A DNA stretch of 64,000 bases, from assembly GCA_965368245.1 (NCBI GenBank), contig CBDUMD010000002.1, forward strand, positions 54,772 through 118,771. The letters are read 5' to 3'. This stretch comes from an uncultured Thermoproteales archaeon (GTDB lineage Archaea; Thermoproteota; Thermoprotei; Thermofilales; B20-G17). Made by a program: the position numbers and the translations under genes. Shown piece after piece: positions 1-64,000 of the stretch (within the stretch, counting starts at the first letter, position 1; every line of letters starts with the position of its first letter). The notes beneath the pieces were generated by a model that was not told the DNA's origin, made no database searches, and saw nothing but the letters and a program-made list of their open reading frames with translations.

Positions 1-116
1 GAAACTTCACAGTCGGCAATAAAGAACACAAGCATCTTGCCCGCGAGTCCTTTTCGAAGGAACCTGTATGCCTCTTTAAGCGGGGGATTATCCAGTAAAA
101 TATGATTGCCTTCCAT
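1..116 (-). CDS. hypothetical protein, 5' fragment running off the window edge
   Basis: ATG at 116-114 lies ten nt after the stop of the upstream methyltransferase and follows a GGGGG run. Reads MEGNHILLDNPPLKEAYRFLRKGLAGKMLVFFIADCEV... to position 1. No motif recognised. Confidence 0.3.
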   Translation of the reverse strand, partial: MEGNHILLDNPPLKEAYRFLRKGLAGKMLVFFIADCEV

Positions 117-126
117 TCCCCCAACC

Positions 127-681
127 TTACTCATTTTCTTCACGGCAAACTAGTATAATATCCTTTACCGTAGGAACATCCATTCTGCAAGAGATCTTAA
201 ATCCACAGTCATTAACTATTTTCTCTATATTTTCGCTGGATAAGAGACTTTTTCTTAGAACTCCAAGTACCAGGATACCGCTTCTCAAAACATCCTTGAC
301 TTCATTGAGGAACGTGTATAGGGTTTCGGCATCATCTATCACCGTTATAGAGTAGGCAAAATCTAGAGAGTTGGGTCGTAGGGGCAGAAGACATATATCT
401 CCCGCGATCAACTCAACTGCCTCGTTTTTCTTCTCCTTAGCTTTACTCAGCATACCAATGGATGCATCAATCCCCACAACCATCTCCACGTTTCTGTTTC
501 GCGCTAGTTCAACTAGATATAGCCCTGTGCCGCATCCAAAGTCCCCTATCCTGCCTCTTGGAGAAACCCTCCTTGAAATTACCCGATACTTTGCTACCTG
601 CTCTTCCCCGTAAAGCTTCTCATATACGCTGGAAAGCTTATTGTAGTACTCTATTATCTGTAGCCTTCTCTTCCTCTGCAT
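127..681 (-). CDS. class I SAM-dependent methyltransferase
   Basis: 184-aa ORF with Rossmann-fold SAM motifs: motif I IGDFGCGTG, then VVGIDAS..ML and AGDICLLP. Confidence 0.8.
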   Translation of the reverse strand: MQRKRRLQIIEYYNKLSSVYEKLYGEEQVAKYRVISRRVSPRGRIGDFGCGTGLYLVELARNRNVEMVVGIDASIGMLSKAKEKKNEAVELIAGDICLLPLRPNSLDFAYSITVIDDAETLYTFLNEVKDVLRSGILVLGVLRKSLLSSENIEKIVNDCGFKISCRMDVPTVKDIILVCREENE

Positions 682-790
682 ATATTCTAAGACACTAACT
701 CATCAACGAAAAATTAACTTATATGTTTCCAGGTTGTGGACTCAAGCTTTAAAAACTCTTCCTAAATATCTAGATTGAAAAATACGATAG

Positions 791-1158
791 GAAGAAATAT
801 TAATTTTAAAAGAAAGAGGTGTAAAGGCCTGTCAACGGGCGCTCGACGCCTTCGAGAAAGCCGACTACGACTGGACCATATTTTTGCTTGAACAGGCTTT
901 ACAGTTGCTTATTAAGTACTTTCTTGCACTGAAGATAGGCTGCTTTCCTAGAACACATAGCTTAATAAGACTTATAGAGGAGGCTGGACAGCTGGAACCT
1001 GAGTTAGTTGAATACTTAACTGAGAACAGGGATGCGTTAATGCTCTTGGAAGACGCCTTGTGAAACAGTTTCACTTTTCATAGACATTAATAGACTTTCG
1101 TAGGCTTAGGTACCTGAGTGCTAACAGATAAGCCGATGTCGTGGAGTTTCTTAGCTAA
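791..1158 (+). pseudogene. HEPN-domain protein remnant (no start codon, frameshift, internal stop)
   Basis: Frame 2 reads ...KACQRALDAFEKADYDWTIFLLEQALQLLIKYFLALKIGCFPRTHSLIRLIEEAG...LEDAL*, with the stop at 1061-1063. These are HEPN-like helices carrying the R-x4-H motif (RTHSL). There is no ATG, GTG or TTG after the upstream stop at 788. The expected C-terminal helix continues in frame 1 (DFRRLRYLSANR*ADVVEFLS*, 1093-1158). Confidence 0.45.
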
Positions 1159-1525
1159 AGGTGAGGCATCAATGGACGTATAAGCTGGATTGACAAAGTG
1201 TATTTTCCGCTATATCTCGGAACCAATACTTACAAATAGTTAGTGATTAACAACTCTATTGGTCTAACCGACTCCGATGATGAAGACGAGGGGGATGAGC
1301 ATCAAATGAATCCAAGTTCGATGAGGGGAGTTAGAAGGCAATGGCTAGCTCCCGTAGTCGGGCTTGGAGGATGAAATGGGTGATGAATATCTACATAGGC
1401 AATCATAGACCTACGTAGGTAGGAACCCTATATAACTTCGCGTTACATGCCTCGTAGATACACGAGGGTGGATGTTGAAAACAAGTTAAATCTCTTTAGT
1501 AAGTTGCTGGATATTGTGAGGAAAC

Positions 1526-1872
1526 ATGAAAACCCTTGAATTCGCTAAACTTGTCTATGAGAAGAGGAAACCATACTTTGACAAGTGGCTGTATTATGCT
1601 AGAAAAATTAAGGTTCTGGTAGAGAAGGAACTAGGTGAGGTTACCGTGTATGTGTTCGGTAGTGTGGCTAAAGGGGAGGCCATCCAGCGCTATCCGACAT
1701 AGATATATTAATTATATCTCCCAACATGCCTGAAGACAACAGTAGAAGAGCTATGCTGAAAGCCAAGATCCATGAGGGGCTTGGCCCATTAAATCCGTTT
1801 GAAATACACCTTGCAAACCCGAGAGAACATGAATGGTATAAAAAATTCATAGACAAGTTCATAAAAATTTAA
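1526..1872 (+). pseudogene. minimal nucleotidyltransferase (MNT, HEPN partner), frameshifted
   Basis: From the ATG at 1526 the ORF reads MKTLEFAKLVYEKRKPYFDKWLYYARKIKVLVEKELGEVTVYVFGSVAKGEAIQRYPT*, with TAG at 1700-1702. The conserved continuation (HPAL)SDIDILIISPNMPEDNSRRAMLKAKIHEGLGPLNPFEIHLANPREHEWYKKFIDKFIKI* is in another frame and ends at 1870-1872. The GS-x-A-x-G...SDIDILI catalytic motif is therefore split by a frameshift near 1676-1690. Confidence 0.7.
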
Positions 1873-2180
1873 TTTCTAAATATCCTCATGGACAGCTTTT
1901 GTTAATACTTTCCGCTTTATTTATTTAAAGTTTAGAAGGCAACGATACTAACGCCATGGTGATGGATAGATCCGGAATCTTAGGTAAATTTCCATGTTGA
2001 AGGTATTTTAAGTGTTTTTCAATATAAAATTGTTAATCGTTTAAATTTAACAATATAATTTAAGTAACCGAAGAGTAGTTGGGGGCGTAAATTGATCAAC
2101 TGGAGCTCGATCTTCAGGTTATCCTTCCTTTTATTTCCGTTTGGCTAAAATTCTCCCCCATTTAGGTTGACAAAAGGTTA

Positions 2181-2214
2181 TTCTAACATTTAGAATCCCT
2201 TTAAACTTAAATAT
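2181..2214 (+). promoter_or_regulatory. putative promoter of the large surface-protein gene (palindrome plus TATA-like box)
   Basis: Palindrome TTCTAA-cat-TTAGAA at 2181-2195 lies directly upstream of the A/T box ctttaaacttaaatat (2199-2214). An SD-like AGGTGGA sits 7 nt before the ATG at 2262. Confidence 0.35.
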
Positions 2215-2261
2215 GGGTATAATAGTCTCAATTCCGAACAAACAATTTAGGTGGATAATAT

Positions 2262-5200
2262 ATGAGTAAAAAGATAGTAGGTATATTATCTATACTGCTG
2301 GTAGCGACATTAATAGTAGCTGTAGTACCTTCTTATGCAACCCCTGATGTAGAAGCCTTCGAGGTAACTTTAAAGGACCAGCTTGGGGCTGCCGTATATA
2401 AGGGTATCACCGAAGTACGCTTAATAGTATGGAATGCCGACACACTGATAGTTGACGCTGTGGGCGGAACCCCAGACACCAGCGGCAAAGTATTGTTAAC
2501 ACCCACTGTGGCCAAAGAGTTTTCCGGCGACGTAAATGTAACAATACTTGTAAAGACTGAGGATACAGGCGATCAATACCTATTATTCTACTATGAATAC
2601 CCTGTAAGCATTAGCGGGCTAAGTTACTTTAACACAACCTTCACGGGCAACCGTTGGTGGAACTTCAAGTTTAAGGTCGTAACAGACCCCTCCTGGACCG
2701 ATAAACCAGACTGGGCTGGAACCATACCCTTATGGTTCCCCGATCCAGAGAGACCTGGAGTAGTAGACAAGCCTTACGTTAAATTATATCTCGGCAAAAA
2801 CGAAACATATCCGGTGATAACTGAACTCGAAACCACTACTGGAGGCGTAACCCCCTACTTCAACTTCACAGACTCCCTTGCCTCCGTGGATAGCGAGGGC
2901 CACGTCACCTTCAGCGACGTGGTTATATACAAGGAGGTATGGTGGAACTATAAGAGAGTTATAGTAGGCAAGGAGCTTGTCAAGATATTCCACAACGCCT
3001 CCGGCTCCTTCATCAACGTTACAGACAAAATTGCCGGAGAAACTTACATTTCAGTTGAATTAAGCGCCACCACCAACGAGATAGAGGACAGAGCCTACAC
3101 AGTTCTTGTAGGAGTTAACTTAACAGACTGGGACGGAAACGACTTTGAGCCAGGTGTAAGCGAAGCCAAGGTGTTCTGGGAGTTTGAAGGCTTTGTACTT
3201 AGATCCGGAAAAGTTGAACCAGGAACCAACTATGCTCCAGCCGAGGGCAAAGAATACGCTGGAACAACATACTTCTGGCTTCCAGACGTATGGACAGTCT
3301 ATGGAAAGAATGCAACACTGGAGGTAACCTACCTGAGGGTACTTGTATTCCAGCAAGAATTTAACATTACAAGCTCCCCCGTTACCGAAACCGCGAAACT
3401 ACAGGTAGTTAAACTGGCCCTGCAGGTTAAGGACAAGGAGCCTATAGCTCAGCCCGTGGCAGGCGCCAGAATAGAGATATACTATAAGGGTCAGAAAGTA
3501 GAGTTTGCCCCTGGAATGACGTTCACCGTTACAGGACACTATTGGGGAGACGGCTGGGCTTACCTGCCGCCTCTCGCAGACTACTACGTAACCACTGGCG
3601 GAGATCTCGTAGTTGATACTGTATATTCTGGATACGGTTACCTGCCAGTGCCCCTCGGGAGCACCGAGGACACCTACACAGTGAAGGTATACTTTAAGTT
3701 CGGAGACGAGTGGATCGACGTAACAGACACTACAAACAACACCATAACAGTTAAACTTAGTGAACAAGGTAAGACCTTTATGGTTCAGGCCAAGCTCTAC
3801 GAAGCCTCCTTCATATTCAAGTCATATGCTAAGGAAGTATTATCGATAAACGACTTCGAAGACGCTAGAGTATACGTATACTATGGCGGTAAATTAGTCT
3901 TAGTTACTGTGCCTGGAACTGGAGGCGAAGTGATACTCTCCCAGATACCTGCGGGAGAATACTCCTTCAAACTCTACTGGAAGTGGGTCACAATAGACCC
4001 CTATCCAGGTAATGCGACCGTAACAGTCACAGACAACATAATAACCAAGCCAGTAATTTACTTCCCAATAGTCAACCTCAAGGTAAACACCTTCACCTGG
4101 GACAAGCAACCCGTAGCAGGACTGAAGGCCGCAGTCTTCTACAACGTTAGCGGCACATGGAAGTTAGATCCACAAGGCTGGGTTAAAGCCGCTGCAGACA
4201 AAACATATATTGAACTCAAGAAGATACCTGCAAACATACCCTTAAGGTTCCGGGTGAACACATCTGACGTTACACCTGGAATCAGAAGCGGAGAAGACAA
4301 CATCCTCGTATATGAGAGCGATGAATTCGTAGTAATAGCACCGACCTTAGAAGACTACCTCGTCGTGAAAGACGTATATACCTGGATATTCAGCTTCAAG
4401 CTTGTAGCAGCTGACTGTGAAGGAACACCACTGAAAGGAGTAAGCGTATACGACCCCAACTTAGATGAAACAGTATACTATAACGTTACAATACTCCTCG
4501 TAGATACAGACGACAACTTCAAGCTAATTAATATAACAGATCCATATGATGCTGTAGCCCAGTTCGACTACCTGGCTAGACAAGACGGAATCTCAAGCGA
4601 AGGCGTCACACACCTCTTCATCGCAGGCCAGAGCTACACGTTCAGAGTATTCTACCTCGGTACATTGGTCTTCGACTACACGATCAAGTTACCTAAACCA
4701 TATGAAACCAAGTTCTACTATGTCAATGAGACATCCAAGGAGATATTAACCGAGGTTCCAGAGGTAAACGCCACCTATCACCCACTCTACGAGTTTACCG
4801 GCGTACCTGAACCAAGCGACACCGTGATACCTGAAGTAAAGATCTACACATGGGTAGTACCCTTAAAGATCTACACCACCACAATTAGCGGAGCTTCAAA
4901 GCTTGCTAGCGCCTACCTGTTACCTAACGTGAAGCTCGTAATTACACTCAAGGACATACTTGAAGTAAGGGCTGTAAACGGTACCCCCGGATACACTGGT
5001 TATTCTTCACTCGCAGACACTGCCGAAACAAAGTGGGCTAACAACGAAACATATGTAACCATAACAACTAAGACTGACGAGAAGGGCGAGACAGAAATAC
5101 TTGTCCCAGTCTGGGTACCAAAGACAACCGGACACTTCAACGACATAAAGTTCGGCGCCAACATCACAAGGATAGAGGCCTACGGCAGCCAGGACGATAA

Positions 5201-7034
5201 TACCCCTGGCTTCGTATTAGATGTAGAGAAGCTCATAAACTATGGTACACCTGAAGACTACGCACGTAACGTAACAACATGGTGTGGAGACTGGACATGG
5301 ATACCCACAGAAGCGCTCGAACACATACTGGTTAGAGTACTCGCCCCAAGCAGGGTCGGATCACTCAAGGGAGTTGCCGGAGCCAAAGTAACCTTCACGC
5401 TCGACAGCGCCACAGTAGCAGAAGTTTCAACCGACGCTAACGGAGAAGCCCACTTCTGGGTACCGAAAGACGGAACATACACGCTCCCCAACGGCACCAC
5501 ATTACCAGTGGTAGCCGTTGACCCAGAACTCAAAGGAGTATTCTACACCAAGAACGTATTCACAGACTACACGTATGAAACAGACTTAGAGGCTATGGTA
5601 ACCTCAGTACTAGAGAACTACGGCACGGTCAAGAGGGACGGTGACATAATATACTTAAACGGACAGGCTGTAATGAGGCTCGAGAAGCTTACTGGAACAG
5701 TTGACTTCACAGAGGATTACAACTGTGGAAGCACACCCATAACCCTCGAATGGGGCGCATTAATGGTGAGAGTGCTCGACTGGGCTGGCCAGCCACTCAG
5801 AAACATGACTGTATTCGCAACCTCAACCAACGTAACCGAAGGAACCCTGCCGTTCATATACGGTATAACCGACGGCGAGGGCATAGCATTACTCTACGTG
5901 TCTGGATCAAGAAAGTATTACGTGGACGTATACTGGCGTGACACCTACTTCCTCTTCTACGCAGGCAAGATACCCAAGTACATAAACATCTACGCAAGCG
6001 CACACGACGAAGAGGCTCCATCAAACAGAATATGGAGTAAAGGCGAATACAGAGAAATCAAAGTATACGTATACAAGGTTGCTATAAAGCTCCTCAAAGC
6101 CGACGGCACAAGCCTGAGCAACGAGACACTCACAAAGATTAAAGCCAAGATAACGTGGCCCGACAATGTTGTAACAGAGGTCGCTCCGACAACAGACGGT
6201 AGCGTAAACATAATACTTAACGCAGAGACCGTGAAAGACTGGACCAAGCCGACGGAATATAGTATAAAGAACTTTAACCCGCTTTCACCCAGCAACCAGC
6301 CACAGACACCGCCAGGAGGATATAAAGTAGAGATATTCTGGGAGGGCATTGAAAAGCCGATTTACACCACAACTATAACAGTGGAGAGAGGTAAATACGA
6401 GACACCAAAGATAACAGTAGGAGTCAAACTACCAATATTCGACCTGGAGTTCAAGGTAGTATCGCCATTCGGCACACCTCTCGCCAATGCTGAAGTAAGC
6501 GCTGTAGTAGAGGGTGTTGGAACAGTAAGCTTCACGCTTGATGCAGAAGGCAAGGGAGTGATCAAAGAAGTACCCTTAGGAAAAGCTGTCATAAAGTCTG
6601 TTACTTGGAAAGGCGTAAATGTACTTGCAGCAGATAAGGAGGTAACACCAACGGTCACCACAGTACAGGCCGCAAACATAGGTAAATTGACCATAAAGGT
6701 TACCGGAGCCATGGGTCAGCCCGACACCGAGACAGTAAGCATAGAAGGACCGGTGTCAAAGACCATAAAGGTTGAAGGCAGCTACACTGAAGAGGTTCCA
6801 GCGGGAGACTATACTGTAAACGGAAAGAAAGTGACTGTGAACGCTGAAAGCGAAGCCACAGTAGAGATATCGACTGGCAGGCTCTTCGGCGTACCTTACT
6901 CGACATTTATAACCTATATTGTAGGAATAATAATAGCGATACTCATCATAGCAATAATACTCTACGAGTACACCAGCTACAGGACCTCAAGAAGACTAGC
7001 CAAAGCCATAGCACCAGCCAAACCAGAAAAGTAA
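2262..7034 (+). CDS. large cell-surface (S-layer-like) glycoprotein with C-terminal membrane anchor
   Basis: 1590-aa ORF with a signal peptide (MSKKIVGILSILLVATLIVAVVPSYATP). I count about 25 N-x-S/T sequons. It has repeated beta-rich carboxypeptidase-regulatory-like modules (e.g. GAKVTFTLDSATVAEVSTDANGEAHFWVPKDGTYTL), a C-terminal TM helix (FITYIVGIIIAILIIAIILYEY) and a basic tail. Codon usage is distinct, with C-ending two-fold codons. Confidence 0.7.
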   Translation: MSKKIVGILSILLVATLIVAVVPSYATPDVEAFEVTLKDQLGAAVYKGITEVRLIVWNADTLIVDAVGGTPDTSGKVLLTPTVAKEFSGDVNVTILVKTEDTGDQYLLFYYEYPVSISGLSYFNTTFTGNRWWNFKFKVVTDPSWTDKPDWAGTIPLWFPDPERPGVVDKPYVKLYLGKNETYPVITELETTTGGVTPYFNFTDSLASVDSEGHVTFSDVVIYKEVWWNYKRVIVGKELVKIFHNASGSFINVTDKIAGETYISVELSATTNEIEDRAYTVLVGVNLTDWDGNDFEPGVSEAKVFWEFEGFVLRSGKVEPGTNYAPAEGKEYAGTTYFWLPDVWTVYGKNATLEVTYLRVLVFQQEFNITSSPVTETAKLQVVKLALQVKDKEPIAQPVAGARIEIYYKGQKVEFAPGMTFTVTGHYWGDGWAYLPPLADYYVTTGGDLVVDTVYSGYGYLPVPLGSTEDTYTVKVYFKFGDEWIDVTDTTNNTITVKLSEQGKTFMVQAKLYEASFIFKSYAKEVLSINDFEDARVYVYYGGKLVLVTVPGTGGEVILSQIPAGEYSFKLYWKWVTIDPYPGNATVTVTDNIITKPVIYFPIVNLKVNTFTWDKQPVAGLKAAVFYNVSGTWKLDPQGWVKAAADKTYIELKKIPANIPLRFRVNTSDVTPGIRSGEDNILVYESDEFVVIAPTLEDYLVVKDVYTWIFSFKLVAADCEGTPLKGVSVYDPNLDETVYYNVTILLVDTDDNFKLINITDPYDAVAQFDYLARQDGISSEGVTHLFIAGQSYTFRVFYLGTLVFDYTIKLPKPYETKFYYVNETSKEILTEVPEVNATYHPLYEFTGVPEPSDTVIPEVKIYTWVVPLKIYTTTISGASKLASAYLLPNVKLVITLKDILEVRAVNGTPGYTGYSSLADTAETKWANNETYVTITTKTDEKGETEILVPVWVPKTTGHFNDIKFGANITRIEAYGSQDDNTPGFVLDVEKLINYGTPEDYARNVTTWCGDWTWIPTEALEHILVRVLAPSRVGSLKGVAGAKVTFTLDSATVAEVSTDANGEAHFWVPKDGTYTLPNGTTLPVVAVDPELKGVFYTKNVFTDYTYETDLEAMVTSVLENYGTVKRDGDIIYLNGQAVMRLEKLTGTVDFTEDYNCGSTPITLEWGALMVRVLDWAGQPLRNMTVFATSTNVTEGTLPFIYGITDGEGIALLYVSGSRKYYVDVYWRDTYFLFYAGKIPKYINIYASAHDEEAPSNRIWSKGEYREIKVYVYKVAIKLLKADGTSLSNETLTKIKAKITWPDNVVTEVAPTTDGSVNIILNAETVKDWTKPTEYSIKNFNPLSPSNQPQTPPGGYKVEIFWEGIEKPIYTTTITVERGKYETPKITVGVKLPIFDLEFKVVSPFGTPLANAEVSAVVEGVGTVSFTLDAEGKGVIKEVPLGKAVIKSVTWKGVNVLAADKEVTPTVTTVQAANIGKLTIKVTGAMGQPDTETVSIEGPVSKTIKVEGSYTEEVPAGDYTVNGKKVTVNAESEATVEISTGRLFGVPYSTFITYIVGIIIAILIIAIILYEYTSYRTSRRLAKAIAPAKPEK

Positions 7035-7064
7035 ACGTCTATCAGTAAAAATAAATCTCCTAAA

Positions 7065-7090
7065 TTTATTTTATTTTTAATTTTCTTCCT
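7065..7090 (+). terminator. T-rich tract, probable archaeal terminator of the surface-protein gene
   Basis: tttattttatttttaattttcttcc lies about 30 nt after the stop. Oligo-T tracts are the usual archaeal termination signal. Confidence 0.35.
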
Positions 7091-7140
7091 CTTGTTAAAC
7101 TATCTTCAGCCAGCTGGATGTATTTGTCGTTGTGAGTAAG

Positions 7141-7148
7141 TTTTAAAA
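7141..7148 (+). promoter_or_regulatory. TATA-like box upstream of radA
   Basis: ttttaaaa is centred about 32 nt upstream of the ATG at 7177, which implies a very short or absent leader. Confidence 0.35.
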
Positions 7149-7176
7149 GGGTTGTCGGGGATTCAGTTATAAGGTT

Positions 7177-8121
7177 ATGGTCGTGCCCACACTAGCCGAC
7201 ATTAAAGGTATATCTTCCTTAGCGGCGGAAAAGCTTAAGGAAGCTGGCATTGATACAGTTGAGGCTGTAGCTGTTACGCCTGCAAGGGTGTTAGCTGAGA
7301 TTCTAGGTGTAAGCGAGGAAAAAGCTTTGAAGATATCTCAAAACGCTAGAAACCTACTCGGTGTACACTTTATAACAGCTGAGGAATACTTTGAGAAGCG
7401 TAGGGGCGTAGCCTATATCAGTACTGGTTGTAGGAGTTTGGATGATATTTTGGGTGGTGGTGTTGAGACTCAGTCTGTCACCGAGTTTGTGGGTGAGTTT
7501 GGTGCTGGGAAGACTCAGCTTTGCCACCAGCTTTGTGTTATGGTTCAACTGCCTGTAGGGGAGGGTGGTTTAGAAGGTAAGGCTGTCTATATTGATACTG
7601 AGGGAACCTTTAGGCCTGAAAGAATAGTACAGATGGCGGAGTATAGGGGTATTGAACCTAGAACAGCACTCCGAAACATAATATACGCACGTGCTTACAC
7701 GACGGACCATCAGATGCTGCTCGTAGAGGAGATAACTAAGAGGATCTCCCGGGAGAATATAAGACTTCTCGTAGTCGACAGCCTTGTAGGCCTCTTCAGG
7801 ACGGAGTACCCTGGAAGAGAAAACCTGGCGTCACGACAACAAAAGCTGAATCGCCATGTCCACCAGCTTCTCAAGATAGCGGACGTGTATAACCTTGCTG
7901 TGGTGGTTACTAACCAGGTTGTAGCTGACCCGGATTCCTTAATAGAAAACCCGTTACGCCCAGCCGGAGGAAACATTGTTGCACATGGATGCACCTATCG
8001 TATATGGCTTCGCAAGGGTAGAGGCAACCGTAGAATAGCTATAATATTTGATTCACCTAAACACCCTGAATCAGAAGCCGTATTCATGATAACCACGGAA
8101 GGTGTCCTAGACGTCTTCTAG
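7177..8121 (+). CDS. radA: DNA repair and recombination protein RadA
   Basis: 314 aa with an N-terminal HhH domain (GISSLAAEKLKEAGIDTVEAVA), the polymerisation Phe (HFITA), Walker A GEFGAGKT, Walker B LLVVDSL, and NLAVVVTNQV. Confidence 0.95.
   Translation: MVVPTLADIKGISSLAAEKLKEAGIDTVEAVAVTPARVLAEILGVSEEKALKISQNARNLLGVHFITAEEYFEKRRGVAYISTGCRSLDDILGGGVETQSVTEFVGEFGAGKTQLCHQLCVMVQLPVGEGGLEGKAVYIDTEGTFRPERIVQMAEYRGIEPRTALRNIIYARAYTTDHQMLLVEEITKRISRENIRLLVVDSLVGLFRTEYPGRENLASRQQKLNRHVHQLLKIADVYNLAVVVTNQVVADPDSLIENPLRPAGGNIVAHGCTYRIWLRKGRGNRRIAIIFDSPKHPESEAVFMITTEGVLDVF
7420..7693. repeat. 274-bp direct repeat, copy 1 (inside radA)
   Basis: Base-by-base comparison with 8186-8459 at offset 766 shows no mismatch. 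Identity ends at 7419/8185 and at 7694/8460. Confidence 0.97.
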
Positions 8122-8155
8122 CAGAGGATACTTCACACTAAGCCTTGGAGAAGTC

Positions 8156-8884
8156 TTGAAACGGCTAGGGGAAAAAAGGAGAATTAGTACTGGTTGTAGG
8201 AGTTTGGATGATATTTTGGGTGGTGGTGTTGAGACTCAGTCTGTCACCGAGTTTGTGGGTGAGTTTGGTGCTGGGAAGACTCAGCTTTGCCACCAGCTTT
8301 GTGTTATGGTTCAACTGCCTGTAGGGGAGGGTGGTTTAGAAGGTAAGGCTGTCTATATTGATACTGAGGGAACCTTTAGGCCTGAAAGAATAGTACAGAT
8401 GGCGGAGTATAGGGGTATTGAACCTAGAACAGCACTCCGAAACATAATATACGCACGTGTATACGATGTGAGCGAGCAGCTGGCTATTCTACCTCTCCTA
8501 GAAAAACTGGCTCAAAGCGACGAATATAAGTTGATAATAGTGGATAATGTTTCAACAACTTTTAGACTTGAGGCGGCAAAAACCATTCGCGAGAAAGGAA
8601 AAATATTTCGTGAACTGGCCTTCTTTGCTTTCACGATGGCTGAACTGGCTTTAAAGTACAATTTAGCGGTTGTGGTCACTAACCAGCTTATTTCGAGGCC
8701 AGGTCGGGGAGAAAGTCCAGTGGGGGGAATATTTTTAGAAAGTTTTGTAACAACTTGTCTTAAATTCAGTAGAGCTGGTGGCGATTACAGGAGAATTGAA
8801 GTAATGTTCAGTAGAAATCCTGAAATAAAAGCCGGGTTCTGTAGGGTGCATTTATCTGAAATAGGTTTAATCTCCTCGCCCTAA
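8156..8884 (+). CDS. RadA paralog (core ATPase only, aRadC/Ral-like), mosaic with radA
   Basis: 242 aa from a TTG start, with no HhH domain. Residues ISTGCRSLDD...NIIYAR, including Walker A, are nucleotide-identical to radA. The C-terminal half is divergent (VYDVSEQLAILPLLEKLA..., Walker B LIIVDNV, NLAVVVTNQL). Confidence 0.8.
   Translation: MKRLGEKRRISTGCRSLDDILGGGVETQSVTEFVGEFGAGKTQLCHQLCVMVQLPVGEGGLEGKAVYIDTEGTFRPERIVQMAEYRGIEPRTALRNIIYARVYDVSEQLAILPLLEKLAQSDEYKLIIVDNVSTTFRLEAAKTIREKGKIFRELAFFAFTMAELALKYNLAVVVTNQLISRPGRGESPVGGIFLESFVTTCLKFSRAGGDYRRIEVMFSRNPEIKAGFCRVHLSEIGLISSP
8186..8459. repeat. 274-bp direct repeat, copy 2 (inside RadA paralog)
   Basis: Identical to 7420-7693. Confidence 0.97.
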
Positions 8885-8910
8885 AAGTGTGTTTTCTCGA
8901 CAGTAAACGG

Positions 8911-9162
8911 TTAGAGTATACTGTATAGGAGGCTCCATAGAGTAGCCCATGCTCCAACATACTCCATAACCCCCTCAAAAAGTTTTCTACTTTCAACACC
9001 CATCTTCTTTAAATACAGGATCAGGATCGCTAAGGTTCCTACGCCCAAAAGTATCCCTACTAGACCCTTCAACTTGAGGATTCCACACACAGCACCTATA
9101 ATAAAACCTAAAAGGACTTTAACGTAGTAGTATTCGAGCCTAAGATTCGATCTCCATGCCAT
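8911..9162 (-). CDS. small membrane protein
   Basis: 83-aa ORF with two or three hydrophobic, glycine-rich helices (VLLGFIIGAVCGIL, LVGILLGVGTLAILILY). No motif recognised. Confidence 0.4.
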   Translation of the reverse strand: MAWRSNLRLEYYYVKVLLGFIIGAVCGILKLKGLVGILLGVGTLAILILYLKKMGVESRKLFEGVMEYVGAWATLWSLLYSIL

Positions 9163-11183
9163 GTGGGGTCAGCACCTTGAATAGTGTAAAAACAGGTACT
9201 AAAAAAGCTTTAACATCCCTTGATGTACGAGCCATTGTAAAGGAGCTTTCTCAAGCTATTACAGGTCTCTATATATCTAATATTTACCAGGTAAATGAAG
9301 TAGTGTTATTTAAGCTTCATAGTTCCTTGAAGGGAACTCTCAGATTGTTGATCATACCGGGTGTAACCCTCCACCTGACAAAATTTGATTTCACTAAACC
9401 ATCCATGCCTCCCCCTTTCTCTAAGACTTTGCGAAGATTGCTTAAACGTGCTATCATAGAAGAGGTTTCACAACTCGATTTCGATAGAATAGTGTTCATC
9501 AAGATTAAAGACGGCGAAAACAAGTCCTACACTGTTGTAGTAGAGCTCATTAGAGAAGGAAATATAATACTTTTAGATGAGGCTGGAAAGATCATCACAG
9601 CCTTATATATGCGGGAGTTCCGCGACCGGGTCGTAAAAAAGGGATTAAAATATATTCCTCCTCCGAGAAGAGGTGAAGACCCCTTTGAGGTATCCTTTCC
9701 GGACGAATTGGACACCGTGGAAAAGCTACGGGACTTTCTGACTTCAGGATGCAGTATCTCACGGGAAACCGTGGAGGAGATCTGCTTTAGGGTTAAAAAA
9801 CTTGTCGAACAGCATGGTCTTTCTGTTAAAAATGCCGTTTTAAAAGTGGTGGATGAATTAAAGAGTATTTTAATGGATGGAAGGTTAAAACCCAATGTAA
9901 TTTATTCTTCAGGCCTTAAAGTAAACGTCCATCCCCTGATCTTCGGTGTCGAAGAGGGTTTGGAAAGAAAATTCTATGCCACTTTCAGCGAGGCTCTTGA
10001 CGAGTATTTCGGTGACGTTCTTAAGGAAAAAATAGAAAGAGACTTTCATGAGGAGGTGAGGTTCACTTCTAGACTGAAGGCTTCCCTAAAAGAGGCTGAA
10101 AAACGGAAGGAGGAGTTTGAGGAAAGGGCTAGGATACTTCGGCAAGTTGCATTCCTCTTATCCTCTAGAATACATGAGGTCGACGAAGTTTTTTCGAAAA
10201 TATATGGAATGATCGAGGAAAAATCCTTTAAAACAGCATGTAGTATGGCAAAGAACTTTTTATCTAGTGTCGGAATAAAGGTCGATAAAATAGAATTTGA
10301 TCCAGCGTTAAAATCGATGAAAATACGGGTTGAGGGAGCCGAAATTGAAGTGGAAAAGGGGGATAGTGGGGGTAAAATAGTTTCAAAAATATTTTCTGAA
10401 GCTAAGAAATACGAGCGTAAAGCTGAGAAGGCCGAGGAAATAATCACGAAAAAACTTTCTAAAACTCATTTAAAGCAACCCGAGCTGTTGAAGAGAAGGA
10501 TGATTGTCAAGGCTGTGAAAAGCCGGAGATGGTACGAGAAGTTCCATTGGTTTTTCTCGAGCGAGGGGATTCTAGTTCTGGGGGGAAGAGACGCTACACA
10601 GAACGAGGTTTTAGTGAAAAGGTATTTGGGAGAGGGGGATATTTTCGTTCATGCGGATATTCATGGGGCCCCGGTGGTGGTTGTAAGGGGTGAATGTAGC
10701 GGAGAAACCCTCTTTGAAGCAGCGGTTTTAACTGCAGTGTACTCTAATGCATGGAAGGCGGGTTTCACGGTAGTGGATGTGTTTTGGGTGTATGGTAGAC
10801 AGGTATCCAAAAGCCCACCGAGTGGACAATACCTTAAAAAGGGGTCTTTCATGATTTATGGTAAAAGAAACTACATTAGACATGTACCATTAAAGTTAGC
10901 CCTAGGGATAATTTTTGAGGAAGAATCCTTTAGGTTGATAGCTGGACCCGTCTCGGCCATTAGTAAAGCTACAGATAATTACATTGTAATCGTACCAGGG
11001 CGAATTGACCGAAGAGTTTTCGCCAGGAAAGTTAAAACTTTCCTTGAAAAGCTTTCACGAGAGAAGGGATACATCCTCGACATTGAACTTCAAGAAATAA
11101 TGGAAAAGCTACCCCCCGGAGACTTAGAGGTTAGAGAGGTTAAAGGTTTATTCGAAGGATTCAGGGTGGGAGATAATGCATAA
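9156..11183 (+). CDS. NFACT-family protein (FbpA/Rqc2/RqcH-like, ribosome quality control)
   Basis: 675 aa with an N-terminal NFACT-N-like region, a central coiled coil, and an NFACT-R/DUF814-like block (WYEKFHWFFSSEGILVLGGRDATQNEVLVKRY...GDIFVHADIHGAPVVVV). The true start may be the in-frame TTG at 9177. Confidence 0.8.
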   Translation: MPCGVSTLNSVKTGTKKALTSLDVRAIVKELSQAITGLYISNIYQVNEVVLFKLHSSLKGTLRLLIIPGVTLHLTKFDFTKPSMPPPFSKTLRRLLKRAIIEEVSQLDFDRIVFIKIKDGENKSYTVVVELIREGNIILLDEAGKIITALYMREFRDRVVKKGLKYIPPPRRGEDPFEVSFPDELDTVEKLRDFLTSGCSISRETVEEICFRVKKLVEQHGLSVKNAVLKVVDELKSILMDGRLKPNVIYSSGLKVNVHPLIFGVEEGLERKFYATFSEALDEYFGDVLKEKIERDFHEEVRFTSRLKASLKEAEKRKEEFEERARILRQVAFLLSSRIHEVDEVFSKIYGMIEEKSFKTACSMAKNFLSSVGIKVDKIEFDPALKSMKIRVEGAEIEVEKGDSGGKIVSKIFSEAKKYERKAEKAEEIITKKLSKTHLKQPELLKRRMIVKAVKSRRWYEKFHWFFSSEGILVLGGRDATQNEVLVKRYLGEGDIFVHADIHGAPVVVVRGECSGETLFEAAVLTAVYSNAWKAGFTVVDVFWVYGRQVSKSPPSGQYLKKGSFMIYGKRNYIRHVPLKLALGIIFEEESFRLIAGPVSAISKATDNYIVIVPGRIDRRVFARKVKTFLEKLSREKGYILDIELQEIMEKLPPGDLEVREVKGLFEGFRVGDNA

Positions 11184-11697
11184 CACGCGTTTTATCGTGG
11201 ATTCTATGCTGGGTGATGTAGCTAAATGGCTTAGGATACTGGGTTATTTTGCTCTATATAGGGCAGACTACGACGATGAAGAGATACTTAGAACAGCGAA
11301 ACAGAAGAATCTTTGGATATTGACGAGGGATAAGCAGCTTGTAGCCAAGGCTAAAAAAATGGGGTTAAAAGCTACATTACTTCCACAAGCTACAAGTATT
11401 GTGGAAACATTGGCGTTCATGTCAAAAAACCTTGGTTTAAAGCTGGAGATAGACTTTGAGAAAACCAGATGCCCTAAATGTAACGGCATACTTGAAAAAC
11501 GGTTTTCCGTGGGGGTTGGTCACGCGGTGCCCGAAAACATCAAGAAAAATTTTCCGGTAGTGTTGGTATGTAAGAGCTGTGGAGCCGTATACTGGCCTGG
11601 TTCCCATTATAGGATGATGCTAAAAATTTTAAGAGAAGCATCCATGTTAAGAAGAGAGAGTGAAGGAGTGGATTATGGTGTCGAGTTTTCTCAGTGA
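11176..11697 (+). CDS. Mut7-C (DUF82) PIN-like RNase domain protein with Zn ribbon
   Basis: N-terminus FIVDSMLGDVAKWLRILGY...ILTRD. C-terminal ribbon CPKCNG...CKSCGAVYWPGSHY. The start overlaps the NFACT stop by 8 nt. Confidence 0.75.
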   Translation: MHNTRFIVDSMLGDVAKWLRILGYFALYRADYDDEEILRTAKQKNLWILTRDKQLVAKAKKMGLKATLLPQATSIVETLAFMSKNLGLKLEIDFEKTRCPKCNGILEKRFSVGVGHAVPENIKKNFPVVLVCKSCGAVYWPGSHYRMMLKILREASMLRRESEGVDYGVEFSQ

Positions 11698-12334
11698 AAG
11701 AGAGGGACAGCTGGTTATAAGAATTATACGAAAGGCTCTAGAAGATTACTTGGAGAAGGGAAGAATTCTCGTGGATTACTCAAATATACCAGCTAAACTC
11801 AACAAGAGAAAAGGAGTTTTCGTAGGTTTCGAAATAATAAAGGATGAAGAGGGGATTAGAACAATAATTCCCAGGGGAAGGCAGGGAACACCCTTCCCCC
11901 GCGAATCCTTAATCCGTACAGCAGTAAGAGCGGCTATAAGTTTGGCGGTAAGGGATCCGAGATATCCTCCACTAACCTTTGAAAACCTATCTTTCTTAAC
12001 TATAGAATTTAGCGTTGTAAATAACATCAAAAAGATAGAAGCCAGGAACCCGGAGGAGCTTTTATCTAAAGTTGAGATAGACCGGAAAAGGGGCGCAAAA
12101 TACGGTCTAATACTTGAGAAAAGACTCTATAGGGAGATTCTGCTTCCACAGATTATAGTTGAAAACAGGTGGGATGCCTTTACCGCGTTAAGCCAACTCT
12201 GTTTTAAAGCCGGATTACCCCTAGATGAATGGAAGAGAGGCGAAGTAACAATCTACGCCATTGAAATGCAGGTTTTCTGCGAACTGGAGCCAGGCGGACG
12301 GGTGCTGGAACGTCAACTTTTCTTCGAGGAGTAG
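11660..12334 (+). CDS. AMMECR1-domain protein (divergent)
   Basis: GVFVGFEI...PRGRQGTPFP...AVRAAISLAVRDPRYPPLTFENL matches the AMMECR1 pattern GvFVt..lRGCIG...DpRFpPl. The likely start is the ATG at 11675. The ORF overlaps the upstream gene. Confidence 0.7.
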   Translation: MKEWIMVSSFLSEREGQLVIRIIRKALEDYLEKGRILVDYSNIPAKLNKRKGVFVGFEIIKDEEGIRTIIPRGRQGTPFPRESLIRTAVRAAISLAVRDPRYPPLTFENLSFLTIEFSVVNNIKKIEARNPEELLSKVEIDRKRGAKYGLILEKRLYREILLPQIIVENRWDAFTALSQLCFKAGLPLDEWKRGEVTIYAIEMQVFCELEPGGRVLERQLFFEE

Positions 12335-12345
12335 GGGGGACAAGC

Positions 12346-13545
12346 ATGCTAGTCTATTTCGCACCTTGTGGGATGGGATTAGGTCATGCTGCACGAACCC
12401 TAGCCATAGCTAAAATGGTGAAAACTAAGGGCCATGAAGTCGTTTTCTCAACCTACGGTGACGCAGTGATGTTCCTCAAAAGTCAAGGGGAACGGGTATT
12501 AGTATCCCATGAAATAACATATGAGGAGGACGATGAAGGGGGAATTGATCTACGTTTGACTATCGCTCGGGGCCCAGGCTCGCTCTACCGTTTTTCAAGA
12601 CAAGTGGCGGCTGAACTCTATTATATGGGCGTCTTTAAACCAGACATAATAGTCTCTGACAGCCGGCTTTCCTCCTCCCTTGCAGCCCTCTTCAGGAGAA
12701 TCCCGTTTATTCTGATATCGAACCAGCTTGTGGTGAAAATACCTGTTAAACGAAAGTTAAGAAGAGGGTTAAAGTTCTTGAAGTCGCTGGCTGAAAGCGT
12801 TTTACTGGAAATCACGATGAACATATGGAGTAGAAGCAAACTTATTTTAATACCGGATTTCCCACCACCCTACACGATATCCCGAGAAAACCTGGCCTTC
12901 GGTGAAGAATATAGTGGAAAGACCGTCCTAATAGGACCACTTATCTCAGTAATGCCTCACGAGCTCCCACCAAGAGAAGCTATACGGAAAAAGATTGGGG
13001 TTGAAAACAGATACTTAATATTTATATCAGTGAGCGGCACTCGAGGCGAGAAAGAAAAAATGTTGGAAAAAATTAAGAGTGTTCTCAAAGAGGCGAATTT
13101 TCCGAAAGAATTCCTCATAATAGTTTCAGCCGGGTGCGCAGAGAAAAAGGATTTAGTCGAGAAGTTGGCGGAGAACGTTATCCTATACTACTGGATCCCG
13201 AACAAATTTGAGTACCTTAAGGCAGCTGATATTTTCATCTCCCATGGAGGACATACCTCCCTTGCAGAAGGTATGTACTACGGCATACCACAGATAATGA
13301 TACCCTCCTTATCCCATACGGAAAGAATGGGGAATTCAAAATCCATAGAAGACATGGGTCTAGGTGTACTTCTACCATTAGAAGAAGTTTCACCTCGAAC
13401 TCTGAAGAAAACGATGGAAGAAGTCCTCAATAACCAACACTACTATACAAGGGCTCAGGAGGTTGCAGAGGAAGTACGTAAAATTAATGCTACAGCTAGA
13501 GCAGCTGAACTAATACTTGAGGTTGCAAATTCGCCCGAATTCTAG
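12346..13545 (+). CDS. glycosyltransferase (UDP-glycosyltransferase/MGT-like, GT1/GT28 fold)
   Basis: 399 aa with N-terminal GMGLGHAARTLAIA and C-terminal ISHGGHTSLAEGMYYGIPQIMIP. Confidence 0.7.
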   Translation: MLVYFAPCGMGLGHAARTLAIAKMVKTKGHEVVFSTYGDAVMFLKSQGERVLVSHEITYEEDDEGGIDLRLTIARGPGSLYRFSRQVAAELYYMGVFKPDIIVSDSRLSSSLAALFRRIPFILISNQLVVKIPVKRKLRRGLKFLKSLAESVLLEITMNIWSRSKLILIPDFPPPYTISRENLAFGEEYSGKTVLIGPLISVMPHELPPREAIRKKIGVENRYLIFISVSGTRGEKEKMLEKIKSVLKEANFPKEFLIIVSAGCAEKKDLVEKLAENVILYYWIPNKFEYLKAADIFISHGGHTSLAEGMYYGIPQIMIPSLSHTERMGNSKSIEDMGLGVLLPLEEVSPRTLKKTMEEVLNNQHYYTRAQEVAEEVRKINATARAAELILEVANSPEF

Positions 13546-13631
13546 GTTTTTATTTTGGTTAAAAGGCGTTCTGTCAAGTTAATTTTATATTAATCCCCTT
13601 ATTCCATTACTCGGCGGCGAGGGGCAGTATT

Positions 13632-13898
13632 ATGCAGGCCACGGAAGGATACATCCTTAACTTCAGGCTAGGAGGTAATAGGCAATACCCTAGAGAGGCT
13701 ATAATCGAGATACTAGGCGTTAAAGAAATGAAGGATGTGTATCCATTTATAAACCGTAAAGTTGTATGGACCACGCCCACAGGAAAAAAGATCATAGGGA
13801 AAATAGTTAAACCCCATGGAAGAAGAGGGAGAGTTATAGCTGTTTTTAGAAAAGGATTGCCGGGGCAAGCTGTGGGAACAAAGGTGAAAATACTATAA
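13632..13898 (+). CDS. rpl35ae: 50S ribosomal protein L35Ae
   Basis: 88 aa. GRKVVWTTPTGKKIIGKIVKPHGRRGRVIAVFRKGLPGQAVG matches the L35Ae signature. Confidence 0.85.
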   Translation: MQATEGYILNFRLGGNRQYPREAIIEILGVKEMKDVYPFINRKVVWTTPTGKKIIGKIVKPHGRRGRVIAVFRKGLPGQAVGTKVKIL

Positions 13899-14042
13899 AT
13901 TCTTTTAAACATATAGATTTATCATTATAATTAATTATAGAACCTTCGGCACGAAGCTGGCCATTTATAAAAGCTTTTAGGATATTATAGGTAACCTTTA
14001 AGACCTTTTAACAGAATAATACTATGTGGTAGAGGGGGTTAA

Positions 14043-15830
14043 ATGAAATACAGTATTCTCGCAGATCTCTTCGAAAGAATAGAAAATACAACTAAGAGGA
14101 TTGAGATGACAGCCCTTTTGGTAGAGCTTTTTAAGAAAACCCCCTCCGATGTAGTCGATCTAGTAGTATATCTCACTCAAGGAAAATTGCGTCCAGACTA
14201 TGAAGGCGTTGAACTGGGCCTAGGAGAAAAATTAGTAATGAGGGCTATAACCCTGGCCTCAGGAGGAAGCCTTAAGGATATAGAGAACATGTATAAAAAA
14301 CTAGGGGATTTAGGTCTAGTAGCCGAACGGGTTTTAGCAACACCGAAAACCGGTAGTATTCTAAGTTTTCTTGGAATCGATGAATCGTCTAGGGAACTCA
14401 CAGTCAAACGAGTATACAATACACTACTTAAAATAGCTAAAGCCTCGGGTGAAGGCGCACAGGATGCGAAGATCTCGCTTTTAACAGGACTGCTTAAAGA
14501 CGCTTCCCCTAAAGAAGCTAAGTACATTGTACGAACTATTATAGGAAAGTTGAGGCTGGGCATAGCAGACATGACAATACTTGACGCCCTTGCAATAGCG
14601 TACGGTGGACTAAAATCTTACAGAGAATATATAGAGAGAGTATATAATATACACCCCGACCTAGGCTACATAGCCAAAGTACTGGCTACTGAAGGTCTCG
14701 ACGGGCTACGTAAAATAAAGATAACTGTAGGCGTCCCCCTTCAACCAATGTTAGCTGAAAGGCTCAATGATCCCACCGAAATCTTAAGTAAAATGAATGG
14801 AGAATGCCTTGCTGAATTCAAATACGATGGAGAAAGGATGCAGATACACAAAAACGGAGATAAGATCCTATTGTTTAGCAGGAGGCTTGAAAACATAACA
14901 AACCATTATCCCGATGTATGTGAAGTGGCTCGAAAGCATATTAAAGCTAAAGAGGCTATTGTGGAAGGTGAAGGTGTAGCAATAAATCCCGATACAGGGG
15001 AAATGCTACCCTTCCAGGAGCTTATGCATAGGAGAAGGAAGTACGGTGTAAAGGAGGCCATGGAAAAATACCCTGTCACAATATTCTTGTTTGATTGCCT
15101 GTATGTTGACGGAGAAGATTTCACCGTTAAACCGTTGCCAGAAAGAAGAAGGAAACTCGAGGAAATAGTGGAAACCGGTGAGGGGATCCAGCTTGCAGAA
15201 GCCAAGTTTATAAAAGATCTAAAAAACCTTGAACTATTTTTCGAGGAAGCCATAACTGAGGGGTGTGAAGGAATAATGTGCAAGTCCATTGGCCCACAAT
15301 CGATATACCAGATGGGAGCACGCGGATGGCTATGGATAAAATACAAGCGTGACTATCGAGGCGAAATGACCGACACAGTCGATTTAGTCGTTGTAGGAGC
15401 CTTCCATGGTAGAGGTAGAAGGGCTGGAACTTATGGGGCATTATTAATGGCCGCCTACAACCCGGAAACCGATACCTTCCAGACGGTCTGTAAGGTCGGT
15501 AGCGGATTCACCGACGAAGATCTGGAAAAGCTACCTGAGATACTTAAACCATACATAATTCCACATAAGCATCCGAGAGTTGAGTCGAAGATGGATGCTG
15601 ATGTATGGCTTGTACCCGCAGTAGTGTTAGAGGTTATAGGTGCAGAGTTAACTTTAAGTCCTCTCCACACATGTGCATACGGGGCTATTAGAGAGGATGC
15701 TGGTTTAGCTATAAGGTTTCCAAGGTTTACAGGAAGATATAGATTCGACAAAAGCCCTGAACAGGCCACCACTATAACCGAGTTAATAGAGATGTTTAAA
15801 GGCCAGAGGAAAAAGCATTTAAAAGGTTAG
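14043..15830 (+). CDS. lig: ATP-dependent DNA ligase
   Basis: 595 aa with the adenylation motif AEFKYDGERMQIH, plus EGIMCK, LWIKYK and DLVVVGA. Confidence 0.95.
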   Translation: MKYSILADLFERIENTTKRIEMTALLVELFKKTPSDVVDLVVYLTQGKLRPDYEGVELGLGEKLVMRAITLASGGSLKDIENMYKKLGDLGLVAERVLATPKTGSILSFLGIDESSRELTVKRVYNTLLKIAKASGEGAQDAKISLLTGLLKDASPKEAKYIVRTIIGKLRLGIADMTILDALAIAYGGLKSYREYIERVYNIHPDLGYIAKVLATEGLDGLRKIKITVGVPLQPMLAERLNDPTEILSKMNGECLAEFKYDGERMQIHKNGDKILLFSRRLENITNHYPDVCEVARKHIKAKEAIVEGEGVAINPDTGEMLPFQELMHRRRKYGVKEAMEKYPVTIFLFDCLYVDGEDFTVKPLPERRRKLEEIVETGEGIQLAEAKFIKDLKNLELFFEEAITEGCEGIMCKSIGPQSIYQMGARGWLWIKYKRDYRGEMTDTVDLVVVGAFHGRGRRAGTYGALLMAAYNPETDTFQTVCKVGSGFTDEDLEKLPEILKPYIIPHKHPRVESKMDADVWLVPAVVLEVIGAELTLSPLHTCAYGAIREDAGLAIRFPRFTGRYRFDKSPEQATTITELIEMFKGQRKKHLKG

Positions 15831-16384
15831 CTCTGTGTCTTTCTCCTAAGAAGATAAGTCTCCATCATCCACCTAAATGCACCTTTGAGCTCCCTTATCC
15901 TCTTATCGTCACGGACGTTCATTATTACAATTTCCTCTAGCATCCCCTTTGAGCTTTGTTTTACTCTATATTTGAATCCCTCCTCCTCCAATATTTCCCC
16001 TGAGGCAGCACGTTCCATATCCTCCTGCTTAAATTTCTCCAAAACATTCATTACAAAAAAGTTTCTAAAAAGCGGGTCGCTAGTGTTTATTGGTTCAAGA
16101 GGACGTAAAATTATCTGGTTTCCTCTATAAACCAGTTTTCCTATGACCTTTCCACCGATTTTCCTGGAGTGTATGTTACTTTCTCTCTCTACCTGTACTG
16201 GTGTCACAGTTTTCTCTGTTTTCTCACGGAGAAGTTGGGAGGCGGGTTTGAAGCTGTCTCTTGCAAGTTGCTGGTCTATAAGTGCTAGCATCTCTCTAAG
16301 AAGCCCTATTTCATCCTCTAGTTCACGGATCTTTTTTTCGAGATAGGACTTCATTTCCGCTAGACGTTTCACTTTATCTTCCAT
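15827..16384 (-). CDS. hypothetical protein with N-terminal coiled coil
   Basis: 185-aa ORF with a heptad-like N-terminus (KRLAEMKSYLEKKIRELEDEIGLLREMLALIDQQL). No catalytic motif. Its stop overlaps the lig stop. Confidence 0.5.
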   Translation of the reverse strand: MEDKVKRLAEMKSYLEKKIRELEDEIGLLREMLALIDQQLARDSFKPASQLLREKTEKTVTPVQVERESNIHSRKIGGKVIGKLVYRGNQIILRPLEPINTSDPLFRNFFVMNVLEKFKQEDMERAASGEILEEEGFKYRVKQSSKGMLEEIVIMNVRDDKRIRELKGAFRWMMETYLLRRKTQS

Positions 16385-16450
16385 TAACCCACCTAAATAT
16401 TATACTTCTCGTTCTCCTTAAATAGTATTAAGGAAACGTGATTAAGGAGG

Positions 16451-17116
16451 GTGTTTACTATGAGGAAAATCAAAGCCGTCATCTTCGACCTGGACCAAAC
16501 CCTAATAAACAGTATTGAAAGGTTTTACGCTGTTTTTATAGATACCCTAAAGCATTTCGGTGGATCAACTATAGGATGGGATGTTTTCATCGAATCTTAT
16601 GCTAAAGATACCCTTAATTCATTTATACCGAGAGGAATTGAAGCTAAGGAATTCTGGGACTATTTTCTAAGTCACTACGATGAATGCGAGGTGAAGAGCA
16701 GGGTTATCGAGGGAGCGGAAGATACTTTGAGGTTTCTGAAACAAAGAGGAGTATACGTTATTGTGGTGACCGGCAGAAAAACCCCACCTAGAAAGGTTAA
16801 GGAAGAGCTTGAGGAACTTGGTTTAGGAAGAATGGTTGACGAAGTCTATACAGCCGAAGAGTTGGATGATATAGCTGTAGACTTTTCTAAAAAACCTCTC
16901 TTAGTCAAGGCGATGAAGAAATTTAAAATAAATCCCGATGAATGCGTTTTTGTAGGTGACTATAAGCCCGACATGAGGGTTGGAAAAGAGCTTGGGGTCT
17001 ATACGATTGGGGTCTTAACGGGGCATGAAACACGGTGTTCGCTTAAAAAAGCTGGTGCCGACATTGTAATCGATAGCATAAAGGATCTGCCAGAACTGTT
17101 AAAAAATTTCCTATAG
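16451..17116 (+). CDS. HAD-superfamily hydrolase
   Basis: Motif I VIFDLDQTL, motif II VVTGR, motif IV VGDYKPD. Confidence 0.8.
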   Translation: MFTMRKIKAVIFDLDQTLINSIERFYAVFIDTLKHFGGSTIGWDVFIESYAKDTLNSFIPRGIEAKEFWDYFLSHYDECEVKSRVIEGAEDTLRFLKQRGVYVIVVTGRKTPPRKVKEELEELGLGRMVDEVYTAEELDDIAVDFSKKPLLVKAMKKFKINPDECVFVGDYKPDMRVGKELGVYTIGVLTGHETRCSLKKAGADIVIDSIKDLPELLKNFL

Positions 17117-17145
17117 TAAAAGCCTTGTGGAGTACTTTATGAGGG

Positions 17146-18087
17146 GTGTTGAAAGTGATAGTTTCCATCGGAAACCTAAACCTTGATGTATATTTCATGG
17201 TGGACGATGTTCCCTCAAGGGGGGCCAGCGTTAAGGCAAAAAAGTTTTATATGACCGGTGGAGGAGCGGCATCGAATTTTGCTGTTGCTGTAGCTAGGCT
17301 GGGGATAGCTTCACGAATAGTAGCTTGCATAGGAGATGATTTCTTAGGCAACATGCTTTTAGACGAACTTAAAAAAGAGGGTGTTAACGTGGATTTTGTG
17401 AAAAGGGTTAGGGAAAGAACGGGAATTGTTGTAATTCTCGTGGATCGTGAAGGGGAGCGTACAATGATAACCTTTAGAGGCGCAAACGCTTTATTGGAGC
17501 CTAAAATGATCGATCTAAAGGCTTTACAAAACGCTAGCTTGCTTCACATAGCCAGCGTTGAAGGTTCTAAAGCATCGGCGATCATAGATCACGTCAAGAA
17601 ATTAGGTTACAGTACATTAGTAAGCTACGATCCAGGAGGTATAGCTATTAAGAAACCAGTAGATGTGGTGGAGGCTGCCCTGAAAGCAGACATTATACTG
17701 CTCAATGAACGGGAATTCGAGGCCATAGAAGAGTATGGTTTCAAATCAACAGGGGATAAAATAGTTGTTATAAAAAGAGGAGATGAAGGGGCCGAGGCGA
17801 TTCATAGATCAAGGAAGATTTTTGTTCGTGCTTTTAAGGTAAAAGTGGTGGATACAACCGGGGCTGGAGACTCTTTTAACGCAGGCTTTCTAGTAAGTTA
17901 TTTAAAGGGATTGACGTTAAGAGAGGCATTGATAGTAGGGAACGCCTGTGGAGCCCTGAAGGTAACTAGGGCCGGGGCTCGAGGATCCCCCAAGTTTAAG
18001 GAGCTGTTTTCTTTCTTAAATGAAAGGGGTTTAAGCGAAACTGCGTCTAAGCTTGATAAACCAATTGCATTGAACCTTAAGAGATAA
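17146..18087 (+). CDS. PfkB-family carbohydrate/nucleoside kinase
   Basis: GGGAASNFAVAVARLG near the N-terminus and the PfkB signature DTTGAGDSFNAGF near the C-terminus. Confidence 0.8.
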   Translation: MLKVIVSIGNLNLDVYFMVDDVPSRGASVKAKKFYMTGGGAASNFAVAVARLGIASRIVACIGDDFLGNMLLDELKKEGVNVDFVKRVRERTGIVVILVDREGERTMITFRGANALLEPKMIDLKALQNASLLHIASVEGSKASAIIDHVKKLGYSTLVSYDPGGIAIKKPVDVVEAALKADIILLNEREFEAIEEYGFKSTGDKIVVIKRGDEGAEAIHRSRKIFVRAFKVKVVDTTGAGDSFNAGFLVSYLKGLTLREALIVGNACGALKVTRAGARGSPKFKELFSFLNERGLSETASKLDKPIALNLKR

Positions 18088-18099
18088 AGTAAATGTATG

Positions 18100-18142
18100 T
18101 TAAAATATGAAGGTTTATCAACTTTGACTTTAAAATATGAAG
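18100..18142 (+). promoter_or_regulatory. duplicated 13-nt A/T box upstream of the KaiC-like gene
   Basis: ttaaaatatgaag occurs at 18100-18112 and again at 18130-18142, exactly 30 nt apart. Each copy contains a TATA-like ttaaaata. The GTG start is at 18154. Confidence 0.35.
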
Positions 18143-18153
18143 TGGGGTAGAAA

Positions 18154-18954
18154 GTGAGTAACCTGGTTGAAAGGATATCGACAGGCATACCTGAAGTTGA
18201 TAAAATGCTAGCTGGAGGAATCCCAAAAGGTTTTCTTGTTGCAGTAGTAGGAGAACCGGGTTGTGGGAAAACAATATTCTGCCTACATTTTATCAACGAA
18301 GGAATAAAAAGAGAAGAAAAAAACATTTTTGTGACTACTGAAGAGAGCAGGGAAAGTATAGTTAAACAGGCGATACAGTTCGGTTTCGACTTTTCAGGGG
18401 CAGTAGAAAAAAGAATACTTGTAATAATAGATGCCCTAATGAGGCCGGCGGAAGACGAGTTTACGCTCGCCAGCCTAGATGTAGAGGAGTTGGTTAAAAA
18501 GGTCATTGAAGTTAAAAGAAGCATGGGTTATGGGCATGCTAGACTTGTTGTAGATTCTCTATCAGCTTTCTGGCTCGATAAACCGGCTATGGCTAGACGA
18601 TATTCTTACTTTGTCAAGAAGGTGCTGTCAAAATGGGGGTTTACAACGTTGGTAACCTCCCAGTATGCTATAACAACATCAGAGGCTTTTGGATTCGGCA
18701 TAGAACATGTGGCTGACGGGATAATAAGATTCAGAAAAGCTGTAAGGGGAGGCATACTACGACGCTACATGATAATAGAGAAGATGAGACAGACGCCGCA
18801 CGACAGGAGAATGTACGAAGTTGATATAGTAGATGGATTGGGTCTGGTCGTTAAGCGTCCAACGATGTTCCGGAAGGAGGATATCTCCCTACCTGAAAGC
18901 GTGGTTAGGCGTATCCGTGAAAGCAAAAAGGAGCGTGAGGAGGAGCTACCATAG
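18154..18954 (+). CDS. KaiC-like RecA-superfamily ATPase (single domain)
   Basis: ISTGIPEVDKMLAGGIPKGFLVAVVGEPGCGKTIFCLHF (Walker A), Walker B LVVDSLSA, and the typical archaeal KaiC-homolog length of 266 aa. Confidence 0.75.
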   Translation: MSNLVERISTGIPEVDKMLAGGIPKGFLVAVVGEPGCGKTIFCLHFINEGIKREEKNIFVTTEESRESIVKQAIQFGFDFSGAVEKRILVIIDALMRPAEDEFTLASLDVEELVKKVIEVKRSMGYGHARLVVDSLSAFWLDKPAMARRYSYFVKKVLSKWGFTTLVTSQYAITTSEAFGFGIEHVADGIIRFRKAVRGGILRRYMIIEKMRQTPHDRRMYEVDIVDGLGLVVKRPTMFRKEDISLPESVVRRIRESKKEREEELP

Positions 18955-18989
18955 GGAAAATAAATATATTTTATTCCTATAGCAAGCTA

Positions 18990-20165
18990 TTGTCGACTAA
19001 ACACGCCGTAAAAACGTTTCTCGAGAACACCTTACCCTTAGAATCGCTAAAGAAAGCACGTAGAGATTATCATGCCCGGAGACCTCCCCGCCCCTGCGGC
19101 CTAACAATTCACCCGGGTTTAGGGTGCCCGCTTGGATGCAGGTATTGTTATATAGATGACTTAGGATTCGATTTCAAGTCCGCAAAACCCTATGGACTAA
19201 CCGGCTTGGAAATAGTATATGCTCTTATATGCAACAGGTACTTTATTCCTGGAACCTCTGGAACACACCTTCCCTTTGGAAGTGTGACGGAACCTTTCCT
19301 ACCTATACTTGTAAGTAAGACCCTTGAATACATGAGTAATATAGGAAAACACCTTGGGAATCCTATACAATTTTCTACTAAAATGAGTATAAGCGAAGAA
19401 ATAGCTTTAAAACTGAGAGACATAGAGAGATATACTCCAATAAATCCTCTTGTAACGATAATTACCCCTAAAATAAATAAAACATTGGAACCAAATGCCC
19501 CCAGTATTCAGGATAGATATAAAACATTGAAAATACTGAGACAGAAAGGGCTAATACCCTTCGTCTTTCTAAGACCTCTACTTCCTTCTCTAACTTTAGA
19601 AGAAATAGAAGAAGTCCTAGTTGAAGCCAAAAAACACGGTGCAGTAGGGGTAGTGGTCGGAAGCCTAAAAATATCCAAGAAAATCTATGAGCGGCTCGTC
19701 ACAGCCAACTACAAGTTTAGCAGCAAAGTAGAAAAAATCTATGATAGGCTCAGAGGCAGGAAATTCATCACTATACCTCATCCATTAAAGAATAAGATCA
19801 TAGAAATTGCACGTGAAAAAGGCTTGGTCGCATTTAAGTCAGCTTGTTGCGCCAACACCTTCAATATTTTCATGTCTACTGGAAAAAGAATTCCATGTTA
19901 CAACCTCTGCTATATAGATGGAAGTTTCTGCTCAAATTGCCCCGTAAACTGCGTCGAGCATATTCCTCCCGTAGATGAAAAGGATATTGAATTTGCATTC
20001 AAGCACTCATTCGGCATTTCAGTTAAGAAAGTAATCGTCGAGGAAAAGGTTATAAAAGTTCTTGTGGGCTCAAAAAATGAGAGAAACAGGGTTCTGGCTA
20101 AAAGAAAGACATTAAAGATGCTTTCCTCCCTCTACAGGCATAAAATAACTTTAATATCACCTTGA
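18990..20165 (+). CDS. radical SAM protein (SplB/COG1533-like) with Cys-rich C-terminus
   Basis: CxxxCxxC in GLGCPLGCRYCYI. An extra Cys cluster, CCANTF...CYNLCYIDGSFCSNCPVNC, suggests an auxiliary Fe-S site. Confidence 0.7.
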   Translation: MSTKHAVKTFLENTLPLESLKKARRDYHARRPPRPCGLTIHPGLGCPLGCRYCYIDDLGFDFKSAKPYGLTGLEIVYALICNRYFIPGTSGTHLPFGSVTEPFLPILVSKTLEYMSNIGKHLGNPIQFSTKMSISEEIALKLRDIERYTPINPLVTIITPKINKTLEPNAPSIQDRYKTLKILRQKGLIPFVFLRPLLPSLTLEEIEEVLVEAKKHGAVGVVVGSLKISKKIYERLVTANYKFSSKVEKIYDRLRGRKFITIPHPLKNKIIEIAREKGLVAFKSACCANTFNIFMSTGKRIPCYNLCYIDGSFCSNCPVNCVEHIPPVDEKDIEFAFKHSFGISVKKVIVEEKVIKVLVGSKNERNRVLAKRKTLKMLSSLYRHKITLISP

Positions 20166-20206
20166 TGTAATTATATTAACGGATCACGTTTAGGAGGCTA
20201 TGTGTA

Positions 20207-20944
20207 GTGAGTAGAAATAACGTTTATGATGAGATAATTTCCGATATAGCTAAGAAAATAGCAGGAGACATAATTTTTTCAAGATCCATAGGTATGGCAC
20301 TTAAAAGATGGAGAGAAAGATTTAGGGTTACACAAGCTGAATTAGCCGAGGTTATCGGAGTTTCTCCTTCTGTTATAAGCGACTATGAAAGTGGTAGAAG
20401 AAGATCTCCTGGAGCGCATATAATAAAACGGTTTGTAAAAGGCCTTGTCGAAATAGACGTTAGACGAGGTAAACCCGTCATAACCATGCTTATGAGATCC
20501 TTTACAGAGGCTAAAAGCATACAGGAATGTATAATCGACATGCGGGAGTTTATCAAACCGGTGAAAGTCAAAGATTTCTGCAATCATATTGATGCTGAAC
20601 TACTTGTAGATGGAGAGTTTTCCGAAAACATCCTGTTAGGATACACGATTGTCGACAGCATCAAGGTCGCAGTCGAGGTACCAGCATACGCCTATATAAG
20701 GCTTTTCGGAGCCACCACCCAACGTGCAGCAATATTTACTAACGTAAAGTATGGTCGCAGCCCCCTGGTAGCTATTAAAGCGTTCCAGGCTGGCACCGGT
20801 CTAAGACCAGCATTAGTGGTTATACATGGTCCTGAGAAGGTGGATCTCTTAGGGCTACTTATAGCTAGACGCGAGAGAATCCCTATAGCTCTTACCAGAA
20901 TAAAGAATTTAGAGGATCTCGTTAAACATTTAAGAAGAATATAG
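20207..20944 (+). CDS. XRE-type HTH transcriptional regulator with C-terminal domain
   Basis: HTH RVTQAELAEVIGVSPSVISDYESGRR followed by a roughly 170-aa uncharacterised domain. Confidence 0.7.
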   Translation: MSRNNVYDEIISDIAKKIAGDIIFSRSIGMALKRWRERFRVTQAELAEVIGVSPSVISDYESGRRRSPGAHIIKRFVKGLVEIDVRRGKPVITMLMRSFTEAKSIQECIIDMREFIKPVKVKDFCNHIDAELLVDGEFSENILLGYTIVDSIKVAVEVPAYAYIRLFGATTQRAAIFTNVKYGRSPLVAIKAFQAGTGLRPALVVIHGPEKVDLLGLLIARRERIPIALTRIKNLEDLVKHLRRI

Positions 20945-20984
20945 TTTCCTTTTTATTTCCGAAGAGATGAGCTTTAGTGTGAAG

Positions 20985-21425
20985 CTACTCTACCTTTATA
21001 CGGATACCTCTATGTTTCTTTGGAATCCTTATTTCAAGAACCCCCGACTTGAACTTTGCCCTTATTTCACTAATATCTACATCTTCAGGCAAATTGAATA
21101 CTTTACGATACTTCTTGGCTGTACAGGCCTTGAAAAAGGGGTTTTCCAGGCCAAATGAGTATCTTTCGCATAGCTCCGCTTCAACTATTAAGTTACCGTC
21201 CTCAACCCGTACACTTATATCTTCTTTGCGCTTAACTAGAGGCAGATCGAGTGTTATTATTATTTCAGATGGCGTTTCATAGGAGTAGGTTAAAGGCTCT
21301 ACGATGCCTTCTCTACTTTCCAGGGGAAAGATCTCCATGAATTCCTTTTCAACGTCCTCTACTATACGCCGCATTTCCTCTCTTATCCGTTTCAGTACCT
21401 CAAAGAAGTCCTCCATAGCCATCAC
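20985..21425 (-). CDS. hsp20: small heat-shock protein (Hsp20/alpha-crystallin)
   Basis: ITLDLPLVKRKEDISVRVEDGNLIVEAE ... FNLPEDVDISEIRAKFKSGVLEIRIPKK. Confidence 0.85.
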   Translation of the reverse strand: MMAMEDFFEVLKRIREEMRRIVEDVEKEFMEIFPLESREGIVEPLTYSYETPSEIIITLDLPLVKRKEDISVRVEDGNLIVEAELCERYSFGLENPFFKACTAKKYRKVFNLPEDVDISEIRAKFKSGVLEIRIPKKHRGIRIKVE

Positions 21426-22198
21426 CTATATAAGGGAGGTAAGGCACGTTCATATCTTTTTTGCGCTGAACGAAGAGTCTCGATAGTACGTTTCATGAGT
21501 TCCCTGAGTTTTAGTCTAAGCTCCTCCGCCTGGTCGATAAGAGGCTTCACGTCTATCTTGAAATCAAAGATTTTCGAGAACGTTTCTAGAACAGCGGCTG
21601 CAGCGCCGGGATCCGGATAATTTGCATAGCTTTCTCCAAGTAGAATTATTCCCCGCTGTGTCTCTTTAATACATTCCTTGACTATCTGTGCATAGGCACC
21701 GGCAAGAAAACCTTCATCCAAAAGCTTTACCCCCTTTGCTTCTAGAAATTTCCTGTCATCCTCTGTTATGCCAAGACCATAGACGGAGGGTTTCTCTAGG
21801 TCTATTCTATTGGGTACAGCTATCCCTCCTAAAAGTACAGAGGTATCGGCATCGATTTCCTTCATGAATGAAATTAAGGTCTTAGCCAGCGGGGTCATAA
21901 GGTCTACAGGTATCGCTATCTCAGAGAATATAGCTACGAAACGACCCTTATTCATGATTCTTATGGGAAAACGTGGAATATTCTTGTGGAAGGGTAGAAC
22001 TGGAGGTAACTGAGGGGAATCTATGAACCCTATTTCCTCCATACCACTTTTCTCCGTCAAGTATGTTACGGCAATTGTACCAACTAATCCAGTATCTGGT
22101 AAACCAACCACCACTACTGGTTTCTCGCCCCTAATGCGGAAACCATGTTTAACTTCAGGTAAAACAGTTATCTCAACAACTGGCTTGTTTACTCCCAA
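21422..22198 (-). CDS. PAC2-family (proteasome assembly chaperone-like) protein
   Basis: N-terminal PVVVVGLPDTGLVGTIAVTYL is typical of the PAC2/COG1938 family. The ORF overlaps hsp20 by 4 nt. Confidence 0.6.
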   Translation of the reverse strand: MGVNKPVVEITVLPEVKHGFRIRGEKPVVVVGLPDTGLVGTIAVTYLTEKSGMEEIGFIDSPQLPPVLPFHKNIPRFPIRIMNKGRFVAIFSEIAIPVDLMTPLAKTLISFMKEIDADTSVLLGGIAVPNRIDLEKPSVYGLGITEDDRKFLEAKGVKLLDEGFLAGAYAQIVKECIKETQRGIILLGESYANYPDPGAAAAVLETFSKIFDFKIDVKPLIDQAEELRLKLRELMKRTIETLRSAQKRYERALPPLYR

Positions 22199-22306
22199 AG
22201 TCTACGCCTCAATCAAATTAAAACGAATAGTTATTTAAGATTTACATACATGTATCTGAACGGGATTTCCAAGGGAAATGTTTAACTTCAGTTAATGAAA
22301 AATATT

Positions 22307-23071
22307 CTAGTCTATAGTTTTTCCTAGAAGGAGTATAGTGTCTTTTCTTATGTAAATTAGGCCTGGGGAACTTTTACGCCAATACCTTTTCCATGAACCC
22401 GTGTTTGCTATCCGATCAGTATATGATATTAGTTTTCTGTGAGTGTGCCCCGAGATAAGCCATTCTTCGACGGGGATTCCTGCAAGCAATTTCAAGAGTT
22501 TTTCGTAAACTCCCTTTTTACCAGTAATCTTTTCCAAAAAGTATGATAAAATAAACGCTATGGCCCCGTTACCGCAGAGATAGTCTCCATGTGTTACGTG
22601 AATTCTGAGTTTACCTATTTTTAATACAACACCATGCCTAGCCACTATTAATTTCAAATGGTTATCGATAGGCACGCTTATACACTGTAGTGGAAATCGA
22701 GGGTCATGCGACGAAGAACTAGGAGTAAACACTACTGTGGAGACATCCGAACCCTGAACCAATTTAAAAATAGCATCTTTAACTATGTCAAACTTTCCTT
22801 CATCTAGGGGTTTATCAACTAGATCGCCAGCTATAACGAGTACTTCTGGTTTAATCGCTTGAAGCACTTTCCTTACAATAGGGTATAGGCTTTTAGAGTA
22901 GCCTACATGTAGATCCGAGATTATTAATGCTTTCTTATACTCCCCAATATAATATTCCATATATCTTTCTTTCAGAAATCTAAAGGTTTCGAAAGCCGTT
23001 TTCAGTGTATAGAATATAATATATACCAGTGGAAATGCTATTAAAGTAGCTGATATGGGTTCAATTGACAT
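22307..23071 (-). CDS. membrane-anchored metallophosphoesterase
   Basis: N-terminal TM helix, then the calcineurin-like motifs ISDLHVG, VIAGDLVD, HVTHGD and GHTH. The start abuts the stop of the upstream gene. Confidence 0.75.
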   Translation of the reverse strand: MSIEPISATLIAFPLVYIIFYTLKTAFETFRFLKERYMEYYIGEYKKALIISDLHVGYSKSLYPIVRKVLQAIKPEVLVIAGDLVDKPLDEGKFDIVKDAIFKLVQGSDVSTVVFTPSSSSHDPRFPLQCISVPIDNHLKLIVARHGVVLKIGKLRIHVTHGDYLCGNGAIAFILSYFLEKITGKKGVYEKLLKLLAGIPVEEWLISGHTHRKLISYTDRIANTGSWKRYWRKSSPGLIYIRKDTILLLGKTID

Positions 23072-23776
23072 CTATTTTTTTACAACTAGTTGCTTTAATT
23101 TTCTTTCGTAAAGGAATCTCCTAATCTCGTATACCGATATCGCTACAATAAATACAACCGCCACCAGCAATAGAATTAGGCCTACAAGTCTAGAGAGATC
23201 AATAGGCACCCCGGCTATAATAAATAGGAAGGGCATTTGAACAACCACTGGAGTCTCGCTTCCACCCTTTATCGTCACGTCGACTACTTCAATATACCCC
23301 GAGTAGGATACCTTTATTTGATAGCTTCCCTCCGGGAGCTCCAATTCGATGACACCGTTCTCGCCGACCGTGTATTCTCCGCTACCCTTAGAGCCTTTAA
23401 CATTTACCGAGACGTAGGGAACCAGAGACCCCCATAGGGTGGTCACATGGATGACCAGCTTGCCTATACTCCAGCAGGTAACCGTAAGATTGTAGATGGA
23501 GACACGGGCACTATAGTTAACTAAAAAGCCTCTCCACGACACTATCTCGAGGTCAACTATCCCTAAGGGCACCTCGCTAACACCTATATATCCATTTTCG
23601 TCTAGAGTGCCTTTAATGAGCGTACCATCCAGTTTCCTAACATGAACCTCAGCATAGCTCATTGGAGTACCGAAGGGAGTTACAACCCTAATCGGATCAC
23701 CTAAGACAAATACAGGAGTTAATATCATGTATATTGTTATAAAAATAAATAGTATTAACGTAGAAATTTTTCCCAA
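23072..23776 (-). CDS. membrane-anchored protein homologous to the C-terminal module of the large surface glycoprotein
   Basis: Signal/TM at the N-terminus. VVTPFGTPMSYAEVHV...GTLDENGYIGVSEVPLGIVDLEIVSWRGFLV...IGKLVIHVT...EGSYQIKV...TM-RR aligns by eye with the surface protein's VVSPFGTPLANAEVSA...FTLDAEGKGVIKEVPLGKAVIKSVTWKGVNV...IGKLTIKVT...AGDYTVNG...TM-YR. Confidence 0.6.
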   Translation of the reverse strand: MGKISTLILFIFITIYMILTPVFVLGDPIRVVTPFGTPMSYAEVHVRKLDGTLIKGTLDENGYIGVSEVPLGIVDLEIVSWRGFLVNYSARVSIYNLTVTCWSIGKLVIHVTTLWGSLVPYVSVNVKGSKGSGEYTVGENGVIELELPEGSYQIKVSYSGYIEVVDVTIKGGSETPVVVQMPFLFIIAGVPIDLSRLVGLILLLVAVVFIVAISVYEIRRFLYERKLKQLVVKK

Positions 23777-23896
23777 GATTCAACACCCTCCTTAAATAAA
23801 TTAATCCATGTTCATTATTTAAGAATTAAGCTATATCTATTTCACTGATTCTCTAAAACCAGTATATATTTTCCAGAAAATAAAGTGACGAATCAC

Positions 23897-24355
23897 TTAC
23901 GTCTTAAAAAGATAGGTTGTGAACAACAGGATGAAAATGTAATGTAGAGAGGTTACCAGGTATACTAAAACCAGATAAAGTGTTTCCATGCTGAATATTT
24001 CCGAGATATCTAGACCCATATATATTATGTAGGGTATTGCCACTACTATGTTTAAAATAGTTTTCTTTATAAATTTAGTAAGAATATTGTGTTTTTCCTC
24101 GCGGAAAAATGTTTTTACTTCTTTATACGCATATGCAAATGAGGTGAACGTAAAAATAAACCATGTAAAGAGACCACCCATATATGGTAAGGTTTCTTCA
24201 ATTGCTACATAGCCTAGAATAATCTTTATCCAGTAGAAATACTGTGAAACAAGATACACAGCATATACAAGTGTTGCTACTGCCATAAAAGCATATATTA
24301 TTCTAAGAAACTTTGCAAGCTTTCCCACTAGTCCTCCCTTTTCATTTGTTTTCAT
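23897..24355 (-). CDS. integral membrane protein (about 4 TM helices)
   Basis: 152-aa hydrophobic ORF. No motif recognised. Confidence 0.45.
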   Translation of the reverse strand: MKTNEKGGLVGKLAKFLRIIYAFMAVATLVYAVYLVSQYFYWIKIILGYVAIEETLPYMGGLFTWFIFTFTSFAYAYKEVKTFFREEKHNILTKFIKKTILNIVVAIPYIIYMGLDISEIFSMETLYLVLVYLVTSLHYIFILLFTTYLFKT

Positions 24356-24391
24356 GTTTCTACTGTTTACCGTAACGTTTATATATATTTT

Positions 24392-25618
24392 TTGTTTATA
24401 TATTTTTTGGGGGTTGTTTTGAGGGTTAGGGTTGTTATCTTCCTAGCATTTATCTTGATGCTTCTGGTTGCTGGCTACATGATCCTCGTCTTCGCCTTGC
24501 CCAAGGAAGCCTACATCGTGGTCAAGGTTTACAGGGAGGGTGTTTTGAAGCCTGGGGCCGTCTACCTCAGGGCCCTATACCCCCAAGGCTTCAAGTTTAT
24601 TGGGGGAGGATACGCCAAAAACGGTGTATACAGGTTCAAGATAAATGTGGGGGAGCTTGCTTCTGCTTGGGCTGGGGATAGGAGGGGGACTATACCAACG
24701 TTCCTAATAACAGTTTTCACCGAAGACGGTTACGCGGAAACAAAGGCAGTAAACATCGAGTGGATTAAACTTACACCACTAAGCGTAAACACGTTCACAC
24801 TAGAACCAAAAAACAAGAGGAAAAGATTTCTAAGAATACAGGAGGGTGCGTCATGCCAGTCCATGACATGCCCGGAAACATATGGATGCGACTACTGTGC
24901 AGTAATGGTAGACACCTTCGAATACTCTGGAAGAGTACTACTAATGAAAGCGGTGACAAATGAAAATAGCTCTGCGGACATGAGCTACTCCTACCACGTG
25001 GATAAAAAGGCTGGCTTCAGCATAGCCGTAACATTCTTCAGTACAGAGGTCTGGGAGATAGCGGGATACACATGGTACTCTAGGAGTGGGGGTGGGTCGG
25101 CTGCAGACACCCCCGGCAGGGGTGAAACAGGATACATATCAATGGTCATGTACTTGAGGTACGAGAAATGGTGCTTCTACAGCAACTTCCAGCTGGAGGA
25201 CGAGGAGGTGGTGATATATGCCGTAGACTTCGACCCAAACACACTAACAAACAAGCCAGGATACCAGGTCCCAGTAAACCAATGGACAAACCTAGGAACA
25301 TACACATCCACGGATCCCCTTAAGCCTATCTACGTTGAAACTGAGGGTGAACTAGGCTCGGGGAGGATAGCCGTAGACATAAAATGGTTCATAAACAAGT
25401 TAATAAGCCTAGCCAAACTACCAGCATGGGCACAGGCAGCAGCAAACTTCGCAAGCCTATTCCTAGCAATAAAAATAATATACCAAAACGTATACGCATT
25501 CAGCTACAGCATATTCATACATGGGGATGCCGGAACAACACACACCATCCAAAGAGCAACACACCACTTCCCCAACCTAAACACACCAGCACTATACTAC
25601 AAAACAACAAAAGTCTAA
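24392..25618 (+). CDS. orphan exported/membrane protein
   Basis: 408-aa ORF with an N-terminal anchor (RVRVVIFLAFILMLLVAGYMILVFAL), a Cys cluster (CQSMTCPETYGCDYC) and a hydrophobic C-terminal segment. The real start is probably downstream (TTG at 24419), because 24376-24407 is a tandem TATA/T-tract region. Codon usage resembles the surface-protein gene, not its neighbours. Confidence 0.5.
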   Translation: MFIYFLGVVLRVRVVIFLAFILMLLVAGYMILVFALPKEAYIVVKVYREGVLKPGAVYLRALYPQGFKFIGGGYAKNGVYRFKINVGELASAWAGDRRGTIPTFLITVFTEDGYAETKAVNIEWIKLTPLSVNTFTLEPKNKRKRFLRIQEGASCQSMTCPETYGCDYCAVMVDTFEYSGRVLLMKAVTNENSSADMSYSYHVDKKAGFSIAVTFFSTEVWEIAGYTWYSRSGGGSAADTPGRGETGYISMVMYLRYEKWCFYSNFQLEDEEVVIYAVDFDPNTLTNKPGYQVPVNQWTNLGTYTSTDPLKPIYVETEGELGSGRIAVDIKWFINKLISLAKLPAWAQAAANFASLFLAIKIIYQNVYAFSYSIFIHGDAGTTHTIQRATHHFPNLNTPALYYKTTKV

Positions 25619-25766
25619 ACCCTAAACCATTTCAAATTAAATAAAGAGAAAACATTATTCCAGCAGGAACCATATCATTGTATTATTCTTTCTTAACGTT
25701 TACATAGTTCATCAAGGTCAAATAATAAAAACGTTTTTCGCTATGATTTAAGCGGTGTGAAGAAGA

Positions 25767-26966
25767 GTGGTCTTTCTGGCTGATAGAATCCATAAATTAA
25801 GCTACGCTATAAGGGAGTTTGTACCCTTAGCTAGGAGCCTTGAGGAGAAGGGGGAGCGTGTCCTTTACCTCAATATAGGAGATCCCTTGAAATACGATTT
25901 TGATACACCCAGTCACATTAAGAAGGCGCTGTGTGAAGCGGCAACCGAGGGATATAATTACTATACTTTTTCTGAGGGGGATCCGGAGCTTAGGGAGGCT
26001 ATAGCCTTGAAGGAGCGGAAGTGGCATGGGGTCGACGTTAAAGCGCGGAATGTTATAGTTACCCATGGGGTTTCTGAGGCAATAAATTTTGTCTGTTCGG
26101 TTCTGCTAAACCGGGGCGAAAAAGCTCTAATACCTACACCAACCTATCCCCTATACCAAACCTATATTCTAATGTTCGGCGGTAAACCGGTAAGTTACCG
26201 GTGTCTAGAGGAAAATGGATGGCAGCCTGATATCGAGGATATTGAAAAGAAGATTGATGAGAAGACAAAGTTTATTGTTGTAATAAACCCAAACAACCCT
26301 ACTGGGGCCCTCTACGAAGAAAAGACTCTAAAGAAAATCCTAGATATAGCGGCGGAGCATTCACTTGTAGTAGTGTCGGATGAAATCTACGATGGGATAG
26401 TCTTTGAAGGAGAGTTTAAGAGCCTTGCTAAAGTATCGAAGGATGTTCCTGTCATAGTGCTAAACGGTTTCTCGAAAACCTTTCTCATGACGGGTTGGAG
26501 GCTAGGGTATCTTTACGTGTACGACCCGACGGAACGGGTTGAAGAAACCTTAATGGAAGCATTCATAAAAGTTGCCAGATGTAGGTTATGTGTCACAACG
26601 CCTATCCAGAGGGCGGGGGTGGCTGCATTAAAGGGGTCGCTGCAGCATTTGGAGGAGATGAAGAAAAAACTGTTGAAACGGAGAGATTTCATTTATAAAA
26701 GGGTTAATGAAATTGAGGGTCTCGAGGCAGTTAAACCGAAAGCGGCGTTCTATATTTTTCCTAAAATATCTGAACGCGTTGGGATCAAGGATGACAGAGA
26801 GTTCGTGAAAAAACTTCTATTGGAGGAAAAAGTTTTGGTGGTACATGGCTCTGGTTTTGGGGACGGATGTAAAGGCCACTTTAGGGCTGTCTTCCTTCCC
26901 CCTGAAGAAGTACTTGAAGAGGCTTTTGAAAGAATAGAACGTTTCCTAAAGCGTCAGATGAAATAA
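25767..26966 (+). CDS. class I/II pyridoxal-phosphate aminotransferase (alanine/aspartate type)
   Basis: 399 aa with NPNNPTG and the PLP-lysine motif GFSKTFLMTGWRLGY. Confidence 0.9.
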   Translation: MVFLADRIHKLSYAIREFVPLARSLEEKGERVLYLNIGDPLKYDFDTPSHIKKALCEAATEGYNYYTFSEGDPELREAIALKERKWHGVDVKARNVIVTHGVSEAINFVCSVLLNRGEKALIPTPTYPLYQTYILMFGGKPVSYRCLEENGWQPDIEDIEKKIDEKTKFIVVINPNNPTGALYEEKTLKKILDIAAEHSLVVVSDEIYDGIVFEGEFKSLAKVSKDVPVIVLNGFSKTFLMTGWRLGYLYVYDPTERVEETLMEAFIKVARCRLCVTTPIQRAGVAALKGSLQHLEEMKKKLLKRRDFIYKRVNEIEGLEAVKPKAAFYIFPKISERVGIKDDREFVKKLLLEEKVLVVHGSGFGDGCKGHFRAVFLPPEEVLEEAFERIERFLKRQMK

Positions 26967-26993
26967 ATCTATAAACTTTGAAAATCTGTGTAG

Positions 26994-27308
26994 CTATTTT
27001 TCGAATCCGAGAAGTTTCCTTGCTTTAGGGCTCATTCTTTCAGGGGTCCATGGAGGATCCCATACTATTTCCACCTGAACGCCCTTCACTTCCCTAATCT
27101 TCTCTTTAACAATATTCTTGATGTAATCGACTATCAGTCCAGCTAAGGGACAGCCTGGTGCAGTAAGGGTCATTTTAATGTAAACAACATTGTTTTCTAT
27201 CTTTACATCGTATATTAATCCTAAGTCAACTATATTTACCACCGGTATTTCAGGGTCGTATACTTCACGTAGAACGTTAATAACATCTTCTTTAGTTATG
27301 TTGCTCAT
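26994..27308 (-). CDS. DUF59/MIP18-family Fe-S assembly protein (SufT-like)
   Basis: VYDPEIPVVNIVDLGLIYDV...TLTAPGCPLAG. Confidence 0.8.
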   Translation of the reverse strand: MSNITKEDVINVLREVYDPEIPVVNIVDLGLIYDVKIENNVVYIKMTLTAPGCPLAGLIVDYIKNIVKEKIREVKGVQVEIVWDPPWTPERMSPKARKLLGFEK

Positions 27309-27353
27309 ATTCCATTACCTATACCCGCGTCATAGCAAGTTGATATTTAAACT

Positions 27354-28868
27354 TTATGCCTTGGACAGAGGCTCCCACTCCCTAAGATATCTGTCTAACA
27401 CGTTCATCTTCTTTAGGTAGAGGCCATATTTAACCAGCGCATACATAGCCTTTACAGCTCTCTCTGGAGAGGGATATGCAGGCAAGTATCTTTCATCGAA
27501 TTTCTCTCTGATATATACTGCTGCCTCTGAGCCTCCTATAACACAGACGGTTACAGGTTTATTGTATGACCAAGATGTTTTCGTAAGTTTTTCTATGAAC
27601 TCTTCTAGATCAGGAATACCGGGTATATGGTGGAGGGCTATGAGAATCACCCCATCTACCTTAGGGTCTTCGAGTAGAATACGAAGACTTATATCGTACA
27701 TTTCTGTTGTGGCTGAACCAGTTATATCCACTGGATTATCCGTTACAGCGAAAGGGACTAGGACACCTTTTCTCTTAAATTCACTAAACTTTTCTAGGGT
27801 CTGGTCTGAGAGGTCAGTAACCCTCATTCCGAGCAATTCTATTTCATCTGCAGCCATAACCCCGGCGCCACCCCCATCGGTTAGTACAGCTATGTTCGGT
27901 CCACGTGCTGGAGGCTGGTATGTAAGAGCCTTTGCTACATCGAACATTTCCTCCATATTATATGCACGTATGACTCCGGTTTTCCTGAAGGCAGCTTCAT
28001 AGATCTCATCTACACCGGCTAGAGCTGCTGTATGTGAGGCTGCGGCTTTCGCGCCTGCTCCGGTTCGGCCAGCTTTTAAAACAACTATGGGTTTCCTTAA
28101 ACTAACCTTGCTGGCTACCTCTATGAACCGCCTTCCATTCTTGATGTTCTCTAGATACATTATTACGACACGGGTATTGGGGTCGTCTAGAAAATATTCT
28201 AGAAGATCGGATTCATCCACATCGATTTTATTACCGTAGCTGACGAACTTATTGATGCCAATGTTTTCTCCTGCCATATAATCCAATGCCGCGTTCCCTA
28301 GAGCGCCGCTCTGGGAGATCATTGAGATGAAGCCCGGTTTCGGTCTAGGAGCTGAAACCAATTCTCTTCCATCCCTTAAGACCTTTGTCGGCGGCAAGAA
28401 GATCGTGTCTATTCCCGTGTAGGCGTCGAATATTCCTAGACAATTTGGGCCGATGATCCTTATACCATGTTTTAAAGCTATTTCTTTGACCCTGTTTTCT
28501 AGAGCAACATTTCCTATTTCGCTGAAGCCTGCACTTATAATGGTGGCGGCCTTAACGCCCTTCTCGCCGCATTCCTCTAGAACACGAGGTACTATCTTGG
28601 CAGGAACTACTATCACCACAGAATCTACTGGCTCAGGGATGTCTTTTATCGAGGCATAGCATTTAACCCCAAGTATCTCCTTTATATTCGGGTTTACGGC
28701 ATAGATTTGGCATTTCAATAACCCTCTCCTCCTGTTTTCTATAAGATTCTTTAATATAACATGGCCCGGCTTCTCAGGGTTCCTTGAAGCACCTATTACA
28801 GCTATTGAACTAGGGTTAAAGAAAAAGCTTATTAGAGAACCTTCTACGCTCATATTATTTCCCTCCAT
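27354..28868 (-). CDS. ADP-forming acyl-CoA synthetase, alpha (CoA-binding/ligase-CoA) subunit
   Basis: FFNPSSIAVIGASRNPEKPGHVILKNL (CoA-binding), GPNCLG, and the succinyl-CoA-synthetase-like phosphohistidine loop SHTAALAG. Confidence 0.8.
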   Translation of the reverse strand: MEGNNMSVEGSLISFFFNPSSIAVIGASRNPEKPGHVILKNLIENRRRGLLKCQIYAVNPNIKEILGVKCYASIKDIPEPVDSVVIVVPAKIVPRVLEECGEKGVKAATIISAGFSEIGNVALENRVKEIALKHGIRIIGPNCLGIFDAYTGIDTIFLPPTKVLRDGRELVSAPRPKPGFISMISQSGALGNAALDYMAGENIGINKFVSYGNKIDVDESDLLEYFLDDPNTRVVIMYLENIKNGRRFIEVASKVSLRKPIVVLKAGRTGAGAKAAASHTAALAGVDEIYEAAFRKTGVIRAYNMEEMFDVAKALTYQPPARGPNIAVLTDGGGAGVMAADEIELLGMRVTDLSDQTLEKFSEFKRKGVLVPFAVTDNPVDITGSATTEMYDISLRILLEDPKVDGVILIALHHIPGIPDLEEFIEKLTKTSWSYNKPVTVCVIGGSEAAVYIREKFDERYLPAYPSPERAVKAMYALVKYGLYLKKMNVLDRYLREWEPLSKA

Positions 28869-28944
28869 CTTTAGATTAAAATTACTTCGGTAATCGGTAT
28901 CCTATTCTTGGTTGATGAAATATGTTCAAAAACAGTTATATTTA

Positions 28945-29526
28945 TTATCTTTCCGTACGTGGCTTTATCCCTATTATGGATTTCACTTGACAGACTATAC
29001 TATAGGCCACTAGCATTGTAAAGAATGTATGTAATAGATTGAAAATAGATGTATGTAGAAGGATCAGCCAAAGAGAAGTAAAAACTAGTTGAGGGAATAC
29101 AAAAAGCAGTACAACGATGTTAGCCAAAAGCATTACAATTATCCTGGTAGCTGAGGCAGTCAATAATGCGGTAATTAATCTTATTTTCGTATTCTTTAAT
29201 CCTCCCTTGACATTATGTGATAGAAGTTTTTCGGTTAAATGGTAGCCAGCTAGCATTGATGCTACAGCCATGAATTTCAGAAGTGGCCCTATCGGCACGA
29301 ACTCTCCCTGCATCATGAGGAAAAGTAAATGAATTACACTAACTATAATCGACTCCTCGAACCCTACCAGTAAAAGCATAAATGCTGCTGGGATTTCCGC
29401 TAAATCGAATTTCAAGTAGGGTAGAAACGGATAAGGGAAGGTTAGCTTAAGGATACTAAAGAGACTGGCTAAGGACGCCATCAACGCAATTAATGTATAA
29501 ATCTTTTTTCTGGCGCCTTCACTCAT
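28945..29526 (-). CDS. integral membrane protein, possibly an ECF-transporter S component
   Basis: 193 aa with about 6 TM helices. LKFDLAEIPAAFMLLLVGFEES resembles the S-component pattern (fD.sdiP...GP..G). This is a weak call. Confidence 0.35.
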   Translation of the reverse strand: MSEGARKKIYTLIALMASLASLFSILKLTFPYPFLPYLKFDLAEIPAAFMLLLVGFEESIIVSVIHLLFLMMQGEFVPIGPLLKFMAVASMLAGYHLTEKLLSHNVKGGLKNTKIRLITALLTASATRIIVMLLANIVVLLFVFPQLVFTSLWLILLHTSIFNLLHTFFTMLVAYSIVCQVKSIIGIKPRTER

Positions 29527-29551
29527 ACTAAACCCCCTTTCTATTCACTAT

Positions 29552-29587
29552 TGTTCCAAAAATATTTTGTGTTCCAAAAATGGAACA
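29552..29587. promoter_or_regulatory. candidate operator: 12-nt direct repeat plus 18-nt palindrome
   Basis: tgttccaaaaat occurs at 29552-29563 and 29570-29581. The second copy is part of the palindrome TGTTCCA-aaaa-TGGAACA (29570-29587). The site lies in the divergent intergenic region 29527-29743. Confidence 0.45.
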
Positions 29588-29743
29588 TTTTTTTAACAGC
29601 AATTCGCCAAGCATCTCGGGGTCCTACTAACATAGTGAATTTCTCGAAGGTTTGAGGTATCCGGAGTTAGTTGAGGGTACATGGCAGATCTTAACGGTAA
29701 ATTTATAAATCAATGAAGAACACTGTCATAAAAGTGGGCGAAC

Positions 29744-30064
29744 GTGAGTTCTTTTGTAAAATTCCTTGAAGAAAAGGCGAAGAGAACTAGAATGGAGGCT
29801 TCTATTAGAGGAGCGGATGCACGTAGAGGGTCGCCAGAGCAACGGTTATCTCCTACAGAGTTCATTGAGCTGTATTACCTCGGCGTAACACCCGGGGAAA
29901 CCGTTGTCATGAGCCGTAGTATGGCTAGAGAGCTTGAAGAAAGGCTACGAAGATTGGAGGAGGAAAATAAGAGACTACGTGAAATTAATGATATTTTAAA
30001 GGCGGCTTCGATCGGCTTGCTAATACTTTTAATAGCTGTGGTAATGATATTAAGGGGTATCTAG
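29744..30064 (+). CDS. small coiled-coil protein with C-terminal TM anchor
   Basis: 106 aa from a GTG start. Leucine-zipper-like ELEERLRRLEEENKRLREINDILK is followed by the TM helix SIGLLILLIAVVMIL. The next gene starts 2 nt after its stop. Confidence 0.45.
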   Translation: MSSFVKFLEEKAKRTRMEASIRGADARRGSPEQRLSPTEFIELYYLGVTPGETVVMSRSMARELEERLRRLEEENKRLREINDILKAASIGLLILLIAVVMILRGI

Positions 30065-30065
30065 A

Positions 30066-31271
30066 ATGGTAAGTTCTCTAAAAAACAAAGTTAAGAAGCT
30101 CGAAGAGGAGATAAAAGCACGGTTTGTTGGAAACGAGGAGGCTATAAAGGCTCTGGTACTCAACCTACTGCACCCTCGTTCTACTGCGCTTATTAGGGCA
30201 CCGCGAGGGCTGGGGAAATCCACTCTTATGCTACTATTTCTAAGGGGAATATATGGAGATGACTTCACTGTAATCTCGGGGGCTTCGGAGGTTCGTCGTG
30301 GAGAGGTTGTGGGGAGGCTTCACATCCCTTCACTGGAGAAGGAGGGTATTGAGAAAGTTATATGGTCCCAGTTTGTTAAATCCCCTGGTAAGGGTCTCGA
30401 TGAAACTAATCGATTAAACCCCTACACTGCAGCCAGCATATACCATATGTTACAGTTTGGGGAGGTATGGGCTTACGGTCAACGCTTAAAGGTGGGCGAC
30501 TATACCCTTATAGCCAACGAAAATCCCCACGATCAAACAACTTTTATACATCCTCCACCTTTCTACGACCGATTTGATATATGTGTGTTTTTATCCTCGC
30601 TTTCATTTAGCGAGAAATTCATTTTAGAGGATCTCATGGACAAATATGAAGGTGAAATAGTAGACAGTATGCCACAAATCCTTACTCCAGAGGAGTTAAG
30701 CGAAATACGGGAAGAAGTTAAAGAGGTTGAAGTAGAAGTAGAGCTTAAGGGATTCATAAACCTCCTTGTTAGGGATTTACAGGCATGTGTAAGGGGCAAA
30801 GATTATTCCGAGATAAAGCCCCCTTCATTATGCGAGGGCTGTCATTTTATAAGAGAGGTTTGTAGCAAGATTAAAGAAGGGCCAAGTGAGAGGGCAACGA
30901 TAATACTTACAAATCTCGTTAAAGCTAAGGAATGGCTTGAGGGATCAGTGGATTTCAACGATGTATTGGAGATGAGTTTTTGGGTGCTTCCACACCGCAT
31001 AGTGCTTGTCTCCGGTACAAATACCCTAAAGGATCTAAAAGATATCATTAGAAGGGAACGACGGAAAATGGGCGAACGTGATACCAGAAGACAATGGCTC
31101 ATACTAAATAGATTATACAAGGAATTTAGAAGGGATCTCTATAATAGGGCTAAAGAAATAGCGCTTGAGGACTTGGTTTTTGCCGAAGAACTCATTCGAC
31201 TCGAGGAGAAATGGGTTAAGGAAGGTAAAGTAAATGAAGAGGAGATTATAAGAAATTATATAGTTTCATAA
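30066..31271 (+). CDS. MoxR-like AAA+ ATPase
   Basis: P-loop APRGLGKST and Walker B plus downstream GLDETNRLNPYTAASIYHMLQFGEV, which follows the MoxR pattern (DEiNRa.p..qsaLL..m.e). Confidence 0.65.
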   Translation: MVSSLKNKVKKLEEEIKARFVGNEEAIKALVLNLLHPRSTALIRAPRGLGKSTLMLLFLRGIYGDDFTVISGASEVRRGEVVGRLHIPSLEKEGIEKVIWSQFVKSPGKGLDETNRLNPYTAASIYHMLQFGEVWAYGQRLKVGDYTLIANENPHDQTTFIHPPPFYDRFDICVFLSSLSFSEKFILEDLMDKYEGEIVDSMPQILTPEELSEIREEVKEVEVEVELKGFINLLVRDLQACVRGKDYSEIKPPSLCEGCHFIREVCSKIKEGPSERATIILTNLVKAKEWLEGSVDFNDVLEMSFWVLPHRIVLVSGTNTLKDLKDIIRRERRKMGERDTRRQWLILNRLYKEFRRDLYNRAKEIALEDLVFAEELIRLEEKWVKEGKVNEEEIIRNYIVS

Positions 31272-31296
31272 AACTATATGGGTAGGCGTAGTACAA

Positions 31297-33066
31297 GTGT
31301 TGATGGAAAAACATGTGAGTGAGGTTCACCAACTATTTGAAAGGGTTAAGAACGAGCTCTTTAACCCTTCTATATTCATAGGTGAGGTTAAAGTAAGGGA
31401 AAAGACGGATAAAGTATCTTTCAGCATAAAGGGGGGGTTACTCAATATTACACTAGGTGAAAAGTTTCTGCAGGAAGGCGAGTGGGAAAACGTGTTAATA
31501 TGGCTTTTTAGGCATTATCTTTCTCACATACATTATTGTCCTTACGACCTTAGAACGGCCTATGAGCTTGAAAGAGCCGCCTTTCAAATCCTTAGAAACC
31601 GGGAGTTAGCTCACATAAGTCTACGTTTTTTCGCTGAATTAATGGTAGATTTAATATATCTTCCATACCGGTTCCTAGAGGTTCCCGGACACCTTGAATA
31701 TATTTTCCGTAGAGCACCTAAGGGTTTAGAACAGCTGCTTTACTCGACTTATAAAATATTTTATGAAGACCATATACCCGATTACGAAGTAGATCACCTT
31801 GTGGAAGGCTATGCTAGAGACATCTTTTTGGTTGCACGATCTTCGAAACCGTGGCTTCATAAACAAAAGTTAATAGCATCTATTATAGGCCGTCTCATAG
31901 CTCTCAGAGGTAACATGAAGAGCAAACCAGGAAAACTAAAAGAGAGGTTTAAGGAAAGATTCCCTGGCTTCATTCCCTTGTCTGAAGACCTGCGTAAGAT
32001 AGGCGAACGGGAGGTTAGTCAAGTCTATGGGGAAATTAGAGATAGGGATGAAGCTAAAGCCTTTTATAATAACTGGCTTAAACCACGGCTCAGAGATGAA
32101 GAAAAGAGAATTAAAGAGGTATTTGAAAGGGAGGTGCTTGCTAAAGTTAAGGGAGAGAAAAAGCGTGGACGAGGCTACAAGAAGAAAGCTGTTGAAAAAA
32201 GAGAGGTGTATAGAGGCGAGGAGCCTTCTTTACCCACCTCTCTTTCGTCTCCTCTTTCGAAGCTGAAGCGAAAGGCGTTTGAGGAAGCGTTATGGAGAAG
32301 GTACTGGTATAAGGCAAGAGCCCAGAAAATCCTTTTGGAATACGCTCTACAAAGTAGGATTAAACGGGTAAGCTTTAAGGAAGAGACTTACCCAGAGGAA
32401 TGGAGGGTAGAGGATGATGTAGAGGAGCTGGATATCGAATTAACTATTTCTGAAGGGCCATTCATACCAGAGGTAACTACCGCAAAGTGGGCGCCTAAAA
32501 GGCTTGAGGTTGGTTCAATACTTATACCGTCACCTGCTCCATCACTTGTAATAGTCTTAGATTCCAGTAAGAGCATGCTTTCCTCGTTTGATAATGCAGC
32601 TACATCTGCCTTCATACTTTACTTGAGCGCTAAACATGCTGGGAGTAAAGTATCAGTGGTAAACTTTTCTACAAACTTTATTTACGCCGATTGGAACACC
32701 GACGATACTGCCAAAGAGATAGTTCTTTCCCTGCCGATGGGCAAATATACTGTTTTCCCCTACCCAAAAATAGAGGAAATCATGAGAGAATCCCCCAGCG
32801 AACCTTTCTTAATGATCATCACTGACGGTGGATGGCAGAATTTCGGAGAAACCCTTCAATGGCTTATCAGAATTAGGAAGGAGGGCTTTAAGGTTCTCAT
32901 ATTTCATCTTTATGGATGGAAATACGATCAAAATATAAAACTCCTTAAAGAAAAGGCTAGGGTGAACGTTATAAGAGTTGATAGACCGGAGGTCGACTTA
33001 AACAGGATAACGCTCACTGAAGCGGGTAAAAGATACGGGCCTTCATTTTATCCTTCATGGGTTTAA
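31297..33066 (+). CDS. von Willebrand factor A (VWA) domain protein with N-terminal DUF2201_N-like region
   Basis: C-terminal VWA domain with MIDAS LVIVLDSSKSM ... MIITDGG. The N-terminus has a His-rich segment (FRHYLSHIHYCPYD). The middle has a Lys/Arg/Glu-rich linker. Confidence 0.65.
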   Translation: MLMEKHVSEVHQLFERVKNELFNPSIFIGEVKVREKTDKVSFSIKGGLLNITLGEKFLQEGEWENVLIWLFRHYLSHIHYCPYDLRTAYELERAAFQILRNRELAHISLRFFAELMVDLIYLPYRFLEVPGHLEYIFRRAPKGLEQLLYSTYKIFYEDHIPDYEVDHLVEGYARDIFLVARSSKPWLHKQKLIASIIGRLIALRGNMKSKPGKLKERFKERFPGFIPLSEDLRKIGEREVSQVYGEIRDRDEAKAFYNNWLKPRLRDEEKRIKEVFEREVLAKVKGEKKRGRGYKKKAVEKREVYRGEEPSLPTSLSSPLSKLKRKAFEEALWRRYWYKARAQKILLEYALQSRIKRVSFKEETYPEEWRVEDDVEELDIELTISEGPFIPEVTTAKWAPKRLEVGSILIPSPAPSLVIVLDSSKSMLSSFDNAATSAFILYLSAKHAGSKVSVVNFSTNFIYADWNTDDTAKEIVLSLPMGKYTVFPYPKIEEIMRESPSEPFLMIITDGGWQNFGETLQWLIRIRKEGFKVLIFHLYGWKYDQNIKLLKEKARVNVIRVDRPEVDLNRITLTEAGKRYGPSFYPSWV

Positions 33067-33740
33067 CGATACAGCACTAGGAACTTCTTCTCCTTCTTTC
33101 TTTTAGTACGAATAAAAAGTATGGCCAAAAGATATCCTGCCATGAACCCTCCTATATGTGCAAACCATGCTATTCCTCCCGCTCCAAAAAATAACCCTAG
33201 CATGCTCATTAAGAGTTGATATACAAACCATGCTGCTATGAAAAAGTGTGCTCGGACAGGTATTACAATAAAAAACCAGAGAATCACAGCCACTTTTATT
33301 CGAACCCGGGGACAAAGAATAAGAAATGCACCTAATATCCCAGAGATAGCTCCCGATGCTCCTACAGCAGGTACAAGAAAGCTTTGGGGACTTGTTAACG
33401 TAAATATATGTAGTATATCAGCCCCAAAGGCCGAAATAAAATATAGCAAAAGATATTTAGTGTGGCCCAGCTGATCCTCCACATTATCGCCGAAAATGTA
33501 GAGATAAAGCATGTTACCGGCGAGGTGGATCGGTCCGGCATGGAGGAACATTGAGGTGAAAAACGTGTAAAGTTTCTTGCCTGAAATGAAGTCTGCTGGA
33601 GTAAGTCCATATGAGTTTATTATACTCTGGTAATCCCCTAAAGTTATAGAGTAAATGAAGATGAGGGTATTTGCTCCTATTAAAAACCAATTTACAATAG
33701 GCTTACGTTTTAATTTACCGTCGTCGCCTATGGGAAACAT
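33063..33740 (-). CDS. rhomboid-family intramembrane serine protease
   Basis: Catalytic Ser in GASGAISGILGA and catalytic His in AHIGGFMAG; also HAGPIHLAGNM. Confidence 0.85.
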   Translation of the reverse strand: MFPIGDDGKLKRKPIVNWFLIGANTLIFIYSITLGDYQSIINSYGLTPADFISGKKLYTFFTSMFLHAGPIHLAGNMLYLYIFGDNVEDQLGHTKYLLLYFISAFGADILHIFTLTSPQSFLVPAVGASGAISGILGAFLILCPRVRIKVAVILWFFIVIPVRAHFFIAAWFVYQLLMSMLGLFFGAGGIAWFAHIGGFMAGYLLAILFIRTKRKKEKKFLVLYR

Positions 33741-33837
33741 GTTTAAATAGCCTGCGAGATAGTTTTGACTTAGATGAATATATTTTTATTCAGGCCAATA
33801 GAAAAATCACGGCTTTTACTGGAAAATCTATTTCAAG

Positions 33838-34917
33838 TTATTTTCTACTTTTCGCTCCAACCTGAGGAAACAAACCTAGTTTTTCAAAAACCGTTATCAT
33901 CGAGATTATCGCAGCAAACCCAGCGAAATCGGTTGGAAGGGTTACTCCGGGCGATAAATCAACGGTAATTGTGGAGAATCGGAAAACTCCTGTAGGTAGT
34001 CCTTCACGTGCTCCAACAAGTATGCTTATTCTTTTCCCCTTCAAGATGTATTCTGCTTTGCGTTCAAGTGCGGTAACTATTACTTCGCCACGGGTTGAGG
34101 TAGCGATTATTGGTTCCCCACGTCTATCTCGGACGAGTTGGTATAGATCCTGTATATTCACCTTTACTTTCCTGGGCTTCCAAGGATAGGTCTTTAACTG
34201 TATCTTATATCTTGATTCAATGCCCTCAAGCAAACCTTTTAGAAAGTAGTATAATGATTCTCCTGAACATGTTTTGAAGGGGGCCACAACTATTTCCCCT
34301 ATTTCAAACGTTTGAACAGCACGCCCTATACGAACACCTACTCTATAACATGCTTCTGAGGGGCCGTCGTAAGGCACTTGGACGAGAGAAATTTTCCTTA
34401 AAAAATCCCGTATCCAAGGTTTATCTGGTGTAATCTTCTTTGTTTCTATTTTACCATCGGTCACCGAAATTAAAGCCAAGTCTTCAAGTATATCAATCCA
34501 AACTATTTTTGAAGGATAGTTTAGATCCACTTCCGCACCTGTGGCTTCGCGGACGGCAGCACCTACCTGTATGTTTACATCTATACTGGTGAAATTATGG
34601 GATCCCCTCCTCCTCGTCCTTACAGCAAAGGTATCGTTGGCAGAAATCTTATCTACCACTACTCTGAGCGTCGCTTCAACTATTTTTTCTATATTTGCTT
34701 CTGTCTGTGCAAGAATCGGAAATATTTTTTCAACCTCCGGGATTTTTTCTCTTATCAGCTTTACGGCCTCCTCGATCTCTTCTACATTTGAAACCAAAAG
34801 TATTCCACTAAACCCATAGGGTTTAACATCTATTATTGCAGAGGGAATTATTTCGCGTATGTGTTCTGCTGCTATTTTTTCGAGTCCACGAAGGGTCGTC
34901 AACAATAGTTTATACAT
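33838..34917 (-). CDS. THUMP domain fused to a SPOUT-like RNA methyltransferase (AF2226-like)
   Basis: N-terminal ferredoxin-like/THUMP pattern (LLLTTLRGLEKIAAEHI..., FAVRTRRRG). The C-terminal ILVGAREGLP...DLSPGVTLPT resembles a SPOUT knot region. The family assignment is from memory of Pfam architectures. Confidence 0.55.
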   Translation of the reverse strand: MYKLLLTTLRGLEKIAAEHIREIIPSAIIDVKPYGFSGILLVSNVEEIEEAVKLIREKIPEVEKIFPILAQTEANIEKIVEATLRVVVDKISANDTFAVRTRRRGSHNFTSIDVNIQVGAAVREATGAEVDLNYPSKIVWIDILEDLALISVTDGKIETKKITPDKPWIRDFLRKISLVQVPYDGPSEACYRVGVRIGRAVQTFEIGEIVVAPFKTCSGESLYYFLKGLLEGIESRYKIQLKTYPWKPRKVKVNIQDLYQLVRDRRGEPIIATSTRGEVIVTALERKAEYILKGKRISILVGAREGLPTGVFRFSTITVDLSPGVTLPTDFAGFAAIISMITVFEKLGLFPQVGAKSRK

Positions 34918-34945
34918 TCTACTCCTCCCTAAAGAGGTATTTCAG

Positions 34946-35263
34946 CTACTTAATGATAAATCTTGGTGGAAGTATACGTTCACTTTTACAACGAGGGCAT
35001 CTAGAAGGCTTTCTAAGCCTTTTCATATCTTTGAAAACGAAGCCACATTCCGAACATTGGGGAGGGATCATAAATAAGTTTTTGCCTTTAAACCTTTTTC
35101 TAATAGTTTTAGCTATATGATGAAGATCCTCATATAGCATGTAATGTTCTCTTGGGGGTATTCCAAGTAGATTACCTATGGCCTTAACTGTGAGGGGTTC
35201 TCTTACCTGCATTAACAAATTTATTATTTTTTCTCTTCTAGTATACTCCATTGAACTCTCCAA
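34946..35263 (-). CDS. HTH transcriptional regulator fused to a Zn ribbon
   Basis: REKIINLLMQVREPLTVKAIGNLLGIP (wHTH) and CSECG...CPRCKS (four-Cys ribbon). Confidence 0.55.
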   Translation of the reverse strand: MESSMEYTRREKIINLLMQVREPLTVKAIGNLLGIPPREHYMLYEDLHHIAKTIRKRFKGKNLFMIPPQCSECGFVFKDMKRLRKPSRCPRCKSERILPPRFIIK

Positions 35264-35289
35264 TATCTGATAAAATATTTTTATTTTGT

Positions 35290-35691
35290 TTATTCTTCCT
35301 TTGGTCTAAACTTGAGACCATATTCTATTACTCCGTCTTCTCCCTGTTCTCTAAGCCGTCTGAATACGGCACGTAACTGAAGACCTTCCTTCACCTCGCT
35401 GGGATCTATGTCGACTACTTGCGCCAATATTCTAACACCATTGGTTAAACGAATTAACCCAACTACTATTGGTGGATTGTACGTGAAGTCTCTTGTAGGA
35501 TAATGTATAATTGTATAGTTTTCTAGTATCCCTTCCTCCGGTAACTTTACTTCCTCCATTTTCTCTGAACCGCATTTAAGGCATATCTTCTTTGGCGGAT
35601 AGAAGATTGATCCGCATTTCTCGCACTTTGTTCCTATTAACCTATACTTATATTTTTGTTCTCTCCATACACGGGGTACCGACTGCACCAT
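35290..35691 (-). CDS. DUF35 OB-fold/Zn-ribbon protein (scaffold of the thiolase/HMG-CoA synthase complex)
   Basis: CEKCGSIFYPPKKICLKCGS followed by an OB-fold region. It lies directly downstream of the thiolase gene. Confidence 0.8.
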   Translation of the reverse strand: MVQSVPRVWREQKYKYRLIGTKCEKCGSIFYPPKKICLKCGSEKMEEVKLPEEGILENYTIIHYPTRDFTYNPPIVVGLIRLTNGVRILAQVVDIDPSEVKEGLQLRAVFRRLREQGEDGVIEYGLKFRPKEE

Positions 35692-35692
35692 T

Positions 35693-36868
35693 TTATCTCA
35701 CCCTCCTCAATATATTAACCGCAACACTTGATCCTACTCCTCCAACACTCTGGGCTAAACCTATTTCTGCATTTGAAACCTGGTTTTCCCCTGCTTCTCC
35801 TCTTAATTGAAGTACTATTTCAGCTATTTGATAAATTCCTGTGGCTCCAACGGGGTGCCCTCTCGCCTTTAACCCCCCTGACATATTGGTAGGTATCTTA
35901 CCGTCCTTCTCTATTTCTCCTTCTTTAACCAGGAAAATCCCCTCACCTTTCTTTGCAAAACCAAGATCTTCTAAATGCATTGGTCCTAGAATGCTGTAGG
36001 CATCATGCACCTCCATTACGTTGATATCGGAGGGGGCTACTTTAGCCATTTTAAAAGCCTTCTCGGCGGCCTTCCTAGTGGCAAAAAGTGTTGTAAGATC
36101 TTCTCTTTCGTAGGGTGATAGGATGTCGGTCGCCACAGCGCTTCCCGCAACCTCTATTAAGATTTCTTTACCTAGAAGCCTAGCTTTTTTTTCGTTGCAT
36201 AATATGAGGGCTGCAGCGCCATCGCTTATAGGAGAGCTCTCCAATAACCTTATGGGGTCAGCTACTAGGGGGGATGACATAACTTGTTCCAAGGTTACTT
36301 CAAATGGAAATTGAGCATAGGGGTTATTTTTCGCATATTTATGGTCGTGGACTGAGAAAAGCGCTATGTCCTCCTGCTTTACACCGTACTTTTTCATGTA
36401 TTCCCTATAGACGAGTGCGTTGAGTCCAGCGAAGGTTATTCCAGTTGAAGCAACATATTCTTGGTCATCTGCCATTATGAGGGCGGAAAGGACATCCGGT
36501 GTAGCAACATCTGTCATCTTTTCTACTCCACCTACAAGTATGCAATCATATAGTCCCGAGGCAATCGAAAGGAATGCATAGTGGAAGGCTATTCCACCGC
36601 TTCCACAGGCGGATTCCACTTTTGCTGCAGCCACACCTCTTAAACCAAGATAAGTACTCATTAAAGGACCTAAGTGTTCCTGGCCCTGCATGAATCCGGA
36701 TGACATGTTGCCGACGATAACTGCCTCAATATCATCACGTTCTACACCAGCATCCTTCATGGCCTTTAATCCAGCTTCAACGAATAATTCTCTTAGAGAT
36801 TTTTCCCAGTGCTCGCCGACCTTCGTCATCCCTACACCGATCACATAGACCTTCTCCATATTAATCAC
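35693..36868 (-). CDS. acetyl-CoA C-acetyltransferase (archaeal thiolase)
   Basis: 391 aa with the active-site Cys region VESACGSGG and the C-terminal [14 protein letters not shown] ... GGVG. Confidence 0.9.
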
Positions 36869-37914
36869 CTTAATCTAAGCTTCTTTCTGAACTTAACATA
36901 TAAACCGTAATCAATTACTTTTCTTTTTTCTATTAACTTCGAAAGTAGGGGGGCTAGGTTGCGTTTTCTTTCTATCCCATCTGTAACCTTGATACTGAAT
37001 GCATCTGAGCCGGCACCGCTTCCAAAAGACGCCAGAAAAATCCTATCTCCCGGCTTGGCGACATCCAGTACCGCCACTAAACCTAGGGGAGACGAGCCTG
37101 CATAGGCGTTACCTATAATTGGTGAAAGAAGGCCTGGCTTTATTTGTTCTGTTGTGAAACCAAGTCTTTTAGCTACTCGTACCGGAAACTTAACGTTAGG
37201 TTGATGGAAAACCGCGTACTTGAAATCTTGTGGTTTTAGGCCCGTTTCCTCGAAAAGTAGTTTACTAGCGTTAACGATATGACGGAAATAGGCTGGAGCG
37301 CCAGTAAACCTATGTGCGTGACGGGGGTAGTGTTCATCTTCTCTCCTCCAGAAGTCAGGGGTATCGGTGACGTAGGATGCTGAAGCCTCTATCTCCGCTA
37401 GAGAGTTGTATGGATCCGAGCCAACTATAAATGCTGCAGCCCCGCAACCAGTAGTGTATTCAAGCTGGTCGCCTGGCCTCCCCTGAGAAGTATCTGCTCC
37501 AACCGCTACCCCATATTCTATCATTCCCGAGGCTACCAGACCCATAATACATTGAAGTGCTGTTGTTCCCGCCCGACAAGCAAACTCCATGTCTACTGCC
37601 AGTATATGAGGTGTTGTCCCTATGGCCTCTGCAATAATAGTAGATGTTGGTTTTACGGCATAGGGTTTACTTTCTGTTCCGGTGAAGATTGCCCCTATTT
37701 TTCTGGGGTCTATTTCCGCTCTTCTAAGAGCAAACTTTACGGCCTCTACTGACATTGTTGCTACATCTTCGTCCGGAGCTACTACTGCTTTTTCTTTGAT
37801 AGGTGTATTAGCCGGATTAACCCCCCATATTCTTGCAATATCTTCGTCGCTAACCCTGTATAATGGAACATAACCTCCATATCCAGATATGAAGACATGT
37901 TTCGATGGTTTCAT
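36865..37914 (-). CDS. hydroxymethylglutaryl-CoA synthase
   Basis: 349 aa with [10 protein letters not shown] (catalytic Cys), VFHQPN (His) and GNAYAGS. There is a 4-nt overlap with the thiolase ORF. Confidence 0.9.
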
Positions 37915-38017
37915 TTGAAAACCTCAAACCCACACTCTAAACCCTTAAAATAAAAATTTTTCCGTTTTCCGTCGATCATATTTTCGTCTTACGACGAACT
38001 AAGGTAAACTATTGCTT

Positions 38018-38740
38018 TTACTTATTTTTCCGGCGGAAATACATGTATTCCTCGAAAATTTTATCGCCCGAGCTACTTCCCAACCTGTCGGCGCCTAGAG
38101 CTATAAGTATAGCTGCATCGACGAAGTTCCTTATGCCACCTGCCGCCTTTATCTTAACTTTATCTCCGACAGCCTTCCTTATAATAAATACATCGTGGGG
38201 ACGCACTTTGCCTAAAATCCCTGTATTAGTTTTAACGAAATCGGCTCCAGCGTCTGCAACCAGCTGTGCCGCCTTTATAATTTCCTCCTCCCCGAGAAGG
38301 GCGGTCTCGATTATAACTTTTATTAAGGCTCCATTTCTATGAACTATTTCACTTAGTTTAGAAATCTCTGAAAACACGCTGTCGTATCTTTTTGTCTTGA
38401 ACTCAGAAACATTCATAACGACATCTATTTCTTCTGCCCCGTTTTCTAGGGCCTTTTTTACCATCTGAATCTTAACGTCTGTATCCTCAAAACCTAGAGG
38501 GAAGGCTACTACAGTGCAGGCTTTTACGCCGCTTCCTTCCAGAATCCTGCTTGCTATTTTAAGCCAGCAGGGTGGTACAACACATGCTGCAAAACCATAT
38601 TTTATGGCTTCATCACAAACCCTTTTTACATCACTGTACGTGGCATCGGGTTTCAGTATAGTGTGATCTATTTTCTTAGCAAAGTCTTCGGGTCTCAGTC
38701 CAGCTATACTTTGAATCAGTTCACCTAACGTTGCGTACAT
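38018..38740 (-). CDS. deoC: deoxyribose-phosphate aldolase
   Basis: IDHTILKP, VVAFPLG, VIIET, FVKTNTG (Schiff-base Lys region), IKAAGGIR. Confidence 0.85.
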   Translation of the reverse strand: MYATLGELIQSIAGLRPEDFAKKIDHTILKPDATYSDVKRVCDEAIKYGFAACVVPPCWLKIASRILEGSGVKACTVVAFPLGFEDTDVKIQMVKKALENGAEEIDVVMNVSEFKTKRYDSVFSEISKLSEIVHRNGALIKVIIETALLGEEEIIKAAQLVADAGADFVKTNTGILGKVRPHDVFIIRKAVGDKVKIKAAGGIRNFVDAAILIALGADRLGSSSGDKIFEEYMYFRRKNK

Positions 38741-38815
38741 GAATGTAATATATTCCTAAGAGCTAATAAAAATCTGTGCATCCTGCTGGTTTTAAAGGAA
38801 GTTTTACAGGGGGAT

Positions 38816-40048
38816 TTAACCTTCAATTTTCGGGCGTTCACTGTATCCTTTTCTTACGGTTGCTAGAAAAACGAGTATTAATGTTAATTGTATTAACTGC
38901 ATGTAACTCCAAAAGCCAAACATCGAGTGGAATCCCTGTGAGTCAATTATTATCCCGGAAACAATGCTTGATACGAAGGCTCCAAGCGATCCTGCTGAAT
39001 TAATTATACCGGTAGCTAATGAAGAGTACTTTCGACCGATTATTGTGACGGGAATAGTCGACACTATCTGTGACTCGAGACCGTACAATATGAAGCTTAG
39101 TATTGCTAGTAGGAGGGTTCCAGCAATTTTCACATGTTCATAGTATACGGGAAATGAGTTTAGAGAAAACGCTATGATAGGGATTAGTAGCACCATTAAC
39201 AGTGTTTTTCCATAGATGCTTAATTTGTCGAATAGCCAGCCGAAAAACAACATGCCTAAGCTTCCTGAAAAAGGAAATATTATCATTGTGAATATCGATG
39301 ACATGGAAGCCTGTTCAACATTATATAGGTATGAAGGTAAGTAGATTATCAACGCATATCTAACAGCATATTCGATGGAGTATACTAGAGATAGAATGGA
39401 TATTGTAGCTACGCTCCATTTAAGTGAAAAAAGTCCATCTAGTTCCTTATGTTTTGGGAAGCCCTTGCCAGTGGTACCTACTATCACTAAATCGCCAGTA
39501 AATCTAAATAAATATACAGCCGGGATCATGCCAATCAGTAGAAAAATAAAACCGTTAATGATAAAACCAAACCTCCATCCGTAGTATGTAGCCAGGATGC
39601 CTGTAAACAACCATGAGATTACATGGCCTAGAGCCCAGCTAGTGTTAACAATTCCATATCCCTTGCCCATCTCCCTGCTACTTAACGTAAATGAGATGAT
39701 TTTTACGAGTGAAGGCCAGCCTGTGGACTGGAAGTATCCATTTATAAGCCAAAGAATCAAAAAGAAGGTAAAGTGGTTGCTTAGCCCAAAGAGGATCGTA
39801 GAAATGCTGGATCCAACGATACCTATGAATATTATTATCCATGGATTATACTTGACGCCAAGGTAGCCGTTCAATACTTGGCCTATAGAATATAATATAA
39901 AAAACCCTGAGGCGATGACCCCTAGGCTGGTGAACGTGATCCCGGTTTCACTGTTTATGTAGGGAAGAGCAACCGAATAATTAACCCTACATAAGTAGAA
40001 TGAAGCATAGACGATCCACATGGTAACGATGATTTTCAGGGATCTCAT
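38816..40048 (-). CDS. MFS transporter
   Basis: 410 aa with about 12 TM helices and a 6+6 arrangement around a central loop. Confidence 0.7.
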   Translation of the reverse strand: MRSLKIIVTMWIVYASFYLCRVNYSVALPYINSETGITFTSLGVIASGFFILYSIGQVLNGYLGVKYNPWIIIFIGIVGSSISTILFGLSNHFTFFLILWLINGYFQSTGWPSLVKIISFTLSSREMGKGYGIVNTSWALGHVISWLFTGILATYYGWRFGFIINGFIFLLIGMIPAVYLFRFTGDLVIVGTTGKGFPKHKELDGLFSLKWSVATISILSLVYSIEYAVRYALIIYLPSYLYNVEQASMSSIFTMIIFPFSGSLGMLFFGWLFDKLSIYGKTLLMVLLIPIIAFSLNSFPVYYEHVKIAGTLLLAILSFILYGLESQIVSTIPVTIIGRKYSSLATGIINSAGSLGAFVSSIVSGIIIDSQGFHSMFGFWSYMQLIQLTLILVFLATVRKGYSERPKIEG

Positions 40049-40171
40049 AGAGCTCTCCGTTAGGCTATTATTTTAATTATATTAACAAAATAGTTGACAT
40101 TTACCTTTATTAAAGTAGAGGGATGTGTTTACGATAAATAAATATTCTATGGTTGGTTAACTAGATTTAAA

Positions 40172-41533
40172 ATGGGTAAAGTTAAAAGGAGGATAAAGTT
40201 TCTTCCACCCTTGAGAAGAGGAAAGAATGTAGCAGTAATATTTTATTATAATAACTGGAACAAAAATAGCATCAACGCCTTAATCTCGTCTATAGATCAG
40301 CACCTAGGTTATGTATCGATATACTTGATCGAGGGGGGTCTTAAGGACCTGCTTTCCTCCGTAAGGATGCTTTTAAATAAGTATGAGCGTTTGATCGTCT
40401 GCTTCAGTTTCATGACAACATATCTTGCATTGAATTACATTCATCTTAAAAACATCTTAAAACAGGTTAAAAACGAGAAAGTTCTACTTGTTGCTGGTGG
40501 CCCCCACCCTTCTGGAGATCCATGGGGAACGCTGGAGTTGGGGTTCGATTACGTGGTTTTAGGCGAAGGCGAAAAAACCTTGGTTGAATTATTGAGGGTT
40601 CTTGTAGAGAAAGGTGACGTGCTGGATGTTAAGGGACTTGCTTTTCTGGATAATGGTGTTTGCGTAACAACAGGTCGTAGACGCTTCATAGACATAAATC
40701 AATACTCTCCATTTCCTTTCTGGAGGGGGTTATTGAGCCCAATAGAAATTGCTAGGGGCTGTCCTTATGCATGTACTTTTTGTCAAGTCTCCTTCCTCCA
40801 CGGCGGTGTTCCCAGGTACCGTACAGTTGAAAATATATTATTATACGCTGAGACAGCTTTTTCATTTGGAGTCAAGGATCTTCGGTTCATATCTCCCAAT
40901 GCACTTGGATATGGTTCCTCTCCCTACGAGAAATCCCCAAACATATATTCCCTATACGAACTATTGTCGAAGCTCCGTCAGCTAGCGGACAAATATTCTG
41001 GAAGAATATTTTTCGGTAGTTTCCCTAGTGAAGTTCGTCCAGAGTTTGTCTGTGAAGATGCATTAGAAATTTTGAGAAAGAATGTGGATAATAGGCGGCT
41101 TGTAATAGGGGCACAGAGTGGTAGCGACGAAGTGCTTAGAAAATTGAATAGAGGACATACCGTCGAAGACGTATTGCATGCAGTTAAAATAGCTATGAAC
41201 TATGGCTTTAAAGTGGATGTTGATTTCATTTTCGGCCTACCCTTTGAGGAAAAAGAGGATGTTTTAGAAACCTTGAATACGATAAGGAAGTTGATTGACC
41301 TTGGGGCTAAAATACATGCACATGTTTTCCTGCCGCTACCTGGAACACCCTTAAGCGATTTTTCTACACGGGAGTTGGAGCCGTCACTAAAAAAGGAGAT
41401 TTTCAAGTTAATTGGTAAGGGAATGCTTTTCGGCGATTGGATGAAACAGGAAAAACTAGCAAAGATCATTCAAGACATGCGGGAAAAACAGCTCATACGA
41501 ACCAACTACACGCTAAAAGTTTTTAAGGGTTAG
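40172..41533 (+). CDS. B12-binding-domain radical SAM protein
   Basis: N-terminal Rossmann-like LLVAGGPHPSGDP...VVLGEGE and the radical SAM motif ARGCPYACTFCQV. Confidence 0.75.
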   Translation: MGKVKRRIKFLPPLRRGKNVAVIFYYNNWNKNSINALISSIDQHLGYVSIYLIEGGLKDLLSSVRMLLNKYERLIVCFSFMTTYLALNYIHLKNILKQVKNEKVLLVAGGPHPSGDPWGTLELGFDYVVLGEGEKTLVELLRVLVEKGDVLDVKGLAFLDNGVCVTTGRRRFIDINQYSPFPFWRGLLSPIEIARGCPYACTFCQVSFLHGGVPRYRTVENILLYAETAFSFGVKDLRFISPNALGYGSSPYEKSPNIYSLYELLSKLRQLADKYSGRIFFGSFPSEVRPEFVCEDALEILRKNVDNRRLVIGAQSGSDEVLRKLNRGHTVEDVLHAVKIAMNYGFKVDVDFIFGLPFEEKEDVLETLNTIRKLIDLGAKIHAHVFLPLPGTPLSDFSTRELEPSLKKEIFKLIGKGMLFGDWMKQEKLAKIIQDMREKQLIRTNYTLKVFKG

Positions 41534-41649
41534 GGGGTGTCATTTCGCGGTAATCATTTCATTAGTCAATAGGGGGCAAGTTCTCATCATCCGCCCCCTG
41601 AAGTCTACAATATTATTTACTTCTTTAAATATTTGTCGCAAATTAATAG

Positions 41650-42150
41650 TTGAATTTATATCGGTTCATGTACAATTATTTCCTGTTTCATATGATGCCA
41701 AAAGAATATTGGAAAAAACCTCCGCGGATAAAGGTTCTTGAAGCACTAGGCTGTATCGCCGATGGAAGAATAAAGTTTATCTCAGATAAGGTTGCTCAAG
41801 TTACTAGTTCGACAGGCGAACGTGTATATGATGTAAAGTGGGATGGAGAGCGTAGAATATTTTCTAACGATAATGGCTCAATATATAGAGGTTATTTAGG
41901 TTACCCGAGTATTGCTTTCCTAATGGTAAAAGGGGTTTTACCGTTCGATGAGCGTTTAGCGGAGGCTCTTAGGGGAATTCCCTGGAAAATTTTAAACGAG
42001 AAATATAAGCGTTATTTCATAGTGGAAAAAATAGTGAAGAGTAAAGTCAAGAAGAAGGGGATTTCAGAAGAGTATGTTGATAAGTTTATAGAACATGTCC
42101 TAGAGAAGATTACTGAACTGAAACTACTTAAATACGTTGAGGAGAGCTGA
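41650..42150 (+). CDS. hypothetical protein
   Basis: 166-aa ORF. The start is more likely the Met of MPKEYWKK. No motif recognised. Confidence 0.4.
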   Translation: MNLYRFMYNYFLFHMMPKEYWKKPPRIKVLEALGCIADGRIKFISDKVAQVTSSTGERVYDVKWDGERRIFSNDNGSIYRGYLGYPSIAFLMVKGVLPFDERLAEALRGIPWKILNEKYKRYFIVEKIVKSKVKKKGISEEYVDKFIEHVLEKITELKLLKYVEES

Positions 42151-42155
42151 TAAAA

Positions 42156-43511
42156 ATGCTATCGATTCCAATAAATATTGGCTTTAATGTAGACTGGAAT
42201 CTTCTGACAGGAATGGTAATAAGTTTTCTTGTAGGAGCTCTTATGGGGCTTGAAAGAGAGAAGGCTAGGATAAGTCCTAGGACGGATGAACGGAGCTTAG
42301 AAACACCTGGTGTACGCAGCTTCGGTTTCATATCTCTCTTAGGGTATTTTACAACAATTTTTCCAAGCTACTTTAATGCTTCTCAAAGTGAGATAATCCC
42401 CCATATCTTTCCATTGCTGATAGCTTTTCTAACAATAGTTATAATATCTCTTTACGGCTACTACAAGATCCTTGTACTAAAAGAACCCGGGATAACAACA
42501 TTAGTTGCCTTAGTGTTAGCATACATTATAGGTTCAATGGTCGGTTTCGGGCTTCTTCTAGAAAGTGTAGCCATAAGTATTTTTGCCACGTTCATGTTGG
42601 CTATAAAACTTAGTATTGAAAAGATAATAAAGGGATTCACCTATAAAGAACTCCTCTCTGCACTAGAAATAGGCATTATAGTCTTCCTTGTCGGCCCCTT
42701 CTTTTTAACCACAGAAACAACAATCTGGATCATAAACTTAAAGGTGCTTTACACATTCTTCGTCATAATATTGGTGTTATCGTACATCGGCTACATTCTA
42801 GTTAAGGTTCTCGGATATTCTGCTATAGACTACTTTGCGTTTTTTGGAGGGCTTGTCCATAGTGAGGCAACTATTGTTAGTATCGGAAGAATGGTTGGTG
42901 CAACCAAGGCACGTAATCTCCTCCTCAGGGGTTCACTATTGACTTCGCTTGCCATGATTACCCGCAACACGTTTATTTTGCTTGGTTTAGGATACGCTAC
43001 ACCAGAACTCTTAGACAAGGGCTTTCCTTTCTATTATATATTCATAGCAGTACTTCCTCCAATAATTATAGGATCATTTCTCGTAACAGTTCTTGAGGTT
43101 GGAGATGAAGCCAGTGAAATCGACTTTAGACCAGTTGCCCAGAAACCCATAAGCTACTCAACTGCATTTAAGGCTATAGGTGTATTTCTCTTGATACTGG
43201 TGTTTACAGCACTTTTTACCTCAATTACAGGTTCCTGGGGTTCCCTGCTCTCAGCTATTTTAGGGGGACTTGTAAGCTCTGAAGCTGTAATATTTTCTTC
43301 TTTCAGTCTAATGGTTGGAGGAATAATTTCTCCTAGAGTAATGTTAGCCTCGAGTCTAATAGCTACAGCTATAGCACTATTAAATAAGGGTCTCTTTCTT
43401 AGGGCATGTAGTATAAGAGGTAAACTGCTTAGGGATGTTGTACTTTACCACCTTATTATATCACTTCCCTTATTCGTGTTTTCAGCAGCCTTCCTTCAAA
43501 ACATTATATAG
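42156..43511 (+). CDS. MgtC/SapB-family membrane protein with DUF4010-like extension
   Basis: N-terminal VGALMGLEREKA...GVRSFG follows the MgtC pattern. About 10 further TM helices follow. Confidence 0.6.
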   Translation: MLSIPINIGFNVDWNLLTGMVISFLVGALMGLEREKARISPRTDERSLETPGVRSFGFISLLGYFTTIFPSYFNASQSEIIPHIFPLLIAFLTIVIISLYGYYKILVLKEPGITTLVALVLAYIIGSMVGFGLLLESVAISIFATFMLAIKLSIEKIIKGFTYKELLSALEIGIIVFLVGPFFLTTETTIWIINLKVLYTFFVIILVLSYIGYILVKVLGYSAIDYFAFFGGLVHSEATIVSIGRMVGATKARNLLLRGSLLTSLAMITRNTFILLGLGYATPELLDKGFPFYYIFIAVLPPIIIGSFLVTVLEVGDEASEIDFRPVAQKPISYSTAFKAIGVFLLILVFTALFTSITGSWGSLLSAILGGLVSSEAVIFSSFSLMVGGIISPRVMLASSLIATAIALLNKGLFLRACSIRGKLLRDVVLYHLIISLPLFVFSAAFLQNII

Positions 43512-43580
43512 CGAGAAACCGATCCTAGACCATAAATTTTTAAATTAAATACGTGTAAAAGGATTCCACTGGAAGGGAGG

Positions 43581-44501
43581 TTGACGTATTTGGAGGGTAA
43601 ATGGCGTTGGATCATAGAATGGTTAACTCCAGAAGATGCTCATTTATGGCACATTAAGAAAATAATATTTCAAGGTGAGACCGAGTTCCAGAAAGTTGAT
43701 ATAATTGAAACGAGATTCGGAAAACATCTTCTATTAGATGGAAAAACCCAGTCGACGGAAAAAGATGAATACATCTACCATGAAGCACTCGTTCACCCAA
43801 TAATGTTCACCCATCCCGACCCGCGTAAGATACTCATACTTGGAGGAGGCGAGGGAGCCACGTTAAGAGAAGTTCTGAAACATAAAACCGTCACACACAT
43901 AACTATGGTTGACATAGATAAGAAGCTCATAGAACTGTGTCAACAATACCTCTATGAATGGCATAGAGGATCCTTCCAAGACCCTAAGGTCAAATTGAAG
44001 TTCACAGATGGCAGAAGATTCCTCGAAGAGGAGGAAGATTCCCAATATGATGTAATTATATTGGATTTAACAGACCCCACAAGGGACAGCCCTTCAGCTA
44101 GACTTTATACAAAGGAGTTTTACACCCTTGTTTTCAAGACCTTAAAGGATGACGGGATGATGGTTACTCAAGCTACCTCAGTCCGCTATACAACCGATGT
44201 TTTCGCTACGCTATACAAAACGATTAAAACGGTTTTTCCGATAGCAAGGGCGTATGGAGTTTTCGTTCCAGCTTTTCTTTCTGATTGGGGGTTTGTAATA
44301 GGATCCAAAAAGTACGATCCCCTACAGATCGATAGGAATGTTTTGAAGAAAAGGATTGAAGCAAGGCTTAACGGCGAACTAAAGTATTATGATGAAGACT
44401 TACACTACGCGCTTTTTATCTTCGGTAAGGATATTAAAGAAGTCCTAAAGAAAACACACAGGGTATCTACGGATAATGACCCAGTTTATATGCCTATATA
44501 A
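43581..44501 (+). CDS. speE: polyamine aminopropyltransferase (spermidine synthase)
   Basis: LLLDG..Q..E.DE.IYHE, ILGGGEGATLREVLKH, VDID, ILDLTDP. Confidence 0.85.
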   Translation: MTYLEGKWRWIIEWLTPEDAHLWHIKKIIFQGETEFQKVDIIETRFGKHLLLDGKTQSTEKDEYIYHEALVHPIMFTHPDPRKILILGGGEGATLREVLKHKTVTHITMVDIDKKLIELCQQYLYEWHRGSFQDPKVKLKFTDGRRFLEEEEDSQYDVIILDLTDPTRDSPSARLYTKEFYTLVFKTLKDDGMMVTQATSVRYTTDVFATLYKTIKTVFPIARAYGVFVPAFLSDWGFVIGSKKYDPLQIDRNVLKKRIEARLNGELKYYDEDLHYALFIFGKDIKEVLKKTHRVSTDNDPVYMPI

Positions 44502-44519
44502 CTATGTATTGTTAACCCG

Positions 44520-44783
44520 GTGGTGGAAGAATTGTGGAAAATCATATTCTCGTTGATTATTGGAATGCTCTTAGGATACTTTTTTAGGGAGAAAACTAAA
44601 ATAAACCTAGAGAAAGTAGTATCAGCCATAGCACTTATATTAATTTTCCTTATAGGCTTTAGAGTATCATCTAACGGACTACTGTTTTTAGCAGGCTACA
44701 CGTACCAAGCTTTTATAGTAGCCATTTTTTCTATTATTTTAAGTTTCATATTCGCTCTTCTCTTTGAGGGTGAATATCGTTGA
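44520..44783 (+). CDS. LysO/DUF340-family membrane protein, small N-terminal part (split gene arrangement)
   Basis: 87 aa with 3 TM helices. It overlaps the next ORF by 4 nt. Together the two resemble a full-length LysO-type exporter. Confidence 0.5.
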   Translation: MVEELWKIIFSLIIGMLLGYFFREKTKINLEKVVSAIALILIFLIGFRVSSNGLLFLAGYTYQAFIVAIFSIILSFIFALLFEGEYR

Positions 44784-45376
44784 CCCCTTGGTATATACTC
44801 ATTGCATTTATTTTGGGAGTAATATATGGTCTGTTCGGCACCCTTCCACTAAATATAGTGGAAAACGTTATTGAGGGATCTCTTCTTCTAATGGTCTTCA
44901 TAGTAGGCTTTGAAGCGGCAAAAATGCTGAAAAAGAGCGGCTTTTTGACTATCTTGAGAGCAGGGCTACGGTTAACAGTGGCCACCATTATAGGTAGTGC
45001 GATGGGGGGTTTCTTCGCAGCCCTTATACTTGGCCTTGAACCTAGACTAGGTTTAGCCATTGCATTGGGTATGGGCTGGTATTCGATGGCGGGGCCTCTT
45101 CTTATGGAGGCTGTAGACGTAGAGACAGGGGTCCTTGGTTTTCTAGCTAATTTTCTTAGAGAAATCTTAACCTTTCTTTTTTATCCCTACTTGGCGAAGA
45201 AGTTCAGCGCCAAAGCAAGTATAACTGTTGCTGGTGCAACATCTATGGATACAACCCTACCCGTGATAATATATTCCGGCGGTAGCAAGATTGCAACAAT
45301 AGCTCTGGTACATGGCTTTTTAACAACTTTGCTCGCCCCCCTGTTAATTGAACTCGCCCTTCTTCTCCCTCCATAA
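44780..45376 (+). CDS. LysO/DUF340-family membrane protein, large part
   Basis: LGLAIALGMGWYSMAGPLL...GFLANFLREILTFLFYPYLAK matches the DUF340 pattern as I recall it. Confidence 0.6.
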   Translation: MTPWYILIAFILGVIYGLFGTLPLNIVENVIEGSLLLMVFIVGFEAAKMLKKSGFLTILRAGLRLTVATIIGSAMGGFFAALILGLEPRLGLAIALGMGWYSMAGPLLMEAVDVETGVLGFLANFLREILTFLFYPYLAKKFSAKASITVAGATSMDTTLPVIIYSGGSKIATIALVHGFLTTLLAPLLIELALLLPP

Positions 45377-45492
45377 AAGTTTTATTTTTGAATGCTGTAA
45401 AAATATCGCCGGCAGGGTCACGTCCACGACAGCCCCGGACGGGGTATTGGATGAATGGACGGCCGCTTCCTACACTTTTATTTAAGGTGCTT

Positions 45493-45816
45493 TCATGGTG
45501 AAGGATCTTCTTCCATCAATCTTCTAATAAAAACTGTGCTTAAAACAAAATATCGTTGTTTTCCATCCGCTATAAGCTTAATACCCTTTTCTTCAAGTCT
45601 AGTTAGAGGAATTTTTTCTAAAAGCTTCTCGAGTTTATCGTATTCAGGTGTGGGAAGAAAATACCGGAATAAGGCGTTCACTTCGACCCGTACATTCCTT
45701 TGATTGGTAAGAGATGTTAGCGTCAATATTCTTTTCCCATGTTTCTGTAAATATCGTTTCAATGTATTAACTAGAATATTTATTTCATCCAATTCGCCTT
45801 TGATACCCCTCTCCAT
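45493..45816 (-). CDS. hypothetical protein
   Basis: 107-aa ORF. No motif recognised. Confidence 0.4.
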   Translation of the reverse strand: MERGIKGELDEINILVNTLKRYLQKHGKRILTLTSLTNQRNVRVEVNALFRYFLPTPEYDKLEKLLEKIPLTRLEEKGIKLIADGKQRYFVLSTVFIRRLMEEDPSP

Positions 45817-46004
45817 AATAATCCTCCTCTATTTTTAGAAACTTGTATTGTTTTTGTCTTTTGATACGGAACCCGAATCCTATTCTAGTGTCATTTGTCC
45901 CTGTAGATCCCTACCTTTAAGATGGAGAGAAATTTAGAGGATAAATATATATCCTTATACAAATTAATTACTAACGTACAAATAGTGGAAGTGGGTGAAA
46001 ATTT

Positions 46005-46376
46005 ATGTCTGGTGAGATTAAGGTTTGGAGGAGTAAAATTGCGCCCACCACACGGGGAGCAATTTTCAGGGCAAAACGATGGTTCTATGCCACGTTCTTT
46101 AGTAAAGCACCAGAGGATAAACGTGAAGCATCTAAAAGAAACTGGACTCAACTAGCCAGAAAACTTGTGGAAGAAACCAATAAAGAAGGGGTTTCCGACA
46201 AAGGTGGCCGAGTAATAATATATTATAAGGATGAGGACGGAGTCTTTACGCCCATAAGAGCGGAAGTTGAAGTCTACGTCCTTGAGCCGATAAAAACAAT
46301 AACTGTACCTTTCACCGAAGGATCCGAAACATCGGAAAACATATCTGAAGTGGAGGCGGAGATTGAAGAAGAGTAG
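46005..46376 (+). CDS. hypothetical protein with acidic C-terminus
   Basis: 123-aa ORF with GGTGA 8 nt upstream of the ATG and the acidic tail SEVEAEIEEE. Confidence 0.45.
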   Translation: MSGEIKVWRSKIAPTTRGAIFRAKRWFYATFFSKAPEDKREASKRNWTQLARKLVEETNKEGVSDKGGRVIIYYKDEDGVFTPIRAEVEVYVLEPIKTITVPFTEGSETSENISEVEAEIEEE

Positions 46377-46379
46377 ACA

Positions 46380-46598
46380 TTACTTTGTCTTCCATCTTTT
46401 TTGGAAAAGAAATCCATATATTAAGGTTAATACGAAAAGCATCATCACGAGCAATATAAAAAGAATTTTCATCTGGCTATAAGTTAATGTATTAGTTCTT
46501 TGAATATAACCCCACATCAAATATATTATTGTGGCACATGAAACTATCAAAATCAAGTTTAATGCTCCTATCCAATGTTTTTCCTTTTTCTCAGACAC
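46380..46598 (-). CDS. small membrane protein
   Basis: 72 aa with two hydrophobic helices. Confidence 0.35.
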   Translation of the reverse strand: MSEKKEKHWIGALNLILIVSCATIIYLMWGYIQRTNTLTYSQMKILFILLVMMLFVLTLIYGFLFQKRWKTK

Positions 46599-46776
46599 GA
46601 TTACTACACCAACCTCTTTTAGAGGTGGCTTAATTTAAATATTATTTTAACGTAACCACGCCTCTAAAAATATTGAGGGTCTATTTTGTTGAACAGGGGT
46701 TATTCCTCATGCTAGCTACCGGGGAACCGGTTTTCGATAAAAATAAATATCCATAACCAGAAAAATTCGGGGGATA

Positions 46777-47046
46777 ATGATGAGGCGTACACCACGTTCA
46801 AGGAAGCTTAGGAGAGTTTATGTACGAACTCCGGGAGGACGCACAGTGGTACACTATGAAAAGAGGAAACATGATGTACCTAAATGCGCCATATGCAAAC
46901 GTCCCTTAAACGGATTCCCTAAACTTAGGACAAAGGATCTCAGGAAAGGCCATAGACCCCCTTCAAGGATTTTTGGAGGCTACTTGTGTCATCAATGTTT
47001 AGAGAAGTTCATTGTAGAAAAAGTCATTTCATCTTATCAGAAGTAG
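46777..47046 (+). CDS. rpl34e: 50S ribosomal protein L34e
   Basis: RRVYVRTPGGRTVVHYEKRK...CAICKRPLNG...RPPSRIFGGYLCHQC. Confidence 0.9.
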   Translation: MMRRTPRSRKLRRVYVRTPGGRTVVHYEKRKHDVPKCAICKRPLNGFPKLRTKDLRKGHRPPSRIFGGYLCHQCLEKFIVEKVISSYQK

Positions 47047-47062
47047 CCAGAGATGCAGAGGG

Positions 47063-47611
47063 ATGAAAAAGGGTCTAGTAATCGCCGTAAGCGGGCAGGT
47101 TGGTGCAGGAAAAACAACCTACGCTAAAAAGTTAGCGGAGACCTTTGGCCTACGTTATGCTTCAAGCGGAGGGCTTTTCAGAAAGCTTGCTGAGGATCTA
47201 GGGGTATCTTTAATTAAGCTACATGAAATGGCTGAAACCGATCCAAAATATGATCTAATGGTAGATGAACGTGCTAGAAAATTAGCTGAAGAGGGGAATA
47301 TTGTAATAGAGGGGCATCTAGCTGCATGGGTTCTCCAGGACATCGCTGATATATTAATACTACTAAAGGCCCCCCTGGAAGTTAGGGCAAAGAGGTTGGC
47401 AGAGAGAGACGGTAAAACAGTTGACAAGGCTCTAGAGGAGATAAAATTAAGGGAGGAGAGTAATCGAAGAAGATGTCTAAAATACTATGGTAAAAACATG
47501 GATGACTGGACAATATTTGACATAATAATTGATACAAGCAAGCTAGATATAAACCAAATATTCAATGTATTGAAAACATTTGTGGAAGCTTATATCAGTA
47601 AACAACGGTAA
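47063..47611 (+). CDS. cmk: cytidylate kinase (archaeal type)
   Basis: P-loop VSGQVGAGKTT and YASSGGLFR. The position directly after rpl34e matches conserved archaeal synteny. Confidence 0.85.
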   Translation: MKKGLVIAVSGQVGAGKTTYAKKLAETFGLRYASSGGLFRKLAEDLGVSLIKLHEMAETDPKYDLMVDERARKLAEEGNIVIEGHLAAWVLQDIADILILLKAPLEVRAKRLAERDGKTVDKALEEIKLREESNRRRCLKYYGKNMDDWTIFDIIIDTSKLDINQIFNVLKTFVEAYISKQR

Positions 47612-47782
47612 TTTTTAAATTACTAAGACTTCACATTTGAACGATTTTCGGTATTTTTAACCTCTGAAGTAAGCTCATGAATAAGTGTAAGGAGTTATAG
47701 AAGACTTTGGGAAGTAATCAACTAAGTGAATAATTTAAAATAAAGAAAGTGTGAAGCCAGGGGGCCTAAGACAGCTGCTTTA

Positions 47783-47856
47783 TAGCGGGGGGTGGATTTG
47801 AACCACCGACCTCCGGGTTATGAGCCCGGCGGGATACCTGGCTTCCCCACCCCGCT
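47783..47856 (-). tRNA. initiator tRNA-Met (CAU)
   Basis: The reverse complement folds as AGCGGGG-UG-GGGA-AGCCAGGUA-UCCC-G-CCGGG-CUCAUAA-CCCGG-AGGUC-GGUGG-UUCAAAU-CCACC-CCCCGCU-A. It has an A1:U72 pair and three G:C pairs closing the anticodon stem, which are initiator hallmarks. CCA is not encoded. A TATA-like atatttatag lies about 10-19 nt upstream (complement of 47866-47875). Confidence 0.85.
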
Positions 47857-48113
47857 GGCTTCAGGTTTTACTATAAATATCGGCTGGATAAAAACTTTAC
47901 GTCCCCTTACGGTTACTGGTTTCGAATAATAAATGAGAATCAATATAATTCCATGTACATGTATATGTAAATTACATTTTTCCACCAACTTCCTACCCTA
48001 TACCTGTTTTTCTCACGTTAAGTCTCTTTAACCAGCTGGACGATGGACTACTTTCTTTCTGCTTGGATGAAACGTCTAAAAGAAGTTGTAAGAAGAAGTC
48101 TCGTTAACCTAAC

Positions 48114-48521
48114 TTATTTCGATTCTTCTAGCGATTTCAACATCTCATCTAGGCTTACTGCATTGCTACACTTTTCTAGAACTTCCTCATCCTCTGTAAC
48201 CAATTTCAAACCTGATTTTTCAGCAACATACACGTATGATGCATCGTAGAACGTTAAATCTCTTTCAACCGCCGTCTTTAAGACCTCCTCTAGATCATCC
48301 ACCGCTAGCCTGTCCAACGGAGCCAATGCTTCTCGAAAGAGGGCCGCAGAATTGCCCAAATCTCTAATCCTCCCCCTCTTATATTCTTTCCATAAAACGT
48401 TACCCACCTCGTATACCGTCAAATCTAGCACCGCTAGCTTATCAGCATAAGATAGAATTCTCTCTCGTAACCTTAGAATTAAAGGATAGAGAGCAGAAGT
48501 ATCTACAAGAAAATCAGGCAT
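48114..48521 (-). CDS. vapC: PIN-domain toxin VapC
   Basis: MPDFLVDTSALYPL (first acidic residue), DLTVYEVGNVL and TFYDASYVYVA. I prefer the internal ATG at 48521-48519, which overlaps the vapB stop (TAATG). The ORF track extends the ORF to 48560. Confidence 0.8.
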   Translation of the reverse strand: MPDFLVDTSALYPLILRLRERILSYADKLAVLDLTVYEVGNVLWKEYKRGRIRDLGNSAALFREALAPLDRLAVDDLEEVLKTAVERDLTFYDASYVYVAEKSGLKLVTEDEEVLEKCSNAVSLDEMLKSLEESK

Positions 48522-48754
48522 TATCTCTTCCTCCTGGACTCCCTCACAGCTCCAACCCACTCCTCGACGCTAACATCCATGTTCTCCAAAGCCTTTTTTA
48601 GAAGTTCCCTAAAATAGCTCTGCTTCACCCTTAGAATTTCCTCTTGGAGAGCTTTCTCAACCACGCTTCGGATGTCTATACCCAATTCCTCAGCCTCCTC
48701 CTTTAACTCTCTTCTAACCCTAACAGATAAAACCACTGTAGACATCAAAACCAC
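48521..48754 (-). CDS. vapB: ribbon-helix-helix antitoxin VapB
   Basis: VVLSVRVRRELKEEAEELGIDIRSVVEKALQEEI is a typical RHH beta-strand plus two helices. The ORF lies directly upstream of and overlaps vapC. Confidence 0.7.
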   Translation of the reverse strand: MVLMSTVVLSVRVRRELKEEAEELGIDIRSVVEKALQEEILRVKQSYFRELLKKALENMDVSVEEWVGAVRESRRKR

Positions 48755-48763
48755 TCACAACTA

Positions 48764-48800
48764 TTGTATACAAAAATTGTATATAAAATTTTGTATACAA
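48764..48800. promoter_or_regulatory. vapBC promoter/operator: three tandem TTGTATA(C/T)AA sites
   Basis: The perfect palindrome TTGTATACAA occurs at 48764-48773 and 48791-48800. The variant TTGTATATAAAA at 48777-48788 doubles as the TATA box for the minus-strand vapB. Confidence 0.55.
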
Positions 48801-48900
48801 GTACACATCCAGTATGCAGACAATCATGTAATCTATTTAAATAAAACGTTTTCGCTTGGCATCTTAATTCTGTACTGGAACATAATTTTATTGGACTAAG

Positions 48901-48976
48901 GGCCCCGGGCGGGACTTGAACCCGCGACCTCCGGCTCCACAGGCCGGCGCGCTAACCAGCCTACGCTACCGGGGCC
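48901..48976 (-). tRNA. tRNA-His (GUG) with genome-encoded G-1
   Basis: The reverse complement is G-GCCCCGG-UA-GCGU-AGGCUGGUUA-GCGC-G-CCGGC-CUGUGGA-GCCGG-AGGUC-GCGGG-UUCAAGU-CCCGC-CCGGGGC-C. The extra 5' G pairs with C73, which is the His identity element. Confidence 0.85.
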
Positions 48977-49159
48977 TTCTGCCATTTCATCACTATAGTA
49001 GGCTCGATATATAATTTTCTTTTCTAGCTCGTTTGTGCTGGGTTAAAACAATTTAATATTGTTGTTCTAAGAAAATAGGCTGTTTTTAGGAACTAATATT
49101 GGTGTAGAGGAGTAGAAAAATTAATAAAATGTTTGTGTTCGGTGTAAAAAGGGGTTGAG

Positions 49160-49624
49160 GTGGAGAAGAGTTCGGATTCAATATTCTTGTATTTTTCGCC
49201 TATAATAGAGAGGATTATAGAGTTTGTGGATAAAAATGCAGGGGAGTTTCCCTGGGCTGTGGCGGCGGCTATTAGAATGGGGGTTGAAATAATAATAAAA
49301 ACATTATACATAGACCTCCTTTACCCCAGATCCACGTTAGAGGAGAAATTGGATATGCTTTTTGTTAGGAAGCTTTCTTTCAGGTACGTTGTAAGAAAGC
49401 TGGAGGAAAAAACCGGGAATAAAAACTTAAGGGAGAAAGCTTACCTCCTATGGCTTACCTCTGGAAAATATTTTTCCTCCTCAAACTTTTTCATAAAAAG
49501 TATCACTGAAAGAAAAGATGAAAATGCGATTGAAGATGTTAAAAAGATGCTTAAGGAACTTAAAGAAGTCTGGGAACTCTCGTACATCATGGAAAAAGAA
49601 GGAATCTTCAGCGACCTGAAGTAA
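49160..49624 (+). CDS. hypothetical protein
   Basis: 154-aa helical ORF in an AT-rich islet. No motif recognised and it contains no His residue. Confidence 0.35.
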   Translation: MEKSSDSIFLYFSPIIERIIEFVDKNAGEFPWAVAAAIRMGVEIIIKTLYIDLLYPRSTLEEKLDMLFVRKLSFRYVVRKLEEKTGNKNLREKAYLLWLTSGKYFSSSNFFIKSITERKDENAIEDVKKMLKELKEVWELSYIMEKEGIFSDLK

Positions 49625-49705
49625 AGCCGATTCTATTTATATATCCCACGGTAACTGTATTTCTATTATCTTGAAAAGAAGAGCGACTAGATAAGGTGTT
49701 GAGAG

Positions 49706-50002
49706 GTGTCTTCTCTTCCACAAGAGCTAGAAAGAGCATTGCTAGAAGTTTCAGACATTCTCTCAAGAACAGATATCAGGTGGCTCCTTGTAGGTAGCAC
49801 AGCGAGATATCTGAACGGACTAGATGTTATACCAAAAGATTTAGATATCATTGTTGAAGCTAACAGGGTATACGAGGTTGATAGACTTTTTGCGGCTAAC
49901 TTCCTCGCGGTGAAACGTATCAAATATAGTTCTAGTGAAATTTACTCCAGCCACTATGGAATATTTAAGGTTCATGGTGTTCAGGAAAAGAGAAACGTGT
50001 AA
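49706..50002 (+). pseudogene. nucleotidyltransferase-fold protein, truncated
   Basis: WLLVGSTARYLNGLDVIPKDLDIIVE resembles the G-[GS]-x-A...D-x-D NTase motif. The ORF stops after 98 aa. A plausible continuation (VKDILVLLKTKG) is in another frame downstream. Confidence 0.4.
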
Positions 50003-50334
50003 AAGATATACTCGTGTTGCTCAAGACCAAGGGGAATTAATAGAAAGATCTTAGATAATGTTTTTAAACATATTCCTCTAGAAGCTAAAAATTTAGTTTT
50101 GAAACTGATACAATAGATAAAGGTGTTATAAAGTTTGAGTGCTTTCCAGTTTATGTATGTTTTATGTTGTGTGGTTGCCCGTGCATGGTTGCTGATAAAT
50201 ATTACATGAGGGACGAACTAGGATAAGGTAGCCACAATGGGATCGTAGTTTAGTAGAATAGATTAATAAGTATTTAGGAAAAGTATCCCTTTCTATAAGC
50301 CTATATTTTACTGCCTCGAGGTAATGTTTTAACA

Positions 50335-51675
50335 TTAGAATATTTGCCTTTTAATTCTTCTTAACGCTGACTCGAGGATTTTGAATACGGGATCGGGTAA
50401 GTCGACGAGGTTTGGGACGTAGAGTGGCTCCAGTTTGGATAGATCCTTTATAGGGATTTTCCTTTTTATAGCTAAGGCAAAGAAGTTTAGAATATATGAG
50501 ATGTTTACTTCCCCGAGAATCTGGGCTCCAAGTATTTTCTCCTCGTCGAAAACTATCTTTAGTGTAATCTGGCTTGAATCAGGATAAAATATTGGTTTGA
50601 AGGTTGATGTCATCTTTACGGTTTTCGCCTTTAAATTCCTTTTCTTAGCCTCAGCGTATGTTAGACCGACTGCACCTGCATTAAAGCCTCCAAGCGAAAT
50701 TGCCCAGGAATATAGCGTTCCGTCATACTTTTCTTTTATACCTGAAATGTTTAGACCCGCTACTCTACCCTGCTGGTATGCAGCATTAGCTAACATGGGT
50801 AAAGCAGGTTTACCTTCTATAGCATCCCAAACCTCGGCGCAGTCGCCAGCCGAGTAAACATCGTTAACGCTTGTTTTCATGTTTTCGTCCACCTTTATCC
50901 CTCCCGTCGGCCCTAAAGCTAAACCCATAATTCTAGCTAGTTCCACGTTAGGCAAAGTTCCAACGCTTAAGACAACTAGATCGGCTTCAAATACATTGTT
51001 TTCCGTCAAAACCTTATTAACCCAGTTTCTACCCTGAAATTCCACAACCCTGGAACCCGTAACCACCCTTATTCCTTTTTCCAAAAGAAATTTCTCGACG
51101 TTCTTGGACATATCTGGATCGAATTTACCGGGCAAAATTGTGGGCATTATTTCGATCAAAGTCACCTTTAAGCCAAGTTCCCGTAAGGCGAATGCCGTTT
51201 CGACTCCCAGAGGACCAGCACCAACGACAGTTGCATTCGTCGAAGCTATAGCCCTTTTATGGATGCTTACGCCATCTTCAACGGTTTTCAGCGTGTAGAT
51301 GCCGTTAAGATCGGAGCCGGGGAGCGTTCTCAATTGCCTAGGAATGCTACCTGTAGCCAAAACCAGTACATCATACTCTAAGACAAATCTTTTCCCTGAT
51401 TTAAGATCGCGGCAAAAAACCTTTTTCCCTGTAGAATCTACGTCTTCTACTAGGGTACCGGCATAGATTCTAAACCTGTGGTTTTGATGGGTTTCTTCCA
51501 TTATACTGCTCCATGAGGGTATTTTACCTGCTATGACGTCTGGTATGGAGCAGGGATGATATATCGGGTATGGGCGTTTCTCCACAACTGTTATTTCCCT
51601 TTCTCTACCATAGATGCGTATGAAGCCGGCTGTAGTCATCCCGGCAGTCCCATAACCTATAATCGCAACCTTCAT
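50335..51675 (-). CDS. FAD-dependent pyridine nucleotide-disulfide oxidoreductase (NADH oxidase / CoA-disulfide reductase type)
   Basis: VAIIGYGTAGMT (FAD), a single redox Cys in IYHPCSIP, VVGAGPLGVE (NAD), and SAGDCAE. Confidence 0.85.
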   Translation of the reverse strand: MKVAIIGYGTAGMTTAGFIRIYGREREITVVEKRPYPIYHPCSIPDVIAGKIPSWSSIMEETHQNHRFRIYAGTLVEDVDSTGKKVFCRDLKSGKRFVLEYDVLVLATGSIPRQLRTLPGSDLNGIYTLKTVEDGVSIHKRAIASTNATVVGAGPLGVETAFALRELGLKVTLIEIMPTILPGKFDPDMSKNVEKFLLEKGIRVVTGSRVVEFQGRNWVNKVLTENNVFEADLVVLSVGTLPNVELARIMGLALGPTGGIKVDENMKTSVNDVYSAGDCAEVWDAIEGKPALPMLANAAYQQGRVAGLNISGIKEKYDGTLYSWAISLGGFNAGAVGLTYAEAKKRNLKAKTVKMTSTFKPIFYPDSSQITLKIVFDEEKILGAQILGEVNISYILNFFALAIKRKIPIKDLSKLEPLYVPNLVDLPDPVFKILESALRRIKRQIF

Positions 51676-51962
51676 TTCACATCACTTTCAAGCCTTTGAA
51701 AGGGTTTTCGCATAAAAAAGACGAGTATAAGGACCATTAAAAGAACTATAAGTAAACCCGCAACCAATAACATTACCCCTTGTTCTCCCCACGATAAGGC
51801 AAGTGGGAAGGGTCCTATGAAAACTATGAGGGCTCCGCTTCCAGAGGGCATGCCCTGCATAGCCTCCATGAATAGCAATATACTTCCAGCGAAAACTGTG
51901 ATAAAGCCTGTTAAAATAAGTAATATCCCTAATTTCTGTAGCTTAAGGAAAATATCTTCCAT
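51672..51962 (-). CDS. small membrane protein (DUF131-like)
   Basis: 96 aa with three hydrophobic helices. It overlaps the downstream oxidoreductase by 4 nt. Confidence 0.45.
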   Translation of the reverse strand: MEDIFLKLQKLGILLILTGFITVFAGSILLFMEAMQGMPSGSGALIVFIGPFPLALSWGEQGVMLLVAGLLIVLLMVLILVFFMRKPFQRLESDVK

Positions 51963-52008
51963 GAAACCCCCTCTTTAATATTCTGGTTCTTCTCTTTTGA
52001 ACTTATCT

Positions 52009-54663
52009 CTACCTGTCCCAACGTTCTATGAGGAAAGTGATGATTTTCCATGGCTTTACGCTGAAATTTATTGTATTGTCAACTATGTTTACCGAAGTTA
52101 AAGGTTTCTCATTGAGATCTGTAATCCATCCATTTTTTGCATCGAAACCTAGTTGTATTTGACCTACGGCTTTCTCTCCCTGCATGTTGCAGAAACGAGC
52201 TATAATCAGATCTGAATATTCGTGCTTTTTTAATGCTGTTAAAACGATTTCCCTACTACTCACTTTAAGTAAGCTCTTTGATGTAGGATTCAGGTCAAAA
52301 CTAGTGGTTAACGTTAAGGGTGGGGCAATGTATTCCTGTGCTATGGTGAAAGCTTCTTTCCAAGTGCCGCAATGTGGTATTAAAGTATATTCGAAGACAA
52401 GTTCTCGTTTGCATTGCGCACCGGGTGTAGGTATAGGTGGTCCTGCATGCCCCCTACGTACAATCAAATCGTTTCTGGAGAGCCAGCCAACGGACCTAAA
52501 GAGAGTAAGGAAAATAGTTGCCTCTTCTCCGCTGGACACTTCAACTTCATGTAGTCCCCGGGTTACGACCATTACTCCCCTTTTTCCGTCGGTCACATCT
52601 ATCCAAGATGACATCGGGTAGGTGGTGGGCGGTGCTTCAACCCATTCTCTTTTCTGATAGCAGGTCTTTATTTCCCGTTTTATAACGTAGAATGGTGAAT
52701 CTGTGTAAAAGTAGCTTGTTTTAATGCCTGTTGGAAAAACCACTCTGAATCTATGGTCTTCAGCCACATTATCTACTTTAACTTTAAAGTCTATTCTTCT
52801 GACACCTCTATAGAGCTTTACCTCAACCTGAACGGGGAGCTTCACCTTTTCCATGCTCCTTTGTTGACCGACGATCTTCCTTGGAACCTCCATGTCAAAC
52901 TGTATTCTTAAAGTAGCGGTATACTGCGTCGAGGAGCAAGTCACCTTAGCCCTAAAAGCCGTGCTCCTAATTTTTAGATCCCCCTTAACAGGAGGCGAGT
53001 AGTTGTATTCATCGCCTGCATCCCCTTCATCTATGAACAAGTTAATGTCCTTTAGAATATAGCCGTTTTCTTTATCCAAAATTTCAAGAACTCCTCCCCT
53101 TTCGGGATCGGCTTTCACCCTAAAGAACTCGTTTTCAATCTGGTTTTCACAGGCTCTAACCTTTCTCTCAGGCTCCTCGACCGTGTCTGCTTCCACAAGG
53201 CTATAGGTCTTCAACCCTAGTGACGGAAGATTTTCCGCCATAAACCCCCATCTATAGGCTGGCCCCCATGGTTCTAAAGGCTCAAGAAGGATACGGCTCC
53301 CCTCTGAGTCAATAAGGTAATACTTTTTGTCTGGTTTTAAATCGGTTGAGAGGAATGTGATATAAGAGGATCTTTCCCAAGAAAGGGGGTTGAAGACCAG
53401 AATTCCCCTGCCTTCCTCTTTTCTATAGAAAAGTGAGACTAGGAACCGCGCGGCTTCATAAGCTACATTACTTGCGATAGCTATAGCCTGTAAGAATCTT
53501 ACCTCGTTTTCTAGATGTAGTGGGTCTATGCCACTACCGTAGATCGAATCATGTGCCTGGTTTTGTAGTACGAGCTTCCAGGCTTTTTCTAGGAGCTTCG
53601 CTGGATACGGATACCCGTGGATCATAGCTATAGTTGAGAGGGGTTCAGCATATTTTTCTAGCAAAAGTTCAGCTCTATGGTTCAGCTGTTTAAGGTAAAC
53701 CCTTGTGGATAATACTCCAGCCAGTATAGGATGGTATCGGGCTCCACGCATTTCACCTCTATATATTTTTAAAGCACTTCTATGAGCCCTAACCTTCTTG
53801 ATGTAGTCCTCCAGTCGTCCATGAATTATGTTGAACCCTTTTTTCCTGAAATGCTCTATTATCTTTGGTAAATCTTCCTGAGGGGGCATGTGGTCGCAAC
53901 CGTTCATTAAAAGAATCGTATTCGTGACGGCTGTTACAGAAGCCCTCTTAACGATGTCGATAAAACGTTTATATGCTTTCTCGGGATCGGCTTTTACTTC
54001 ATCCTTATAGTATATTTCGAGAAAGAAGCTTTTCCATCCATCTGGAGCCTCCCACGCCTCCCATCTATAGGGGTTTGAAACACCAAGCATATTGGCATTA
54101 CAGTAGCCTTCCCTTAGATGAATGGCTATCACTTGGGATCCGTCGGGGGCTTCCCAAATAAACTCTCGCCCGAGCTCTTCTCCCTCATCGCCGAGTCCCC
54201 GCATGAAGACAAACGAATCTATATTGAACCCCTTCAATATTTGAGGCATTTGAGGAATATGCCCAAATGTATCTGGAAAGTAGCCTACTTTCATCACCTT
54301 TCCAAATCTCTTGGAGATGCGATGGCCGATCAAAAGATTCCTGATTAGGGATTCACCGCTAACCAAGACTTCATCTGGCTGTGTATAAAGTGGCCCTATA
54401 ATTAGTTTCCCCTCACTAACAAGTTTTTTAATTACATTTTCTTTCTCCGGATGAACCTCCAAGAGATCCTCTATCAATGAGGTTTGGCCATCCAGGACAA
54501 AACAATTAAATTTCCCGTGCTTCTCGAAGAGTTCCTCAAGTTTACGTATAATTTTTAGAAAGCGTATCCTATATTCCTGAAAAGTTAGATACCATTCTCT
54601 ATCCCAGTGAGTGTGAGAAACCACTATAATGTCTTTTTTAATAACATCCCCTTTCTCCCCCAC
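52009..54663 (-). CDS. GH38-family alpha-mannosidase
   Basis: 884 aa with N-terminal VVSHTHWDREW, then PDTFGH and QAHDSI. Confidence 0.85.
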   Translation of the reverse strand: MGEKGDVIKKDIIVVSHTHWDREWYLTFQEYRIRFLKIIRKLEELFEKHGKFNCFVLDGQTSLIEDLLEVHPEKENVIKKLVSEGKLIIGPLYTQPDEVLVSGESLIRNLLIGHRISKRFGKVMKVGYFPDTFGHIPQMPQILKGFNIDSFVFMRGLGDEGEELGREFIWEAPDGSQVIAIHLREGYCNANMLGVSNPYRWEAWEAPDGWKSFFLEIYYKDEVKADPEKAYKRFIDIVKRASVTAVTNTILLMNGCDHMPPQEDLPKIIEHFRKKGFNIIHGRLEDYIKKVRAHRSALKIYRGEMRGARYHPILAGVLSTRVYLKQLNHRAELLLEKYAEPLSTIAMIHGYPYPAKLLEKAWKLVLQNQAHDSIYGSGIDPLHLENEVRFLQAIAIASNVAYEAARFLVSLFYRKEEGRGILVFNPLSWERSSYITFLSTDLKPDKKYYLIDSEGSRILLEPLEPWGPAYRWGFMAENLPSLGLKTYSLVEADTVEEPERKVRACENQIENEFFRVKADPERGGVLEILDKENGYILKDINLFIDEGDAGDEYNYSPPVKGDLKIRSTAFRAKVTCSSTQYTATLRIQFDMEVPRKIVGQQRSMEKVKLPVQVEVKLYRGVRRIDFKVKVDNVAEDHRFRVVFPTGIKTSYFYTDSPFYVIKREIKTCYQKREWVEAPPTTYPMSSWIDVTDGKRGVMVVTRGLHEVEVSSGEEATIFLTLFRSVGWLSRNDLIVRRGHAGPPIPTPGAQCKRELVFEYTLIPHCGTWKEAFTIAQEYIAPPLTLTTSFDLNPTSKSLLKVSSREIVLTALKKHEYSDLIIARFCNMQGEKAVGQIQLGFDAKNGWITDLNEKPLTSVNIVDNTINFSVKPWKIITFLIERWDR

Positions 54664-54848
54664 TTTACGGCCACCATTTTAATGAGTTTTTCCGATAAAA
54701 AATATTTTTGGCAAACCATTGATTCAATTATATAGCCGATGAAGACACTATGGGGGTCGGATAGGTGACGGCCGTCCCGAACGCTGAGGTGTACCTCAGT
54801 CTTATAGCTTCTAAGAAACCGATACACTTAACCTCTACAGGAAAATCC

Positions 54849-54899
54849 TTTGACTCTCTCCCCGCTAAAGCAGGGGTTTTTCTGGCGTCATTTTTGTAA
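54849..54899 (+). repeat. short copy of a repeat element (inverted relative to 58758-58964)
   Basis: tttgactctctccccgctaaagcaggggtttttctggcgtcatttttgtaa. Its left part matches the reverse complement of 58937-58964 and its right part matches the reverse complement of 58758-58797. Confidence 0.75.
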
Positions 54900-54985
54900 T
54901 GCACGATATAGTTGCTTAATTTTAGTAGACATGTTGATTAGAAGGGCTGTAAGATTTCAATTGAAAAGTTGGTTCCAGGAGATGG

Positions 54986-55768
54986 TTAAAGGATTAACAT
55001 ATAGATCCATATCGCTGTTGTGACAATAAACAGTAGTGCCCAAAGGTCCATCCTCCATTGTATTATTTTCCTGCCGTCGAGGGGGCCGAAGGGAAGAAGG
55101 TTAAATACGGCGATATCCGTGTTTATTCGCATAAAAAGGTATGCTAAAAGGCTTGTATTATGCCATGGAAGAGCAAGCAGGGCTAGAAAAATATTGGTGA
55201 GCGGTCCAGCCATCGATATCTTACCTATTTGTTCGCTGGAAGGATATCCCCTTAAAGAATATATTGCAACATATCCTGGCGCGATTATTTTAATGGGAAG
55301 GAATATAGATACTGCTGTTAACATGGCTCCCTGTTTATCCAATCTGAATCTGGCCATAAATCCTTGATTTAAAGCGACATACTTGTGGGCAAGCTCATGT
55401 GAAAGAAAAGCGGTTACGATACTTAATGCAAGCGTTGCAACTAGGATGGGTTCTTGAAGGATCATACCATATCCTAGGGAGAGGTAAACAAATACCACTA
55501 ATATGATGGCTATGAGTAAGTCTCTAACTTCATTAGTTTGAAACAGAAAATCCCGCATTTTCTTTTCGATAGGTGTTTTTCTTGGCGTATAATATTCGTA
55601 TTCCAAAGAGTATCTGGTTGGTGTAACCATCGGCTTCCATGAGCCTCTTTCAAGCTTCGGGCAGTCATGGTTTTCAGGTAAATGATGTTCTACACAGAAT
55701 CTTCCTCCACAGTATTTACATTTGAAAGGCAAGGCTACTTCTTTGCCACAGTAGTCGCAACGTACCAT
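54986..55768 (-). CDS. AN1-type zinc finger fused to an M50/site-2-protease-like membrane metalloprotease
   Basis: N-terminus CDYCGKEVALPFKCKYCGGRFCVEHHLPENHDC (AN1 ZnF), a HExxH motif in SHELAHKY, and several TM helices. Confidence 0.7.
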   Translation of the reverse strand: MVRCDYCGKEVALPFKCKYCGGRFCVEHHLPENHDCPKLERGSWKPMVTPTRYSLEYEYYTPRKTPIEKKMRDFLFQTNEVRDLLIAIILVVFVYLSLGYGMILQEPILVATLALSIVTAFLSHELAHKYVALNQGFMARFRLDKQGAMLTAVSIFLPIKIIAPGYVAIYSLRGYPSSEQIGKISMAGPLTNIFLALLALPWHNTSLLAYLFMRINTDIAVFNLLPFGPLDGRKIIQWRMDLWALLFIVTTAIWIYMLIL

Positions 55769-55884
55769 AAGATCGCCAAGACTAAGTTAGTTATATCCTA
55801 AATTTATTTTTCACTTTTCATACTACATCTTCCTTCATATTTTTAAATTTTAAATGAACCCTTTTTGGAGATAAGTTAATATAT

Positions 55885-56277
55885 ATGTTTGAACAATTGT
55901 TCAAATGTGGTATAATGGCAGAGGTATGTAAAACATTTGAGAAGCACGAAGATAAAATAGAGAAAACATTGAAAAAACTACCCGACGATGAGACGATAGT
56001 TGACATAGCTAATTTCTTCGATGCCCTTGGCGATGCTACACGTGTAAAAATTGTCTTAGCATTAATGCAAGAGGAGTTATGCACCTGTGATTTATCGAAG
56101 ATCACGGGACTTTCTGTTTCAGCCATATCACATCAGCTACGTGTGTTAAAAGATCGAAGGATTGTAACCTATAGAAGAGAAGGGAAAAATGTTTTCTATA
56201 AAATAGATGACGATCACATCCAAAAAATAGTTGAAACCACATTGGTACATCTCAGAGAAAAGTTAGCAAGAAGATAA
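55885..56277 (+). CDS. ArsR/SmtB-family metal-sensing repressor
   Basis: ELCTCDLSKITGLSVSAISHQLRVLKDRRIV, a wHTH with the metal-binding C-x-C on helix 3. Confidence 0.85.
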   Translation: MFEQLFKCGIMAEVCKTFEKHEDKIEKTLKKLPDDETIVDIANFFDALGDATRVKIVLALMQEELCTCDLSKITGLSVSAISHQLRVLKDRRIVTYRREGKNVFYKIDDDHIQKIVETTLVHLREKLARR

Positions 56278-56289
56278 AGGTGGTTTACA

Positions 56290-58254
56290 GTGGAAAATTC
56301 CAGAGAGAATACCGTTTGCGCGAAATGTAACGTTGATAAAAATAATGTACAGAGCGACAGAAACCATCGAAAAACAGGTGATCATGAACACGGAGAGGAA
56401 GAAGCTGAGGAATCAGTGGAATTATATCGTATATTGTCTTCCACAGGCTTTTACATAGTAGGGCTTTTTCTCAAATTCGTCCTGGGAATAGATAACATAG
56501 CAGTAGTAGGGTTGTTTATCCTAGCTTACATACTTGTTGGCCTTAATGTTTTAAAGTTGGCTGCAAGAGGTATACTGGGAAGGAAGCCTCTTAACGAAAA
56601 CTTTCTGCTAACAGTAGCTACTTTAGGAGCTTTTGCCATAAAAGAGTACCCTGAAGCCGCAGGCGTTATGCTATTTTTCCGAATAGGGGAGTATCTTCAA
56701 GATTTAGCTCTCAATAGATCCCGTAGATCCATTAGAGCTCTTTTAAGCCTTAAAGCCGAATACGCTAACCTAAAAGTAGGTGACAAGATCCTCAAGGTTA
56801 AACCCGAGGATGTTAAGGTGGGAGATACAATAATTGTTCGTCCAGGCGAAAAAATCCCGTTGGACGGGAAGGTCATTAAAGGTAGTTCGGCTGTAGATAC
56901 CTCTGCTTTAACAGGAGAATCTGCTCCGAGAAGCGTCGAGCCAGGAGATGAAGTATTATCGGGTATGATTAATCTTAGCGGTCTTCTTGAAGTTAAAGTT
57001 ACTAGGAGATTTAGTGAATCTACGATAGCTAAAATATTGGATTTAGTCGAAAAGGCTAGCGCTAGGAAGGCTAGAGCAGAGAAGTTTATAACAAAGTTTA
57101 CACGATACTATACTCCTGCAGTGGTTACACTAGCTGCCATCGTAGCCTTTCTACCTCCTCTCGTTATAGGAGACTCCATAGATATATGGGTTTATAGGGC
57201 TCTTGTACTACTTGTCATATCGTGCCCCTGCGCATTAGTTTTATCCATCCCGCTAGGCTATTTCGGCGGTATAGGTAGATCCGCTAAGGAAGGAATACTA
57301 GTTAAAGGCTCAAACTTCCTCGATTTATTGACAAAACTGGAGGTTGTTGCCTTTGATAAGACTGGTACCCTTACAAAAGGTGTCTTCAAGGTGTCGGAAA
57401 TTGTTCCTAGAAATGGGTTTAGTAGGGATGAAGTGTTAAGATTCGCCGCTCTGGCGGAAGTACATTCTAATCATCCAATAGCTCAGGCGATAAAGGAGGC
57501 TTATCCAAATAATGTCAACAGTAATCAGATAGAGGGGTATGAGGAGATAGCAGGACATGGCGTCAAGGCCAAAATAGGAGGGATCTCAGTTATGGTGGGC
57601 AATGACAGGCTACTGCATAAAGAGGGGGTGAAACACGATATATGTGATATACCTGGAGGCACGGTGGTTCACGTAGTAGTGGACAAAATCTATGCTGGCT
57701 ATATTATAATCTCGGATGAAATCAAGAAGGAGGCTTTCACCGCAATTGAAGAGCTTAGAAGACTGGGGGTTCGGAGGATAATAATGCTTACAGGCGATAG
57801 TAGGCATGTGGCTAGAGCTGTAGCAGATAAGTTGCAACTTGACGAATACTATGCTGAACTACTTCCTGAGGACAAGGTCAAAGTGATAGAGAAAATACGT
57901 AGCTTCAGGGATGACGGGGGAGCTGTAGCTTTTGTAGGTGATGGTGTAAACGATGCACCGGTAATAGCGAGAGCGGACGTCGGGGTGGCCATGGGTGCTC
58001 TAGGAAGCGATGCTGCCATCGAAATAGCCGATTTGGTTATAATGGATGACAAACTTGTTAAAATCCCTATGGCGGTGAAAATAGCTAAAAAGACTAGAAA
58101 AATAGTTTTCCAGAATATAATACTAGCATTACTAGTGAAATTCTTCTTTTTGGGTCTAGGGATAGTAGGCGAAGCAACAATGTGGCAGGCTTTATTTGCA
58201 GACGTAGGGGTAGCCCTGATGACGACTTTAAATGCTATGAGAATACTAAAATAA
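56290..58254 (+). CDS. P1B-type heavy-metal ATPase (Zn/Cd/Pb-type, ZntA/CadA-like)
   Basis: His/Glu-rich N-terminus, TGES, the TM6 motif SCPCALVLS, DKTGTLT, GDGVNDAP, and the final helix FADVGVALMTTLNAMRIL, which resembles the ZntA ADTG...NALRLL. Confidence 0.9.
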   Translation: MENSRENTVCAKCNVDKNNVQSDRNHRKTGDHEHGEEEAEESVELYRILSSTGFYIVGLFLKFVLGIDNIAVVGLFILAYILVGLNVLKLAARGILGRKPLNENFLLTVATLGAFAIKEYPEAAGVMLFFRIGEYLQDLALNRSRRSIRALLSLKAEYANLKVGDKILKVKPEDVKVGDTIIVRPGEKIPLDGKVIKGSSAVDTSALTGESAPRSVEPGDEVLSGMINLSGLLEVKVTRRFSESTIAKILDLVEKASARKARAEKFITKFTRYYTPAVVTLAAIVAFLPPLVIGDSIDIWVYRALVLLVISCPCALVLSIPLGYFGGIGRSAKEGILVKGSNFLDLLTKLEVVAFDKTGTLTKGVFKVSEIVPRNGFSRDEVLRFAALAEVHSNHPIAQAIKEAYPNNVNSNQIEGYEEIAGHGVKAKIGGISVMVGNDRLLHKEGVKHDICDIPGGTVVHVVVDKIYAGYIIISDEIKKEAFTAIEELRRLGVRRIIMLTGDSRHVARAVADKLQLDEYYAELLPEDKVKVIEKIRSFRDDGGAVAFVGDGVNDAPVIARADVGVAMGALGSDAAIEIADLVIMDDKLVKIPMAVKIAKKTRKIVFQNIILALLVKFFFLGLGIVGEATMWQALFADVGVALMTTLNAMRILK

Positions 58255-58526
58255 AAATCTTCCATATAAAATAGTGAACCTCTTAATTTTCTCCTCCTTT
58301 AAGTAATAGGTTGATGCTTTCTTTAATTCTCTTTATATTGATTTCTTTCGGTTGCCCACGAAACGATCTACACTTTAATGCTTTAGGTGCAAAACCATAT
58401 GGTACAAGTAGTTGCCTTTCATCATAGGAGAAACCCACTTCAGTTTAAGTATGCTCGCCACTATTTTTCTGCCTTCACATTAAATTCTGCTTCAGGGTAG
58501 GACAGCTCGTATGCTGCGGTAAGCCG

Positions 58527-58732
58527 ATGGAGCTACTTACAGAAAAAACGGAGGATGTGGGCTTGGAAAAACATGTCCCGGTAATAGAGAAAACGGACAC
58601 CGGAGTAAAAGTGAAAGTTGGCTCAGTACCCATCCTATGGTGGAAAACCACTACATTGAATGGATTGAAATAATTACTGATAATAAGATTTACAGGAAGT
58701 TTTTAAAGCCGGGAGAAAACCCCAGCATGTAG
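58527..58732 (+). pseudogene. superoxide reductase (neelaredoxin-type), frameshifted and 3'-truncated
   Basis: The ORF reads [35 protein letters not shown] in frame 3, then [33 protein letters not shown] in frame 2. Restoring one C in the run at 58629-58631 gives [17 protein letters not shown], the conserved His-ligand region. The Cys-ligand region (CN.HGLW) is absent. Confidence 0.7.
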
Positions 58733-58757
58733 AACTTCAACTATGTTTCCACAGACG

Positions 58758-58964
58758 TTACAAAATGACGCTAGAAAGCCCCTGCTTTGGTGGGGGGATG
58801 TATGGCGTTGATGGGGTTAAATAGAGGAGTGTCAAGCAGTATTTTCGGGGGATGGGCACCCTTCGTAATGGAGGCATGTCCATCGGGCTGGTGGCACAGC
58901 CCTTGCTTCGATGAATCCCCCACGAGAAGCAAGAATCCCCCCCTTTAGCGGGGAGAGTGTCAAA
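58758..58964 (-). repeat. long copy of the repeat element (inverted relative to 54849-54899)
   Basis: The ends match the short copy. The internal ~139 nt (58798-58936) are GC-rich and bounded by the imperfect direct repeats cccctgctttggtgggggg (58779-58797) and ccccccctttagcgggg (58937-58953). Confidence 0.7.
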
Positions 58965-59009
58965 TTTATAGACCTGTTTTAGTTCCGTTATATTCCCACA
59001 CTATTGGGT

Positions 59010-59609
59010 TTAATATTCTTCGCATTTAACTTGGAAAAAGCTTCTTGGATGGCCGCAGGAAGGACATTTTTCTGGTGGTTCTGTTCCAAAGTGTATGTAA
59101 CCGCATTCTCTACACACCCACCAAACTGCCTTTTCCTTTTTGAAGACTGTTCCAGCCTCAACTTCCTTCAGTAGTTTCCTATATCTTTCTTCGTGATGTT
59201 TCTCTGCTACGGCAATAGCTCTTAGTCTTGCTGCAATATCCGGTAATCCTTCTTTTTCAGCTATATCGGCAAATTCAGGGTACATTTTCGTGTGTTCGTA
59301 ATTTTCCCCGGCAATCGCGGCTTTTAAATTCTCTATAGTATTGCCGAGAACAGTGGGGGCAGCTATTTCTACCTTGATTTCATCTAGGTTTTCACCACTC
59401 TTTTTCTTCAGTTCATTGATCAACTTGAATAGCGTCTCTGCATGTTCCTTCTCGTTATCGGCTGTTATAAGAAAAATCTCTGCAATCTGCTCAAACCCTT
59501 CTTTCCGAGCGACTTTTGCATAAAATGTATAACGGTTTCTCGCCTGGCTTTCCCCGACAAACGCCTTTACTAGATTCTCGATTGTTTTTCTCGTAATATC
59601 ACCTTTAAT
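59010..59609 (-). CDS. rubrerythrin (ferritin-like di-iron domain plus C-terminal rubredoxin-like domain), no canonical start codon
   Basis: The open frame reads [63 protein letters not shown]... ...EKHHEERY...CRECGY...CPSCGH. The ORF track starts only at the TTG at 59423. Between the upstream TAA and that TTG there is no ATG, GTG or TTG in frame. Confidence 0.8.
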
Positions 59610-59768
59610 TTATAGAGAAGAATCTAAGCTTATAAAACTTTGCTTAAGTTGAAAACATCGACGAAAATAAGTTAAGCTTGAACTCCTAGTAAATTTCAAG
59701 GGTTGAGGCGTGTTGTCTTGGTACATAAAATTAATTTATAGTTAATGTAAAAATACTTTTGACCGTCT

Positions 59769-60062
59769 ATGGGAGAGGAATACGAGGTTCTAGAAAGGGG
59801 GAACAGGCTCTTAATAAGGCTTGCACCAGGAAGATTCGCGTTCCTGGAGTATAGGGTTGAAGGAAATTTAATGTACATCGACAAGACATATACTCCTCCA
59901 GAATTTAGAGGTAGAGGTATAGCTGGAAGATTAATGAAAGTTGCTGTTAAAAAAGTTTTAGACCAGGGTTTAAAGATAGTTCCTAACTGCAGCTATGCAA
60001 AACATTACCTTTTGGAAAAACACCCGGAATACTCGGATCTTGTATTTAAAAAATCTAAATGA
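59769..60062 (+). CDS. GNAT-like N-acetyltransferase (YjdJ type)
   Basis: 97 aa. TYTPPEFRGRGIAGRLMKVAVKKVLDQGLKIVPNCSYAKHYL is typical of this short GNAT family. Confidence 0.7.
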   Translation: MGEEYEVLERGNRLLIRLAPGRFAFLEYRVEGNLMYIDKTYTPPEFRGRGIAGRLMKVAVKKVLDQGLKIVPNCSYAKHYLLEKHPEYSDLVFKKSK

Positions 60063-61071
60063 TAATTTCTTCTAGGATGGTTGAGGGAGGAAGCCTACGC
60101 TCGACACCGTAAACTATTGCAACTAGGTTTAAAACCTCACGTTCTTTAAGAAGTATCGCTCCCACTAGTGGTTTTATTGTTAATGTTTTCCCTAGAAATA
60201 ATGTTTCTGCTCTATTATAATGGACTCGCATGAGTTCCTTCTCTAACTTAACTGGTGAAAGTTCCTTGCTAAGGGGGATTTCGCTGTAACCATATGTACG
60301 AAGAATCTTAGCTAGATCTTCAAGGGTAGCTGAGGAAGCTTCAATAAGCTCTTTTAAAGGAATTCCCTTTGGATTTTTGACCAGCAGTTTCTCTATCTCG
60401 TCGAGGCTCAGGCCCAGAAAACTGGAGCGGAGGACAAGCATCAAATTATATTTATCTATTCGAGGAGAGAAGACGTGTAAAATATCACCGCTTTCTTCTT
60501 TTCCCAGCAAGCTAAGGGCTTCTAACAGATTAATGTAGAAATTTTTGTCAAGTAAAAAATCTATTAATTCTGCTCTTTCCTCTTTAACCAGGCTTTCTAA
60601 ATCTAGTTCATACCCAAGTTCCTTTAAAATAAGTGATGCCTCATGTATGCTATCAGATGCAAGTAGTTCAACGAAAAGAGCCCTTTTATCTAAATGTTTC
60701 TCGACATCTAAGTTTATTCTTTCGAGAAATATATCTCTCGGAATGCCTCTTACAAGTGCCTTTAAAAATAGCTTTAGATTATCTATTTCATGGCGGGAAA
60801 ATAGTGCATTCAAGAATTTTCTTCTTTTGCCTTCAACAAAACGGCTGAGTTTAATCTCATCTTCTACTAGGCTATTCCTAAACACTTTTTCTAAGATTAT
60901 TCCAGTCGGCTCCTTTATCACAGCTAATTTCTCATGGTAAGGTGTATTTCGCATCAACTCTGTCATTCTTTGAAGGTTCTCTGCATGCACAAGTCTTCGG
61001 AGAAACATGGGGTCTATAAGTCTTCCTTTAAGAGCAAATGCTTTAGGAACCGCATATAAAATATCTTTCAA
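60055..61071 (-). CDS. atpC: A-type ATP synthase subunit C
   Basis: 338 aa and all-helical, with an N-terminal Y..PKAFALKGRLI...L..T.Y pattern. It lies in the ATP synthase gene cluster. Confidence 0.6.
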   Translation of the reverse strand: MKDILYAVPKAFALKGRLIDPMFLRRLVHAENLQRMTELMRNTPYHEKLAVIKEPTGIILEKVFRNSLVEDEIKLSRFVEGKRRKFLNALFSRHEIDNLKLFLKALVRGIPRDIFLERINLDVEKHLDKRALFVELLASDSIHEASLILKELGYELDLESLVKEERAELIDFLLDKNFYINLLEALSLLGKEESGDILHVFSPRIDKYNLMLVLRSSFLGLSLDEIEKLLVKNPKGIPLKELIEASSATLEDLAKILRTYGYSEIPLSKELSPVKLEKELMRVHYNRAETLFLGKTLTIKPLVGAILLKEREVLNLVAIVYGVERRLPPSTILEEIII

Positions 61072-61076
61072 TAGGA

Positions 61077-61409
61077 TTACACCCTACCTTTAGATACTTG
61101 TGGTATAATTAAACGGAGAACTTCTTCTATGGCTTTCTCTTTATTTTCCTCAGCTTTCTTCTTAAGCTCCTTAATCTTCTTTTCCGTTTTTCTAGCAATT
61201 TCCTTCTTGTACATCTCTATTCTCTCCTGTGATTTCTCCTTCTCCTCCATTATCATCTGATCCGTTATTGTCCTCAATTTTCTTGCTAGGTTTTCGGCAA
61301 AAGTATATGCATACGATAAGAGCTTTCTTCTTTTTTCTTCAATATCCTTATAAAATTCATCTATTGTTTTCTCCAACTTGTTTAATTGCTTTATATATGC
61401 TATGCTCAT
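61077..61409 (-). CDS. coiled-coil protein, probable peripheral-stalk subunit (H/G/E-like) of the A-type ATP synthase
   Basis: 110 aa, Lys/Glu-rich and helical. It sits between the proteolipid and subunit C genes. Confidence 0.4.
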   Translation of the reverse strand: MSIAYIKQLNKLEKTIDEFYKDIEEKRRKLLSYAYTFAENLARKLRTITDQMIMEEKEKSQERIEMYKKEIARKTEKKIKELKKKAEENKEKAIEEVLRLIIPQVSKGRV

Positions 61410-61427
61410 CCGTAAGCATCCCTCATT

Positions 61428-61796
61428 TTAAGCTCCAAGTATGAGGATTACAACTAGTAGTCCGTATATTGCCAACGCCTCTGCAAGTGCTGTTATTATA
61501 AGACCGAAGGTTCTTAATTCAGGGTTCTCGGCAGCAGCGCTTAGAGCACTACTACCAGCCATACCTATACCTATTCCTGCACCTAGAGCGGCTAGGCCGA
61601 AAGCTATAGCCGCTCCCAGTATAGCGATATATTTACCGGAATTCACTGTTTCACTTGTACTGTTTGTATTTACATTTAATGTGTCAGCGTTGAGAGCGTG
61701 TGTTAACAACGTTACACTAATTAGGAACCCTAATATCATAAGCACTGTAGCAAAGATCATGAGTCTTTTTCCATTAAACGTTTTTCTTCCCGTCAT
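61428..61796 (-). CDS. atpK: A-type ATP synthase proteolipid subunit K (c)
   Basis: GAALAFGLAALGAGIGIGMAGS ... the conserved carboxylate in ITALAEALAIYGLLV. The N-terminal extension may be a leader. Confidence 0.85.
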   Translation of the reverse strand: MTGRKTFNGKRLMIFATVLMILGFLISVTLLTHALNADTLNVNTNSTSETVNSGKYIAILGAAIAFGLAALGAGIGIGMAGSSALSAAAENPELRTFGLIITALAEALAIYGLLVVILILGA

Positions 61797-61950
61797 GGCG
61801 TGAATTAATAGGGCTTGTTTTTTTAAACTTTATCGTTATTCTATCTAGTTTTTCCTCAATATAATTTAAATATTCTTTAATCTTAGAGCGGTATTCCATT
61901 ATATATGTCTCAAGCTCACCTTCAGCCCTCTTTTTGATTTCTTCGCTCAT
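61774..61950 (-). CDS. 58-aa helical ORF between atpD and atpK (below the ORF-track length cut-off)
   Basis: The ATG at 61950 immediately follows the atpD stop (TAGATG). It reads MSEEIKKRAEGELETYIMEYRSKIKEYLNYIEEKLDRITIKFKKTSPINSRHDGKKNV* and overlaps atpK by 23 nt. Its position matches the small 'epsilon' gene between gamma and c in the Sulfolobus ATPase operon, as I recall it. Confidence 0.35.
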   Translation of the reverse strand: MSEEIKKRAEGELETYIMEYRSKIKEYLNYIEEKLDRITIKFKKTSPINSRHDGKKNV

Positions 61951-62571
61951 CTACCTCACCTCTCTTTCTTTTCCCTTTTTCTGCATCTTCTTTCTCACAA
62001 ACTCCTCTCTAGCCGTCTCCTCTAGGACTTCTTCAATAAATTTAATGTTCTTTTGGTAGCGTGGAATAATAAGGTATTCGAGTGCATTAATTAACCTTTG
62101 AGTATTTTTAAGTTCTTCTATAAGCCTAAATATAGCTGATTCCAGTTCGCCTAACTTCAATACATGTTCCAACGATCTTTGTAGGTTTTCTATACCCTTA
62201 TCAAGGAGAATGCTGGTACCTTCAATACCATAGGTCGTGGGGGCTTCTTCCTTAATATGAAGGGAGAATGTAGTGAATCCCATTACCAGTTTTCTTGTAA
62301 CCCCTAATCGTAGATGCGAGGGGGTGGCGAAAGCGATTTCCTCTAGTTTCATTTCTCCAACACGCATTCTTGCTATATCGAGACTCCTGTAAGCTTCCCG
62401 TAAGCTTTCTTCAAGGTTTTTTCTAGCTTTTTCTGCAGCATCTATAAGCATGTTTAGTTGGAGAAGTATTATTTCACGCTTGTTCTTCAATATTTTATGT
62501 ACAGATTGAGCTATACTTAACGATTTTTTAAGGCTAAGGAGCCTAACCTTTGTCGGGGCTTCCCTGCTCAA
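61951..62571 (-). CDS. atpD: A-type ATP synthase subunit D
   Basis: [34 protein letters not shown] follows the subunit D N-terminal pattern. The protein is 206 aa. Confidence 0.85.
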
Positions 62572-63971
62572 ACCTTTTCCCTCTTTGAATATTTCTTAAT
62601 GTATTTATCGTGAACGCGTGTTAGCTCCTCCTCGGGAAGAATCGATAGCACATCCCACGCTATTTCCAGAGTCTCATATATACTACGGTTTTCATATTCT
62701 CCTTGCTTCAGGAATTTCTCTTCAAATGCATCACCAAACTCGAGGTACTTTCTATCTACAGGAGAAAGGCTTGTTTCCCCTACGATTGTTGCCAGTGAAC
62801 GTACCTCCTGCGCCCTAGCATAAGCGGCATAGAGTTGTCTCGAAACATCTGCATGGTCTTCTCTGGTGCGTCCAGGGCCTATACCGTCTTTCATTAGACG
62901 TGAAAGGCTTTTCAGTACGTCGACAGGTGGATAAATTCCTCGGCGATAGAGGTCTCGGCTTAAGACTATTTGTCCTTCAGTTATATAGCCTGTTAGGTCA
63001 GGTATGGGATGGGTCATATCGTCTCCAGGCATCGTTAAAATGGGCATCTGTGTTATACTTCCCTTTTTACCCTTAATTCTCCCAGCTCTTTCATAGATTG
63101 TCGCCAGATCAGTATACATGTAGCCTGGATAACCCTTCCTACTAGGCACTTCTTCTCTAGCTGCACTCAACTCTCGGAGAGCCTCACAATAATTGGTTAT
63201 ATTAGTCAATATAACCAGTACATGCATGTTATGTTCAAAAGCAAGGTATTCAGCCAGGGTTAAAGCAATTCTGGGAGTTAAAATTCTCTCTATAACCGCG
63301 TCTTCCGCTAGATTTAAGAATAGTGTAGAGCGTTTAAAGGCGCCGGTGGATTCAAGTTCCTCCTTAAAGAATATAGCTTCATCATATTTTATGCCTATTG
63401 CCGCTAATATTACAGCGAATTCTTCTTCTTCACCTAATATCCTAGCCTGCCTAGCTATCTGCGCTGCCATTATATTATGCGGTAGGCCAGAACCAGAAAA
63501 AATCGGTAGTTTTTGTCCTCTGACTAGAGTATTCATACCATCTATAACTGATATGCCTGTCTGGATGAAGTCTGTAGGATAGTCCCTCATGTAAGGGTTT
63601 ATCGGCGAGCCGTTTACATCGAGGAAATCTTCTGGCATTGGTGGTGGAAGTCCGTCCAATGGATTTCCTGTACCATCGAAAACTCTACCTAACATTTCTA
63701 TTGAAACAGGCACCTCGAGTGTATGACCCATAGCCTTAACCTTAGTTTCGCTTACAGACAAACCAGAAGTACCTTCAAAGACCTGTACTACCGCATAGTC
63801 CTCCGCCGCCTCAATTATTCTTCCAAGTCTACGCTCATTTTCCGGTCCTATTACTTCGACAAGTTCCTCGTATCCTATATTTCTAGTGTTCTCGATTACT
63901 ACTAAGGGTCCTCGTATCTCCCTTACGGTGGAATACTCCATTAAGCCAAGTTTTTCAGTAGCCATTTTCAC
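62568..63971 (-). CDS. atpB: A-type ATP synthase subunit B
   Basis: 467 aa with the regulatory-subunit degenerate P-loop region ([14 protein letters not shown]), plus [22 protein letters not shown] and ITEGQI. The start is the GTG at 63971 or the ATG at 63965. Confidence 0.95.
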
Positions 63972-64000
63972 CCTCCCTCAGCCACCCTACGTAAGCTACT
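63968..64000 (-). CDS. 3' end of an upstream ORF, probably ATP synthase subunit A (fragment)
   Basis: The open frame ...[10 protein letters not shown] ends at a TGA overlapping the atpB start (GTGA). The assignment rests only on the conserved A-B order. Confidence 0.3.

Follow-up and report, generated by a model that had tools for sequence, protein, structure and literature searches.

Probable recurrent gene conversion, confined to one half of the ATPase core, between radA and its tandem paralog in uncultured Thermoproteota

Results and Discussion

The archaeal radA gene and the RadA-like gene following it most likely form an old tandem pair, in which repeated radA-to-paralog conversion within one block has kept the first halves of the two ATPase cores identical; we estimate the probability of this reading at roughly 85%. 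The process is long-lasting concerted evolution affecting one domain only. What the data show is a set of identical, species-specific tracts, a fixed 3' boundary, C-terminal halves (C-halves) of shared ancestry and a paralog under purifying selection. The features of the locus are listed below; the window means the whole 64-kb stretch of DNA that was analysed.

7177..8121, + strand: radA, 314 aa, canonical archaeal recombinase (NCBIfam, Pfam)
7420..7693, + strand: tract copy 1, radA codons 82-172, presumed net donor (exact identity with 8186-8459; canonical RadA in comparison with orthologues)
8122..8155, + strand: radA-paralog spacer, 34 nt (direct sequence reading)
8156..8884, + strand: tandem RadA paralog, 242 aa, TTG start (Pfam, NCBIfam, BLASTP, AlphaFold, synteny)
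8186..8459, + strand: tract copy 2, paralog codons 11-101, presumed net acceptor (exact identity with 7420-7693)
8460..8884, + strand: paralog-specific C-half, fast-evolving, outside the conversion domain (few database matches; leave-one-out profiles)

A nucleotide-identical tract in two neighbouring genes

The product of 7177-8121 is an archaeal RadA, scoring above both equivalog cut-offs (451.6 bits against NCBIfam NF003301, cut-off 259; 429 bits against TIGR02236, cut-off 361) and matching Rad51 and HHH_5 in Pfam. It has the HhH N-domain and the full core, with the FxxA polymerisation motif at F65-A68, Walker A at 106-113 and Walker B (LLVVD) at about 201. An independent ENA contig, L002, encodes a RadA protein identical to that of the window.

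A sequence-only reading of this DNA had reported a 274-bp identical tract at offset 766 that ends abruptly. The offset-766 comparison and a repeat search both bore this out: 7420-7693 and 8186-8459 agree at 274/274 bases, the longest exact run, although this identity is read from assemblies, in which 100% and about 99% look alike, as de Bruijn assemblers pop small bubbles and two near-identical copies may appear identical. The run spans radA codons 82-172 plus one base and paralog codons 11-101, and the repeat search extended it to 7417-7698/8183-8464 at 99%. Past 7693 identity drops straight to background; before 7420 it is patchy. Codon-aligned DNA identity of the two genes beyond the tract is about 40%, so the run cannot be due to chance (roughly 0.4^274). 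Thus, the identical run is longer than overall divergence would predict, with abrupt edges and with synonymous sites included. In the whole 64-kb window, this is the sole direct or inverted repeat of at least 40 nt.

At the protein level, the tract reads from STGCR to NIIYAR and contains Walker A (GEFGAGKT, residues 106-113); copy 1 covers the beginning of the ATPase core, the P-loop, the next helix, the YIDTEG strand and TFRPERI...NIIYAR. The 8-mer AGACTCAG occurs twice within the tract. The patchy upstream similarity claimed earlier is no more than marginal: the local alignment AGCTGAGGAATACTT / AGCAGAGG-ATACTT has P of about 0.05 against shuffles, and the weak remnant of the radA linker in the spacer (GAGGATACTT) is equally marginal (P about 0.05). 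We do not rely on it as a relic of an older, longer tract.

The 34-nt spacer carries GGAG 5 nt before the TTG start of the paralog and no T-run terminator. A sigma-70 promoter and intrinsic-terminator scan, whose model is not meaningful for an archaeon, found no terminator-like site either. In relatives, the radA stop is overlapped by the paralog start, which points to an operon of the two genes with putative co-transcription or translational coupling.

The paralog and its divergent C-half

Residues 11-101 of the paralog are identical to RadA 82-172. It was claimed earlier that the paralog carries RadA's exact Walker A half and lacks the HhH domain; this holds, and the FxxA motif is missing as well. 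By BLASTP, its C-half (102-242) shares about 24-28% of residues with RadA, keeping Walker B (IIVD) and TNQ, while the L1 and L2 loops are altered and the 'AH' histidine of RadA is replaced by LES. The paralog scores 188 bits against Pfam Rad51 (PF08423) and falls below the equivalogs of both RadA (209.8 < 259 for NF003301; 198.8 < 361 for TIGR02236, the match beginning at profile position 80) and RadB (124.8 < 172.4 for TIGR02237; 101.5 < 278 for NF006861). The KaiC/ATPase family PF06745 reached 26.0 bits, under its 26.6 cut-off, and was not the best match, so the paralog is not a KaiC-like aRadC. The window does contain a true KaiC-type gene, but at another place (18154-18954).

By sequence, the paralog matched the RadB entry 2cvf in the PDB (E 4e-22). 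Its AlphaFold model (pTM 0.81) predicts the RecA/Rad51-fold core expected of an accessory paralog, with pLDDT of 86-98 across the tract half and below 50 in the C-terminal 50 residues. The best PDB fold matches (Foldseek) were Rad51/Dmc1/RadA protomers at TM 0.81-0.84.

For the C-half, only one near-identical match was found in 5.8 billion proteins and 23 matches at E<1e-3 in 1.84 billion representatives. A look-up of the exact 242-aa paralog in the contig index returned nothing, and a scan of JGI metagenome contigs with the C-half, in a collection evidently without relevant samples, gave no relative. Compared with the close strain L001, the C-half shows 2 synonymous and 1 conservative change; over two close-strain pairs, 6 synonymous changes stand against 2 conservative replacements (binomial estimate, P about 0.004). 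Since the reading frame is also intact in every species found, the paralog is, judging from these substitutions, a working gene under purifying selection.

Species-specific tracts in related lineages

The radA-paralog tandem recurs in uncultured Thermoproteota of five further species-level lineages, whose RadA proteins are 72-83% identical to that of the window; syntenic paralogs were found at six more loci. The five further lineages share the gene order surface protein / radA / paralog / EMC6-like / NFACT / Mut7-C. The within-genome radA-paralog tracts are as follows.

Window: 274 bp, 100%
L024: 276 bp, 100%
L025: 352 bp, 0 mismatches, 1 gap
L026/L027: 225 bp, 100%
L028: 286 bp, 100%
L020-L023: 276 bp, 81%

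When species are compared, the DNA of the tract codons agrees at only 67.8-79.1% of positions, so that homogenisation of synonymous sites acts within genomes and not between them; within-genome identity (100% in five species, 81% in one) exceeds between-species identity, which is the pattern of concerted evolution. Extreme purifying selection on protein and codons might in principle keep two segments identical without any DNA exchange, and the tract does cover the most conserved part of RadA. Such an explanation, however, is refuted by the divergence between species: 21-32% of tract nucleotides differ among RadA orthologues, which shows that synonymous sites can vary freely, and selection on the protein cannot produce an identity that exists only within genomes. 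We regard it as practically negligible.

Among the observations that, by the sequence-only reading, would speak against conversion were orthologous pairs conserved at the protein level only, with normal synonymous divergence. Four other species instead have a perfect tract of their own. The L020-L023 lineage does show the protein-level pattern, as selection on the protein would predict: 40/52 tract mismatches fall at third codon positions, and the tract protein remains about 89% identical despite 19% DNA divergence, compared with about 30% in the C-half. Yet, nested within this segment, L020 has a 97-nt tract in which a single base differs (a 68+28 nt run; permutation P about 1e-5). Taken together, the species-specific tracts and this nested tract indicate that conversion is real and, rather than a single recent event, recurrent.

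The 3' edge of the tract lies at codon 172 (window, L024) or 175 (L025, L026, L028), that is, within 172-175 across all six species. The 5' edge varies from codon 59 to 101. Both ORFs stay in frame through the tract in all species. A RadA search of GTDB species representatives returned only RadA of at most 67% identity (Thermofilaceae and others), with no tandem paralog within 6 kb; at L014, a second RadA-like gene lies about 2 kb off on the opposite strand. These loci mark where the radA-paralog arrangement is absent.

Age of the duplication

Amino acid identity of the C-halves is 70-83% among RadA orthologues, 11-49% among paralogs and 15-33% between paralogs and RadA. In leave-one-out profile comparisons, the paralog C-half of the window scored 129.5 bits against the other paralogs and 35.4 bits against RadA C-halves; for further paralog C-halves the corresponding pairs were 148.2/48.6, 95.8/55.8, 117.5/52.5 and 66.1/38.5. 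Outside the tract, the copies thus follow their own orthology in all ingroup species, although the signal of L025 is weak (14.5 vs 5.4 bits) and that of the outgroup L029 is ambiguous (52.2 vs 48.9 bits). L029, a more distant relative, encodes a full-length paralog at the syntenic site, 37% identical to its own RadA, and no DNA tract was found between the two genes. As the paralog C-halves score higher against the paralog profile than against the RadA profile, the duplication is, on these profile scores, older than the species. One point of the earlier description needs correcting: the divergent C-half is more than the paralog's "own", belonging to an old, fast-evolving paralog family spread across the clade.

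Such profile scores also bear on a different scenario, in which radA was partially and recently duplicated in each lineage independently and every copy was fused to unrelated downstream sequence, without conversion. The tandem arrangement would suit it, and some C-halves (L024, L028, L025) are no closer to one another than to RadA. Nevertheless, all six species have the same synteny and 3' boundary, and the C-halves are RecA-fold homologues that consistently score better against each other's profile than against that of RadA; moreover, the old, synonymously diverged tract of L020-L023 with a younger one nested in it needs repeated exchange. Overall, we consider independent duplications highly improbable.

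Assembly evidence and the predicted fusion

Assembly collapse had been put forward as the alternative cause of the identity: the N-half of the paralog would truly differ, and an assembler would have collapsed or mis-threaded the repeat, writing one consensus twice. Every source is indeed a metagenome assembly. Among the independent assemblies, L002 and L031 cover copy 1, and these short ENA contigs break off at 8176 and 8139, just ahead of copy 2; the close-strain assembly L001 covers both copies, with odd in-frame deletions within them, of 60 bp and 102 bp. L001 clearly indicates either that the repeats of this locus trouble assemblers or that the locus is unstable. For these deletions, an origin by microhomology or an internal repeat was rejected on reading the sequence, the breakpoints being out of register with the 8-mer, and a resemblance to sequencing adapters was likewise dismissed.

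Against an artefact, five species have perfect tracts, which differ in sequence from one species to the next and come from different samples and assembler styles (SPAdes-style, JGI-style and other scaffold names), and L026 (ENA, 83x coverage) and L027 (JGI) agree. Truly differing copies, those of L020-L023 at 81%, were resolved as different in four assemblies, which implies that assemblers do separate diverged copies. A collapse could hide a few SNPs at most, so recent conversion would still be needed. Thus, an assembly origin of the tract is very unlikely.

The direct repeats would be a substrate for a 766-bp deletion fusing the RadA N-terminus to the paralog C-terminus, as the sequence-only reading predicted. 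The product is on record: L030, a public contig of a related strain or species, carries exactly this RadA-N::paralog-C fusion. It may represent a real deletion or a collapsed assembly path, since a Logan k-mer assembly fits either.

Proposed mechanism of homogenisation

We suppose that repeated, non-reciprocal intrachromosomal conversion homogenises radA codons of about 82-172 with the paralog. As the tract reads as canonical RadA in every case, radA would be the net donor and the paralog the acceptor, a direction read from the outcome only. The molecular route might be SDSA-type repair between the two direct repeats, which lie 766 bp from each other. DNA homology stops at codons 172-175, where the paralog C-half has diverged beyond recognition, so that heteroduplex and resolution could not extend further 3'. 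Tracts beginning further 5' would be variable and decaying, which would explain the variable 5' edge.

Cycles of unequal crossing-over (deletion and fusion followed by re-duplication) might homogenise the copies in place of non-crossover conversion, and the expected fusion structure exists in L030. However, a re-duplicated fusion would not give back two distinct C-halves, that of RadA and the old one of the paralog, together with the spacer, and variable 5' edges with intact flanks fit patchy conversion better. Such cycles therefore appear very improbable to us. No feature supporting a selfish-element, intein or RNA-level explanation was found; an Rfam scan of the window returned only two tRNAs, far off, and nothing at the radA locus.

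Putative function of the paralog

Its sequence features, read together with what is generally known of Rad51-family interfaces, suggest that the paralog serves RadA as an accessory protein, predicted to act as a filament-end cap or mediator. It would present an exact copy of the ATP-binding and FxxA-acceptor half of RadA while lacking the FxxA donor motif, the HhH domain, RadA-type L1/L2 DNA loops and the interface histidine. With the acceptor half present and these other elements absent, it could dock on a RadA protomer or filament end without propagating the filament.

It is tempting to suppose, though doubtful, that conversion is no mere by-product but keeps the docking face of this accessory protein matched to RadA, updating it by copy-paste and not by compensatory mutation, while the C-half can change quickly, perhaps under diversifying pressure. 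The suggestion would fit L020-L023, where conversion has lapsed and selection holds the tract protein at the identity given above, far above that of the C-half. It would also fit the 3' boundary at codons 172-175 across species with RadA differing by up to 28%.

If our reading is true, the locus is a natural example of domain-restricted concerted evolution across species, with the L020-L023 lineage caught escaping, and it could help to gauge how long conversion tracts are, and how much homology they require, in hyperthermophilic archaea yet to be grown. A tandem RadA paralog family with RadA's Walker A half would turn the proposed capping or mediation of RadA filaments in Thermoproteota into a testable hypothesis. 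A mosaic paralog of this kind would mislead whole-sequence phylogeny or annotation. Metagenome assemblers would also be prone to stumble over direct repeats of 225-352 bp (L001, L030), from which deletions that destroy radA might arise.

Comparison with known systems

Archaeal RadA paralogs without the N-terminal domain, namely RadB of Euryarchaeota and SsoRal/aRadC of Sulfolobales, have a presumed mediator or accessory role. Like them, the present paralog is a RecA-fold core without HhH that exists beside RadA. Unlike RadB and aRadC, it follows radA directly, and one half of it matches radA at every nucleotide; we know of no report of a nucleotide-identical radA half for RadB or RadC. Eukaryotic RAD51-paralog complexes (BCDX2/CX3; Rad55-Rad57) cap the ends of RAD51 filaments, offering a precedent for the action proposed here as an analogy of mechanism only and not as a sign of common descent. 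Among the top fold matches of the paralog were PDB entries with 'capping RAD51 filament' in their titles, the matched chains being mostly RAD51 protomers. No matching RadA paralog family was found in the literature searched.

Neither was any report of concerted evolution of radA found in that literature, although the kind of process is known. A survey of prokaryotes for rare cases of long-lasting concerted evolution lists 26 genes (Wang & Chen 2018, Commun Biol, PMC6053082); our pair represents the same phenomenon, detected by the same logic. The main text of that survey contains no radA, recA, Rad51 or 'recombinase', and the radA-paralog pair appears to be absent from the cases reported there. 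The closest parallel is provided by the tandem paralogs mtrA-1/mtrA-2 of methanogens, which undergo long-lasting, domain-restricted gene conversion and cluster by species in the converted domain (Wang et al. 2015, G3, PMC4632066). In both systems, an old archaeal tandem duplication within an operon has had one domain homogenised recurrently in many lineages, while the remaining C-terminal part of the second copy is different and diverged. The present case concerns another gene family and phylum and has short, perfect tracts of 225-352 bp, whose boundary falls inside a single fold, in the middle of the RecA core, rather than between domains. Finally, unlike in mtrA-1/mtrA-2, the converted gene here is the recombinase itself.

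Organisation of the radA locus

The ORF at 7177-8121 is a bona fide RadA, followed directly by a second Rad51-family gene. The features discussed here are listed below; apart from the two tRNA genes, nothing in the whole window matched Rfam.

2262-7034, + strand: 1590-aa protein, N-terminal signal-like segment, C-terminal hydrophobic anchor
7177-8121, + strand: radA, 314 aa; NCBIfam NF003301, 451.6 bits (cut-off 259); Pfam Rad51 and HHH_5
8156-8884, + strand: RadA paralog, TTG start, 242 aa; Rad51-fold, under the RadA and RadB cut-offs
8911-9162, - strand: EMC6-family membrane protein, 83 aa (family match)
9156-11183, + strand: NFACT (Rqc2/Tae2-like), 675 aa
18154-18954, + strand: KaiC-type RecA-superfamily ATPase, aRadC-like kind, 266 aa; PF06745, 186.9 bits
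47783-47856 and 48901-48975, both - strand: tRNA genes

The 1590-aa product is probably an S-layer or surface protein; its sole Pfam match, CarboxypepD_reg, is sub-threshold (27.4 bits; cut-off 32.3). Its counterparts in relatives measure 1224-1866 aa, and the stretch holding the gene is 96.7% identical between strains, against about 99% downstream. The EMC6-family and NFACT genes adjoin divergently, and most relatives examined keep them in synteny with radA and the paralog. Counting radA, the paralog and the KaiC-type gene, the genome has no fewer than three RecA-superfamily genes in a 12-kb span.

The radA-paralog spacer comprises 34 nt without a T-run, with GGAG 5 nt before the TTG. The indication of an operon comes from several relatives, in which the stop of radA and the start of the paralog overlap.

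A shared tract in radA and its paralog

The sequence-only reading had claimed a 274-bp identical tract in the two genes, and comparison of window positions 7000-9400 with themselves at offset 766 bears this out: exact matches run to 274 bases at most (7420-7693 = 8186-8459). Identity falls to background immediately past 7693 and is patchy ahead of 7420; a repeat search extends the pair to 7417-7698 and 8183-8464 at 99%. No other direct or inverted repeat of at least 40 nt was found in the 64-kb window.

The overall identity of the paralog to RadA, 57%, is due solely to its residues 11-101, which match RadA residues 82-172 exactly; elsewhere, identity is about 24-28%. The part 3' of the tract (hereafter the C-half) retains Walker B (IIVD) and TNQ, while its L1 and L2 loops are altered and the RadA 'AH' histidine, equivalent to filament-interface His352 of yeast Rad51 (PMC2919713), is replaced. 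An AlphaFold model built from a RadA-rich alignment reached pTM 0.81, with pLDDT of 86-98 across the tract half and lower values in the C-half (<50 at residues 190-227). Its top PDB fold matches were Rad51/Dmc1/RadA protomers (TM 0.81-0.84), and the top PDB sequence match was S. solfataricus RadA 2BKE.

Recurrent homogenisation among relatives

The tandem and its synteny recur in five other species-level lineages of uncultured Thermoproteota (L020-L023, L024, L025, L026/L027 and L028), four of which carry a tract with no mismatches.

radA-paralog tract within each genome
Window: 274 bp, 100%; radA nt 244-517
L024: 276 bp, 100%; radA nt 241-516
L025: 352 bp, 0 mismatches, one gap; radA nt 174-524
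L026/L027: 225 bp, 100%; radA nt 302-526
L028: 286 bp, 100%; radA nt 241-526
L020-L023: 276 bp, 81%

Across species, the same codons share only 67.8-79.1% DNA identity. Synonymous sites are thus free to change between species, yet are identical inside genomes, a hallmark of concerted evolution; this sustains and extends the gene-conversion reading originally proposed. In the codon alignment, the 3' edge falls on RadA codon 172 in the window and L024 and on codon 175 in L025, L026 and L028, and the 5' edge varies from codon 59 to 101. One block has been homogenised recurrently, with a fixed 3' limit. We put the probability of conversion with concerted evolution at roughly 85%.

The alternative, that assembly collapse produced the identity, is very unlikely. 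Assemblers could mask one or two SNPs, so 'perfect' identity is nominal; however, five species each have their own perfect tract on contigs differing in assembler naming style and sample, L026 (83x coverage) and L027 agree independently, and four assemblies (L020-L023) kept truly differing copies apart. In those four, third codon positions hold 40 of the 52 mismatches, and a nested run of 68+28 nt contains a single mismatch (permutation P about 1e-5). The L020-L023 tract is older and now escaping, and a shorter conversion of later date lies within it.

In the L025 paralog (L025:4963-5685), the identical tract reaches 5' far enough to take in the RadA linker with its FxxA motif (LLGIRFITAEEY). 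No other C-half is as degenerate as that of this paralog, with the Walker B Asp replaced (LILVPSL), TNQ absent and about 16% identity to anything; conversion may still be acting here on a copy that is decaying or has been strongly re-purposed.

Age and distribution of the paralog

RadA C-halves are 70-83% identical across species, whereas paralog C-halves share 11-49% among themselves and 15-33% with RadA. Leave-one-out scoring of the paralog C-halves against profiles of the other paralogs and of RadA C-halves gave 129.5/35.4, 148.2/48.6, 95.8/55.8, 117.5/52.5 and 66.1/38.5 bits, respectively; L025 scored weakly (14.5/5.4 bits). The clearly higher scores against the paralog profile show that the paralogs stem from a single old duplication, so the N-half identity is no leftover of a recent one. 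The frame is intact in every species compared, and C-halves of two close-strain pairs (window-L001, L026-L030) differ by 6 synonymous changes and 2 conservative replacements (binomial estimate against neutrality, P about 0.004).

The C-half is almost an orphan: a search of 5.8 billion proteins gave a single match, P0001 (strain variant, 99%), and 1.84 billion representatives yielded 23 with E<1e-3. Of the GTDB representatives whose RadA comes closest (<=67% identity; Thermofilaceae plus further Thermoproteota MAGs), none had the tandem paralog. Nearer orthologues (72-83%) came from metagenome proteins, and their contigs all have a Rad51-family gene directly 3' of radA, in the order large surface protein, radA, paralog, EMC6-like, NFACT, Mut7-C, AMMECR1.

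In a more distant Thermoprotei MAG (L029, GCA_021162845.1; RadA 69% identical), the same syntenic site (L029:5310-6251) holds a full-length 313-aa RadA paralog with an HhH-like N-domain, 37% identical to L029 RadA. A small antisense DUF131 ORF lies between the two genes, which share no DNA-level tract. Plausibly, this pair represents the unconverted state and is a candidate for the ancestral one, the orthology of the L029 paralog being ambiguous in the profile test.

Assembly trouble or instability at the locus

The locus either troubles assemblies or is unstable. L001 (JGI 3300033145), from a 97-99% identical strain, has a clean in-frame deletion in each tract copy, of 60 bp in the first (L001:6112-6328; window equivalent 7520-7579) and of 102 bp in the second (L001:6818-6992; window equivalent 8244-8345), both ending at the same 3' breakpoint and without microhomology. 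Both proteins would be wrecked, RadA (292 aa) being left without the helix that follows Walker A and the paralog (208 aa) without Walker A itself. These deletions, either artefact or real variant, are absent from the window and from two independent short ENA contigs with radA, L002 and L031, the latter having L001's S-to-A allele. L002 and L031 end at window 8176 and 8139, just upstream of copy 2 (8186). The repeat may have broken these assemblies, although both contigs stop short of it, unlike at a usual k-mer graph break.

The sequence-only reading had also predicted a deletion fusing the RadA N-terminus to the paralog C-terminus. Exactly this structure, RadA N-half, tract and paralog C-half, is encoded as the 307-aa P0125 on a Logan contig (L030:1-1693, SRR7517634_8124) 98.4% identical to L026 (L026:3446-5902), with one repeat plus spacer (764 bp) missing. 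The structure thus exists on a contig, but k-mer assembly cannot separate a deletion allele from a collapsed path: the fusion is either a recombination deletion between direct repeats or an assembly collapse.

Proposed mechanism and precedents

Conversion would proceed by non-crossover, SDSA-type repair between the direct repeats 766 bp apart, with radA as the likely net donor, since the tract invariably has canonical RadA sequence. Extension in the 3' direction would be blocked by the end of homology; the variable 5' end may reflect a dispensable upstream linker in a paralog without the N-domain. The tract encodes the P-loop and presumably also, going by Rad51-BRC/FxxA structures, the pocket receiving the neighbour's FxxA motif. 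As the window paralog has neither its own FxxA (RadA F65-A68) nor the HhH domain, it could dock on RadA or at a filament end without supporting further filament growth. We hypothesise from sequence that it acts as a cap or mediator of RadA; the filament-capping RAD51-paralog complexes of eukaryotes offer a mechanistic precedent by analogy only.

The process is familiar, but neither the radA/paralog pair nor the paralog family appears to have been described. Our search on RadA paralogs and gene conversion found only haloarchaeal genome-copy equalisation work and general reviews, and the text of a prokaryotic survey of 26 genes with long-lasting concerted evolution (PMC6053082) contains no radA, recA, Rad51 or recombinase. 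Notably, the substrate of conversion is here the recombinase gene itself. The present case shares with mtrA-1/mtrA-2 (PMC4632066) long-lasting, domain-restricted conversion between tandem archaeal paralogs.
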